Below are positions 1-64,000 of a stretch of 64,000 nucleotides of DNA, piece by piece. The notes under the pieces were generated by a model. That model saw only the letters and a list, made by a program, of their open reading frames with translations. It ran no database searches and was not told the origin of the DNA. The stretch's first letter is position 1. Each line of letters opens with the position of its first letter. The stretch is from Novakomyces olei (Eukaryota): positions 1,178,001 to 1,242,000 of the forward strand of contig JADEYG010000004.1 in NCBI GenBank assembly GCA_016906335.1, in the 5' to 3' direction. The position numbers and the translations under genes were made by a program.

Positions 1-149
1 TATCATTTGAGCCACATTCAATTGTGCTTGTCACTAGCGGCGGACAAATTCGATTTTCGTGTAGAATGCAACTCTATCGGGCAGCCTTAAACGTTAAAAG
101 CATTGGCCTAAATGTCTATTATTACCAGTGGATTAATCTTCAACAATTT

Positions 150-300
150 ACAAATATCCACAATATATCCACAATATATATCCACAATATATCCACAATA
201 TATCCACAATATATCCACAATATATCCACAATATATCCACAATATATCCACAATATATCCACAATATATCCACAATATATCCACAATATAATCACAATAC
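150..300. repeat. 11-bp minisatellite (CCACAATATAT)n
   Basis: About 12 near-perfect tandem copies, read directly; source of spurious ORFs at 24-338. Confidence 0.95.
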
Positions 301-438
301 ATATCGCGCAAACACCAACATGTCCCATCGATACATAATCAGCCTTAATTTTGCCATCTATAATGTATACCGAAATTATTTATTAATTTATTCCGAATAT
401 CATCCACAATCAAATTTTGTCTCTCGCCACACCCGTTC

Positions 439-663
439 ATGTTGTGTGGGTTGGAAGTGCGTCAAGACTATATTTCCGACCGAGGTGAGTGCCATTATAA
501 CCCGCCTTTACTCAATTAACCTGTATTATCGTTATAATAAAGCTCTACTGCTTCATATTGCCTTTTCCCGTCCTTTCTAACGCTCTCTTCTCTTGTCAAT
601 TTGCAAATTAAAAAAAGTTTCTACTTGGTTGCTGATCCGCTAGTCTGGACAACGAGTGCCTAA
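439..663 (+). CDS. Arginine attenuator peptide uORF, intron-split (439-484, 644-663), MLCGLEVRQDYISDRVWTTSA
   Basis: ATG at 439; GTGAGT donor at 485; CTGAT branch then TAG acceptor at 641-643. The spliced peptide has QDYISDxxW, as in S. cerevisiae CPA1 AAP (QDYISDHIW) and N. crassa arg-2 AAP (QDYLSDHLW). It stops 25 nt before the CPA1 ATG. Confidence 0.9.
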
Positions 664-688
664 CTGATCCAATCAAACTATACTGATA

Positions 689-2210
689 ATGCGTCTCATG
701 TCTGTGGCTCGGCATCCCCGCCAATCTCTGATTGGCGGCATCTGTAAATCCTCGCTCCGGCCAGTCTCTGCCCTCTGCAAGCGTACTCTCCCGGCAGCAG
801 CTTCTGCTCGCGTCTTTTCCCAATCGTCTATGCCGCGGTTCCCCGCTCCTGTTGCCAAAGGACACCAGGACGGTTTCCATGTATCGCCGACACTTGCTTC
901 AAGCGACGCGCTTGATCGTGCTACTTTTACGATTATGGTACGTTGCTCTTTTTATCATCTCTTTTTATCAGCTCTTTTTATCAGCTCTTTTTATCAGCTC
1001 TTTTTATCAGCTCTTATTATCAGCTCTTTAATCAGCTCGTTTTATCAGCTATTTTTATCAATTAATTTTCACAAATTGATCTAACTGGCAGGACGGCCCC
1101 GTCTTCCACGGCTTGTCGTTCGGTGCCAAGCAAAACGTCTCGGGCGAGGCCGTGTTCACAACCTCTCTTGTCGGCTACCCCGAGTCAATGACCGATCCGT
1201 CGTACCGTGGCCAGATCCTGGTCTTTACGCAGCCTCTTATCGGCAACTATGGTGTGCCCTCGTCCGAGGCGCGTGACGAGTACGGATTGCTGCGTTTCTT
1301 TGAGTCTCCCCAAATCCAGTGTGCCGGAATTGTCGTGAGCGACGTTGCCCTCCGCTACTCCCATTGGACGGCCGTCGAGTCTCTCGGCGAATGGTGTGCG
1401 AGACAGGGCGTGGCAGCTGTCTCTGGCGTCGACACTCGGGCAATTGTGACTCTGCTGCGTGAACGCGGCTCTTCCCTCGCTAAAATTACAGTGGGCGAGG
1501 AGTACGATGAGAACGATGACGAAGCCTTCAACGACCCTGGAGCTATCAACCTGGTCCAGGCTGTTACTACAAAGCAGCCTTACTCCGTCACCAGCGGGCA
1601 CGGAAAGCTGCACGTGGCCGTTCTCGACTGCGGAGTCAAAGAGAACATTCTGCGATCGCTTGTCCGCCGAGGTGCTGACGTCACTGTATTCCCCTACGAC
1701 TATCCGATCCAAGAAGTGGCGGACAAGTTTGACGGAGTGTTCCTGACCAATGGTCCGGGCGACCCTACTCACGCGATCAAGACCATTGAAAACTTGCGTG
1801 AACTGACCTCGTTCTATGAAGGCCCAATAATGGGTATTTGCTTGGGCCACCAGCTGCTTTCTCTCGCAGCCGGAGCCAAAACGATAAAGCTCAAGTATGG
1901 CAATCGCGGACACAATATCCCTGCTCTCGATATTGCTACCGGCCGCTGCCATATCACGTCGCAGAACCACGGGTACGCTGTTGACGCGGCCACTCTGCCC
2001 GCCGGCTACCGTGCGACCTGGGTCAATTTGAACGATGACAGCAACGAGGGTATTAGCCACATTTCCCGGCCAATTTCGTCTGTGCAGTTCCATCCAGAGG
2101 CCAAGGGCGGCCCGCAGGATACGTTTTACCTGTTTGATAACTACATTAGCCAGGCAGAAAAGTATGCCAGTGATCGTGCAGCATCGCACGTTTCCCGCGT
2201 GGGTGCTTAG
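689..2210 (+). CDS. CPA1: Arginine-specific carbamoyl-phosphate synthase small (glutaminase) subunit; exons 689-937, 1092-2210
   Basis: Basic mitochondrial-presequence-like N-terminus; [36 protein letters not shown] and FHPE motifs; GTACGT...CTAAC...CAG intron. Confidence 0.96.
950..1060. repeat. 13-bp intronic minisatellite (ATCAGCTCTTTTT)n
   Basis: About 8 tandem copies inside the CPA1 intron. Confidence 0.9.
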
Positions 2211-2244
2211 AAATATTATTGGGAATTTTCAAAGTATACAGCTC

Positions 2245-2313
2245 GGTAGAGTATACGGGTGGTAGAGTATACGGGTGGTAGAGTATACGGGTGGTAGAGT
2301 ATACGGGTGGTAG
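2245..2313. repeat. 16-bp tandem repeat (GGTAGAGTATACGGGT) x4
   Basis: Four perfect copies just downstream of the CPA1 stop. Confidence 0.95.
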
Positions 2314-2339
2314 ATTAGTGTTTCTAGATGTTTGATATC

Positions 2340-3170
2340 TCTTAAATTGTAATTAGAATTCTCGCGGACGCGTACTGTACACTGCGCCGTGTTTCCGAAA
2401 CGTACGAGCCTACTCGACACGGAGTAAGAGACCCGAAATGTTGGGGATTTTAGCCGTTGTAGAGTGGTATTTTGTCTATGGACAAAAGACAAGTTTACAA
2501 GGGGGAACCTATGTTAACGGTCAAGCTTGGCCTATTGCATTCTAGAGTATTTCACAATATAACTGGGTTAACTTTACTGCTGTAACGTGAAGGCGGCCTC
2601 CGGGGCGCCGTAACAGACACTCGTAGACAAACAATTAATAACTTTGGCTTTCAAAAGAGGCAGAAGGCCGGCCTTTTATAGCCTTTAAGACAAAGAAGGA
2701 CAAAGGGCAAGAGCAAAGGACAAATACAATATTTCTCTTTTTAGGAACTACTTCTACAAGGGAGATAAGGGACCCCGTAGTCTCACAACCTATTTTGCAT
2801 AATAAAATATTGCACAATAATGGTAAACGCTTTGAAAAATAATATGACAGACTCTGGGCAATATGGCCAAAACGATGAAAAGGCATAATATAGTTGGAGC
2901 ACGAAATAATATGTGCCTGCAAATAACAATGCACTACCGCCCTACTGCACAGGATTCATAGACGTGTAGTAAGGACGAATGAAAAAACGGCAGGGAATAT
3001 AGAACATTATGCAAAGCGATGCAGAGGCAAATACCCGATCGACTCAATTATTAGGGTTAGGGTTAGTTAGGTTTTGGCCGAAGTCTGCACTGACGTAGCG
3101 ACGGCCTGGGGACGAGTGGATAAGCAAAAGTATGCTTGCTATACAGCACATACGCGTTATTGTTACTGTA
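2340..3170 (-). ncRNA. Candidate telomerase RNA (ends uncertain)
   Basis: Minus-strand template-like CCUAACUAACCCUAACCCUAA (3071-3051) follows a GC hairpin (3106-3076). Two nested 7-bp long-range helices (3148-3142/2584-2578 and 3118-3112/2624-2618) enclose it and a U-rich/A-rich pseudoknot-capable segment. No credible ORF here. Confidence 0.5.
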
Positions 3171-3240
3171 CTACCTTATTATCTACTCGCACGGATAGCC
3201 AGGTGATTGAATCTAATTGTATAGCAATTCAACTCAAACC

Positions 3241-4768
3241 CTACCAATCATTATCCCAATCATCTCCTCCTCGTGCCTCTGAAGTACGAGAGATCTTTTC
3301 TACACTATGCTGCCGGCCATGAGCTCCGTAGGAAGCGGATTTAGGCTGGCTCGAGCTGGTGCTTAACTGCCTTGCCTTAATCGCGCCACTAGTTCCCTCC
3401 TCAGAAGCAGGAAGTGTGCTTCCGTACGAGGACCGACGCGAACCGTTATTCCCGTCATACGAATACTTTGCACTTTCAGCTTCCAACGATTGACTTTCGT
3501 TGTTTATGCGATTTATAAAAGAAGAATTCTCTGCTTGAGGTATTCCCTCTTGTGCCAGTCGGGAAAGTCTATCCATCCCTTGCATTGTTCCATCTTGGAT
3601 TTTCCGCCCAATATCCTCAAATTGCCGACTAATTCCACTCTCGTCTAATTGCTGTTGAACTTGTTTCGAAGTGCTAGCCGCCCAGCGACCCAAAGCTGAC
3701 CAGCCCAGACTCAGGCTGGAAGCCACGTCTTCTATACCAGAAGGCCAGGCTGCCGTTTCGGCTGGTGCTTCATTAGAAGAACCAAATCCCGCGTACCGGC
3801 CACCTTGGCTCGGGGGTAGATTGTCCGGCCGAGCCGCGTTTACAGAACCAAGTGAGGAAAAGTACGCTTCATTTTCAGCTTTTCCGTATGAATCTGAAAT
3901 AATTAGAGTATGACTAGAGATATAATCAGAGCAGACAAGGAAGGAGTAAAGCAAAACACACGAATATATCCAATTAAAAATTGTAAAGCGAGATTAAAAA
4001 AAGAGGAATAAACTAAAAAGCAATAGGATTAAATGTGCATAAAAAACGGCAAGCGACTAGACACAAGCAAACACAAAGTTAAATACAAAACACGCCACGC
4101 CACAACACGCTTACTTTTTATCCCGTCGATCCTATCGTTTGTGCTTCCATTGGAAAAACTATTGCTGCCGCTCGTGCTTTGTCTAGCAAGTCTAGCTCTG
4201 TCTTGCGGATCTTTCTGGACCCATTCGCGGCCTTCTGCATCGGCAGAGAGCTTATCTCGATAATCCTCCGCAGCAGGGCTGCTATACTTTTCGCGAATAC
4301 TTTGGCCGCTCACATAGTCCGGCCGGCTATTAAAAAAGTCTTTTGCTCTTTGGTTTCCACCGACCTTTCCAAAATTAGGTTCAGCTTGTCCATTACAAAA
4401 GTCGGTCCATTAAAAAAGATAAAAAGTACGGAATAAATAAAATGTATGGACGCAAGTGAGAATATAACGCGACCAAACCGGCGCGCCAGCTAGGCTTGCC
4501 GAGTGTTTACCTGCATTTTCCGTATTTGAGCATCACTCCATTTGTCCATAGTTATACTGCGGACGAATGATACGTGCACGCCCAACCCGCGATGCTGTCC
4601 AGAGCACTCTAAGCCTGTTCAAATATCAGTAAAATAGCTGCTTTCGAGTCCAATTTCAATACAAATGAATATGCCGTTATTTACAGATGCCCATTGTGGG
4701 TTAGGCGCCTGGCAATCGGCACACGACCGGTTGCCACCCTGTTTCTGCAGGTCCAACAGCTTGTTCAT
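3241..4768 (-). CDS. GCS1: ADP-ribosylation factor GTPase-activating protein (Gcs1/ArfGAP1-like), 4 exons
   Basis: Spliced CADC-x16-CLEC zinc finger, [22 protein letters not shown] motif, [12 protein letters not shown] and a DDWDNDW tail. Confidence 0.9.
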
Positions 4769-5298
4769 CGACGTAATGCCGTTCGCGATACTCGGACGTG
4801 CTTGATATACGCACGAAATATTACTTGTATTTGGACACATGATTAGCGCTGTGAAGATTGAATTAATATCCGATTATGAGTAATCTGCGGCCGCTGACAC
4901 AAACAATATACTGTAGCTTCAATGCTTATCGTTTACAACACAAACCCGTTTGGCTTGATAGATTGGATAATTGTATGTACAAAAGAGACTGTACTAGGGT
5001 TCTTGCATGCTTTAGCTTCTGGCTTGGGAAATTGCCTTCATTATGCTAGTGCTGCCTGTCACATTGGCAAACTAGTTTGAATTGGTTTAAATATATTTAT
5101 TATTTACTATTTATCATTTATCATTTTTTATTTATCATTTATTTGTTTTTGCTTAATGGACAGATAGTTTACCTCGAATCCCGGAATCAAGGCCACTCGC
5201 TTTTAGGGATCACGAAAAAAAGGCGCAATAAATAGAACAGAGAAATAGAGCCCCAAAATTAAACCAAAATTAGTCTGATAGCGCTTGGACCCGTAAAC

Positions 5299-6043
5299 CT
5301 ATGCAAAAAACGTTCCAACAAGCAGTACCGTCAGACCGGTAAACGAAGAAGCAGCGACAATATTTGCGCTTCGTTTCCAGCGCGCAAACTCAATTTCTAC
5401 TGCCTCTGCGTTTTTCTCGTCTTCGTCGCTCATTAGTGGCAACCTCCACCAACAAATGGTACTGCCGGCAGCCAGTAGCGTAGTATAGAGAAGATATGGG
5501 TGCCGGACATATGTGGGCGATACCGCGTAAGCGCCGACGAAGCCAAGAGTAGCTAGAGATCCTAGTAATAGTCCAGGGATGTGTAATCTGATAAGAAAAT
5601 TAGCACATTTTGCAATAAAAAAGCGATAGAAACGAGGGCAGACAGCAGGCTGATAAAAGAAACCAAGACAGGCTAGAAGAAAGCGAAAAACAACAGGCCA
5701 AACGGGTGAGGCAATCAAGAGTAGCCAAACCCATAAGCTTAGCAGTAAAATCCTTCCTGAGAAGCACGTGAACAGTTCCGGAATAGAATAAAACAGAGAT
5801 TAAAGTTAGCTTCAACCCACTTTTTAGCTGCGCGCGTGACAGATAGAGTGGACAGCCGCGCCGAAGTGGCCAACTCGGGAATCAATACGGAAAGAGCTAC
5901 GGCACCTCCCTAAAAAAATACCCAAAAAAGATCAAAGGTCAGTATAAGGCATTTAAAAGGCGATAACCTACGGCGGCAGCTGTAAGCGACAAAGTGCCTA
6001 CAAGCTTACTGACTCCGACAATCACGCGTACACACTGATGCAT
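5299..6043 (-). CDS. ATG33: Atg33-like mitochondrial outer-membrane protein, 3 exons
   Basis: SKLVGTLSL N-terminus, SP..RHPYLLYT motif, several hydrophobic helices; frame is consistent across two GT-AG introns. Confidence 0.7.
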
Positions 6044-6637
6044 TTTGTATTGCGATGATTTCGATTGTGCAAGAACAAGAGGCAGATCATAATATACGTA
6101 TGGAAATAAAAATATAATTTATCAATGTACTATTTTTTAATGCCATCTTTCATGCCTTTGAACATATAAATTAATTTTAATCTATGCGTGACATGTGAAA
6201 GAGTACTAGGAAGTAAAAGACGCAGGAAATAAAAGACGCCATATGCATAGAACTTGAATATTGTATAGAATAATGGAATTATAATGGAATATTATAATGG
6301 AATATTATAATGGAATATTATAATATATAATTTTATATCGAGTATTTTTCATGAAACTCTGAACAGCTCTAGAATGTAGAGTCGATGATTGTCTGTAGAA
6401 TCGTGGTACAAGCACCTTTCTCAAACACTTTGACAAAGTAAGCGATAACGTGTTCTATCGTAAAACGCTGCTTTACTGCAGAAGCCTGCTGTATTGCTCG
6501 AGTATAACACTCGCGATAATATACAAAACTAGTACTTGAAAGCCTTTGGATATAACGTAGAGATATCAGGTGTAAAATACATTCACATGCACGTCGCTGC
6601 ACACTCTTACTCCATGCTTGTCCTTCGCTCGCCAAAT

Positions 6638-9511
6638 CTAAGTATGCAATCCCTTCCCACTCGCACTAAACTCGGTGGCATTCGCATCATACTCCAAAAA
6701 TCGGCCGAGACGACAGCTGAATTTATGCGCCAGCCAAAGGATTCTAGTCCTTCTTGCCGAGTGCCACAGAGACTCCTGTGACGGATGACTTGCTTCGTCG
6801 TAAAAGTATTGCAAAACATCGGGAATTTCAGGCTCACGTCGCCAAATCCAAGCTGTCCACGGCAGACAAAGCAGTACCGGATCCTCTGGGCACTGCAATT
6901 CCAAAGCATGAGCAGCAAAGACCGTCTCTAATGCGCCGCCAGCGCCAGCACCAGGCCCCACAGAGCCTCTGTCTCCAGCCGGACTAGAGTCTTCCGCTTT
7001 AACTTGCCTGGCCAGCCGAGTACATACCTGAGCAAGCTGTGTCCAGGGAAACAGATTGAGGAGCACGCCCATCTGCTCTGGGCCCAGGCACTCGTCGCCA
7101 CGCTCACAAAGATGGTAAATGTAGGCCATCAGCACAAAAGTCCCAGGGCCCTGCTCAGGCTCGTTCAGGCTCCAATGCACACAGGCCTCGTAAAAGCATG
7201 AAATATCCGCCAAATTCGTTACACTATTTCTCCACACAAAGGGCGAATTCTTCAAATTTTGTTTAAATTTGTCTCCGCCGTGGGAGTCAACAAACTTTTC
7301 CAGTCGGTAGCTGAGTATTAGTCGCCTCGTCGAACTGACTTCTGCGTCCCTTTCAGCTGCCATTGCTGCCTCGGGCGCCATTGCAGTCGTGCCGTCACTC
7401 ATCTCTGCATCGCGCCGCTGTATATTGCGAAGGCAAAAGAGCACACACAAACACATCGACAGTTGGTCCATGTCACTGCTGTCACTGGCAAATATTTGCT
7501 CAACCAACGCCCTAAATTCGTTGGGAGACTCGCCGGCCAGCAAGCAATGCATTAGATACACATCGAGTCCCGGACCGTAGCGGACACGTGGGTCTGTGCT
7601 GCTTAGAGAACCATCAAACTGCCCACAGTACTGAGCAATGTAGGCAAGGATGAACGTGCCATAGTCCCTGGCGGGCTGCCTGCACATGGACGAGGCCAGT
7701 GAGGAAGCCAGATTGTCGTAAATGTCCTCGTCAAACATTGTAGATACAAGCAACGAGTCGCCAGCATCTCGCTCGTAAGCTAGGGCCCTTGTGGTCAAGT
7801 CCAGTCTTAAATCTGACGCCTGTGAAAACGAAAGACTGCCTATACTGGACGCCGGAGTAGGCTGTTTGCTGTCCAGCTGCCGGGGACTGATGCTTGCTCG
7901 CAAGTCCGAGTTTTGTCCTCTTTCAAAGCTTGTATTTTCGTCGTGAATAAACGTGATTGAGGATTCAAGTATATTTGCCATCAACTGCAGGACCAGAGCC
8001 TGCTCACACCCGGCCTGCTCGTACACCACACCGAGGGAGAAGTAAGTTTCCAGCAGAACGATCTCCAAGATTTCCCTTATTGCCGGCGGACTGGTAGAGC
8101 GGGAAAACTGGGTAAAAGGCTGCAGTACATTTGCATACAATCGCGAGAATATACGGTGACGGTAGACGAGATGCTTCGTTCCTGCTGAGGCTGACGGAGT
8201 CTGCGTCAGCATTATAAAATCCCAAAATCGATCAAACGCCTCAAAGTACCGATCAACACACTCTAACAATACCTTGAACGCTGGACTAGTGCCGCCTACT
8301 CTAGAGTCTGCGCCTTGAGTGTCATTGGTTAGTAAATCACCAGCGTCCCAAAAGGCATTTACATTTACGCCATGTCCAGAGCCCCTGCCAGCTCCTACGG
8401 TCCCAGGCCCGGTAACCACTCGGCCCATACATTTACAAAACTTGGCCTCGCTTACGCACAAGGCAGCGTATGCGTCTTGCAGGCATTTTACAAAATCATC
8501 AAAGTCGATTGCACGAGTTTCCAGTGCAGGTTTACGTGCTGCACGTTGCAAGAGCGAGTACTGTACAGGCGCCGGCTGGTGAGCATGAGGAGACGGCTGT
8601 TGGTAGTGTTGCTGGTACGGCTGTGCTGGAGACTGCTGCTTGTACCGCTTTCCCCTTGCCAGTTCCGTATCGACACTATTGCTGCCATCCCGACCAGGCC
8701 CGGGATTAGTGCTGCGACCGGCTCCGCGTCCACTCCGGCCTCCACTCCGGCCTCCACTCCGGCCCCGGCTCCGGCCCCGGCCCCGGCTGCCACGTGCAGG
8801 CAATTGCAGGGCAGACTGAGGCGGCAGCTGTGACTGTGACTGAGGCTGGGCATTGTCCCTGTCCCTATTTTCTTTGGCCGCCGGACCGGCAAATGCGTTA
8901 CCGGCTAACGCTCCGGCTCTAGCCGTACTGCCTTCCAGGCTGTTTGTGGCCTGAGCTTTGCTCCCACTGCTTAGCTGTACGGAAAACCCTGCATTGTGTA
9001 ACTGCCGCGGGCCGGTGGATTCCTGCAGCGAATCCTGCTTGCGATCGGGTTTAAGAGCCGTCGGTTTGCCCTGAGCAGACACGGCAAAAGGCCGTGCCAC
9101 TCTGTTCTCGTCAGCCTCGCGTCTGGCGCCCGCCTCCATCTCGACAAACGGCAGAGGGTGCACCTCGTTTGCACTATTCCTATACCCATTGCTATCGCTA
9201 TTGCTATTGCTATTGCTATTGCTATTGCCATTGCCATCACGGTCTCCACTGGCTGACGGCCTGGAACGCGTAAGCAGCCGGACCGGTTCACGGACAGCCC
9301 TGCCGCCGGTGCCGGTCTCAAGAGCCAAAGATTGGGAGTCAGGAGCCGAAGATTTGGCTGCTCGAGAGCCACGCAGAGGACGTCCTCGGGTGGAAGAAGC
9401 GAGCTTGCCTCTCTGCGGATTCGTGCTCCTCGTGTAATGCTGGAGAGGCATTGCGCCAGCGCGAGTCGCAGGCGATCCTGATTCTTCGGAATCACTGCCG
9501 CCCGCTGCCAT
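6638..9511 (-). CDS. Est1/Ebs1/SMG7-like helical DNA/RNA-binding protein with disordered N-terminus
   Basis: Segments YAALCVSEAK, DFIMLTQTPSAS, PEDPVLLCLPW and RRTRILWLA resemble the conserved blocks of filamentous-fungal Est1-domain proteins; intronless 957-aa ORF. Confidence 0.62.
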   Translation of the reverse strand: MAAGGSDSEESGSPATRAGAMPLQHYTRSTNPQRGKLASSTRGRPLRGSRAAKSSAPDSQSLALETGTGGRAVREPVRLLTRSRPSASGDRDGNGNSNSNSNSNSDSNGYRNSANEVHPLPFVEMEAGARREADENRVARPFAVSAQGKPTALKPDRKQDSLQESTGPRQLHNAGFSVQLSSGSKAQATNSLEGSTARAGALAGNAFAGPAAKENRDRDNAQPQSQSQLPPQSALQLPARGSRGRGRSRGRSGGRSGGRSGRGAGRSTNPGPGRDGSNSVDTELARGKRYKQQSPAQPYQQHYQQPSPHAHQPAPVQYSLLQRAARKPALETRAIDFDDFVKCLQDAYAALCVSEAKFCKCMGRVVTGPGTVGAGRGSGHGVNVNAFWDAGDLLTNDTQGADSRVGGTSPAFKVLLECVDRYFEAFDRFWDFIMLTQTPSASAGTKHLVYRHRIFSRLYANVLQPFTQFSRSTSPPAIREILEIVLLETYFSLGVVYEQAGCEQALVLQLMANILESSITFIHDENTSFERGQNSDLRASISPRQLDSKQPTPASSIGSLSFSQASDLRLDLTTRALAYERDAGDSLLVSTMFDEDIYDNLASSLASSMCRQPARDYGTFILAYIAQYCGQFDGSLSSTDPRVRYGPGLDVYLMHCLLAGESPNEFRALVEQIFASDSSDMDQLSMCLCVLFCLRNIQRRDAEMSDGTTAMAPEAAMAAERDAEVSSTRRLILSYRLEKFVDSHGGDKFKQNLKNSPFVWRNSVTNLADISCFYEACVHWSLNEPEQGPGTFVLMAYIYHLCERGDECLGPEQMGVLLNLFPWTQLAQVCTRLARQVKAEDSSPAGDRGSVGPGAGAGGALETVFAAHALELQCPEDPVLLCLPWTAWIWRREPEIPDVLQYFYDEASHPSQESLWHSARRTRILWLAHKFSCRLGRFLEYDANATEFSASGKGLHT

Positions 9512-9732
9512 TCACGTTAAACTGGACACAATTGCTCTGATCGCTGCTCGTTCAGTATTTTGTCAGTTTAAGAGAGCTAATCTTGCTGCTGCGTGAGGCA
9601 GTCCATCCTGGACTCGGAAGAATCGCAGTGTATGACGCAGATGACGTACGGTTAATGCACCGGGGACTGAAATGCGTGATTGCGGTGCCGCCGCGTCGTC
9701 ATTCTGTGACCTTTTTCTTTTGGCACAGCGTC

Positions 9733-9739
9733 CACGTGA
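9733..9739 (-). promoter_or_regulatory. Possible Cbf1-type E-box (TCACGTG) in the MET2 / Est1-like divergent promoter
   Basis: Exact TCACGTG about 480 bp upstream of MET2. Cbf1 sites mark MET genes in budding yeast, but this is a single short match. Confidence 0.3.
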
Positions 9740-9926
9740 AAAGTCCTAGTCGCCTCTCATAGTATAAATAATTTGTATTTTTATATATGTAATGCGCTAT
9801 CGACCATCGACGTCAATCCATTTTTTATGTAAGGGAATTATAAAGCAAAGTTTTTATTGTATGGTTGCGCCCATATTATATTTCTATGGTATTTGTGTTG
9901 AAACTGTTGAATTTGTATTATTGTTT

Positions 9927-10072
9927 TAATTGTATAATTGTATAATTGTATAATTGTATAATTGTATAATTGTATAATTGTATAATTGTATAATTGTATA
10001 ATTGTATAATTGTATAATTGTATAATTGTATAATTGTATAATTGTATAATTGTATGTATAATTGTATAATTG
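9927..10072. repeat. 8-bp microsatellite (AATTGTAT)n
   Basis: About 17 tandem copies upstream of MET2. Confidence 0.95.
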
Positions 10073-10219
10073 TTGCATTCTACCATTGCAACATTTTATT
10101 ATCGGCGTTTCTTGTGCTTATCGCCAAGCAATACGTGTCAGAATAAGAGCCGCGACACGGTATCGAGCAAATATCACTGAAAAAGTTTGAGATAGCTTCG
10201 AGGCAGCAGGCGGCACGCT

Positions 10220-12024
10220 ATGCCAGAGTACTACGACATGCAGGGACAAGAGCGTCTAAGTAAGACGGCGCTTCCTTTGCTGGCGGCTAATGGAGTGTAG
10301 AACACATCGATCAAGAGCCGGAGAATCCGTTTGCCCATCTTGTGCCGCAGCAAGACATCGCGGTACTGCCGCACTTTGCTCTTGAGAGCGGAGTCGTACT
10401 GAAAGAGGCGCCGATTGCGTACAAGACTTGGGGCCGATTGAACGAGGCAAAGAACAATTGTGTCGTTCTGTGCCACGCTCTCACTGGCAGCGCTGATGCT
10501 GCCGACTGGTAGGCCGATCGATACTTTTCTGCGCTAATTCCAGGTGGGGTCCATTGTTTGGCCGCGGCAAGGCTTTCGACCCGTCCCGGTTCTTCATCGT
10601 CTGCTTAAACAGCTTAGGATCGCCTTATGGCAGCGTGAGCCCCGTCACAAACTGCCCCGAGACGGGAGAGCATTACGGTCCCGAGTTCCCGCTCACGACA
10701 GTGCGGGACGACGTGCGTGCACATAAACTAGTATTGGACGATTTGGGAGTGAAGCAGATTGCAATGGCCGTAGGCGGCTCTATGGGCGGAATGCTCGTGC
10801 TTGAGTGGACGTTTTACCGCGATTTTGTTCGTTCTATTGTGCCTATTGCCACCTCGGCCCGACATTCCGCGTGGTGTATTAGCTGGGGCGAAGCGCAGCG
10901 GCAGAGTATTTATTCCGACCCGAAATACTGTGACGGGTACTACTCCTTCCACGATGTAAGCACCCAACCCGTCGTACTCTGCGGACGATCTTTGCTTTTT
11001 CTTTTACTGGCCTTGCCGTGTACTATTCTGTATACACTGTAGCATTCTTGGACATTGGCGTCTGTTTGGACTGCTGGAAGGCATAAAGCGATTGTCTATG
11101 GTTTGCCTTGATCTATATTTCAATGTACATTAGGCACATTTATGTGACTAGACGTGCCGTATCCGCCTTGGGCTGTTTGCCCGCCTTGCACCTCTCAAAC
11201 ATTTCAATCTCTTTTGAATTTAAACCAATAATCTAACGCAACAGCCGCCCGAGTTTGGTCTCGGAGCAGCACGAATGTCGGCTCTGCTCACGTATCGATC
11301 ACGCAACAGTTTCGAGACCCGTTTTGGCCGCAACGTCCCCGATCCCTCACGCAATCCTTACCCTGAGTCCACCGGAGCCGGGTCTGTTCGCACGCCAAAG
11401 GAAGAACATTGGACTATTCATAACGAAGGCAATCTCAACCGTGGAAGCCCCCGACTGCGTAAAAGCTCACCTTCTCTGCCTGCGCCAGCAGATCAAGCAC
11501 CAGACTCACCGGTGTTCGAATCCCCCGTAGCGGCAATGTCTAGAGCACCTACAAAGTTTTCAGCGCAAGGGTACTTGCGCTACCAGGCGAAAAAATTTGT
11601 TGCTCGTTTCGATGCCAATTGCTATATCGCCATTACCCGCAAACTGGACACGCACGATATATCGCGTGGCCGGTTTGATACGCTGGAGGAGGCTTTGGCT
11701 TCAATCAAACAGCCTTGTCTCGTGCTGGGGATTGAGTCTGACGGACTCTTCACTTTTGGAGAGCAGAAACAGATCGCTGAGCATATTGAAAATGCTCAGC
11801 TGAAGCGCATTGTCTCGCCGGAAGGCCATGACGGGTTTCTCCTTGAGTTTGATCAGGTCAATCAGTTTGTGACTGGGTTCCAACGTTCTGTACTCCCAGA
11901 GCTGATGGAGGCACCGCCCTTGGCCAGTGAAGCAGGGTCGGAGCAGACGAAGGCAGTGGAGGAGGAGGAAGCAAAGCCGCGTGCCAGTGTTTTCGGTGAG
12001 GTTGATGATATTACCACGTGGTAA
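10220..12024 (+). CDS. MET2: Homoserine O-acetyltransferase, 4 exons
   Basis: CHALTGSAD, GGSMGGM nucleophile elbow, RFDANCY, SDGLF and GHDGFLLE motifs; three GT-AG introns. Confidence 0.95.
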
Positions 12025-12280
12025 GCCGTAAGCAAATGTATTGCTAATGGGGACATTGGCTCCCGTCTGCGTATGAATAGAACATCATTTTGTATCATAT
12101 TGGCCCTTTCAGTATATTTACGTTTGTGTATTTCGTAGATCAGCCATCGAGTATACGAGCATTGCCATCATCGTGGCATAATCGATTATCAGGCCAATGA
12201 TGAAAGAGCGATAGTGTGGCCAACGCTATAGAGAGTGTTTGCAAGACACAGCAATGAAAGGCGCGCGTCTGCTTTTACTA

Positions 12281-12420
12281 TTCATAATATTCATAATATT
12301 CATAATATTCATAATATTCATAATATTCATAATATTCATAATATTCATAATATTCATAATATTCATAATATTCATAATATTCATAATATTCATAATATTC
12401 ATAATATTCATAATATTCAT
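12281..12420. repeat. 9-bp microsatellite (TTCATAATA)n
   Basis: About 15 perfect copies upstream of HSP20. Confidence 0.95.
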
Positions 12421-12460
12421 CTTGTAAATGCGCATTACTTGTAAACTTAAGTCCCACAGA

Positions 12461-12660
12461 GAATATTCCATATCGGCATACAGCATTACTTTGAAAGGTT
12501 CTAGAATCGTCCGGCACTGCGGTCCTGATTAGCCTCTTTGGGATTTATCGAATTCGCTATTGCAACCCAATTGGGAAGACAAGAGAAGACGCTAGAAGTG
12601 ACGCGTGTCTTCCTGGTCTGAATCGAAAATGACGAATCGTGCACGAGCAAAGTATAAAAG
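12461..12660 (+). promoter_or_regulatory. HSP20 promoter: HSE-like units GAAtaTTC (12461-12468) and TTCtaGAA (12499-12506), TATA box TATAAAAG (about 12653-12660)
   Basis: nGAAn inverted pairs and a canonical TATA box upstream of a small heat-shock gene. Confidence 0.55.
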
Positions 12661-12758
12661 GACACTGCCTCAACTCGAAACCTCATCACTCAAAAAGATT
12701 GAATCTGACAGTTCAAAAGAAAGCTTCAGCAAACATCTCTACTACACATACTACTACC

Positions 12759-13283
12759 ATGGTCAACACAAACGGAGCTCAACGCCCTCTCCACTTGGGC
12801 GACGTCATTGAAGCCTTCCTTGGCCCTGACGCTCGATTCGAAGCATCTTGGGACCCTTCTCAGGCCTCGGCTCAGGCCTCGGCTGGTGCAGCGGCAAAAC
12901 CGACACGGGGAAAGCGACAGCCGACTTACTATGAGCCTTTAGTGGACGTGTACGATGCTAAAGACGTGGAGGTTTACGCATACGTTCCCGGAGTGGAAAA
13001 AGCCGATATCAGTATTGATTTTGATAGCACTTCCTCAGTCTTGGCAATTACTGGCGAACGCAAGCGTCCGTTTACGGAGGATGACGAGAAGAAGGATGTG
13101 CGAGCTCTCTACGTAGAGTCTCCAGCGGGGCGCTTTGAGCGACGACTGAACTTGAATAATTTGACAACTGCCGATCGCCAATTTGATGCAGACGGAATTA
13201 AGGCTTCGCTGGAGAACGGGTTGCTTCGAGTTCTTGTGCCCAAGAAAGAACGGGACACATCTCGCAAGATTGCGATTGCATAA
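12759..13283 (+). CDS. Small heat-shock protein (Hsp20/alpha-crystallin)
   Basis: PLVDVYD, VPGVEK, GRFERRL, IKASLENGLLRVLVPK and a C-terminal IxI motif; ATG at 12759 in good context. Confidence 0.93.
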   Translation: MVNTNGAQRPLHLGDVIEAFLGPDARFEASWDPSQASAQASAGAAAKPTRGKRQPTYYEPLVDVYDAKDVEVYAYVPGVEKADISIDFDSTSSVLAITGERKRPFTEDDEKKDVRALYVESPAGRFERRLNLNNLTTADRQFDADGIKASLENGLLRVLVPKKERDTSRKIAIA

Positions 13284-13657
13284 AAGCGTTCATTTCTATT
13301 TTGATACCATTTCACAAAGATCCATTTCGAATAAATTTTATTGCTATCGATTTGTTGGCACTCAGCTTAAGTTGATGCTTATACCCGCTTCGTATGAAGA
13401 CTGATTGTTTTACTGCATACAGTTCAGATTATATTAATATGATTCTAAATCAAATACTTTGTCAATCTTTTTAATCATGGCGCTTGGAAAAAAACGGAAT
13501 ATGTATAAGGGAATATTATATTATATTCGTTAACGCAAACTCATTCACCTAGAGTGAATAGACGCAAAAGGTCAAGTACAAACTTTTAGGCTTGGTGCAA
13601 ATGCTTATCATCAAATTAAATAAAATAATACTGCCTATTGTAAGGCTAAATCCACAC

Positions 13658-15676
13658 TCACACTACCCTGTACTCATCTGCCTTGTAAGAAATAAAGGCA
13701 AACAAATTGTCTACCGCCATATCTCCTGCTTCTCTTATATCCCCAAACTTTCGACGGTCCACACCCTTAACACGAGCCTTCAGCCCTGGAGCAATTTGCT
13801 CTAACCGTGGTAGAAACTCAAGTTGCCGGAACACCGGTTCATCGTACAAATATTCTTTGTCTCCATAAATGTCGAAAATCGCATTGGCTGCTTCTAATAC
13901 TACCTGTAAAGCAATTGCAGTTTCTGCCATGACTCCACGCGAAAGAAGAGTTATTAAAAATACACCAATTGCCCTATTTACCTGCACATCACTGCGTTGA
14001 CCCAAAACTGCCAGCGTACTGATACATCGTACTTGTGTCTCCTCGTCACAAAGCCGTGAAAGCTCCATCAGTTTATTTGCCTGATCAATGGTCGGTGGAT
14101 TGCTAGTTAATCTTGCTTGAGCCAATAAACAGCCACAAAATGCCCTTAGATCGCGCTGGTTCCATTTGATTAAAAGATCTGCAATTGGCATTAGATTGAA
14201 ACAGGCAACGTTAGTGGCACAAACGAGTCGTCCGCTATCTACGGCCCAAAGGTAATTATTCAAGCAGTCCAACATGACCTCAATCAAGTCGGTAAAGTAC
14301 TCTGCTCCCCCCTCGCCGGGTGCAAAATTTGGCTGAGCGACAAAGTCAAAGACTTTAACAATGTCGGGAATGACGAGGGCTTCAAATTGTGAGGTATCCG
14401 TGCTGACATTAAATGAATCGTTTTCCGTTTTTATTACGTCATTGGGACTAATATCGTCAGACTGATCCATTTCGTCAGCTTCCCCATTTTGCGGTCCTCC
14501 TTCATCCGTAATTTTCCAAAAGAAGCGTGCCAAAATCTCTAAAGCAATTTGACCAGCCAGAACGGTTGTTGGGACAACTGTTCTGACCCAATCGTCTTTT
14601 GCGTACGCTGAACGAGACCATTGGAAGACTTCAGCCTGTTGGAAAATCCCTGACAGTTCACGCACACAAGCATTTCCGAGTTCCTGTATCCTCTTATCGA
14701 CCTGCCGCGATGAAGGATGGTTGAAATTTATAGCAATACCCACCACGTAAGCTCGCGCATCACCTTCTAAAGTGCCACTCGCGTACAAATTTAGCAGCCG
14801 ATCTATCAACGTGGGAGTTAAATGGTCTTCAACTTGAGAATTATCATCCGTAAGGGTGAAGAGAAATTGAATAGCTGAGGAGTGTAGGGGTCTTAGTAAA
14901 GGGGAATCACTGCAAACAATTTGTTCTATTAACACCAGCGGTTGTGTGGCATTAACGCCCTGTAAAATCTGATCGGTGCATTCGCTGAGGAAGGAGAAGA
15001 TGCCAAATATATTCTCCAAAGTGTTAGAAAGAGAAACTGCTGTATCTTTCTCCAAATGATCAGAGTTTATGCTATTAAATATCTGCAAGTTAGCGCAATG
15101 CGACCAGAAATTCAAACTCAGCAAGAAGACGCGAAGGCAGTTAGACCAAAAAAAAGGGACAAATACTAAAATAAATAATGACTCTACAGCCAACGATAAG
15201 GAGAATATCGACTATAAATAGCCATATACATAACAATTGAAATCGTACCCTTTGTGCTAGTGGAGCCAAAGCCACAATTATCCCACGACGGAAAAGGTCT
15301 TTACTCTCTTCCTCATCATCTGCTACAATGTTTCGGAGAGCCCCAGTGCAATGTAAAACGACATCTATGCTCTCGTCGCTCAGACCATCAATAAGCTTTT
15401 GGCCGATGCTCGATTGTAGAAGCTGAGACTTCGCCTGCTCATCAGTCTCGAGCAAAGACGCAACCGCTGAAGCTGCCCAGGCTCTCTCTGAGGCATCGGT
15501 AGATTTTAACTATAATAGCAATTAGTTTATTGCAAGGTGATAGATAATCTTACTTTGATCGCGATTGGTAAAACATTCCCTTCTTCTTGGTTCAAAACTT
15601 TTGTTTCAGAATTGCGCGAGCCTAAAGGAGTAACACGTGCGCGCCGATTTGATCGACGTGCTTTTGAACGACCCAT
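13658..15676 (-). CDS. SYO1: Syo1/HEATR3-like ARM/HEAT 5S RNP import adaptor, 3 exons
   Basis: Basic MGRSKARR N-terminus, RAWAASAV...GALRNI ARM repeats, and C-terminal IFDIYGD..Y.YDEPVF...NL.AFI.YK. Confidence 0.82.
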
Positions 15677-16013
15677 TTGCAATCGGCCAAGTTTGACTGA
15701 AGCCAGTTATCGAATGAAAATATAATTTTTTATTTATGAACAAGAATAATAATAGATTAGAAATGTAATGTTAATATTATAGAAAAGTTTAATGCTGTAA
15801 TATGTAATCTGTTTCGAAATTTAATCAATCGCGATTTCGTGTTGGCTACCCAAAGACGTGGACATCAAGTCCGATGGATGCTCGACCTAATCTTTAACTC
15901 AGCAAGAAATCGACCGCTGCCTATTCAAACAATCAATAGTGTCATATCTGCTGATAGCCTTCAATAACATCTGTTAAAGCTGGCTGCTACCTGCGTAGCT
16001 TTAATGTCTGTTG

Positions 16014-18793
16014 ATGGACAGTGACGCGGGTAGTATACGGGCGCTTGATCCCAATGTCGTTAATAAGATTGCTGCTGGAGAGGTAAGTGGCTCTTATAAT
16101 TGTCGAATAATTTAATCTTATTTTTCAGATCATTCAACGGCCGGCAAACGCGCTTAAAGAGCTTATTGAGAACGCTATTGACGCAGGTGCGACATCGATC
16201 GACGTGCTCGTGCGCGACGGTGGCCTTAAATTGTTACAAATTACCGACAATGGTCACGGTATAAAGGTAATTATATCGAATTTTTTATTCGTTTCGTCCT
16301 AGATCAATTGTCTCATATTTGTTTGCAACACTATCTGGCCTGTTCTTTTGTTTTCTTTCTTTCGTTATTCTTAAAGTTTGTTGCAAGCTAATTATACCAG
16401 AAAGAAGACCTCCCGATTCTGTGTGAACGGTTTACAACTTCTAAGCTCAAGAAGTTTGAGGATCTTACCAGTATTGCAAGCTATGGATTTCGTGGTGAAG
16501 CTCTTGCTAGTATTAGTCATGTTGCACATGTCACCGTTGTAACCAAGACGCAAGGCTCTCCGTGTGCTTGGAGGTAAAAGGCTTTGCTTTATCTAATTAG
16601 TAAATTTGGGTTCATTCAGGCTCTTTTTCTTCTTTTTCATATTCTTTATATCCTGCAATATACTAATTCTAGGGCGTGCTATGATACAGGTCGAATGGTA
16701 CCACCAAAAGGCTCTTCTGATAATTCGCCAGTTCCAACAGCGGGCAGGCAAGGAACGCAATTAACGGTTGAAGACCTTTTTTACAATACTCCGTCGCGAC
16801 GGCGTGCATTTAAAACCACAAATGAGGAATATACGCGTATGGTCGACGTTGTACAGCGCTATGCTGTTCATCAATGTGCTATAGCTTTTTCGTGTAAAAA
16901 AGTGAGCACGCTTAGGTCTTTTTATTTGTTCATTTGTTTCAAGCTGATGCAACTTTTGAACTAAAATATTGTCTCTCGTTTGCCAATTGCTAATAAACCT
17001 AGCAAGGTGAAACTTCGTTTGCCGTATCGACAAACGCTAGTAATACGCGCAGGGACACTATTCGATTACTTTACGGTGTTAGTGTGGCCAACGAACTTTT
17101 GCATTTCGAGTCTGAAAGCAGGAATTACGGTTACAAGGCAGAAGGATTAATAAGCTCGGCAAGTTATGAAGGCAAACGGAGTACTCTGCTTCTCTTCATT
17201 AATAGTAGGTTGCATATTGATTATTTGTTTTAATTTTTGTCTTTTTTGTTTAAAAATATATATATATCATTATATTATGCTGACATGGAAGATCGCTTGG
17301 TGGAATCAGGCCGGCTTCGAAGAGCATTAGATTCTCTTTATTCACGATTTTTATCAAAAGGAGGCCACTATTTCATATATCTTGGGATTGAAATTGAACC
17401 CAGCCGTGTGGATGTAAATGTCCATCCAACAAAACGCGAAGTCAACTTTTTGTTTGAAGACGAAATTATAGAAAAGATCTGTGAGGATGTGAGCAAAACC
17501 TTAACAAATCATGATTCCTCGCGGACGTTTAAGACTCAAACAATAGTATCGCATATGCCTCGTAGCTCAACCGAGCCGTCTACACCGATTCATAAACCAT
17601 ATGAAAAAAACATGGTTCGTACAGATTCGCGTTCACAGACAATCACTTCCCTGTTCAAGCAATTCACTCCAACGCAGGAGGCGAATACTTCGCCTTCTGC
17701 AAATGAGCCTGCTCGTCCGTTTACAGAGATAAGGTTGTCGAGCGTTGCACAACTTCGTCAAGAAATTCAGGAAAATGTACATAAAAAAACGACGGAAGTC
17801 GTAGCTAATCATATTTTCATTGGCATTGTTGATCCTGAGCGGCGATTGGCCGCAATACAGCATTCTGTCGATATGTATTTGCTTGATTACGGCGCAGCAA
17901 GGTAGGGATTGAAATAGGCTGTTTTCATTTTTTTATTTATTCTTTAATTTATTTTTAATTTAAATTATTGGGTTTATGTTATTGTACGTTTGCTATAATT
18001 TTACGACTTGTGAGTTTTACTGGTACTGTTAAGCATAGCTTTAGGTCTTATATGACTGTTCATTTTGAGTATAAGTCCAATTCTAATCCGCTGTTAGCTA
18101 CGCAATGTTCTATCAAATCGGAGTGGCAGAGTTTGGCAATTATGGAATGATTACTTTACAGGATCCATTGCCGCTAAGTGATTTGCTTGAAATGGCATAC
18201 GATCAGACAGAAGGCTCTCGAGGAGATTTTATTGAGGTATTGCGACTATAGAGGAGTGCTGTTTACTAATACTGTTTGAAGGAAAAAGTCATGATTCTCG
18301 CATCGAGGCAAGAAATGCTTAATGAATATTTTCAGATCCATATTGATGCAGAGGACCGGTTGTGTACGTTACCACTATTATTGCGAAATTATACACCTGA
18401 AATGGGCAAATTACCTCTCTTTCTGCGCAAACTGGCGGATAATGTAATGTCAACTTATTCAATTTTAGCTTGTTATTTGCTCTTTAGTCTGTATCTATTA
18501 TTTACTAACGCTTCAAGGTAAATTGGGTTGAGGAGAAAGAGTGCTTTCGGACATTTCTTGAAGAGCTGGCATTATTCTATTGTGCACCAAGTCTACCTGC
18601 TATCGACATATCTGATGATAGCACGGATCAAGACTTGCGTCAGTTAGTATCGGAAACACAAGAGCAGGTGACACATGTACTGTTTCCTGCTTTCAAGAGT
18701 CAACTCTTGGTGACAAAAGATCTTGTGGAAGATCAACGTATTATGCATATTACAAGTCTACCGAAATTGTATAGTGTTTTTGAGCGATGCTGA
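16014..18793 (+). CDS. MLH1: DNA mismatch repair protein MutL homolog 1, 9 exons
   Basis: [39 protein letters not shown] and a terminal FERC; all exons join in frame. Confidence 0.96.
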
Positions 18794-18940
18794 TACGGCT
18801 AACGATGACACTTGAAAAATCATTATATTCTGCAGTTTACCTCGTACAAAATAAAGCTGTTTATACAAGCTTAGAGTTTATGCTGGTCTCGTACGCACAA
18901 AGTATATAAAGATAGCCTCGACCGCATATATATTGTAAAT

Positions 18941-19957
18941 CTATTCACCAGCCGGTCTTCTAACCATTACACTCAAGTCAAACTCGTCAAGGGTTTCCTT
19001 GTCCTTTAGCTCGTCACGTTTGTCGCAGCACTTTATTGTAGACTCTGTCTTGAATCCCAAACGCTCGTAGATCTCACATGTAATTTTCTTTGTCGCCTCT
19101 AGATAACAAAACGAGTGTTCCTGATCCAATTTTTCATAAACGGGAGCCAGTAATTGTCGCAGATAGCCTTTCCCCTGCTCTGAAGGTAGAATACCAACGT
19201 ACACGAGGTACCAAGTGCGAGCAAGTTCATCTGGCTTTAAAACGTCCGACCTGATTCGTGAGTAATGGTTTTAATTTAATTTCCTGTGTACAATGAAAAT
19301 CCTGACGAATTATGAAACAAACATAGGTGAAATATGCAAAAGGATAATTCAAGCATGACGATTTACAAAAATAAACAGATTATCGTGCCCGACTCACATT
19401 GACCGTTCCAATAGTGGAAAAAACACGTCAAAAAGACGATACGTAGTTATCCGTGGTGCCTGAGCATAAAGTCTAACCATCCCAGATCGCAGTTTCACGA
19501 GCCAGTCAATATGCTTTCCCGGAGGCATCCAGAGCACAACTCTAGAGTCGTCAATTTCAATTTCATGAAGAAACACGGGAATTAAAAAGACAAGAATTAC
19601 CCCTTGAAATCGTCAATTTCGTAGACTTGGCCAACCAGTAAATGAGCGTACGTAATGAACTCCATCAGCTGCTGCAGCAATTGCATAGCATCCGCTTCAT
19701 TGGCTCCGTGACTGCGGCAAAAAAAATCTGAAAGCACGCTAAGTTAGCTTGTATCGTTAAACATGAATTGACCAATCAACGGCTGCTGGAGGCAATGCTT
19801 ATCGCCAATTAATGGCAAAGAGATAGGGAAATAGGGACCAATGAATCAAACGGAAAAAGGAGTTACCAGTAGTTACGTCATGTGCAAAAGATACAGTAAG
19901 AGTCGCTGCTGCACGTTTATAATCGCTGACATTGACCTTTTGCACTTTGGCCGGCAT
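18941..19957 (-). CDS. GNAT-family N-acetyltransferase (multi-exon)
   Basis: WYLVYVGILPSEQGKGY acetyl-CoA motif, CYLEAT and IYERLGF; N-terminal AAATLTVSFAHD. Confidence 0.8.
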
Positions 19958-20117
19958 TTTTAAGTTTGTGGGGGAAAATCCGGACGTGTTATTATAGCAA
20001 AATCACAGCGGACGAGTAAGCAAAGATAAACGACAATTGCTTAATAAAAGGGTGTGCGCCCATCGAAACGCTAATGATAATTGATAGGCGGTCTTGAAAA
20101 TAAGTAATCTATGCCAT

Positions 20118-20376
<259 letters not shown>

Positions 20377-20799
20377 CTACACTTTTAACCTGTATTGATC
20401 ATTGCCAATACCTAAAGTCTCTAAAGCCTTCCTAAATGCCTACAAACTTATGGACGCAAATGAGTAAAATAGAATAATCATTAATACCAGGATCATCACT
20501 TTACAACCGAAAAACAAGCTCAAAAATAATTGCAAATATCAAGCTCAAAATCAAGCCATAATTCAACAAATATAAAAAACAAAAAATAAGAGAGCCGTGG
20601 AACAACCAAAACAATAAGCAGGCATAAAAGAAAAGAAATGAGGAGCGTCAACTCGCCAAACCGATAAAACGTACCAAGATAAGAAAAGTAATAAAGGAAG
20701 TCGTTCAGCAATCAAGAACGGATCATACACCACGAAAAGATGAAAGAAAATTAAATACTGTAAATACCCAAATCCTTAAACTGAAAGTCCAACTACAGA

Positions 20800-21707
20800 T
20801 CAATAAACACGTGAATTTCGAAGCTTTGTGCAAGTACAAGGACCGTGTCCTTCCACAACAAGAGGAATACCGTCATACTCAGCTAGCCCGTTCCTATCAA
20901 CGGCCAAATGTTCCATCACTTGATCCCACGTTGGTTCCTTCTTACTAAGCTTTTCCGGGGCTCTTTGCTGAAGAGCCTTGTCAACCCCCGCCAGAATAAC
21001 TGGCTCCCCTGGTTTGCAACCGGGAGGTGGATTAAGCAGTTCCACATTATCATCCCGAGCAGCACACAAAATCATGCCCTCTGAAGCGACTCCGCGCAGT
21101 TTACGGCCTGGCAGATTTGCCACGACTACACAGTCTTTGCCTTGCAAATCTTCAATTGGAATATATGATCTCAGACCCGAACATATAGTGCGCGTACTAT
21201 GAGCAAAAGTGGAGAGCCGCACCTTATGTATGTATAGCCGATCCGAATTAGGGTGAATCTGCGTCTCCTCAATCCGGCCCGCCAGCAGAGAAATTCTGCT
21301 AAAAGACTGCAAGCGATCAGGAGGGAATTCCAGTCGAGCTGCACCCTGCTTTGCTTTTTCTATAGCCTCTCGTCTAAGATCCCATAACTGATCAAAGCTC
21401 GACATTCGAGTTTCTGCCGCTGTCGGATTTAGCAATGGGGAACTCTGAAGGCATAAAGAATAGGCAATTGGAAAACTTAAAAAGATTTAGAGTAAAAACA
21501 ATAGAAAATAAAAAAATTATAATAAAAATAAAAAAATTAAATTAAATTAAATTAAATTAAAAAAAATCAACTAAAACTAGAGCGAAATGAAATGAGAAAA
21601 ATAGGCGGCAAATCGTCTAATCTACTTTGAGTGCGGTACAAATACGATGCTGTAAAGCAGACAAACTTACGCTGACTTTTCGCGTTTCTAATAGTGGAAA
21701 AAAGCAT
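20800..21707 (-). CDS. Standalone tRNA-binding OB-fold (Trbp111/EMAP II/Arc1 C-domain-like) protein; 5' exon uncertain
   Basis: HPNSDRLY, RTICSGL and VVVANLPGRKLRGVASEGMILCA motifs. Probable first exon 21707-21671 (MLFSTIRNAKSQ) with a GTAAGT donor, joined in frame to 21419. Confidence 0.8.
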
Positions 21708-22516
21708 ATGCTGAACCGTGCCTGTTTCCTTTCGTACCCCGCCTCTCGAGCCATCCGCGTCGGGTATAGCGACGGTCCAAAAAGCAGCTCTGTGTGCCGT
21801 ACATTTGTATGAGTGCGCCACACACGGTTTCCGTGCCGCGAAGCCTCTGCAAAGGACCGCTCGCTGCATTTGACGGAGATCTATTGTGCCGTCATCCCAG
21901 CGTAACCAAAAGTTTTCGAGTGATGAAATATGGAAAGTTTTATTGTGCCTGTTTATTGTACTTTTCTCCCTATTTTTTAATACGCAAACGGGATAATAAT
22001 TCGGTATATAACCCACACTAGTAAGTAATGCTACACACATTCCACAGCGATCACCGATAGTAGCGCGATCCCACATATTGATTGACGTATTTAGTCATTT
22101 ATTGTGTTGTACACTCTATCTATTTTTTGCCATTTTTTTATTCATTACTCATTATTATACTTTTTTTTCTTTATACTTGCTGAACCTACCTCACGCGTGT
22201 ATTATATAGACCGCAAAGAGAACCGCGATACTTTCGACGATGCCGTCCATATACAGCGGTCCATAATGAGAGAGTCCGGAGGCGTAAAGGCACAGACTAC
22301 CACAATGTTTGTTTACAGTCCTCACATCTCGATCTACAAAAGTATAGTTGCAAAAGTATAGTTACAAAAACACGTTTGAGTTGAATAAAGCCTTACAAGA
22401 TTCAGCGCAGACGCGTTTTAACAAATAGAAAGCCATCATGAATATATACATTACCGCTAAAGGTATTAGGATTTAGTGCAAAATGCAACATTGAATTTAT
22501 ATTCAGGGAGCCACTA

Positions 22517-24778
22517 TCACCCACGGCCGTCCCCGACACCCAAAACCCAACCGAGCCCACTGGCAAGTCGGTCCGTGACAGCGTCAGGGATAGTATGGTC
22601 CTGCTGAATACGTCGGGCTGCCGCTGTCGCAGACCGGAGAAAGCTACGTTTTGGCCGGTTTGTTCCGGGATGGCTTGAGCTGGAGTGCAAAACTTGTTCG
22701 GTTTGCCTCTCGTCAGTGTAAATGGAGCCATTGCCTACAGCTCGAGATTCGTCAGAGGCAATCAAGCCCGACTCAGTGCTCAGCCAATGCTTAGCTAAAA
22801 CAGACAGAGCAGTTTCGGGTACTACTAAAGCTGCCTCACGTAAAATAACGGCCTTTTGCTGCTGCTCCCTTGTATCACCAGGCGTGAAATGCTGTAAGAA
22901 ATCCAGAAATCCCTGGAAGGCTGCACTGTAGCTGGCCTCATTATTCCTGTCTCCGGATACGTCACGTAATAAGGGCAGTAGATGCTCCTGTACTTTACTG
23001 TAGGCCCATACATTGTCCCCCCGTCTTAGAGCCGCATGAATTGCACTAGAAGCCACTTTGGCCAAAGAGTATTCTGCCTCGTCTGGCTTGGGAGGAACGT
23101 TCATGCCATACCTCAGTCTTCTTCCCATCGGGACTAAGTCATCCATGTCCTGGTACATTCGTGACCTTTCATTGTCCGCAGTTAATAGCTCATGCAAAAT
23201 GTCTAAAGGATCCGTGTAATTTGCAAACTCTACAGGCTCAACTGCCAAAGTAGCCACCCGCCAGAGTCGGCATTTCTCTCCCAATTCACTAATTGCCGAA
23301 ACCAAAAGGCGCAGCCGTCTGTTGCGATCGCTAGTGGAAGGCAAAAGCCCGGCTAGACTTGTCGCCCTGACAAGAGAAGGCTCATCCCAGAGATGAGCCG
23401 TTTGTAGTGATTGCTCACAGGCAGTATAGACTGCTTCGACCCAGTCGCTGTCATTGTCCTGCAAATGGAAGCGGCGGAATACGTGTGCCAGTACCTGGCT
23501 TGAACCGTACTTGGTGGCTATCTGTAAGCAGTGCCGGACCAATTCACGCTGGCCAATGCCGGGCAGGTAGTTTGCCTGTAATGTGGATAAACTGTCAATA
23601 AAAGCGATGTAATCCTGACTAGTTTGGCCCCGGAAACAGAGCAGAGCATTGCAAACTAATTCGTTTTGCTGCTGAGGAGAGAGACGGTGCAAACTGGCAC
23701 AGGACGCAGTCACACCAAGGTAGGACAGAGAGGGTAAAGCGGTCCTGAACCGTAAAAGTTCATCAACATGGTCCACGTTTCTTGCCCTTAGAATGGCGAC
23801 GATACTGTCCAAATCGTCGGTTTGCGGAATCGATTCGCACTGGCAGCAGGCAGTAAAGACTGCCGCATAAAACCTATTGGCCACAGACGCAGGCAGCTCG
23901 TCTGCGGAATCTATTTCTTCTACTAGTGTACGTATACTGTCAAGGCTGCTGGTGCCCCATCGCACAATCTGTTCGAATAGAACGGCCCAGACTGAATCTG
24001 CGTCGGCTTTTGTGGACAGGTAGGGCGCTAGCATGAGCGTTATTACAGCACTGCCCGCACCAGGCTTAAAAGTGCTCAGTATGTGACGTGCCATCAACGA
24101 GGGCTCCGCAGTGCAGAATACGCGTAGAGCAATATTTGCACGATTAAACGTAAGAGCCGTACGTAAACGCTGCAGTACACGAATACTCGTTGTCAAATCT
24201 TCGAGGTGGTGCACTTTATACTTTGCCGATAGTTCAAGCAGCTGTAGGCACGTGTCGAGCTGGAGAGAGCCCTCGTCGATGGTAAAAGCACGCTCTTCAA
24301 TCCACTCGGCAAGTGATTGAGGCTGATACGCGTTTAATTTCCCATAAACATTAGACGATGCCAGGTGCCTCGCTGCTACGGCGGCCGAAAGACCAGCGGG
24401 TCTGGTCGGCTCTGCAAGACTTGGGCCAGTTTCAATCGGAGCCGGAGTGCCGTCGTTATCGTGGAGAAGCTGACTCTGTTTGTCACTCGACATAAGCTCA
24501 TGGACTTTGCCAAGCTCCGCTTCTTTTTCGGCACTGACGGCCTTTTGGCTCCATGCAGGGCTCCCGCTTGCTCCCCCAGTAGCGTCTTTTGCAGACTGAG
24601 CTGCTAGAGGCAAGTACTGCTCAGGGTCATGTGTCTCTGGGAGGAAATAGAGTAAGGCAAACTGCAGCTCAGTTGGCGATAGAGCCGGCGAGTACTGAGA
24701 AAATACTTGCTTTACTTGGTCCAACTCGCCCCGGCTGGCGCTGTCTAAAAGCGCCCACAGCGCTTGATCATGGCTCAT
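22517..24778 (-). CDS. SEC39: Sec39-domain ER tethering (Dsl1 complex) protein
   Basis: N-terminal LLYFLPET..P..Y, WI..RA..ID block and C-terminal LASGLGWVLG, typical of fungal Sec39. Confidence 0.78.
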   Translation of the reverse strand: MSHDQALWALLDSASRGELDQVKQVFSQYSPALSPTELQFALLYFLPETHDPEQYLPLAAQSAKDATGGASGSPAWSQKAVSAEKEAELGKVHELMSSDKQSQLLHDNDGTPAPIETGPSLAEPTRPAGLSAAVAARHLASSNVYGKLNAYQPQSLAEWIEERAFTIDEGSLQLDTCLQLLELSAKYKVHHLEDLTTSIRVLQRLRTALTFNRANIALRVFCTAEPSLMARHILSTFKPGAGSAVITLMLAPYLSTKADADSVWAVLFEQIVRWGTSSLDSIRTLVEEIDSADELPASVANRFYAAVFTACCQCESIPQTDDLDSIVAILRARNVDHVDELLRFRTALPSLSYLGVTASCASLHRLSPQQQNELVCNALLCFRGQTSQDYIAFIDSLSTLQANYLPGIGQRELVRHCLQIATKYGSSQVLAHVFRRFHLQDNDSDWVEAVYTACEQSLQTAHLWDEPSLVRATSLAGLLPSTSDRNRRLRLLVSAISELGEKCRLWRVATLAVEPVEFANYTDPLDILHELLTADNERSRMYQDMDDLVPMGRRLRYGMNVPPKPDEAEYSLAKVASSAIHAALRRGDNVWAYSKVQEHLLPLLRDVSGDRNNEASYSAAFQGFLDFLQHFTPGDTREQQQKAVILREAALVVPETALSVLAKHWLSTESGLIASDESRAVGNGSIYTDERQTEQVLHSSSSHPGTNRPKRSFLRSATAAARRIQQDHTIPDAVTDRLASGLGWVLGVGDGRG

Positions 24779-25078
24779 TGCCGTTCTTCCATGCTCGACT
24801 AGCGACGTGGATCAAACAATTAAATAAATAAATTGTTAAATCGACCATTGTTCGTTAAATATAAAATACAAAAATATGTAAAATAATAGAAGACGAAAAA
24901 CAATAATAGATGTAAAAAATAAAAATACAAATAAAATGGAAAATACAAATAAATGTGAAAATAATAAGCAAATGAAATGTATTAATTGTTGTACAATATT
25001 TCGCCTACACCAATTGCGTTATTGTATGCAAAAATGCCACTAAACAACGGCGTACGTGATCAAATACATCGGCTCAGA

Positions 25079-26190
25079 ATGAAGTGGCCGCTACGGGTGC
25101 CGCGGCTCAATGTATGCTTGAAGCTTTAGGTTCATTCTAACCAATCAAGAACTGCTTTTGGGGTGTGGATCTTCGGACAGGCTCGGAGCTGCTTTGCTAC
25201 TTTTCTATATTCAACAAAGTCTCGGGCCTGTATGGCATAATTGCTTTGTTTACAGGTACATTTATCGACTTCTACTCTCTGATCGTCTTTTGTGGAGTAA
25301 AACAGCTAAGTTTCTAGGCGCTACCGTGTCCGGCTGGCAAATGAGCATGTACGTCTACTCCATCGCTGCCACAATCTATTTTGTCTCGTGTCTGCCTCAC
25401 TTACGCGATGTAAGTTTTAAGCATCATTGCATTCGCGTGTTTTGCCTTTATAACTAGAATAAGAGTGTTTTGTCATGCTTTAATCTTGCCAGTACCAACA
25501 GACTCGTCTTGCTTCTTCTCTTTTATTGCTTTGTGTTAATTATTTTTAATTATTATTATTATTATTATTATTTATTATAATTATTGTTTTTTATAATTTA
25601 GTTTTTAATTTATTTACAATGCATTCATACCAAGAGTACCCTAACAAGTGCAGGAACACGCGGGCCGTGTCGTTGCCTTTGCTTATGTGTATGCGGTGGA
25701 CACTGTTATCAATACGCTATTCACCGTATTATTTGGAACGACGTGGTTCTACCTCCTTACATCCAATGATAGTGCAGCTGGTGCGAGTGGGGATACGATG
25801 AAGGAAAATGCTGGTTTTGTGAACCCTTCGCACACCGTCTCTGCTGTGCATTTAGTACCGACGGCGGTTCCAGGCACGGAAAAAGTGGCAGCCTACGGCT
25901 CAAATGCCACCAGCACTGGCTCTACGGCCAGTTTGCACCAACCGGAGTCTATTCCGAGCCTGCTTACTATAATATTCTTTTGGGTCCTCAAGTACTATTC
26001 CGTGCTTATTGTGTTTAGCTATGCTCGCAAACTGGCTGTACGTGATAGTCTGGCGAAGCAAGCCTCACTGGGCACTTCTGTACGGGACAGGGCTACCGCT
26101 GTCCTTCTTCGGCCCAATTTTTTCCGTGGATCTTCGCGCGAACGTATGAAGCGTCGTATTACCGATCCCGTGCCACATGATCGTCGGTAG
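25079..26190 (+). CDS. KEI1: Inositol phosphorylceramide synthase regulatory subunit Kei1, 4 exons
   Basis: Spliced DLRTGSEL...FNKVSGLYGIIALFTG, WQMSMYVYS and PES..S...W.LK.Y..LIV.S.AR. Confidence 0.87.
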
Positions 26191-26210
26191 GGAAGAGCGA
26201 GACGAGAAAA

Positions 26211-26256
26211 GGCAGAGCAGGCAGAGCAGGCAGAGCAGGCAGAGCAGGCAGAGCAG
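26211..26256. repeat. 9-bp repeat (GGCAGAGCA) x5
   Basis: Read directly, just 3' of KEI1. Confidence 0.9.
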
Positions 26257-26936
26257 TATTTTGGCGCTACCGGTTGGAATACTAATGTTACTAAACCTTT
26301 GGCGCTGGGATTTTGCCGTTACTGGTTTGCGTGGAGGACAGGGCGGGTTGTTCGGGCTACTACCCACGAGACACAATAATATGGATAATGATAGTATGCT
26401 GCTGGTACGAGTTTTGGGTATCAAACTACCGTATTCGTGAGCGATAGGTTTAATATATTGTACATGCCACATTTCGTATTTGCTGCCGGCCAGTATACAG
26501 CTAGAATCAATAATGGTACAGAATTTTCATAGGCCAAGGCCAATCGGCTTGTGAAACAAGCATTAGATAGCGGCCATATCTTGTATACCGTTTTTCAAGC
26601 CGCAACTAGCCAAATTGTAATATGAAATATGAAATGAAATATATAAACATATATAATTCATATTATTTAAATTATTTATATATATTATATATATTATTTA
26701 TATATTATTTTATTTATATTATTTATATTTTATTTTATTTATATATATTATTTATATATATTATTTATATATATTATTTATATATATTATTTATATATGT
26801 TATTTGTTATATTATTCATTTTATGTATATTATGTATATATTTCATATTTCATATATATTTCATATTTATATATTTCATATTTATATATTTATATATTTA
26901 TCTATAGCAAGATACAAAAATTTCAAGGCACAATCA

Positions 26937-29900
26937 ATGTTGAGGCGGACGGGCGCTGCACATCACCTGCGCCGAGTGCCTACACTCGCTCGGCCCATCC
27001 TGTGCCGGACGTGTACATCCGTCCGGCGTGAGAAATTACGTGGCTCAAGTGCGGCTGATAGCGGCCGAGATGAGAGGACAAAAACCAATTTGAGTGTTCG
27101 AAACTTTACATCATCAGCAGCAGCAGCGCCGGCACAAGTACAGCGGCTGGACGAAAAGCACCAGATCGTGGTTCTGCCTACGCCGCGGAACGGTGACGTC
27201 TTTATCCGCCCGGCGCAGTATGGCAGCGAAGACTTTGGGCGGACTTTGGCTTCGAGCGTGAGCCAGACGGGTCTCTTTGACGCCTGTGTCGAGTGCACTT
27301 ACCTCGATCGTGCGCTGCCTTTACTCCGTGGACTCGTGCGAGAGCTGCCGGCGGACGTGTTTGCCGCCTGCATTAACCGGTACTGTGAAGCACTGGCCGT
27401 TGTCTTGGCAAGGGACCAGGAGATCAAGTACTTTTCCCGTGTCTGGCGCAATATCCACCGTGCTGGCGTTTGGTCGCACTTTACTTCGTCGTACACGTAC
27501 GCCCTGTGCTGCCGGGCCGTACTTAACCTGCACGACACGGCACTTCGGGACAAGACGCTGAATGCTATCGCTCACGACTTTAAGCGCAACAGCCGGCACA
27601 GGCAGTTGGGACAGGTACTCGCCCACACTGACGTCCTCGGCGCCGCTGGTGTAACGTACCTTTTGCAGCTGTACCGTATAAATCTCGCCGACCTGCCGCT
27701 GCAGTACTGGTCCATCTCTGAGTTTCTGGGCGGGCAGCCTGCCCAAGCAGACGCAGCTGCTATAGGGGGGAAGGAAGGGAGAAAGGAAAAGGAAATTGAG
27801 GAGAGAAAAGAAAAGGAAATTGAGGGGAGGGAAGGAATAGAGATGGAAGGAGTAGAAGGAAAAGGAGGAAAAGAAGGAAAAGGAGGAAAAGGAGGAAAAG
27901 AAGGAAAAGGAGGAAAAGAAGGAAAAGGAGGAAAAGAAGGAAAAGGAATGGAAGGAGTGGAAGGAATGGAGATGGAAGGAATGGAGATGGAAGGAATGGA
28001 AATAAAAGAAAATGAAGGAGTAGAAGGAGAAATAAAAGAGATACATGGACAAAAATCAGCCGGGCAGACGACGAGTGCAGGAGTAAAGCACCCGCTGGAC
28101 GATATTGATCCTGTACTGCCGGCAATAAGCAAAGGCATCGGCCTGAACGCTCTGCGTGACTCGTTGGCCGCTCTGATTGGGCCACAGTCCCATACTCAAC
28201 CCCTCCCTGGAGCGGCAGACCAGGAAGGCGAAAGAGTAGGCGGCCAAGTGCCTACACCTCCCCTGAGCAACCTGGCGAGGCAGCGTATGCTTGAGCTGGG
28301 AGCGCTAGAGAGTGCAGAGCGGCGGTGGAAGGCGGAGTATGACGAGATGGTGTCCCGAGGCGTTGCGCCAATAACGTCTAAACGGCTCTCGTCGCTCATG
28401 TGGGAATGGCACTCTGAGCTGACAAAGCTCGTTGAGGCAGAGCAAAAAATGGTTCGTGATGGTTTGGGACTTGGCAGGGAAGGCAAGGCACAGATTGTAC
28501 ACGGAGGCGTGGCTGAGCAGCGCAAGTATGGGAGTTATTTGCTCGTTCTTTCTGCCGACAAGATCAGTGCAATTACTATTATGGAAATGCTAAGAGCGCA
28601 CTCTATGGGCGGGTTCTCTGAAGGCATCCGCACGGCCAAGGCAGTCGTCTCTGTCGGCAGAGCTCTTGAGCGGGAGTACTTGTCGGAGCGGCTGCAGCGT
28701 ATTGAAGCCCGCAAGATCCTTGGGCCGGGGTTTAACTTGAAGCAGGCGTTTAATAACGAACGTGTATTCAACGCGGCAGTGAAAAAGCTACAGCAAAATA
28801 TGGCTACAAGAGTTGGCAATAGCAATAGCAGCAACAAAGACAATAGCAGCAACAGCTCACGGGCAGAAAAAGCGCTCGACAGTACTGATGGACGTGCCGC
28901 TGTTGATGAAGGATCAGTCCTTTTACCGGCCTGGTCGAATATAGTCCGCACCAAAGTCGGATCGCTCGTGGTCGGGTACCTTATGCAGAGTGCTAAAATA
29001 ATGCAGACAGCGGTTGACGCAGAGGGCAAAGAGCTGCGGCAAGTAGCGAATGCCTTTTTCCACCGCTACGAGTTTGCTCGAGGCCAAAGGATCGGGATTA
29101 TCAGGTTCAATGATGAGCTGCTGCGGATGCTGGCGGAGACGCCAGTACGCAGTGCTCTGCATCCTTCTATGCTGCCGATGCTGGTAGAGCCGAGGAAATG
29201 GACGAGCTGGAACTCGGGAGGGTATTTGTATACGCAGTCTACGATAATGCGTATGCGCGATGCTCCAGAGCAAAAGCAGTACATTATGGTTGCCTCGGAG
29301 ACGGGGCAGTTGAACAGGGTTTACGAGGCCCTGAACGTGCTCGGCTCAACTGCCTGGCGCGTAAACGAGACCGTGTTTCGCACTATTCTGCAAGTATGGA
29401 ACTCGGGCGAAGAGTTCCCGGGCATTCAGCCTCTGCAGCTCGAGATACAAAAGCAAATGGACCGTGTACGACTAGGCAAGACTAGTCCTGGTACTAGTAC
29501 TGATACTAGTCCTGGTACTAGTCCTGGTACTGGTACTAGTCCTGGTACTGGTACTAGTCCTGGTACTAGTCCTGGTACTAGTCCTGGTACTGGTACTAGT
29601 CCTGGTACTAGTCCTGGTACTAGTCATGCTACTAGTCATGCTACTAGTACTGATACTATTACTGGTACTAGTTCTAATACTAGTTCTAATACTAGTTCTA
29701 ATACTAGTTTTAATACTAGTACTAGTACTAGAACTAGTCCTGGTGGTAAACCGTATTTCGGGACACAGACGTCGTTTGAGGAGGCGAGACAGCGCAAGAT
29801 TGATGCGATTGCAATAGCCAACAACCAGTCACGGCGCTGTGATCTCAACTACAAGGTAGAAATTGCACGGGCGTTCCTGCGTGAAGTCTTTTACTTCCCC

Positions 29901-31493
29901 CACAATCTCGATTTCCGGGGCAGAGCTTACCCGATTGCCTCACACTTCAACCACTTGGGCAACGATCTGTCCCGCAGCCTTTTGCAGTTTGCCAAAGGCC
30001 GGCCGCTGGGCGCTTCAGGGCTGCGCTGGCTCAAGATCCATCTCGCCAACCTGTGTGGAGTGGACAAGGTCAGTTTTGCAGAGAGGGTTGCGTGGACAGA
30101 GGCCAATATGCACAACGTTACTGCCTCTGCCACTGATCCACTAACGAATCTATGGTGGTCCAAGTTTGAGGATTGCTGGCAGGCGCTGGCTACATGCGTA
30201 GAACTGCATGCGGCCACCTCCTCTCCGGACCCGCTCAAGTATATTTCACATTTACCTGTCCACCAGGACGGCACTTGCAACGGACTGCAGCACTATGCCG
30301 CTCTTGGAGGCGACATTGAGGGCGCAGTTCAGGTCAACTTGGAGCCTGGCGAGGCTCCTCGAGACGTGTATGGAGCCGTTGCTGCCACAGTAAATGCGAT
30401 AGTAGAGTCAGACAGGGCAGACGCCTCCTCCCCCCACCACACAAAGGCCAAACTGCTGCAGAGTGCAGTCACACGTAAAGTAATAAAGCAGACGGTAATG
30501 ACAAACGTGTACGGTGTCACTTTTGTCGGTGCAAGAGCACAGATCCACACTCAGCTGCTTAAACGAGGAGACTCTAGGGCGACAGCGTACGAGGTGGCCA
30601 CGTACCTGGCACAGTGCACTTTTAAGGCTCTCCGCTCCATGTTTAGTGGCGCCCACGCTATCCAGGACTGGCTGTACGACAGTGCCGCAAAGATTGCCAG
30701 GTCCTATGACCCGCAGGACAGTGCGAGTACGCATATGGCCAGTGTCGTGTGGACAACGCCGCTGGATGTGCCTATCGTACAGCCCTACCGCTCCGCCAAC
30801 TATAGGGTCGTACGTACAAACCTGCAGGGCATCCAGATCAGAGACCCAGACTCGGCTACTCCCGTCGACGGCCGTCGGCAGGCGACCGCTTTCCCGCCCA
30901 ATTTTATCCATTCTCTGGACGCTACGCATATGCTCATGACGGCTCTTCGCACTCGGCAAGAAGGTATAGCTTTTGCCGCTGTACACGACTCGTACTGGAC
31001 CCACGCTGCCGATGTGGACTGCATGAACGGGATCATTAGGGACGCTTTTGTAGAACTGCACTCGCAGGATATTATGGGGAAGCTCAAGGCCGAGTTTGAG
31101 GAGCGGTACCGTGGCCATTCGTACACGGCAACAGCGCCTGTAGGGTCGCCAGAGGCGGAGGCGATCATGTCTGGCCGGTCTCCGGCCAGACACAAAGGTG
31201 GGCAGGTATATAAGGGCAAACGGGTTGCTCAGGCAGCTGAGGCTGAGGCTGATATAGAGGCAGAGACAGACGCTGAGGCTGATATAGACGCTGAGGCTGA
31301 TATAGAGGCTGAGGCAGAGGAGGCAGACGCTGAGCTACGGGAACGCGCTGTGGCAGAGAGCAAGGCCAAGTATGTTAAACGGCAAGGCGTTAAAATGGTT
31401 CGAGGCACAATACCCCTGGTGTTTGATGAATTGCCCAAGAGAGGCGAGTTTGACGTGAGAAAAGTGCGGGATAGTTTGTACTTTTTCTCGTAA
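26937..31493 (+). CDS. RPO41: Mitochondrial T7-like RNA polymerase with low-complexity insertions
   Basis: PMLVEPRKW, FYFPHNLDFRGRAYP, QDGTCNGLQHY, RKVIKQTVMTNVYG, FPPNFIHSLDATHM, VHDSYWTH and YFFS; ATG 26937 begins an Arg-rich presequence. Confidence 0.97.
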   Translation: MLRRTGAAHHLRRVPTLARPILCRTCTSVRREKLRGSSAADSGRDERTKTNLSVRNFTSSAAAAPAQVQRLDEKHQIVVLPTPRNGDVFIRPAQYGSEDFGRTLASSVSQTGLFDACVECTYLDRALPLLRGLVRELPADVFAACINRYCEALAVVLARDQEIKYFSRVWRNIHRAGVWSHFTSSYTYALCCRAVLNLHDTALRDKTLNAIAHDFKRNSRHRQLGQVLAHTDVLGAAGVTYLLQLYRINLADLPLQYWSISEFLGGQPAQADAAAIGGKEGRKEKEIEERKEKEIEGREGIEMEGVEGKGGKEGKGGKGGKEGKGGKEGKGGKEGKGMEGVEGMEMEGMEMEGMEIKENEGVEGEIKEIHGQKSAGQTTSAGVKHPLDDIDPVLPAISKGIGLNALRDSLAALIGPQSHTQPLPGAADQEGERVGGQVPTPPLSNLARQRMLELGALESAERRWKAEYDEMVSRGVAPITSKRLSSLMWEWHSELTKLVEAEQKMVRDGLGLGREGKAQIVHGGVAEQRKYGSYLLVLSADKISAITIMEMLRAHSMGGFSEGIRTAKAVVSVGRALEREYLSERLQRIEARKILGPGFNLKQAFNNERVFNAAVKKLQQNMATRVGNSNSSNKDNSSNSSRAEKALDSTDGRAAVDEGSVLLPAWSNIVRTKVGSLVVGYLMQSAKIMQTAVDAEGKELRQVANAFFHRYEFARGQRIGIIRFNDELLRMLAETPVRSALHPSMLPMLVEPRKWTSWNSGGYLYTQSTIMRMRDAPEQKQYIMVASETGQLNRVYEALNVLGSTAWRVNETVFRTILQVWNSGEEFPGIQPLQLEIQKQMDRVRLGKTSPGTSTDTSPGTSPGTGTSPGTGTSPGTSPGTSPGTGTSPGTSPGTSHATSHATSTDTITGTSSNTSSNTSSNTSFNTSTSTRTSPGGKPYFGTQTSFEEARQRKIDAIAIANNQSRRCDLNYKVEIARAFLREVFYFPHNLDFRGRAYPIASHFNHLGNDLSRSLLQFAKGRPLGASGLRWLKIHLANLCGVDKVSFAERVAWTEANMHNVTASATDPLTNLWWSKFEDCWQALATCVELHAATSSPDPLKYISHLPVHQDGTCNGLQHYAALGGDIEGAVQVNLEPGEAPRDVYGAVAATVNAIVESDRADASSPHHTKAKLLQSAVTRKVIKQTVMTNVYGVTFVGARAQIHTQLLKRGDSRATAYEVATYLAQCTFKALRSMFSGAHAIQDWLYDSAAKIARSYDPQDSASTHMASVVWTTPLDVPIVQPYRSANYRVVRTNLQGIQIRDPDSATPVDGRRQATAFPPNFIHSLDATHMLMTALRTRQEGIAFAAVHDSYWTHAADVDCMNGIIRDAFVELHSQDIMGKLKAEFEERYRGHSYTATAPVGSPEAEAIMSGRSPARHKGGQVYKGKRVAQAAEAEADIEAETDAEADIDAEADIEAEAEEADAELRERAVAESKAKYVKRQGVKMVRGTIPLVFDELPKRGEFDVRKVRDSLYFFS

Positions 31494-31589
31494 ACCAGAC
31501 TGGCTGGGCTACGACGGTTGTTTGCGAGTAAAAGTGATTTTGGGCTGGCGTGCCTCAGGTTTGTATTGTAGACTAGACGTTCGTACAGC

Positions 31590-32055
31590 ATTAATAATGA
31601 AATAATAATATAATAATATAATAATATAATAATATAATAATATAATAATATAATAATATAATAATATAATAATATAATAATATAATAATATAATAATAAT
31701 AATATAATAATATAATAATATAATAATATAATAATATAATAATATAATAATATAATAATATAATAATAATAAAATAATAAAATAATAAAATAATAAAATA
31801 ATAAAATAATAATATAATAAAATAATAAAATAATAAAATAATAAAATAATAAAATAATAAAATAATAAAATAATAAAATAATAAAATAATAAAATAATAA
31901 AATAATAAAATAATAAAATAATAAAATAATAAAATAATAAAATAATAAAATAATAAAATAATAAAATAATAAAATAATAAAATAATAAAATAATAAAATA
32001 ATAAAATAATAAAATAATAAAATAAAATAATAATAATAATAATAATAATATAACA
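31590..32055. repeat. Compound AT microsatellite (TAATATAA)n/(TAAAATAA)n
   Basis: About 450 bp of pure A/T 8-mers between convergent RPO41 and NOP53. Confidence 0.97.
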
Positions 32056-32176
32056 ATAATAGCAGCAGCAGGCTTTTTAGTTGACTCTATTATCATTGCC
32101 TTTTACCCAAACTATGGAAATCAATACAAACCCAATAACGTATCTATTATCAATCTTAACCTGAATCCCACAACTG

Positions 32177-33754
32177 TCAATCCTTGAGATAGCTATACTT
32201 TGTTTTCGGCTTTATCTTGTGCACTTTATGCTGCGCACGCAACGCCCTGGGCTCGATAACGCCACGTTCCTGAAGACTGCGGAACCGATCTGATAAGACA
32301 TGGCCCTCTGGCTTTAAGCGGCGGAGCGAGTCTGTTAACTCTTCCCTCAGCTGTAGCTGCAGCGGACGTGGCTGCATCCGATACCGTCCAAACCGCTTGC
32401 GTCTCAGTTCTATTTGACCCAAGTCTACAGTGTCCCTGGAGGCATTTAGCTTTTTCAATAGGCTCTTTTGCTCCTGTTTCTCCAGGCTTTTCTGGCCTCT
32501 TAGAACCTGATCAAAGTGTGCCTGGCGTTCATTAACCGCTCGACGAGCAAGTGCCAATTGCTTTTCCCGTCGAGCCCTGGCCTCCTTGTTTCTCTGTGCT
32601 TTTGTTTTCCGTACTGATCTAGAGCTTTTTCTTTCGGCCAGACCAGAAGCATCTACAGCGTCTTCATTTTCCCCGTCGTCTTCCTCGTCGTCTGAAGATA
32701 CTTCCTGATCATCAATCATTGCTGGAGCATTCATTACGCGTTCCAGTTTTTCTTGCTCTAATTCTGCCTTGCGTAAAAGATCTCTGGCCCGCTCTACTTC
32801 TCTTGATCCCTCAGCGGCAATCGCCGACTCCCATTCCTGTACAGAGGGATTGTAACTGTATTCGCCTTGAGGCTTTAATACATGCGCGATCGCTCGACCT
32901 TCCTTCTCCAGGGAAACGGGGTCCGATCGAAGCGTTTTCGGTGCTTTCACCACGGGAACAGTCGGCAAAGATTCATACTCTGGCTTGTGGGCTGTCCGCT
33001 CCGGGTTTTCCCACAGATTCCCTGTTTGCACAGCCCCATCAAAGTCCATAGCCGCCGCTGCCTTTTCGGCAGGTGTAGACGTTTTCGAACCCATTTTACG
33101 TAACAGTCGTAAATCTTTCCGCGAAAGCTGTGCCGACTTGGACGATGCTGGCTCGTGCTGCACGCCGTTTGTTACTATTGATTTCTGACATTAGTATTAG
33201 ACTTTCTTGATGAATTCGGTTTAACCCGCTTTGTTTTTTTGCCAGCTTTTCTCAATTCCTGTCTATCAAATTCTTTTAATCCTTCTTTTTTAATTAAATT
33301 AATCTCGATTTTTTTTTTTTTTTCATTTAATCCGGTTTTTAACCCTTTTCTTTTTAATTTTATTTTATTGACTGATTCATTGATTTATTTTTACACCGGC
33401 CTACTATTCATTCGGTTTATTGTCCAATTTTCTTCCTACCCTCTGTTTCGAATCCAATCTTTGAGGCACTGCTGGAACCGATGATCTCGCAGCCAAGATT
33501 TGATCAATCTTAGAAGGCCGCTCGAGCCGTTCACGTTTGCGCGCACCAACGTCGCCCTTTGTATCGATAGTGAACAATTCATTATCAGCCTTTTCCCGTA
33601 CAACGCCCCTAAAATAATTAGCCATCGATCGCAAAACTGTACGCTAATCATACCCTTGCCGAATTTCCTTCCGCGTCTGTTCAAGACCCCGTTCTACATC
33701 TGAAACATCAATATTGCGTCGCCACGCTTTCTTGTTCTTTCGTGAAGGCGGCAT
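32177..33754 (-). CDS. NOP53: 60S ribosome biogenesis protein Nop53 (multi-exon)
   Basis: PSRKNKKAWRRNID, LFTIDTKGD (AIM motif), SYNP and ELTDSLRRLKPEGHVLSDRFRSLQERGVIE. Confidence 0.93.
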
Positions 33755-34084
33755 TTTTGATTGACGCCTCGAGACCAGAAATTTTTATTTATTTTAAATA
33801 ATAAAACCATAAATGTAAATAAATATTTCCCTAATCTTATCGATCATTAGTGTTTATCGGTGTATACATGTACAATTATTAGTACCAGTCCTTTCTTATC
33901 ATAATACATTAGCTAATTAATACTACAAACTCTACGATGAATAATATAAGACTTGAACGATAAAGAAAAAAAAAAAATAATCATAAAGAAAAAAGAAAGA
34001 ATAAATTGATCAATATAAACTGAACGTTAAAACGGCCATACACAATTTTTGCCAGATCAGAAAACTCAAACTCAACGCTTTACG

Positions 34085-35548
34085 ATGGTCAACTTGGACA
34101 CGAAGGCGATGAGATACCTCTCAAAGGAGGATTTTCAAGTTCTTACAGCTGTAGGTACTTTTGTCAAAACAGTGCACTAATTATAATAGGTGGAATTAGC
34201 AAGCAAAAACCACGAAATCGCTCCAATTCCGCTAATAATACGGCTCGCACATCTCAGAAATGGATCAGTACAAAGATCTTTAGGAGAACTGTCACGATTC
34301 CGTCTCGTCCAGCGGCCTCAAAATTCTGCTTATGACGGAGTAAGGCTCACCAATATTGGATTGGACCATCTCGCTCTAAGGGCATTTTTGAAGAAAGACG
34401 TTATTTTCGCTGTTGGCAACAAGATCGGAGTCGGCAAGGAGTCTGATATTTACGTTGTTTCAGACAAGAGTGGGACGCAGTTTGTTTTAAAGCTTCATCG
34501 GTATTTATTCAATTAATTAAGTTTAATTTATTTCGATTTATTTCGATATATTTTAATTAATTTAATTTAATTTAATTTATTTTGTTCTTTTTTGATCTGT
34601 TTTTATTTCTTCTGTTTGATTTCTCTTCTGGTTTGTTTCTATTATGATTTGATCTGTTTTAATTTTAATCTCTTTTTACCTAAATCTGTTTCTACATTTC
34701 ATCGTTTCATTTTACACTATTTTTATTTAAACTCACGTCTAATCTGTCCCAGACTTGGCCGTATTTCCTTCCGCTCTATCAAAACTAAACGCGACTACCT
34801 TCGCAAACGGGAATCCGCTTCCTGGCTTACACTATCGCGACTTTCTGCTGAACGGGAGTACGCGTATATGCGAGTATTGCACGATGCAGGATTCCCTGTC
34901 CCCCGCCCGATCGATCAGAATCGGCATTGTGTACTAATGGAGCTGGTCGACGCCTTTCCGCTACGTAGTATCGAGCGGGTCGTGGACCCAGCCAATCTTT
35001 ATTCCGTGCTGATGGATATTATTGTACGCTTTGCAGAAGCCGGACTTATTCATTCTGATTTTAACGAGTTCAATATTCTGGTTGCCCAGGACGGAACCCC
35101 AACCATCATTGATTTTCCGCAAATGGTCAGTATTGACCATGAGAACGCAGAGTTTTACTTTGACCGCGATGTAGAGTGCATCCGTACTTTTTTCGATCGC
35201 AAATTGCGGTTCACTGCCGATACTTGGCCTCATTTTAAAGACATTAAGCGCAAATCTGACCTGGATCGTCGCGTCGAAGCGTCTGGCGCATTCACGCCTA
35301 AACAGTTGAAGGAGTTTGATCGCTGGTTATCACAGAGCAGAGAGCATGAGAAACAAAATGTTGACAAAGATGACGAGGAGGTTGAAGATGAGGGAAGCCA
35401 AGCAGAGTCTGTTGAGGGGGGCAGCAACGATGACTCTGTATCAGCGAGCGACGAGCAAAAGGATAGAGTTGACAGTGATGACGACGCGGATCCTGTTGCA
35501 TCGGACACAAGCTCGACTCGATCTGTACCTCGTGAACGTTTGGCGTAA
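34085..35548 (+). CDS. RIO2: Atypical kinase Rio2 (40S maturation), 3 exons
   Basis: DFQVLTAVE..SKNHE, IGVGKESDIY, HRLGRISFR, IHSDFNEFNIL and IDFPQMVS. Confidence 0.96.
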
Positions 35549-35876
35549 ACGTATACCTTTAGGGCTTTACTGCATGTGATATCCACGGAACTTTTTTAAT
35601 ATGGATTTGGATTAGGAAATTAATTGTACATAATAACATACAGAAACGGAAAGTAAAATGCAATATTCACCCGCATCAGTCGCACAGTCAACCGGGAATG
35701 GTGCTGAACTTTAAGCGTCTCAAAAACCAATATATGGTCAAAAGGAGAGGTAAAAGAGCAAAGTATGATTAGGACTCGGACTCGAGGATTCAAACACAAG
35801 GATTCAACACGTTAGAAAAGAAAAAGTAGCAGAGAACAGCTTATCAAATCGTAGCTAACGTGTACCCACAACAAGA

Positions 35877-37834
35877 TCACGCCCTTATATCATCCTCATG
35901 ATCATTTTTGAGTTTATCATTAACAGAGCCAGACTCTTCCTGATTATTCGTCTCTTCCACATTATTTTCGCCTTCCTGCTTCAGTTTCGCAGGTTTTGAT
36001 TGATCAAAGATGTTTGAATAATAGTTTAGCTCGGGCGTATGGTACATGTCTTTAGGGAACGAATGATAGAAGCCGCCATGACCGTATGCGTAATTCCTAA
36101 AAGTGACAACTAAATATCTCTTTTTGCGACAAAGACTTACCATGAGCCGTGATCATATCTTATCGGCATATGAATTAAATTTCCCGCTGCCATGGTTTCG
36201 ACGTCTGGAACAAAGGGTATGAAAAACCCAGCTTGTGAGGCATCTATGTCAGTCAGAATTGCGGTCAAGCGAGCTTGAAATACCAAACGCAGCACTCTGA
36301 TCCATAGAAAGAGCTAATGTAGGGTTTGGTGACGGAATGTGAGGCGAGCTTGACGGTTGCGCGTTTCTCAGATAACTATGACCCGATGATTGACCGACAG
36401 AGGTATCGTACTCCTTTGATCTAATAGCTCGGCGGACAACAGTTTGTGATTTGAGCTCTTGAAACCATTTAGCAATAAAATCATAGATTAAAGTAAAAAG
36501 AATAATAGAAATTATGTACGAAGCAAGTACTTTTTTGCTCATTAGAATCGGCATATTTAATGCTCAAGATATAATTAGGCCCCAAATTCATCCCGTGCAG
36601 GTTCTTCATAGCATTCTGAGCACTTTGCCTATCGGGCATTAAAGCGAACCCAACACCGCGGCTGACGCCATTAGAGAAGCGTAGAATTCGAGTTGACATG
36701 ACATTATAGCTAGCAAATATATCCGTAAGACTCTAAAATTTGGCAATAACAAGATTAGTCTTGACGCTAGCCATGTGTAAAAACAAGAAAACAGAGATCC
36801 AGTATCATCAAGCAGGGCTACGAAACAACAATACCTTTTCATTCATATCTGGAGGAAGATTCGACACGTAAAGGTTAGCGTTTGTCTCATCACTTAGAGC
36901 ATCAATCCTCTGTCTCAACGGCTCCTTGGCAAACGAGCATTGGTAGCCCAGAATATTCAAGCCAGTAATCATGTCGTAGCAAGACTGTTCATTCACAAAC
37001 TCAACAAAGCCATAGCTAGTTAGATAAGCAAACTGTTACCTCTCCTTTTTCTTGCCCGTGACTTTAACATCAACAGGGTACCACCTACCCTTTGCATCGC
37101 CCTGTTTCCGGCTCAATGATAGACTTTACGGATTTTATTTCCCCAAAGCGCAAAGCCATATCCTGCAATTTCGCATCATTAACAAATGGAGGCAGGCACC
37201 GAATGTACACATTCGTCACGCGCCGTGGATTACGTGTTGCTCGCAAAAGGTTCTCATAAGAGCGAACTCCAGAATCCTTATCGGCAGGCCGAGGAATCTT
37301 TGGGGCTTCTTTAAGTTTTTGCAAAAGGCCAGCTGATACATTGAATCGCTGTCCCTTAACGGTGTCCCCTATAGCAAAAAACTTAAACCTCTGATCAATA
37401 TCGGCAGCCTCGGGCGACACGGGACCCGATCTCTGTGGCGAAGCTGACGTCCAGGGTGCGTACGTCATAGCCCTTGGCGAAATTTCGTTGCCAGCAACCG
37501 GCTTGGCCGCAACAGCGTCAGCCTTGTACTCTGGAGCAGAAATCGGGCTTAAAAAAGGCGCGTGTGCACTCTGTCCAAGCTGCTTTTCATTGCCCTCTTT
37601 GCCCTGCAAGTCAGAAAGATCGTTCAGAAAATCAGAGGACAGGCCAATGTCTGAATTGGACGCTTCCGGTGTAAGCAGGAAAGCAGAGTCAGAGCGGCCT
37701 TGAGTGTACTTGGACGACTGAGGTGTCGCTGGACTTGGCGGAGCAGTAAACTCTGGCGTCGATTTGCCTTCCGATCTCTTTGCCAGGTTCATTGGCTTCG
37801 CAGATCGCGGGGTTCGCGACCTGGAAGGACTCAT
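35877..37834 (-). CDS. Two-RRM MSSP/RBMS-type RNA-binding protein, S. pombe Spo5-like (multi-exon)
   Basis: TNVYIRCLPP, ETGRCKGYGF, GYQCSFAKE, NLYVSNLP, SRGVGFA and IKYADS..QK. Confidence 0.82.
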
Positions 37835-38812
37835 TTTCAGGAGAATTAATAGATCTTTTTGCGAGGGCGGAACAGGAACGAAAACACAAACAGCACGCGC
37901 AATCAACAGTTAAACAAGAACTAAAGGAAAAAGCACAGAAATAATTGGGTCAATGATCTATCGCGCTCCTACAAAGTATTGACTTTGTGCATATATCCTA
38001 AAGCCAAGTCGCGAGTTTGCATATATTTGACAAAAAATAAATTAATTCATGGCGGCTTAGGTAAGCAAGCTGCAAGGCTACTTGCGAGAATCCGTGTGTA
38101 TAGTATAATTATTAGCGCTGTACACAGTGTGTACTCTGTATACTATATTCTAAATTCTATATTAAATCGGCACTGAGGGCTCAGGCTGATATACCCAAAA
38201 GGGTAGTGCCGCAGCGGCCGCGTGCGAAGGCAATTAAATACACAGACAGCCTTTGACGGTTCTGATGCAATAATAATTGAATTAGAGCCGACTGTAGTTG
38301 AGACACAGTTTAAGCGTAGTTTAAACGCTGTTGAACCGCGATTGAAACGCAGTTGGAATGAATCCAATTGTCTACAATTAAGCGACTCAGTACTGCTTTT
38401 AGAAAACCCTGACGGGCGGCATGGTCCGATTTTTATGTACACGATTCTTCCGATTCCCTTACAAGTTATCCGGATACTCTGGATTATTCGTATTTTAATC
38501 AATTTTCTGGAAATATAAATATCAGGCTCGAGCCGATTCTTACACGCAGGCGGTCGCGCCCTCCTGAAATCGACACGGTTGAGTTTTGCGACGGCCATAT
38601 AAATAGCCTTTAGGGCAAAGACGTGGAAGCTCGTAGGGCATTATCCTCTTGTCTGCTTGGCAATATAGTTGGCAGTATATTAAACACTTATCCAGCTAAA
38701 GGCGCGGACAATAAACAATTAATTTTATTGACAATTGTGACAATTATATTGATTGTATTGGACAATTTCACAATTTGCCTGTTCAACACAGTTGCAGTCT
38801 CAACTATTCAAT

Positions 38813-40927
38813 ATGAACACGCTGGATCTGATCACGCTTTCAGGCGTGCTTGTCGTGACTCTTGCCTACTTTTCCAAAGGCAAAGGCATTTGGAACAGGT
38901 TACTGGGCCTTTTCGGCGGCTCTGCTTCGGGCAGTAATGACAAGCAGGCATCTGCCGCTGCTGATACGGGTGCTGAATCAAGAAATATTGTGGAAAAAAT
39001 GCGGGCAACTGGCAAAAACGCGGTCGTTTTCTACGGTTCGCAGACAGGAACCGCGGAAGATTTCGCGTCCCGTCTGGCAAAAGAAGGCCACGTGCGTTTT
39101 GGGCTGAATACGTTACTAGCAGATTTGGAGGAATATGACTATGACGCACTCGATACGCTTGCACCTGACACTGTAGTGTTTTTCGTGCTGGCGACTTATG
39201 GAGAAGGCGATCCTCCGGATAACGCTGTTGATTTTACAGAGTTTATAACGGATGAGTCTGCCTCCTTCTCCACCGGCGTTTCCCCGGAAGAATCGCCCCT
39301 GCAAAATATGCATTACGTAGCCTTTGGATTGGGCAATCGTACGTACGAGCATTACAATGCACAGGTCCGTAGAGTCGACTCTGCACTTTCACGATTAGGA
39401 GCAACAAGGATTGGCGCCGTTGGTGAGGGCGATGATGGAGATGGCAATATGGAAGAAGACTTTTTGGCCTGGAAGGACTCAATGTGGACTGTTTTAGCCG
39501 AGACTATGGGCCTGAAGGAGCGTGAGGCTTCGTATGAGCCCTCGTTGGAGATAACTGAGGTGGGCGACTATGACTCACAGGCGCCTGATGAGAGAACTGT
39601 TTACCTCGGCGAGCCTAATAAACGCTACCTCGCCAGCAATACGAGCAGCAGCCCCTTTAACGCTCATAATCCCTTTGTTGCCCCGGTAACCAGCAGTCGC
39701 GAGCTGTTCAAGTTACGTAATCGTGACTGTTTACACATGGAACTCGATTTAAGCGGATCCAACTTGACGTACGCCACAGGCGACCATTTAGCGGTGTGGC
39801 CAATCAACGCTGATGAGCAGGTCAGCCGAATACTTGCTCTGCTGGATCTCGAGGACAAAAGGCACACTGTTATTGAGATTCATGCAAGAGACAAGACGGC
39901 CAAAATTCCCGTTCCACAGCCCACTACTTACGATACTGCTCTTCGGTACTATCTCGAAATTGCCGGTCCAGTTTCCCGTCAGTTTTTGGCTGCTACTGCT
40001 GAGTTTGCGCCCTCAGACAATATTAAACGTGAGATTGTTCGGTTGGGCAGTGACAAGGACTTGTTCCATTCAAGGGTCAGCTCAAAGTTTCTCACTCTTG
40101 CTCAAGTACTGGGCTCGTTTGCTCCTAAATGGCCCAATCTGCCCTTTTCCCTAATTCTGGAGGGAATTCCCCACCTGCAGCCCCGTTACTATTCCATCTC
40201 GAGCTCTTCTTATGCCCAGGGAAATAAGCAACCCAGTATCACTGCGGTCGTGGAAAGGCAGTCCGTTACTGGCCATGATGATATCTTTAATGGGGTGGCA
40301 ACAAACTACCTCTTGTCCGTTCACCACTGTATAAATAACGCGGATCCGCACGCTTACTCCTGCACTTATCAGGTAGACGGGCCCCGTGGGCTTTTGCACA
40401 AGGGCCATCGGCTGGCAGTGCATACTCGCCGGTCAAATTTCAAATTGCCCTCTGAGGACGATGCTCCTATTGTTATGGTCGGACCCGGCACAGGAGTGGC
40501 TCCTTTCCGAGGCTTTGTTCAGGAACGAGTGGCAAAGAAAAGGAAGGGCATTGCCGTCGGCCGCAGTCTTTTGTTCTTTGGCTGTCGAAATCGTCACGAC
40601 GACTATATGTATGAGGAGGAATGGGAGGAAGCGGATAAAGTGTTGGGAGACGCATTTACTATGCATACTGCTTTTTCCCGAGATGGGCCGGAAAAGGTTT
40701 ACGTGCAGGACCTTCTAGGCAGGCCTGAAATTGCCAAGGATGTGGTAAACTTGCTTGTTAAGGAAAAGGCCTATTTCTACATCTGCGGCGATGCTGTCAA
40801 TATGGCCAGGGCAGTTGTTGCTAAGCTGCAGGAGATTATTGACCTGTACGGCGAGGGTGTTAGTGGTGGAGATTTTATCAAAAAGATGCGGGCCCGTGGG
40901 CTCTACCAGGAGGATGTATGGAGCTAA
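38813..40927 (+). CDS. NCP1: NADPH-cytochrome P450 reductase
   Basis: N-terminal anchor, FYGSQTGTAE, ATYGEGDP, PRYYSISSS, MVGPGTGVAPFRGF, YICGDA and DVWS; intronless. Confidence 0.97.
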   Translation: MNTLDLITLSGVLVVTLAYFSKGKGIWNRLLGLFGGSASGSNDKQASAAADTGAESRNIVEKMRATGKNAVVFYGSQTGTAEDFASRLAKEGHVRFGLNTLLADLEEYDYDALDTLAPDTVVFFVLATYGEGDPPDNAVDFTEFITDESASFSTGVSPEESPLQNMHYVAFGLGNRTYEHYNAQVRRVDSALSRLGATRIGAVGEGDDGDGNMEEDFLAWKDSMWTVLAETMGLKEREASYEPSLEITEVGDYDSQAPDERTVYLGEPNKRYLASNTSSSPFNAHNPFVAPVTSSRELFKLRNRDCLHMELDLSGSNLTYATGDHLAVWPINADEQVSRILALLDLEDKRHTVIEIHARDKTAKIPVPQPTTYDTALRYYLEIAGPVSRQFLAATAEFAPSDNIKREIVRLGSDKDLFHSRVSSKFLTLAQVLGSFAPKWPNLPFSLILEGIPHLQPRYYSISSSSYAQGNKQPSITAVVERQSVTGHDDIFNGVATNYLLSVHHCINNADPHAYSCTYQVDGPRGLLHKGHRLAVHTRRSNFKLPSEDDAPIVMVGPGTGVAPFRGFVQERVAKKRKGIAVGRSLLFFGCRNRHDDYMYEEEWEEADKVLGDAFTMHTAFSRDGPEKVYVQDLLGRPEIAKDVVNLLVKEKAYFYICGDAVNMARAVVAKLQEIIDLYGEGVSGGDFIKKMRARGLYQEDVWS

Positions 40928-41160
40928 AGCTGAAATTTTTGATTAAACCCTAGGGTTTATTCTTTTCTAGGGTCAGGGTTTGGTATAGAGGTTGAGTTTT
41001 AGCCAACAGGCTCGATTAATTGGTAATTAATTGGTAGACTTGGCGTGCAAAATTACAGGCCAGTGGCGCAGCAGAGACGCAATTCTATAGAATGTGGCTT
41101 TTAAAAATGTATCCCTACTATATTGCAATACAATGATATTACCAAGTCCATTATTTCAAT

Positions 41161-44100
41161 CTAGGTCTCCATATAATCCGGGTTCTTTTTGAGAATGACC
41201 AGTCCCTCCAGCGCGGCAGCGAGCGGTATATACTCCTCCGAGGCCAACTCGGCCCGTTCGCCATGGTGAAGCAGCACAGGTGTCGTTTGAGTGGCCCAGC
41301 CTGTTATAGTCTTTGGCCGGCCCGCCTGGCCTACTACATCAACAGCTTGGCCTACACGGGCCGACACGGAAAGCGGTTCCAGGTCTTCGTTTACAGTATA
41401 AAGCATGCGAGGCTGGATACTCAGTGCCAGCGAGAAAAGAAGGAAATGGCTGTCCGTTGTGATGACTGTTATTAGCAAAAAGGTAGTGTAAAATGAAAAT
41501 AAAAATAACAAAAGTAGAAATGAAAATGAAAACGAAAATGAAAATCAAAATCAAAACTGGAATATATAATAATGCATCAATGCTTTCGAGACCAAGCAGG
41601 CTTCACTTACATGAACGCGCATCTAATAAAGACACCAAGCTCACAAGTAACCCAGCGAGCGACCGTTTATTCAATATTTGTCGGTCCACATTGTACGGGT
41701 CCAGACTAACTGTTCCCTTGCCGCAGTGCAAGATACCTTGGGCAATCCGCACCATGAATAGGGCGTTGGGCTCGCGCGAGTAGTAGCTGGCCAGCTGCCT
41801 CAGCAACTGAGCCAGCCGGGCATTATTAGTTCCTGCCCCAACAAGTCCCATTGCAAAAATTGCATTGAGCGCTACATCGATATCTGCATCGTGAGACTGC
41901 CGACTGAGCGTATCAAACACTTTAACATCCGGGTTGGATACTTGCAAAAGGCCTAAAGCCAGGGGCACTGCCTTTCTGATTGAACCTTCTCCGTAATGCA
42001 TCAGGTGGTTGAACTCTCGCAGAACCATTTCCGAGCCAATATCTTCACCCATTGCTATTAGCGCTACTCCAATCGTGGCAATTGCCTGGTAGAGACGATC
42101 GAGTTTGCTGTTTTCCTCATCCTCAGCTACTGCAGCAGCTCCGGAATTGCCCTCCTTGCGATCGTCGTGGTACTCGCTGCAGTAATGCAGCATTTGCTGG
42201 ATCTTTAGCACGTTTCCCGTCCCCGCAAACGAGCAGATATCCACCAGGATCTGTGCAGGTTTGGCTATCGGGTGCTCAATTGCCCTTAGTGTTTCTACTG
42301 TCGCATCAGACTCGTCTCCCTTGCCCACGTAGATTAATGCTAGTCCGAGAATCATGAAAAGAGCCCAGTGCGAGCTCAAGTCGGATGGCTCTCTCTCCAT
42401 CATTGTCTGCAGAATTGTCGCTACTGATTCACTGTCTGAACTGCCCACCATTACAAGGCCAATGGACAGCGAAGCCAGGGCGGCTGTTTCCATGTTGTAC
42501 TCGCCCCCAGAGAGAATCGCCATCAGCGATTCCGTAATGTCCCGTCGCTTAGTGCCAGTGTAAGCCAGACCCAGCCCAAAGATGGCCGAGTTTCGTAATG
42601 ACGGTGTCTTATTATCCAAGTACTCGGCCAGCACGGCCACTGTTGGGTCCGCCTCGTTGCGGACTCCGATATTCGAAATTGCCACACCGAGTAGAGCTCC
42701 TGCTTTGATTACTTCCTCAGAGGCGTAAAGGTACTTGTCAATCTGGCTCAGACCCATTTCGACGTCCCACAGATGTAAAAGGCCGATAGAGGCGGTGGCA
42801 GTTAGCATGCCACTGCCTTGGGCCTTGTATATCCAAGACTTGGAGTCGTCCTCAGTCAAAACAAGGTTGTCAGTGCCAGAGCCTACATTGACCAGAGCGT
42901 TTACAAACAGTTTGGCCAAGTTTTGCTTGGCTGTATCTACCCCCGAAGGAACTCCAAGCCGCGAGTTTTCAAGGTGCGTCTTGTAAACATCCTCTGGTTC
43001 CCTCGGCTTGGCCACGTCTAGATCGCTCAATAGGTTATGGAAGAACCCACTCGCATTAGAATTGCGCAGAATCTCTGCCAGAGTCTCATCATCCGTCTCC
43101 AGTGTTACCTGCTGCCGGGCCGCTACAAGGCAAATCTGTTTGCGAATGGAGAGGTCTTGTGCCGTGTCAAACACGGCTTGAGGAGAGCTTCCATCGTCGA
43201 GATGGACAGCGCAGGCAAAGGCTTCCAGGTACTTTTTGTGCTGCATATAGATAGTATACACTATACGCAGCAAGTCAACATCGTCGGGGAAAGGTAGCAG
43301 TTTTACACAGCTCAGCATGTACAAGCAAACCCGGGGATATGCATTTTCATCCACGTACTGCGGAAGCTGGTCCGCAATCTCGATTTCCATCAGCAAATCA
43401 ACCGCGTCAGCTTCAGCGTTGTGTGTAAGGAAAAAAGGCACAATGACTTTAGCGAGAGCGTACAAATCAGAATTGTCTTGCTCAGTAGTTGAAGCTTCAG
43501 TCAACTCTTTTTCGTCTTGAACTGCGCGTCTGTGGTTGTACTCCTCTCCAATCTCTGCTGCTAAATGCCTTACGTATTCGTGGCCCCAAGTTCCCGGGTC
43601 CGCAGTTACGCCTGCGAGCCTGTATTTTAAAGCATCCCGGTGGCTGTCGTCAGAGTACGTCATTCCCAGTACGGACAAGATATCCGCCAGTTGCACCTGC
43701 ACAGTTAGAATCGTCTCGTACACTCTCAAAGCACGTCACTAGGAATATTGAACAAATATAAAAAACTGTCATCGGCAAGCAATGCTCATTATACCTTTGT
43801 CGGGCCCTCCGGCCAGGACTCGTATACTCCCACAATGTCATAGTAGTGAGGCCGTAAAAACTTTAGCGGTTTGGGCACTGCTGTCATAGAGCTCGTGGAG
43901 GTACGGATCATATCCTTTAGCTGGTTCAAAACGGCCGAGTGCAGTTCCGTGTTTGGCTCTCGCAACCTCTCCACCAACGTTTCAAGATCCTCCTTCAGCT
44001 GCCGATCCTCTTCAGACTGTTTATTAGCACTATTCACACCGACTTGTTCACATCGACTAGCCAATCAGACCGACTGGCCGACCACCGTTCCGCCCACAAA

Positions 44101-44254
44101 ACCCAGCCGGACTTACCAAATCTTGATCATCGTCCGTTGGCGGCGGCAGCGCTTTTTTGTCTTCGCCATTCGCTGCACCATCGCCGTCTTTTGCAGTTTG
44201 CTGAACTGACGGCTTTTTGTCACCTTTTTCTGAGGGTTTTTCTGACTGTACCAT
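41161..44254 (-). CDS. RPN1: 26S proteasome regulatory subunit Rpn1 (multi-exon)
   Basis: [41 protein letters not shown] repeats and [18 protein letters not shown] tail. Confidence 0.97.
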
Positions 44255-44557
44255 TGCTGCTGCGTCCGCACCGACAGTTCAGATCGCCGTCTGCTGCGCC
44301 GTACTTTATACGTATGCTTTTCTGCTCAACCAAATCTCCTCTGACGCACTCGCTGACGCGTATACATTAATGGGCCAAGTAACACTGTATGCTAGAGTAT
44401 ACTATAAAGTAGGAGAATTAGAGTTAGAACTTGCAGTACTCTAAAGTAAAAAGTACAAAAAGTTATCCAACTTCGCAGTAGTATAAAGCTAGATACAACT
44501 TAGCAATATATTTATAAAACTACGAGTATATAAAGTTGGAAAAGTAGGGCGGCGGAG

Positions 44558-44567
44558 TTGGCCACCG
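44558..44567 (-). promoter_or_regulatory. PACE-like motif GGTGGCCAA upstream of RPN1
   Basis: One mismatch to the Rpn4 site GGTGGCAAA, about 300 bp upstream of a proteasome gene. Confidence 0.25.
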
Positions 44568-44806
44568 TACCTTTTCCTACATAAATCCAAACAAACCCTG
44601 TCGCGACTCTAACTTTATTACTACTCTGTATCTGCAGTAACTTCACTCGCCCCATTAATGGTACCAATTATTTAGTGTTTATTTTTCATGTATTTATTTT
44701 AATAGTGTTTATAGCGGCGCGCCGGCGCTCAGGATTGGAGTGCGTGCGAGACGGGTCCGCTTTGAAAAGTTTATTCAATCTCTAAAGCTATGGCGGATTG
44801 ATCTGA

Positions 44807-46807
<2,001 letters not shown>

Positions 46808-47029
46808 CATGGTTGATCTGCAATTAATATAACATGTTTTTGATAAAACAAAATGTGTCAATTAACAATGTTGATACAATGTATGCTTATTTGTAACCTG
46901 GTATTTACCGATTATCGACCATGTACCGTTTAAGCTATTTAGAACGCAATTAGTTTATATTTAAATTGTTCAATTTCCTGATGAATTGTATGGTTCGGTG
47001 TACTTTGACCGATACCTTTTCCGATAATA

Positions 47030-47520
47030 TTCATAATCCTCGTAATTATTCAAAAGTAGAAGTGTAATTTTATGAGTTGGTCGTTATATGTAGTTTTCAT
47101 TATTCATTATTCATTCTCATTATTCATTTTTCATTATTCATTTTTCATTATTCATTATTCATTTTTCATAATCCTCGTAATTATTCAAAAGTAGAAGTGT
47201 AATTTTATGAGTTGGTCGTTATATGTAGTTTTCATTATTCATTATTCATTCTCATTATTCATTTTTCATTATTCATTTTTCATTATTCATTATTCATTTT
47301 TCATTATTCATTATTCATTTTTCATTATTCATTATTCATTATTCATTATTCATTATTCATTATTCATTATTCATTATTCATTATTCATTATTCATTATTC
47401 ATTATTCATTATTCATTATTCATTATTCATTATTCATTATTCATTATTCATTATTCATTATTCATTATTCATTATTCATTATTCATTATTCATTATTCAT
47501 TATTCATTATTCATTATTTA
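47030..47520. repeat. 135-bp tandem duplication followed by a (TTCATTA)n array
   Basis: Unit starting TCATAATCCTCGTAATTATTCAAAAG occurs at 47031 and 47166. Confidence 0.92.
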
Positions 47521-47696
47521 TTTTTCATTATTCATTATTTGTTATTTGTTATTTGTTATTTATTTTTCATTATTTATTTTTCATTATTTGTTTATATATA
47601 CATTTATATATACATTTTACATTGCCTTACAATCATCGTCTATATTTATTCAAATAAATCATAAATTCATGGATGTGTGCAAACTAAACACAATCG

Positions 47697-50600
47697 TCAA
47701 GGGTACTCAAACAGTCCGTCGTCACCAAAATCCTCTGCTGCAGCACCGCCACCCCCACCGGGCGAGCCACCGCGGACAAGGCTGTGTGACAAAATAGCCG
47801 CTACTCGTGGGTAAAACTCTGGAATATTATCAGCCCAGTCGGGAGCGTCAGAGCCCTCGGAACTCTTTGACTCGACCGGTGTTACTGGAGCATCTTCCGT
47901 GAAAAACACGTCTAAATTGTGCAGAGCAGAGACCATATCGCCAAGCGTAGCGTTTTCCACATGATCCTCCGACGACGCCAGTGTATCCTGCCTATCCGCA
48001 GCATCTGTGAAATCCTCAATATGGAACTGAATTTCCACATTACCCGAAGGCTTCTCCGTACTTGTATGGGCACAAGTGTAAAAAGTAGCGTGCACATTAC
48101 CCCTGGCAGCAGCTGTCGCGAGCACAGGCGAAGGAATCGCCCATCCAGAGGTTGAAGGAATGCCAAAAAGTGTACCCGTCTTGTCAAACTCTTTACGGGC
48201 CGACCGAAAATTGCCAAACGACATTCGCAGTACACTTCTGTTGATGGGCTCAGCAGCGGCAGAAACAACACTCTCATTGTCCAAGACATCGAGCGCCTGA
48301 GCGGCTAAATCTGTCTGCAAGAGCCGTAGAAGCGGAGCCAGTAGCTCTGCTCCAAAGGAACTGAACGAGGCAGTGTTGAGCATAGGCGTTAGCACTTTGA
48401 GAATATCCAAAACCCGCAGCTTTATCCACTGCTCCTGGTTGCTCAAAAGGCCCAACAGGAATATCAGTGCATCGGCCTCGTGCAGTGGGAAAAAGGCCTG
48501 TGCACAGCTGCCCAGTAGCTGTTTTGTGAAATCCACAACGTTGCGGAACCGCGCGTTTGCAAACGAGTCCAAGACTCGAGCAATACTGTGCTGAGACTGG
48601 GCAGTGGCCAGCCGAGCCAGCTTGCCCGCCGTTTTCTGGCTGCCTCCTTTTGTATCGTCATTGCTGCTTTCGTAATTGGATTTGTCGTAATTGTTTTTGT
48701 AATTGTTCTTGTCGTAATTATTTTTATGATAATTATATTTATCATGATTGTTCTTGTCATGACTAATTTTATCATAATTTTTATCATAATTTTTATCATT
48801 TTTATCATAATATTTATCATGATTATTTTTGTAATTATTCAAATTCGAGTTTACAATATTGTTATATGGACTATTGCTGCTCGCGTTACTGGCGAGGTCA
48901 GGAAAAGACTCGACAAACCTTGGCGCAGAGGCCAAAATGCCATACATGAGCCGCACGTCTGCGGGCCCAAGCAGCTCGCTGGAATCCGTGTCGAGCAGTC
49001 GGTCGAGGGTAGCGACACAGGGCGCAAATGTACGGCTGGATTTGAACCCCTTTAGCAGCAGCGTAACAATCCCGTCAAAACTGCCCTCCCAACGTGGGGG
49101 AAAAGTGGATACGAGAAAGGCTACATTCTGCGGAGTGCCGATATCCACACGGTCCATAATCAGGTTCAGGCAGACAAGGCACTGTAAAAACTCTTGCTCA
49201 TTGGCTGTCTGAAGGCTGGCGACTACGGCCCAAAAGAGTTGGGGGAAAGCGAGAGCCTGCTCGCCATCGAGTCGCTCAATAATCATTGTAATCGTCCTCA
49301 GAATCTCCATGGCAAAGCCCTGAATGTCTACAGACACATCCGAGATGGTATTGGACAGGCGAGCAAGCATATCCGCCAGCATGCTCTGGTCAATATTCGG
49401 GTCCAGGCAGCGAAAGATCTGGAAAGAGCGGCAGGCGATGTGCCTTACAGGGCAATAAGTTGCCCAGTTGAGGGCGGTTATGGCCCACAGCGATCTCAGG
49501 TCGGGAAGGCAGGCTGAAAAGTCGTCAACCAGCTCGTGGATGAGGCTCCTCATCCGCTCTTTTGCCGGCTGGTGCCGGTACATGTCCATATCCTCGTACG
49601 CCCAAAACAGCGGGGCACTAGTACTGTGGTGGTGGTAGTGGTGGTCGGCACTTGTGCTGCTTAAACGTACAGCAAACTCGAGAAACCTGCGCTGCCTTTC
49701 GGGATCAGACTCGTTGGGGACGGCAATGTACACGATCAAATGGCGCAGCATTGTCTCCATTTGGCCACGGACAAAGGCGTTGTAATGGTCGAGCAGGGCC
49801 AGCGTGGCTTGCAGCACCAGCGGCAGCGAGCCCGCCATGCTCGGCAGCGGCTTTTCTACCAGCAAATCGACCATTAGAATAATTGCGACTTTGGCACTGG
49901 AGAGGATAACCGGCTTGCCTTTGCCCGCTGACGCCTTGTCAAGATCAGCGACGTAGGGGAATTGCTGCTGCTGGTCGGGTGACCAGCCTGATTCTCCAGC
50001 GGCAGCTCCAACTGCAAGTCCACTCTGGCCCCCACCACCCCCACCTTGACCCCCACCTTGACCCCCACCTTGACCCCCACCTTGACCCCCACTACCCCCA
50101 CCTTGACCCCCACTACCCCCACCTTGACCCCCACCTTGACCCCCACCTTGACCCCCACCTTGACCCCCACCTTGACCCCCACCTTGACCCCCATTTTGAC
50201 CCTCTCTGACATAGGGAATCATGAATTTCGGCTTCAAATGGACCATCAACGCCTCCATCAGCTTTTGGCCTGCGCTTGTGCGGCCAAGGTAGACGATGAT
50301 TTGCTTGGCAAACATAACAAACTCGGGTCTCCGGCGCTGGAGACTCTGGCGCATAACAAAATCGAGGATTGCCTTGACGTTCCCCGGATACGGGTTCGAA
50401 GCCAGCGCCGTCCACAGAGCCTCCATCTCGTTTTGCAGGCGGACACTGCACCCGACAGACAGCTCGTACAGGTTGGCCAGGACCATATGAGCTGCGGGAG
50501 TCAGCTCTTCTCCGTCCGGCTCGACTTGCAGCTCGATAACGTGCAGCCAGGGAAGCATAACACTGACCATATCTCGACGCCTCAGCTCGTCAATAGCCGA

Positions 50601-53600
50601 AAATATCTGGCAGCACTGCGAAAAGACATACGCAGCCACTGCCGGCAGCGCTGAAGCCCATGTCGAAGAGGCTACAAACTGCGGCTTTTTCGCAATTGCT
50701 ACTGTGCCACTTCGCAAGGCAGAGAGGTAGACGGCCGAGGTGCTCGTGCCCAGCAGGTCCTGCTCGTACTTGAGCTGCAGCGATCCCGCGACAAACCTCA
50801 CCTCCACATCCTCGTCGCCCAGCTTGTGCAGGCAGAGTGCCAGGACTTTGTAAGGCTCAACGCACAAGGCCGCCCGACTGTCCATTAACGCATCCGCCAG
50901 GCCAAGAAAAAAGTACTTGGCCGCTGGACAAGAAGAAGAAGAAATAGCACAAGAGCCAGAACCAGAACCAGGAGAAGGAGCAGTAGAAGGAAAAGTAGAA
51001 GAAGAAGAATGAAAAGCAGAAGAAGGAGCCAAAGTAGAAGCAAAAGTAGAAGCAAAAGTAGAAGAAGCAATAGAAGACCCTCTCGAGTCCAGAGCAAAGC
51101 AGCAAGTATAGGCGGCCAAGTACAATTGCACGTTATCCTGATTGCTCTGCAGCAAGTTCCGCAGAGCTCGAGCGCCAATGTTTACAATATGCGTCCGCCC
51201 GGCAAACAAGGCAGCTATCCAGTTGAGAAGGGCCCTTACATTGAACGACATTGTCGCCAGACTGTCCTCTCCAAGGACAAGACTTTGGCTGATGCCGCCA
51301 GCGCAGAGAGCTGCCATTGCACTCGCAGCCGCGTCCTCCACGTTCCTCTTGTCAATCTCCATTTGAGCAATCAAAGCTCCCCTATCCCGAACGTCCCGGG
51401 ACTGCTGGAGAATAGCAGTCCGCATTTTTTCGTCTCTGGCTCGAGACAGTTGCTCGCTGATCCCAAAGCCACACCATTCTTCCAGCAGCCGGAAGGCAGA
51501 GACTCTGCCTTCAAAGGGGATCAGGGCAGACGGGTTGGCAGTGGTCACGACAGCTGCCATTACCAGCTCGAGAAAGCGGCAAAAGTACCGTCTCAGCCGC
51601 TGGTACTCCCAGTCGTTTTGCACTTCTGCGTCAGACAGAAAGGATTTCAGGTCTTTTAAATACGAGAGCACTATCTGCAACGTCCACTTGTCCCGCAGGT
51701 ACATATCGTCCTGAAGGAAATGGCAGGTGGAGGCAAAAATGTGGGTAATCTCACTCCTGTACAGGTCAGTTTGACGGTTCTTGCGGGCCGCTGCTGCGTA
51801 AGGCCGATGCGCTAATCGTGAAGCTGTGTCCAACTGGACAGCGACAATCAGCGGCTGCAGTTCTTCAAGCAGCGTCTTGAACAGGTTTACGTTTATATTG
51901 CCAATGGCCGACACCATTGCCTCCCGAATGTTTGATAGCTCAACAGACAGCAGGGGCAGAACCATTTGGAAGATGGCTCTCGCTGAGCTTATCCGCTCAA
52001 TATTGGGGACACTAATCGACCGTTTCTTGCCGTGCCTCTGCACTGAGCGGGGGTACTGCTCATGCGTACTCGTCATGGTAGAAAAGGCTACAATCAAATC
52101 CAGTTTCCACTGCTCAATCAGGCACTCTGGCGATCCAAAGTTTTTCGGTAGCTTTGGCGTTATATCAAAGGGCGAAGGCAGTTTAAAGCTGTCAATAGAG
52201 GCAAGAATAACCGGGTTCGATTTAACCAGACGAGAGCAGATGCTGTTGCGGCAAAGCGCTACACAGACAGGCATCTTGGACTGCGCTAGTTTGATGAATT
52301 TGGCGAAAATATGGAACCAAATTGCCGCGTCTACTCCACTCTCGCTCTCTGCCAGCATTATCAGCGCCATGTGCCGATTGTCCCCAACCACACGAGCAAT
52401 ACGCGCCTTTTCAATAGCAGAACGGTGGGCAGTCTCGCTCTCGAGCAGGCTGACTGCCTCGTTCTCAATCACATCAATGAGCCGATCGTTTTTCATATCA
52501 GCGTCCGTCGATTTTGACGATTTCCGGCCATGAGAGGCCTGGTAGTTTCGGCCGGCTTCCAGTTGCTCATCTAGAGCGCTGTCCAGTAGCGTTACTAGCC
52601 GTAGCATTTTAATCGCTCGTTTACGGACAGTATAAAACTGATTGCAGAGAAAAAAGAGCCCATTTGCCTCTGTTTCCTCAATGATTGTCCACACAGACGT
52701 AAGCCCCAACTCCTCCCTCCGCCCCCCATCACTGGCTGGCCCTCCAGCCTCCAAAGCCCTGTCAATTTCAAGCGTTTTAGCTCGTATCCTTTCGATCCAA
52801 ATCTCCAACAGACTCAGGTAGATATCGAGTACGGACTCTGCATTAAGCGCAGTCAGAACCGTATCGCCAGAGATAACAAACCATCCATCGTACAGAGCAA
52901 TTAATTTGGAGTAAGTTGTAACCACAACTTCTGCCTTGTAGCGCCGAGCAAATGCCTCGATAGACAGTCGGGCCTGCTGAGAAATATTGGGGTCTGTGTG
53001 TGCAATGTTCTTGCAGACAATATCGATAATTTTGGCCACTGGGTACTTTTTGTCATCCACACAATGCGTACACGTCTCCAGCAGCACTACGAGCAAATCG
53101 AAAAACAGCTGCTTCTCCTTATTGCCCACTACCCTCAACAGCGGAATCATCTCTGGCGTACCGGGCGACCGAGTTCGCCGGCTTGTTTGAAACTGTACCT
53201 CTAACGCTGCCTCGCCTCCAAAGTGAGCATCGCAAAAGACGAGCAGTTTGATCAAGGCGGCCATGACTTTTTCCATTGTATCTTGGGCTAACGGTATACT
53301 CGCCAGATTATCAGCAACCTCGAACCGAAAATCTTGCTCCATTACAGACTCGATAGAGTGCGGGAAGGGCGGCTCAACGGGGGCAGTTTTGTAGTCGTAC
53401 ATGATACCAAAAAAGCCCTTGATGGCAACACACAGTCTTTCCGGACACAGGTCTTCTATACTGGCGGCCGCTATTTGTACAGAAGAGTTTATCGGGGACG
53501 CGTAAGCAGCCGAGCTCAACAAGGGCAGGACCAGGGTGCGGAAGCAATAGTCCGGGTGCGTGTACCCGATGATACGAACAAGCTCTGACAAGTGGTCCAG

Positions 53601-55331
53601 GCAGCCTGTCACGACAAAGGACGAAGACTTGTTTGAAGGCAGAACCAGTTTGATCAAAGTGTCCAGCTTTTTAATAGTGGCATTCAGACTCTCTGGGTAC
53701 CGATTAATGTAGACCCATACGAGCCTGATTATCCCCATCAGTGCCACCGATGGATTCGACTTGAAACGGGACGCATTTGCCTCAATCAGAGGGAGCCATT
53801 GAGCATGGAAAAACTCCTTTGGAGAGACACAAAGTATTGTGCACGACAGGGGAAAAGCAACCCCGAAATGCCGGACTTTAGTCGACATTTTGCTCGCCTT
53901 TGGGAACAGGAGCTCTGTTGTCCTTTGCCAAGCTGGAATATTGACCTCGACAGAGGCCACACCAGCAATAGACAGCAGCAGCCGGTTAAAGATATAAGTG
54001 TAAGCATGCTTTATCCGTGCACCGTGTGCTTGCGTGTAGAATTTTGCGAGGGAAAGCGTGAAATCAGCACACTCTTCCATTGCACTTATCGGGTATATCT
54101 TCATCTTCAAGTAGCGCATGCCGTTTATAATCATCTCCAGCTGAGCCTCACGCTCCTTGTTGAGCTGCTGGCCTCCAAACTTTTCCAAATCCTCGATAAA
54201 CCGGTCGCTGACACTCGTGAACCGTAGGGCAGAGAGATGGCCAAGCAGCTCTGCAAACAGGTTCCAGTTGGCCAATTTTAATGGACTCGACGAAATGGTT
54301 TCCCAGTCTGCCGATTTCAGTTGGTTGTACACAATCGTCTCGAGCCGTTCTGCCAATTCGTCACCCAGCGTCTCGATCGAAAGCTGCTGGACAATGGCAA
54401 TAAGCCCACGGCACAGAATGTATATCGACACTAGAGACTTGCGCTCTGCAACAACAGAATAATCGTTGCCAGGAGCGGCAGCTGCAGAATCTCCTCCTCC
54501 ACTTGCTCCTCCCATTTTGTTCCCAGCTGTACCAGCACCGTGAGCAAACGGTGAGGAAGCATTTACAGCATTTACAGCATTTACAGTGGCAGCATTTACA
54601 GTGGCAGCAGCAGTGGCAGTACTGCCTCTCCTCAAAGTGCCAGTCTCACGTACGTGTGAGGCTGCCGCTGCGGCTTTTAGCCTCCGCCAGTGCATAAGGC
54701 AGTCGATCACAGGCTTCGGCCGGCTGCGGGCAATGTGCCCGAGACTGTTAAGCAGGTTTTCAAAGACAGGATCGGCTCCCGGCCCAAGGATCACGTGGAC
54801 ATTTGGCTCCGAGTCAAACGAGTTTGGCCCTACAACGCTGTTCAGCTTTAGCTCAGCGTCACGTGCAAATGCGGTAAAGACTATATGCAGAGTATACTCG
54901 GCCGGCAGAGCTGGCACAGGTCCTTGTCCCTGTCCCTGTCCTTGTCCTTGTCCTTGTCCTTGCTGGGCTACTGAGCCAGAGGCAGTACTGCCCAGACCAG
55001 TATTGGCTGCCGCGCCAGCGGGTACAGTGCCGCCAGCGGTAAGCAGAGGCAGAGCCGAGTCTGTGGCTGAGCAATTGCCGCCGCCGCTACTGCCCGCGTC
55101 CTGTGAGTGCACGTTTAATGGGAAAACTGGCTGACGCGTGCCTGGAAGACTCGCCTGGCGATTATGGAGTTTGCGGACACGTGACTGCGCTGCCGCAGCA
55201 GCACTCAGCGAGAACTGCCTTCCCAGAGTTTTTTTCTCCACTGCCGCCAGCGCTGGCGGCGCTGGCGGGGGTGGCGGGACCGCTGAGCCCGAGATATCGA
55301 TCTGGTCTGCCGTCGGACCGCGCTGATCCAT
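47697..55331 (-). CDS. TAO3: RAM/MOR network scaffold Tao3/Pag1/Mor2 (Furry family)
   Basis: [54 protein letters not shown] and TLFGIP..SGWAIP; intronless 2544 aa. Confidence 0.95.
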
Positions 55332-55498
55332 TTCTCAGGCAGGCAGATACGGAGTTTCTACCAGTTGGCCATTATACAGTCGGCGTAGACGATCGGCAGC
55401 TCGTTAGGGTTAGTGTGGCCGTTGCGGCGTGGTTTACTCTGCCTGACGCGCTAGAGACCGTGCTTGATTGGGTGCCAAATCATCGTTTTTTGTTGTTG

Positions 55499-55653
<155 letters not shown>

Positions 55654-55805
55654 TTATTGTTGGAAAAAATTGGCTTAAAGGTGAGGATTGAGAGTACATT
55701 CAGTAAGTGACTTAGATTGACAATTATACAAGTTCAGGTAGCAACCAGATTCAGATTTAGGAGACATTTAAGCTAATTCACTGAGATATAAGCACAACTT
55801 TTAAC

Positions 55806-56175
55806 ATTTATTATTATATTTATTATATTTATTATATTTATTATATTTATTATATTTATTATATTTATTATATTTATTATATTTATTATATTTATTATAT
55901 TTATTATATTTATTATATTTTTTATTATATTTATTATATTTATTATATTTATTATATTTATTATATTTATTATATTTATTATATTTATTATATTTATTAT
56001 ATTTATTATATTTATTATATTTATTATATTTATTATATTTATTATATTTATTATATTTATTATTATATTTATTATTATATTTATTATTATATTTATTATT
56101 ATATTTATTATTATATTTATTATTATATTTATTATTATATTTATTATTATATTTATTATTATATTTATTATCTAT
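55806..56175. repeat. Compound (TTATTATAT)n / (TTATTATTATAT)n array
   Basis: 9-mer array grading into a 12-mer array. Confidence 0.96.
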
Positions 56176-56840
56176 TACTATTATTATCTTTGTCTTATTA
56201 CCTGTGGAAAAGCCAATAACCATGGTCCTAGCAATCAGGACGGAGGCTTGCGAGCAAATGTTGTTAATTTGGTTTTTAATATTAGTTGTCTTTAATATTT
56301 GATATTTTGTTTATTAGTTTCATTTCTAATTTTATCTTGTTTTATTTTTATAATATTTCTATCCTCATTTCCAATTTTTTTTCCAATTTTACCAATTTTA
56401 TTCCCATTTTAATTTTTATTTTAATTTTTATTTTAATTTTTATTTATAAATTTATTTTGTTTAATTTCTATTACATTTGTGGTCTAATTTCTAATTTAAT
56501 TCACAATTTTCCAATTTTACTTTCAATTTTATTTTAATTTCTAGTTTCATTCTAGTTTTATTTCCAATTTTATTACATTTTATTCCTAGTTTCATTTCCT
56601 ATTTTATTTCTAGTTTATTTCTATTTTTATCTTTATTTCCAGTCTATTTCTAGTTTTATATTCTAATCTTATTACCAATTTTATTCTTATTCGTATAATA
56701 TTCCAAGTATTATATTCTAATATAATATATTACTAATTTTTCTTTATCGCAAGATTACTTGTCGCCAGCGTACTCTGTCTAGTCACTGATCCAAATTGCA
56801 GAGATTCTAGCGCGACAAAGCGACAAGGAGCAATCGGAAA

Positions 56841-58277
56841 ATGATCAAAAATAGAGCAAATAGACGCGCTGGCCAAACCTGTCTGCTCGCATTAAGGCGC
56901 AGCTACGCTTCAACTGGAGACGGCAGCAACAGCGGTCGGCGTCGCTTAGAAGCGAGCTTGCGTAACTCTGAGTTTACGGACAAACTATCGTCCGGACCGG
57001 GCTTGGATGATTTTATACGTGGCAGCGGTGCCGCTGTGACACAGACGGAGGCTTACGAGCTGGCTGGAGCGGGCAGTGGCAAAGGTCTCAGCCAGAAACA
57101 GGTTCGGCTGCCAGAGTGGCTGAAAACAAATGTGCCCTTGGGAGCAAATTTTACAAAGATCAAGAAAGATTTGCGCGGGCTTAATCTGCATACGGTGTAA
57201 GTGGAAAGGTTGTATGGGAGTGTACACTTTACTAAGCAAAGGTGCGAGGAGGCGAGGTGCCCTAATATCGGAGAGTGCTGGGGCGGATCTGACAAGGCAC
57301 GTGCTACTGCGACTATTATGCTCATGGGCGATACGTGCACCCGTGGCTGCCGGTTTTGCAGCGTCAAAACTAGCCGGCGGCCGGCCGAGCTGGACCCTCA
57401 TGAGCCGGAGCATACAGCTGAAGCTCTAGCCCGGTGGGGGTTGGGGTACGTCGTGCTGACTTCAGTGGACCGGGATGACTTGGCCGATGGAGGAGCTGCG
57501 CATTTTGCTTCTACTATAGAGAAGATCAAGTCAAAGGCTCCACACATACTGGTGGAAGCGCTTACTGGCGATTTTGCCGGCAGCATTGAGGGCGTTTCGC
57601 GTGTCGCCCTGTCGGGGCTGGACGTTTATGCGCACAACATGGAAACAGTGGAAGAACTGACGCCTTTTGTACGCGATCCAAGGGCAAAGTATCGGCAGAG
57701 TCTCAGTGTTTTGCACCACGCTAAATCTGTACGCCCTGATCTTATTACAAAGACGTCTTTAATGCTCGGGCTGGGCGAAACTGACAAGCAGGTCGAGCAG
57801 ACGTTGAAGGGTACGTTCTATTCTAGACTGACTCTTTACAGAAACAGCTTTATGAAACTCGCTTTTGCATTTATATAAATATATATATATATATATATAA
57901 TTTTTTTTTTTGACCCGTTCGCATTTGCTATTGCGGTGAGACTCGGCGTTTAGCTTCTTACAAGTTTGGCAATATATCAGCGTTTCCTTTTTAAATTATA
58001 CTCACCTCTAGATTTGCGCGCAAACAATGTAGACGTTGTCACCTTTGGACAGTATATGAGGCCGACGAAGCGACACATGAAAGTACAGGAGTATGTGAGC
58101 CCGGAAAAGTTTGATTACTGGCGGCAAATGGCGGAGAGTATGGGCTTTTTATACGTTGCATCGGGTCCCCTTGTGCGGTCAAGCTACAAGGCAGGCGAAG
58201 CGTTCATTGAGAACGTTCTGAAACGTCGCCAGCGCGAAGCTGCCGCCAACCTTGGTCATAATCGGGAGCAAATTTAG
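56841..58277 (+). CDS. LIP5: Mitochondrial lipoyl synthase, 3 exons
   Basis: Spliced [25 protein letters not shown] radical-SAM motif and GPLVRSSY. Confidence 0.97.
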
Positions 58278-59061
58278 ATCTTTGTTGTATTTTCTCTGCC
58301 GGTGCTCGGCACGCATATAGGCTTATTCCTTTTTTCTTTTTTTTTTTTCTTTTTTTTCCAGGTTGGACGATTGGTCACTGCTGCTCGCCGTACAATCTTG
58401 CTGTACACATTCAGAGTAAGAACCGGTTTGTCTTGGTTTTGCTTTATTAATATATTTATTATTAAATTAGGTTTAAAACGAAGTAAACAACAGTAGACAG
58501 AATAATAACAAAATAAAGCAAAGCAAACGCAAAAAAGCAATTTTTCTTTGTAAAATTCCTTGTTTTCTGCTAAAATACGCGACGACTGAAAAGTATTCTC
58601 TTTTATGACGACACAATACGGAGTATATTAAAAGGGTCTATACCCTTTTAGGTAACATGTCTTATATTAAAATTTCTTGATCAGACTTTTATATGCACGC
58701 AAGCAGGGTAAATTTGCACAAGTAAACATATACAAAAAATTAAAAGAATTAAAAAAAAATCTATTTATTTTAATTAAAAAAATTTTGGACTCGAAATCTA
58801 CAAATTTTTGCCATTAGTTGAACGGTCCATTGCACCAATCGCTCTTTCGCTTTTGCAACGGCGGCCGTTCAGCAATAAGGCACACTTTTGCGCGGACCGG
58901 TTTCGTTCACAACCGTCAACACGAACGGCCTTTGCAATTGTATTATTACAAAAGGATCACTTAACGCAGAAGCCCTGCTTGCCTGTGCCTGTCAGAATTT
59001 CTTTGTGTCCAGAGAAACGACGATCATTGTCGAATAGATTTCCGGCCAGAGCAGAAGTGTA

Positions 59062-62000
59062 ATGGTGGGGAAGACTGTTCCACAAATACCGGCTGCACCG
59101 GCCAGTCCGGCCCTGATTGAGGGCCGAGATGAGGCTCCCAGGCTGGCCGGCTTGGAATTGGCAGATGGCGCTGTCTACTATGGATACTCGTTCGGTGCTG
59201 AAACGTCGGTCGCCGGTGAACTCGTTTTCCAGACGGGTAAGCGCTCTGATCAGGCTCTTGCGGCTCTTTTATTCTATTTTATTTTATTTTATTTTATTTT
59301 ATTCTGTTTTATTTTATTTTTGGCCATAGATCGGTTTTGAGTATGAATTCGTTCGGTCCGCCTTGCAATAGTGTCTTTATGGACTTTTATTACTTTCTGG
59401 CTTTAACAGGTCGCTGGATTAAACTTTTCTATCCACTATCTTATTGGCCCGTACTAATTCCAGGCATGGTGGGCTATCCCGAGTCTATTACTGATCCATC
59501 GTACCGGGGCCAGATCTTGGTTATAACGTACCCTTTGGTCGGCAATTACGGTGTCCCCTCCCGTGAGGAACTGGACGCACTGCATGACAATATACGTGCC
59601 CATTTTGAGTCTAGCCACATTCACATAAAGGCGCTAGTGGTCAGCACGTATGCGCGCGAATACTCGCACCATCTTGCCTACAGCACTCTGAGCTCATGGC
59701 TCTGCGAACAGGGTGTTCCGGCTATCTATGGCGTGGATACGAGAGAGCTTACTAAGCGTATTCGCTCAGAGGGCTCTATGCTGGGCCGGGTGCTCATGTC
59801 AAAGCCAGCGGGAGTTGCAGAGAAAATCCTGGCCTCGCTTAATCTGAGCGCCTTGTCGCCCCCTTCAGCTGAAGACTGGCAATCGTCTTTTGAACTCGTA
59901 GAGTGGTACGATCCAAACAAGGATAACTTGGTCAAAGAGGTCAGTATCACTGAGCCTTTTGTGCTGGACGTGCCCTCTAATGTCACTGCGCAAAAGGGCC
60001 CCAAGGGTACCCCCTTGCGGATCCTTACGATCGATGTGGGGATGAAGGCAAACCAGTTGAGATGCCTCTTGCGCCGTGGAGTACAGGTCAAAGTTGTGCC
60101 CTGGAATTACGACATTTCCAGTGAGGAGTATGATGGTCTTTTCATCAGCAATGGACCCGGAGACCCTGCCAGGCTAGACACTGTTGTGCAGACCCTAAAA
60201 TCTGTCTTGCTCAGCAGAAAGACTCCAGTTTTCGGTATTTGCTTGGGCCACCAGCTGCTCTCCCGGGCGGCAGGTGCACAAACCAAAAAGATGAAGTTTG
60301 GTAACCGTGGGCAAAACATCCCCTGCACGAACTTGCTCAATGGTCGATGCTATATAACGTCGCAGAATCACGGATACGCGGTTGATACGGAGACACTGCC
60401 AGAGGATTGGAAGGAACTGTTTGTCAATGCCAACGACGCTTCAAACGAAGGCATTTACCATACCAAACTGCCCTTTTTTTCTGTGCAGTTCCACCCGGAA
60501 GCCAACCCTGGCCCCAGGGATACCGAGTTTTTGTTTGACGTGTTTCTCGACTCTGTTGCCGAGTCTGCTGCTAAAGGTGCCCTAGTGCCCTTTAAAATGC
60601 CCCACAATCCGGATCCTCGGCACAATGCTCTCGTGGACAAACGTGTTTCTGTCAAAAAGGTACTTATTCTCGGTAGCGGTGGTCTCAGTATCGGCCAGGC
60701 AGGCGAGTTTGATTACTCTGGAAGCCAGGCTATCAAGGCCCTCAAGGAGGAAGGCATATACACTGTACTGATTAACCCTAATATTGCCACTATACAAACA
60801 TCAAAGGGTTTGGCTGACAAGGTGTATTTCCTGCCTGTCAACCCAGAGTTTGTTCGCAAGGTTATAAAGTACGAAAGACCGGATGCTATTTACGTTACTT
60901 TTGGTGGGCAAACTGCTCTTAATGTCGGTATTGCTCTCAAAGACGAGTTTGAGAGCTTGGGCGTAAAAGTGCTGGGTACTCCGATTGATACGATTATTAC
61001 TACAGAGGACCGTGAGCTTTTTGCACGTAGCGTTGAGCAGATCAATGAAAAATGCGCCAAGTCTGCGTCCGCCTCCAGTATAGAGGAGGCAAAGCAAGCT
61101 GTTCGTGATATCGGGTACCCTGTTATTGTTCGGGCCGCTTACGCTCTCGGCGGTCTCGGCTCCGGTTTTGCCGATAACGAGAAGGAGCTGGTTGATTTGT
61201 GTAACATTGCCTTTGCCACCAGTCCACAGGTCCTTGTTGAGCGGTCAATGAAAGGCTGGAAAGAGATTGAGTATGAGGTTGTGCGAGACATCAACGACAA
61301 CTGTATAACCGTCTGTAATATGGAGAACTTTGATCCGCTCGGAATCCACACGGGCGACTCTATCGTTGTTGCGCCCTCGCAGACTCTTTCCGATGCCGAT
61401 TACAATATGCTCAGGGACACTGCCGTCAATGTGATTCGTCATTTGGGAGTGGTTGGAGAGTGCAATATTCAGTATGCACTGAACCCCTTTTCCAAGGAAT
61501 ACTGTATCATTGAGGTGAATGCCCGACTTTCACGATCATCGGCACTGGCCTCAAAGGCCACTGGTTACCCTCTGGCTTTTATTGCCGCCAAGCTGGGTCT
61601 CGGCATCCCGCTGAACGAGATCAAAAACTCTGTTACACGGACGACATGTGCCTGCTTTGAGCCGAGCCTGGACTATGTCGTTGTAAAGATTCCACGGTGG
61701 GATCTAAAGAAGTTTACACGTGTCCGGACAGAGCTGAATTCCGCTATGAAATCTGTGGGCGAAGTAATGAGTATCGGCCGCACGTTTGAGGAGGCAATAC
61801 AGAAAGCCATTAGGGCCATTGACTACTCCAATCTCGGTTTCATGCAGACAGATGCGCTCATGTCTATTGAGCAGGAGCTGCAAACGCCTTCGGATCAAAG
61901 GCTGTTTGCTATTGCCAACGCTATGGCTTCCGGGTACACGGTGGACAAGATATGGAGCATGACGAGTATTGACAAATGGTTCCTGACCCGTCTGTATGGG

Positions 62001-64000
62001 CTGATTGAGGTTGGGCGGGTTTACGAGCAGTATTCCGTCACAAATATGCCCACCCGTCTCCTGCGCCAGGCTAAACAGCTCGGGTTTTCCGACAGGCAGC
62101 TGGCCAAGTTCCTCGGGTCGAACGAGATGGCAGTCAGGCGGCTGCGCTTGGAGTGCGGAGTGCGGCCGAGTGTCAAGCAGATTGATACAGTAGCGGCCGA
62201 GTTTCCTGCGCATACAAACTACCTCTATCTAACTTATAGCGGCACTGAGAGTGACGTAACTTTTGAGGACAGAGGCGTAATGGTCCTCGGGTCCGGAGTG
62301 TACCGTATCGGCTCCTCTGTCGAGTTTGATTGGTGTGCCGTAAGGGCAGTAAGGACGCTGAGGGATGTTGGACTCAAGACGGTAATGGTCAACTACAATC
62401 CCGAGACAGTGAGCACTGACTATGACGAAGTCGATCGGCTCTACTTTGAGAATATCAGCCTTGAAACAGTGCTGGACGTGTACGAGGCCGAATCAGCTAG
62501 TGGAGTCATCGTCTCTATGGGCGGACAGACGCCCAACAATATAGCTCTGGCTCTGTACCAGCAAAACGTCAATATCCTGGGCACTCTGCCCGAGATGATT
62601 GACAGTGCGGAGAACAGGTACAAGTTCTCCCGGATGCTGGACGTGTTGGGTGTCGACCAGCCGGCGTGGAAGGAGCTGAGCAGTATCGAGGACGCTTACG
62701 ACTTTTGCGAAAGAGTCGGCTATCCAGTTCTGGTGAGGCCGTCGTACGTTCTGTCTGGAGCCGCAATGAACACTGTCTATTCCCGAGACGATCTGGCCTC
62801 TTACCTGCAGCAGGCAGTAGCCGTAAACAGGGACCATCCTGTCGTTATTTCAAAGTACATTGAAAATGCCAAAGAAATCGAGATGGATGCAGTTGCTAGG
62901 GATGGCCAGTTGCTGGCTCATTTCATCTCTGAGCATGTGGAAAATGCGGGTGTACATTCCGGGGACGCTACGCTTATCCACCCGCCCCAGGATCTCGACC
63001 CAGAGACGATTGCCGGGATAGAGGAGGCCACAGTAAAGATTGCCAATGCGCTAAACGTGACGGGTCCGTTTAATATCCAGTTTATAGCCAAGGACAATGC
63101 CATCAAGGTGATTGAGTGCAATGTGAGAGCAGCACGCTCTTTTCCTTTTGTCTCTAAAGTAGAGGGCATTGATTTGATTGAGATTGCTACTCGTGCTATC
63201 GTCGGAGAGCCGGTAGACTTTTTGCTAAAGTCAAACAATAGTAATAGCAATAGCAGACGCAATATTGTGGGCGTCAAAGTGCCACAGTTTAGCTTCTCTC
63301 GGCTGTCTGGAGCCGACCCCGTCTCTGGAGTAGAGATGGCTTCTACCGGCGAAGTTGCCTGCTTTGGAAGGGACAAGTGTGAGGCGTACCTGAAGGCTCT
63401 GCTCTCGAGCAATCTGCGTCTGCCTAAACGCAATATCCTCTTCTCTGTCGGCTCTTTTAAGGAAAAAATGGAGATTCTGCCCAGCGTAGCACGGCTGCAC
63501 CAAGCCGGGTTCAGCCTGTTTGCCACGTCTGGCACTTTTGATTTCTTTCAGGAACACGGGATTCCTTGCAAGTACCTGGAAAGCCTTCCACACGGCAATA
63601 ACAGTGGCAATGCCAATGCCATTGCCAATGGCAATGGCAATAATAGTAGCAATAGCAATAACAATGAGGAAAAGCAAGAGTACTCGTTGACACAGCACCT
63701 GGCCAACAACCTGATCGACATGTACATCAATCTGCCCTCGAGCAACCGGTTCCGTCGGCCGGCAAACTATATCAGCGGCGGCTACCGCAGCCGACGGCTG
63801 GCGATCGACTACTCTGTGCCGCTTGTCACCAACGTCAAGTGTGCCAAGCTCATGATTGAGGCAATTACTCGCAAAATGCCGCTCCAAGTGTCCTCCATCG
63901 ATTTTCAGACGAGCAGCACTACCGTCAGTTTTCCCGGGTTTGTGGCATTGGACGTGTTTGCTCCGCCAATAGTGGGCTCTGCTGATACAGCACAAGAGCT
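59062..64000 (+). CDS. URA2: Multifunctional pyrimidine biosynthesis protein (GATase-CPSase-pseudoDHOase...), truncated by the window end; intron 59237-59463
   Basis: [43 protein letters not shown], both CPSase halves and an MGS domain. Confidence 0.97.

What the first reader, a model, noticed from the sequence alone, without database searches (positions are those of the whole stretch)
2340..3170. Candidate telomerase RNA gene in the CPA1-ArfGAP spacer (minus strand)
Seen, 5'->3' on the minus strand: UGCUGUA (3148-3142); CACUCGU (3118-3112); a GC-closed hairpin GGCCG...CGGCC (3106-3076); AAAA; CCUAACUAACCCUAACCCUAA (3071-3051); about 320 nt; a U-rich tract then AAAGGC/AAAAGGC (2725-2671) able to form an H-type pseudoknot (CCUU/AAGG plus GUCUU/AAGGC); ACGAGUG (2624-2618); a GC hairpin; UACAGCA (2584-2578). 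The two 7-mer pairs are perfect and nested. Established: fungal TERs have a core-enclosing helix, template-boundary hairpin, template, pseudoknot and then CR4/5, in this order, and are too divergent for routine annotation. Inference: this is the organism's TER.
Basis: partly seen in the sequence, partly recalled or inferred. Interest (0 to 1): 0.85.

Follow-up and report, generated by a model that had tools for sequence, protein, structure and literature searches.

The report
Telomere-like tract; telomerase RNA unproven
A 21-base telomere-like tract with a hairpin beside it lies between two converging fungal genes, but the other structures proposed for a telomerase RNA are no better than chance, so the tract is more likely a protein-binding telomere box or a relic than the telomerase template.

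Summary
The flanking genes are CPA1 and an ArfGAP.

Two features stand out from chance:
- The telomere-like tract at 3071-3051. Sixteen of its bases are in perfect TTAGGG register, and it is the only exact CCCTAACCCTAA in 64 kb.
- The hairpin 4 nt upstream, weakly. Only 5% of 39-nt windows fold as well.

The other proposed elements are at chance level or absent:
- Nested 7-bp helices appear in 30% of shuffles.
- Compact pseudoknots of this size occur 6-8 times per kb.
- My descriptors found no P5-P6-P6.1 junction, no triple-helix pseudoknot and no AU4-7G Sm site.
- Rfam gave no telomerase hit.
- The minus strand folds no better than shuffles.
- The 3' arms of both helices lie in a short dispersed repeat.

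The decisive tests could not be run. No genome is held, no RNA run is listed, and the nearest CPA1 relatives are only 77% identical.

My odds are about 0.2 for telomerase RNA and about 0.6 for a non-templating telomere-like tract. Within the latter I favour a Teb1/Tay1/Tbf1-type box over a neutral relic.

The parts
3051..3071 (-). Telomere-like tract CCTAACTAACCCTAACCCTAA. Positions 3066-3051 (16 nt) are in perfect CCCTAA register.
   Evidence: Read. It is the only exact CCCTAACCCTAA in the window. The plus strand has no further TTAGGG nearer than 5203.
3076..3106 (-). GC-clamped hairpin (GGCCG...CGGCC) 4 nt upstream of the tract; the proposed template-boundary element.
   Evidence: It folds at -12.1 kcal/mol and 16 of 200 shuffles fold as well. 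About 5% of 39-nt windows in the window are as stable, and 0.9% in the spacer.
3142..3148 (-). 5' arm of the outer 7-bp pair (TGCTGTA); pairs with 2584-2578.
   Evidence: Nested pairs of this kind arise in 30.4% of 2000 shuffles.
3112..3118 (-). 5' arm of the inner 7-bp pair (CACTCGT); pairs with 2624-2618.
3122..3137 (-). Small 5-bp hairpin between the two 5' arms.
   Evidence: It folds at -4.6 kcal/mol and 7 of 200 shuffles fold as well. It was picked after the fact.
2671..2699 (-).
   Evidence: My enumeration found it. The background rate is 6.2-8.4 such pseudoknots per kb, and the spacer has 2.
2575..2692 (.). Short dispersed repeat. It covers both 3' arms (2624-2618 and 2584-2578), the GC hairpin (2609-2592) and the AAAAGGC box.
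   Evidence: In run X1 the depth is 3702 against about 1087 for single-copy sequence. Other contigs at single-copy depth align here: 2 differences over 69 nt and 10 over 104 nt, and loose ends at 2575, 2589, 2603 and 2643 suggest a third. There is no copy elsewhere in the window.
2405..2416 (-). P6.1-like hairpin CGAG-UAGG-CUCG.
   Evidence: It is one of 2 P6.1-like hairpins in the spacer, which equals the background of 2.1 per kb. It is not preceded by a P6 hairpin or enclosed by a P5 helix in the canonical order, and it is not part of the local minimum-free-energy fold.
2233..2314 (.). Tandem array of a 16-mer, 5.1 copies, just after the CPA1 stop.
1080..2210 (+). Last exon of CPA1 (carbamoyl-phosphate synthase small chain), ending at the spacer.
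   Evidence: Pfam PF00988 at 4e-43 and PF00117 at 7.6e-52. Relatives are listed.
3241..4873 (-). ArfGAP gene with several exons. Its stop codon lies 170 nt upstream of the tract on the same strand.
   Evidence: Pfam PF01412 on the reading frames 4873-4622 (6.4e-12) and 4618-4493 (3.2e-13).

Best explanation
The tract at 3071-3051 is an interstitial telomere-like box that is not copied by telomerase. Most likely it works as double-stranded DNA: two to three TTAGGG units bound by a two-Myb-domain protein of the Teb1/Tay1/Tbf1 class. It sits about 170 bp past the ArfGAP stop codon, where ArfGAP and CPA1 transcription converge. There a bound protein could act as a boundary or roadblock, or as a promoter element for a short unannotated RNA. 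The helices and the pseudoknot drawn around the tract are chance pairings in a 1-kb spacer, and part of that spacer is a dispersed repeat.

Shown: the tract, its isolation, its position, and the chance-level statistics of the surrounding structures. Inferred: protein binding and any boundary or promoter role.
For: Only the tract and, weakly, the neighbouring hairpin exceed chance.

The rest of the telomerase-RNA model does not exceed chance or is absent:
- Nested 7-bp helices appear in 30.4% of 2000 shuffles.
- Compact pseudoknots occur 6.2-8.4 times per kb.
- A tolerant triple-helix pseudoknot descriptor hits 64% of 50 random 1030-nt chunks of the window.
- My strict and relaxed descriptors found no triple-helix pseudoknot, no P5-P6-P6.1 junction and no AU4-7G site on the minus strand.
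- Minus-strand folding has z = +0.05.
- Rfam gave no telomerase hit at E<=1 over 1-8000 or at E<=10 over 2200-3260.

The 3' arms lie in a multi-copy element.

The tract has 2.7 perfect repeats plus degenerate units. One paper states that templates hold more than one but no more than two repeats (PMC3603654, passages).

Internal TTAGGG pairs are a known class in the nearest model lineage. The S. pombe HisBox AGGGTTAGGGTT is bound by Teb1, and TTAGGG repeats occur in 5' regulatory regions there (PMC4839565, passages). Teb1 needs two units to bind (PMC12449055, passages).

Template-like intergenic sequences are not unique to the telomerase RNA gene. In A. oryzae six favoured candidates yielded one TER (PMC3603654).

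The same 21-mer turns up in at least 113 metagenome contigs. From the flanks printed (judged by eye), most matches sit among further telomere-like units and none has this locus's flanks.
Against: The spacer lies between two 3' ends, whereas the known Teb1 and Tbf1 sites described in the passages I read are in 5' regulatory regions.

A stable GC-clamped hairpin 4 nt from the tract is what a template boundary would look like, and it is the most stable local fold in the spacer.

The tract is isolated, with no other TTAGGG or CCCTAA hexamer within about 2 kb of it. That is unlike most array-type interstitial repeats seen.

No Teb1/Tay1 homologue of this organism was examined, and binding is untested. 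A roadblock or boundary role is recalled from budding-yeast work and comes from no call.
Confidence: 0.45

Rival explanations
1. One reading: the minus strand from about 3150 to about 2340 is the organism's telomerase RNA. The template lies at 3071/3066-3051 and the hairpin 3106-3076 is the template boundary. The two 7-bp pairs are core-enclosing helices, and further domains lie downstream.
For: The 16-nt tract in perfect TTAGGG register is single-stranded in the predicted fold and is unique in the window. A stable hairpin lies 4 nt upstream, with a base rate of about 5%. In Aspergilli a short stem-loop or helix about 2 nt from the template is the boundary element (PMC3603654).

The proposed order, enclosing helix then boundary then template then pseudoknot, matches the order stated for telomerase RNAs (PMC13058752, passages). 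N. crassa TER has two core-enclosing helices (PMC3592445, section 17).

No Pfam family matched the three spacer reading frames I scanned, apart from one sub-threshold hit (frames). Several Taphrinomycotina outside Schizosaccharomyces have TTAGGG telomeres (PMC7857110, passages). TERs are too divergent for homology search: 40-45% identity even within Schizosaccharomyces.
Against: The helices and the pseudoknot are at chance level. My descriptors found no P5-P6-P6.1 junction, although that junction is essential in N. crassa and S. pombe. They also found no triple-helix pseudoknot and no AU4-7G Sm site.

Rfam gave no hit. The minus strand has z = +0.05 while the plus strand has z = -3.05. The 3' arms lie in a dispersed repeat.

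Only 170 nt separate the ArfGAP stop from the tract, which leaves little room for a 3' UTR, a promoter and a 5' domain. The tract is longer than the usual two repeats or fewer. The telomere repeat of this organism is unknown.
Confidence: 0.2
2. The tract is a neutral interstitial telomeric relic. A few telomere repeats were inserted, for example during repair of a break, and are now decaying. It has no function as DNA or RNA.
For: The 5' part of the tract looks like degenerate units (CCTAA, CTAA) next to two perfect ones. The same 21-mer occurs inside degenerate telomere-like arrays in many metagenome contigs.
Against: Sixteen perfect bases in an otherwise unique spacer suggest either a recent origin or selection. 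There are no further degenerate units around it. My recollection, which comes from no call, is that such relics are rare in compact yeast genomes.
Confidence: 0.15
3. The box is the promoter element of a different unannotated small RNA gene in the spacer, for example a snoRNA-type gene, as Tbf1 boxes mark snoRNA promoters in budding yeast (recalled, from no call).
For: The 1030-nt spacer has no Pfam-supported reading frame among the three I scanned. The plus strand of 2570-3155 folds better than shuffles, z = -3.05. The plus strand of 2570-2705 forms two hairpins with a hinge.
Against: Rfam found no family. I found no C/D-box pattern on either strand. The two-hairpin element is multi-copy and its fold has z = -1.39 only. 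There are no expression data.
Confidence: 0.1

Closest known systems
Ascomycete telomerase RNAs with TTAGGG templates (N. crassa TER, Aspergillus TERs, S. complicata TER)
   Same: The tract is complementary to TTAGGG, a helix lies just 5' of it, and helices could enclose it. N. crassa has the template 5'-UAACCCUAA-3', a boundary element and two core-enclosing helices (PMC3592445). Aspergilli have a boundary helix about 2 nt from the template (PMC3603654).
   Different: Known templates are 9-11 nt, against 16-21 nt of telomere-like sequence here. Known TERs are 1.2-2.4 kb, while at most about 940 nt are free here. The conserved P6/P6.1 junction with loop NUNGN, the U-A.U pseudoknot and an Sm-like site followed by a 5' splice site were not found.
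S. pombe TER1
   Same: It comes from the nearest model lineage by CPA1 identity, 75-77%. In TER1 the 5' and 3' regions pair (P1, then the core-enclosing P2/P3) (PMC13058752), which resembles the nested pairs drawn here.
   Different: TER1 is 1212 nt with an essential three-way junction, an AU6GG Sm site and spliceosomal 3' end cleavage. None of these was recognisable here. The nested pairs here are at chance level.
U. maydis TER, processed from the 3' UTR of the Emi1 mRNA
   Same: The candidate begins within about 100 nt of the stop codon of a protein gene on the same strand, so a 3'-UTR origin is geometrically possible (PMC9564094, abstract).
   Different: That pathway is described for a basidiomycete only. 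No transcript data exist here.
Teb1/Tay1/Tbf1 telomere-box sites (S. pombe HisBox)
   Same: There are two or more tandem TTAGGG units at an internal chromosomal site in a Taphrinomycotina-like genome (PMC4839565; PMC12449055).
   Different: The known sites described are in 5' regulatory regions, whereas this one lies between two gene 3' ends. Binding is untested.

Membership tests
Fungal telomerase RNA | Template complementary to the organism's own telomere repeat, more than one and no more than two repeats long, with direct repeats at its ends | tested here: inconclusive
   The tract is present with 16 nt in TTAGGG register and terminal direct repeats, but it exceeds two repeats (criterion from PMC3603654). 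The organism's telomere repeat could not be read because no genome is held.
Fungal telomerase RNA | Template-boundary helix just 5' of the template | tested here: met
   A predicted hairpin at 3106-3076 lies 4 nt from the tract and folds at -12.1 kcal/mol. 16 of 200 shuffles and about 5% of window positions do as well. This is a prediction only; function is untested.
Fungal telomerase RNA | Core-enclosing helix closing the template and pseudoknot | tested here: inconclusive
   Two nested perfect 7-bp pairs exist, but 30.4% of 2000 shuffles give such a pair. Their 3' arms lie in a dispersed repeat.
Fungal telomerase RNA | Pseudoknot with U-A.U base triples | tested here: not met
My strict and relaxed descriptors gave 0 hits. 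A tolerant descriptor gave 1 hit, but 64% of 50 random chunks also hit. These descriptors are my own and crude.
Fungal telomerase RNA | Three-way junction P5-P6-P6.1, with a 4-bp P6.1 stem and a 4-5 nt loop of type NUNGN | tested here: not met
   There were 0 composite junctions on the minus strand of the spacer. Two P6.1-like hairpins were found, which equals the background of 2.1 per kb. The criterion is from PMC3592445.
Fungal telomerase RNA | Sm/Lsm site near the 3' end, followed by a 5' splice site for spliceosomal cleavage | tested here: not met
   There is no AU4-7G on the minus strand. GUA-type 5' splice-site strings exist, but this organism's splice signals are loose (ArfGAP introns read), so they carry no weight.
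Fungal telomerase RNA | Match to a curated telomerase RNA covariance model | tested here: not met
   cmscan against all 4227 Rfam families found nothing at E<=1 over 1-8000 and only two unrelated weak hits at E<=10 over 2200-3260. That Rfam holds yeast and ascomycete telomerase families is recalled and was not checked.
Fungal telomerase RNA | Stable transcript of the template strand that associates with TERT | not testable with these tools
   No RNA run is listed for this DNA.
Fungal telomerase RNA | Conservation and covariation in related species | not testable with these tools
   The best CPA1 relative is 77% identical. Run X2 is identical in sequence. No metagenome contig carries this locus.
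Teb1/Tay1/Tbf1 telomere-box site | Two or more tandem TTAGGG units in duplex DNA | tested here: met
   2.7 perfect units at 3066-3051. The requirement for two units is from PMC12449055.
Teb1/Tay1/Tbf1 telomere-box site | Position in a 5' regulatory region | tested here: not met
   The tract lies between the 3' ends of CPA1 and ArfGAP.
Teb1/Tay1/Tbf1 telomere-box site | Occupancy by the Myb protein | not testable with these tools
   No genome and no chromatin data are available.
Interstitial telomeric repeat | Internal run of telomere-type units with degenerate neighbours | tested here: inconclusive
   Degenerate units adjoin the perfect ones within the 21 nt, but there are none beyond it.

The most novel reading that the evidence does not exclude
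The locus is a very small (about 600-800 nt) telomerase RNA of a deep-branching, fission-yeast-related ascomycete. It would be made from the 3' UTR of the ArfGAP mRNA, as U. maydis TER is made from the Emi1 mRNA. The hairpin 4 nt upstream would make the whole 21-nt tract the template. The chromosome ends would then carry a compound 16-nt repeat (TTAGGG TTAGGG TTAG) or a mixture of TTAGGG and TTAG units.
Probability: 0.05. Interest if true: 0.75.

Novelty: new member of a known kind. Interest (0 to 1): 0.3.

Why it matters
If this were the telomerase RNA, it would be the first from an unsampled lineage near the fission yeasts. It would be unusually small, with an unusually long template, and it abuts a protein gene, which would bear on how telomerase RNA size and biogenesis evolved.

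On present evidence the locus mainly shows that a template-like tract with a few complementary 7-mers is easy to assemble into a convincing-looking model by eye. Such candidates need the telomere sequence, a transcript and covariation before they count.

Tried and rejected
- **Whole genome:** none is held for this window, so chromosome-end repeats and other template-like loci could not be examined.
- **RNA evidence:** no RNA holder is listed among the sequencing runs.
- **Second run X2:** its contigs are identical to the window (0 other letters in the listed pieces) and patchy (depth 0 in the bins 2417-2563 and 2711-3004). It gives no covariation and says nothing about those parts.
- **Rfam:** no family at E<=1 over 1-8000. 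At E<=10 over 2200-3260 there were only Plastid-psbA-4 and an L2 leader, both on the plus strand and both far below their gathering scores.
- **tRNA scan:** 0 genes.
- **Copies of the spacer in the window:** none apart from a 19-nt match.
- **Earlier findings of this scan:** nothing by place, by words or by sequence.
- **Protein atlas with CPA1:** only confirmed the family and gave no taxonomy.
- **Metagenome scan with the 21-mer:** One search suggests it would have found no close relative anyway.
- **Pfam on three spacer reading frames:** two had no family and one had a sub-threshold hit.
- **C/D-box search:** none on either strand.
- **Check that an ascomycete telomerase family exists in the Rfam copy:** this failed because the locus handle was not accepted.
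- **Box et al. 2008 on the S. pombe template boundary:** the paper is not held.
- **Supplements:** these are closed. The alignments of the P6/6.1 and pseudoknot regions in the supplements of PMC3592445 could have given a proper covariance model in place of my hand-written descriptors.
- **Rejected, protein-coding gene in the spacer:** the longest stop-to-stop frame is 106 aa and has no family.
- **Rejected, pure chance for the tract:** a 16-mer in one register is expected about 3e-5 times in 64 kb (my arithmetic).

Full report
**The locus.** The spacer 2211-3240 (1030 nt) lies between two converging genes.
- On the plus strand, a reading frame ending at 2210 carries the CPSase small-chain and GATase domains (PF00988 at 4e-43, PF00117 at 7.6e-52).
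- On the minus strand, frames at 4873-4622 and 4618-4493 carry the ArfGap domain (PF01412 at 6.4e-12 and 3.2e-13). The gene runs on through 4409-4032 and ends at 3241.

The title 'CPA1-ArfGAP spacer' is therefore right.

The best CPA1 relatives among 5.8 billion proteins are three Schizosaccharomyces species at 75-77% identity, and nothing is closer. The organism is thus an ascomycete with no sequenced close relative in that collection. No whole genome is held for the window.

**The observation.** The tract CCTAACTAACCCTAACCCTAA (3071-3051) has 16 nt (3066-3051) in perfect TTAGGG register. It is the only exact CCCTAACCCTAA in the window. With one mismatch allowed there are 2 matches against a mean of 0.24 in 100 shuffles, and none of the 100 shuffles reached 2. 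On the plus strand, no further TTAGGG lies nearer than 5203.

**Testing the structures against chance.**
1. *Nested helices.* The spacer holds 48 perfect 7-bp complementary pairs against a mean of 36.9 in shuffles. Eleven of them enclose the tract with the 5' arm within 150 nt, against a mean of 8.3. At least one nested pair with gaps of 40 nt or less arose in 30.4% of 2000 dinucleotide shuffles that kept the tract fixed.
2. *Boundary hairpin.* The hairpin 3106-3076 folds at -12.1 kcal/mol, and 16 of 200 shuffles fold as well. About 5% of 9138 39-nt windows per strand reach that energy, and only 0.9% of 991 windows in the spacer do. This is a real but modest coincidence.
Pseudoknots of that size occur 6.2-8.4 times per kb in the window, and the spacer has 2.
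4. *Triple-helix pseudoknot.* A descriptor requiring U-A pairs plus a U-rich loop gave 0 hits, strict or relaxed. A tolerant version gave 1 hit, but 64% of 50 random 1030-nt chunks also had at least one.
5. *Three-way junction.* The junction essential in N. crassa and S. pombe is P5-P6-P6.1, with a 4-bp P6.1 stem and a 4-5 nt loop of type NUNGN (PMC3592445, section 17). It gave 0 composite hits on the minus strand. Two P6.1-like hairpins equal the background of 2.1 per kb. The better one, CGAG-UAGG-CUCG at 2416-2405, is not in the canonical order and is not in the local minimum-free-energy fold.
6. *Sm site.* No AU4-7G site is present on the minus strand. The consensus is from PMC3603654.
7. 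*Overall folding.* The minus strand of 2570-3155 folds no better than shuffles (z = +0.05, 47 of 100 as good). The plus strand does fold better (z = -3.05). The 3' part, 2325-2580, has z = -0.17.
8. *Rfam.* Nothing at E<=1 over 1-8000, and nothing telomerase-like at E<=10 over 2200-3260.

My descriptors are hand-written and crude, and telomerase RNAs diverge fast: identity is 40-45% even within Schizosaccharomyces (PMC13058752). These misses therefore lower the odds but do not exclude the telomerase-RNA reading.

**An unexpected complication.** When contigs of the source-like run X1 were laid on 800-5200, the bin 2564-2710 had depth 3702 against about 1087 around it. Separate contigs at single-copy depth aligned to 2575-2643 (2 differences) and to 2589-2692 (10 differences). 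Loose ends at 2575, 2589, 2603 and 2643 suggest at least three other copies. This short dispersed repeat contains both 3' arms of the proposed enclosing helices, the GC hairpin between them and the AAAAGGC box. A single-copy telomerase RNA core is not expected to be built from a repeat family. This fits the shuffle result that the pairings are accidental. The window holds no other copy.

**Evidence that could not be had.** No RNA run is listed. Run X2 carries the same sequence with no differences, so it offers no covariation. A metagenome scan with the 21-mer returned at least 113 contigs. None has this locus's flanks, judged by eye from the 45-nt flanks printed. Most matches sit among further telomere-like units, and many belong to one repeat family of some other organism. 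The 21-mer is thus a common variant inside degenerate telomere-like arrays, but here it stands alone.

**What the literature adds.**
- *For the telomerase-RNA reading.* The stated order is enclosing helix, boundary, template, pseudoknot. N. crassa has two enclosing helices and the template 5'-UAACCCUAA-3'. Aspergilli have a boundary helix about 2 nt from the template, and in one species it is a short stem-loop. Several Taphrinomycotina keep TTAGGG telomeres (PMC7857110).
- *Against it.* Templates hold more than one but no more than two repeats. In A. oryzae six favoured intergenic template-like candidates gave one TER.
- *For the rival.* Internal TTAGGG pairs are a known class in fission yeast, such as the HisBox AGGGTTAGGGTT bound by Teb1, and TTAGGG repeats occur in 5' regulatory regions (PMC4839565). 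Teb1 needs two units to bind (PMC12449055). Those known sites are upstream of genes, whereas this tract lies between two 3' ends, which weakens the rival.

**Geometry.** The tract starts 170 nt after the ArfGAP stop codon, on the same strand. An independent telomerase RNA gene would need the ArfGAP 3' UTR, its own promoter and a 5' domain in that space, which is tight. The alternative is an RNA cut from the ArfGAP mRNA 3' UTR, as described for U. maydis TER (PMC9564094, abstract). That would be new for an ascomycete.

If the hairpin acts as a yeast-type boundary, the whole 21 nt would be template. It would specify a 16-nt compound repeat (TTAGGG TTAGGG TTAG), or mixed TTAGGG and TTAG units. 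This gives a sharp prediction for the chromosome ends.

I weighed five things: the base rate of template-like tracts; the hairpin (in favour); the missing junction, pseudoknot and Sm site (against); the repeat-derived 3' arms (against); and the tight spacing (against). My odds are:

| Reading | Odds |
|---|---|
| Telomerase RNA | about 0.2 |
| Non-templating telomere-like box, most likely bound by a Teb1/Tay1/Tbf1-class protein | about 0.45 |
| Neutral relic | about 0.15 |
| Promoter box of some other small RNA | about 0.1 |

Either way it would be a new instance of a known kind. Whether a telomerase RNA has been described for lineages near this organism was checked only by two searches. Among Taphrinomycotina these turned up S. 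complicata and Schizosaccharomyces TERs only.

Noticed in passing
window 2575-2692: A short dispersed repeat. In run X1 its depth is about 3.4 times single copy, and at least two, probably three, other contigs at single-copy depth align at about 90-97% identity. The plus strand of 2570-2705 folds into two hairpins separated by a hinge (z = -1.39). Comparing one paralogue's loose end by eye, several differences are T/C changes that keep G.U pairs on the plus strand. The element's nature is unknown: a small mobile element, or a small-RNA-like family.
   Followed up: partly
window 55404-55415 (+): TTAGGGTTAG followed by TG lies about 70 nt beyond the upstream end of the 2545-aa minus-strand reading frame (47700-55334). 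It is a telomere-box-like motif in a promoter position, and it shows that such boxes occur elsewhere in this genome.
   Followed up: no
whole window; for example 2233-2314, 945-1060, 150-299, 31593-32061, 47096-47588: The intergenic regions are unusually rich in micro- and minisatellite arrays (112 Tandem Repeats Finder rows in 64 kb). One is a 16-mer repeated 5 times directly after the CPA1 stop codon.
   Followed up: no
window 3990-4640 (-): The ArfGAP gene has at least three short introns with loose signals, read by eye: 5' splice sites GUAUUG, GUAAAC and GUAAGC; branch sites CUGAU and CUAAU; 3' splice sites CAG, AAG and UAG. Intron-like strings in non-coding DNA of this organism therefore carry little weight.
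   Followed up: partly
L001-L113 (metagenome contigs): Many of the contigs that hold the 21-mer share one conserved flank on both sides of it. They are copies of a single repeat family that ends in telomere-like units, from some other eukaryote.
   Followed up: no
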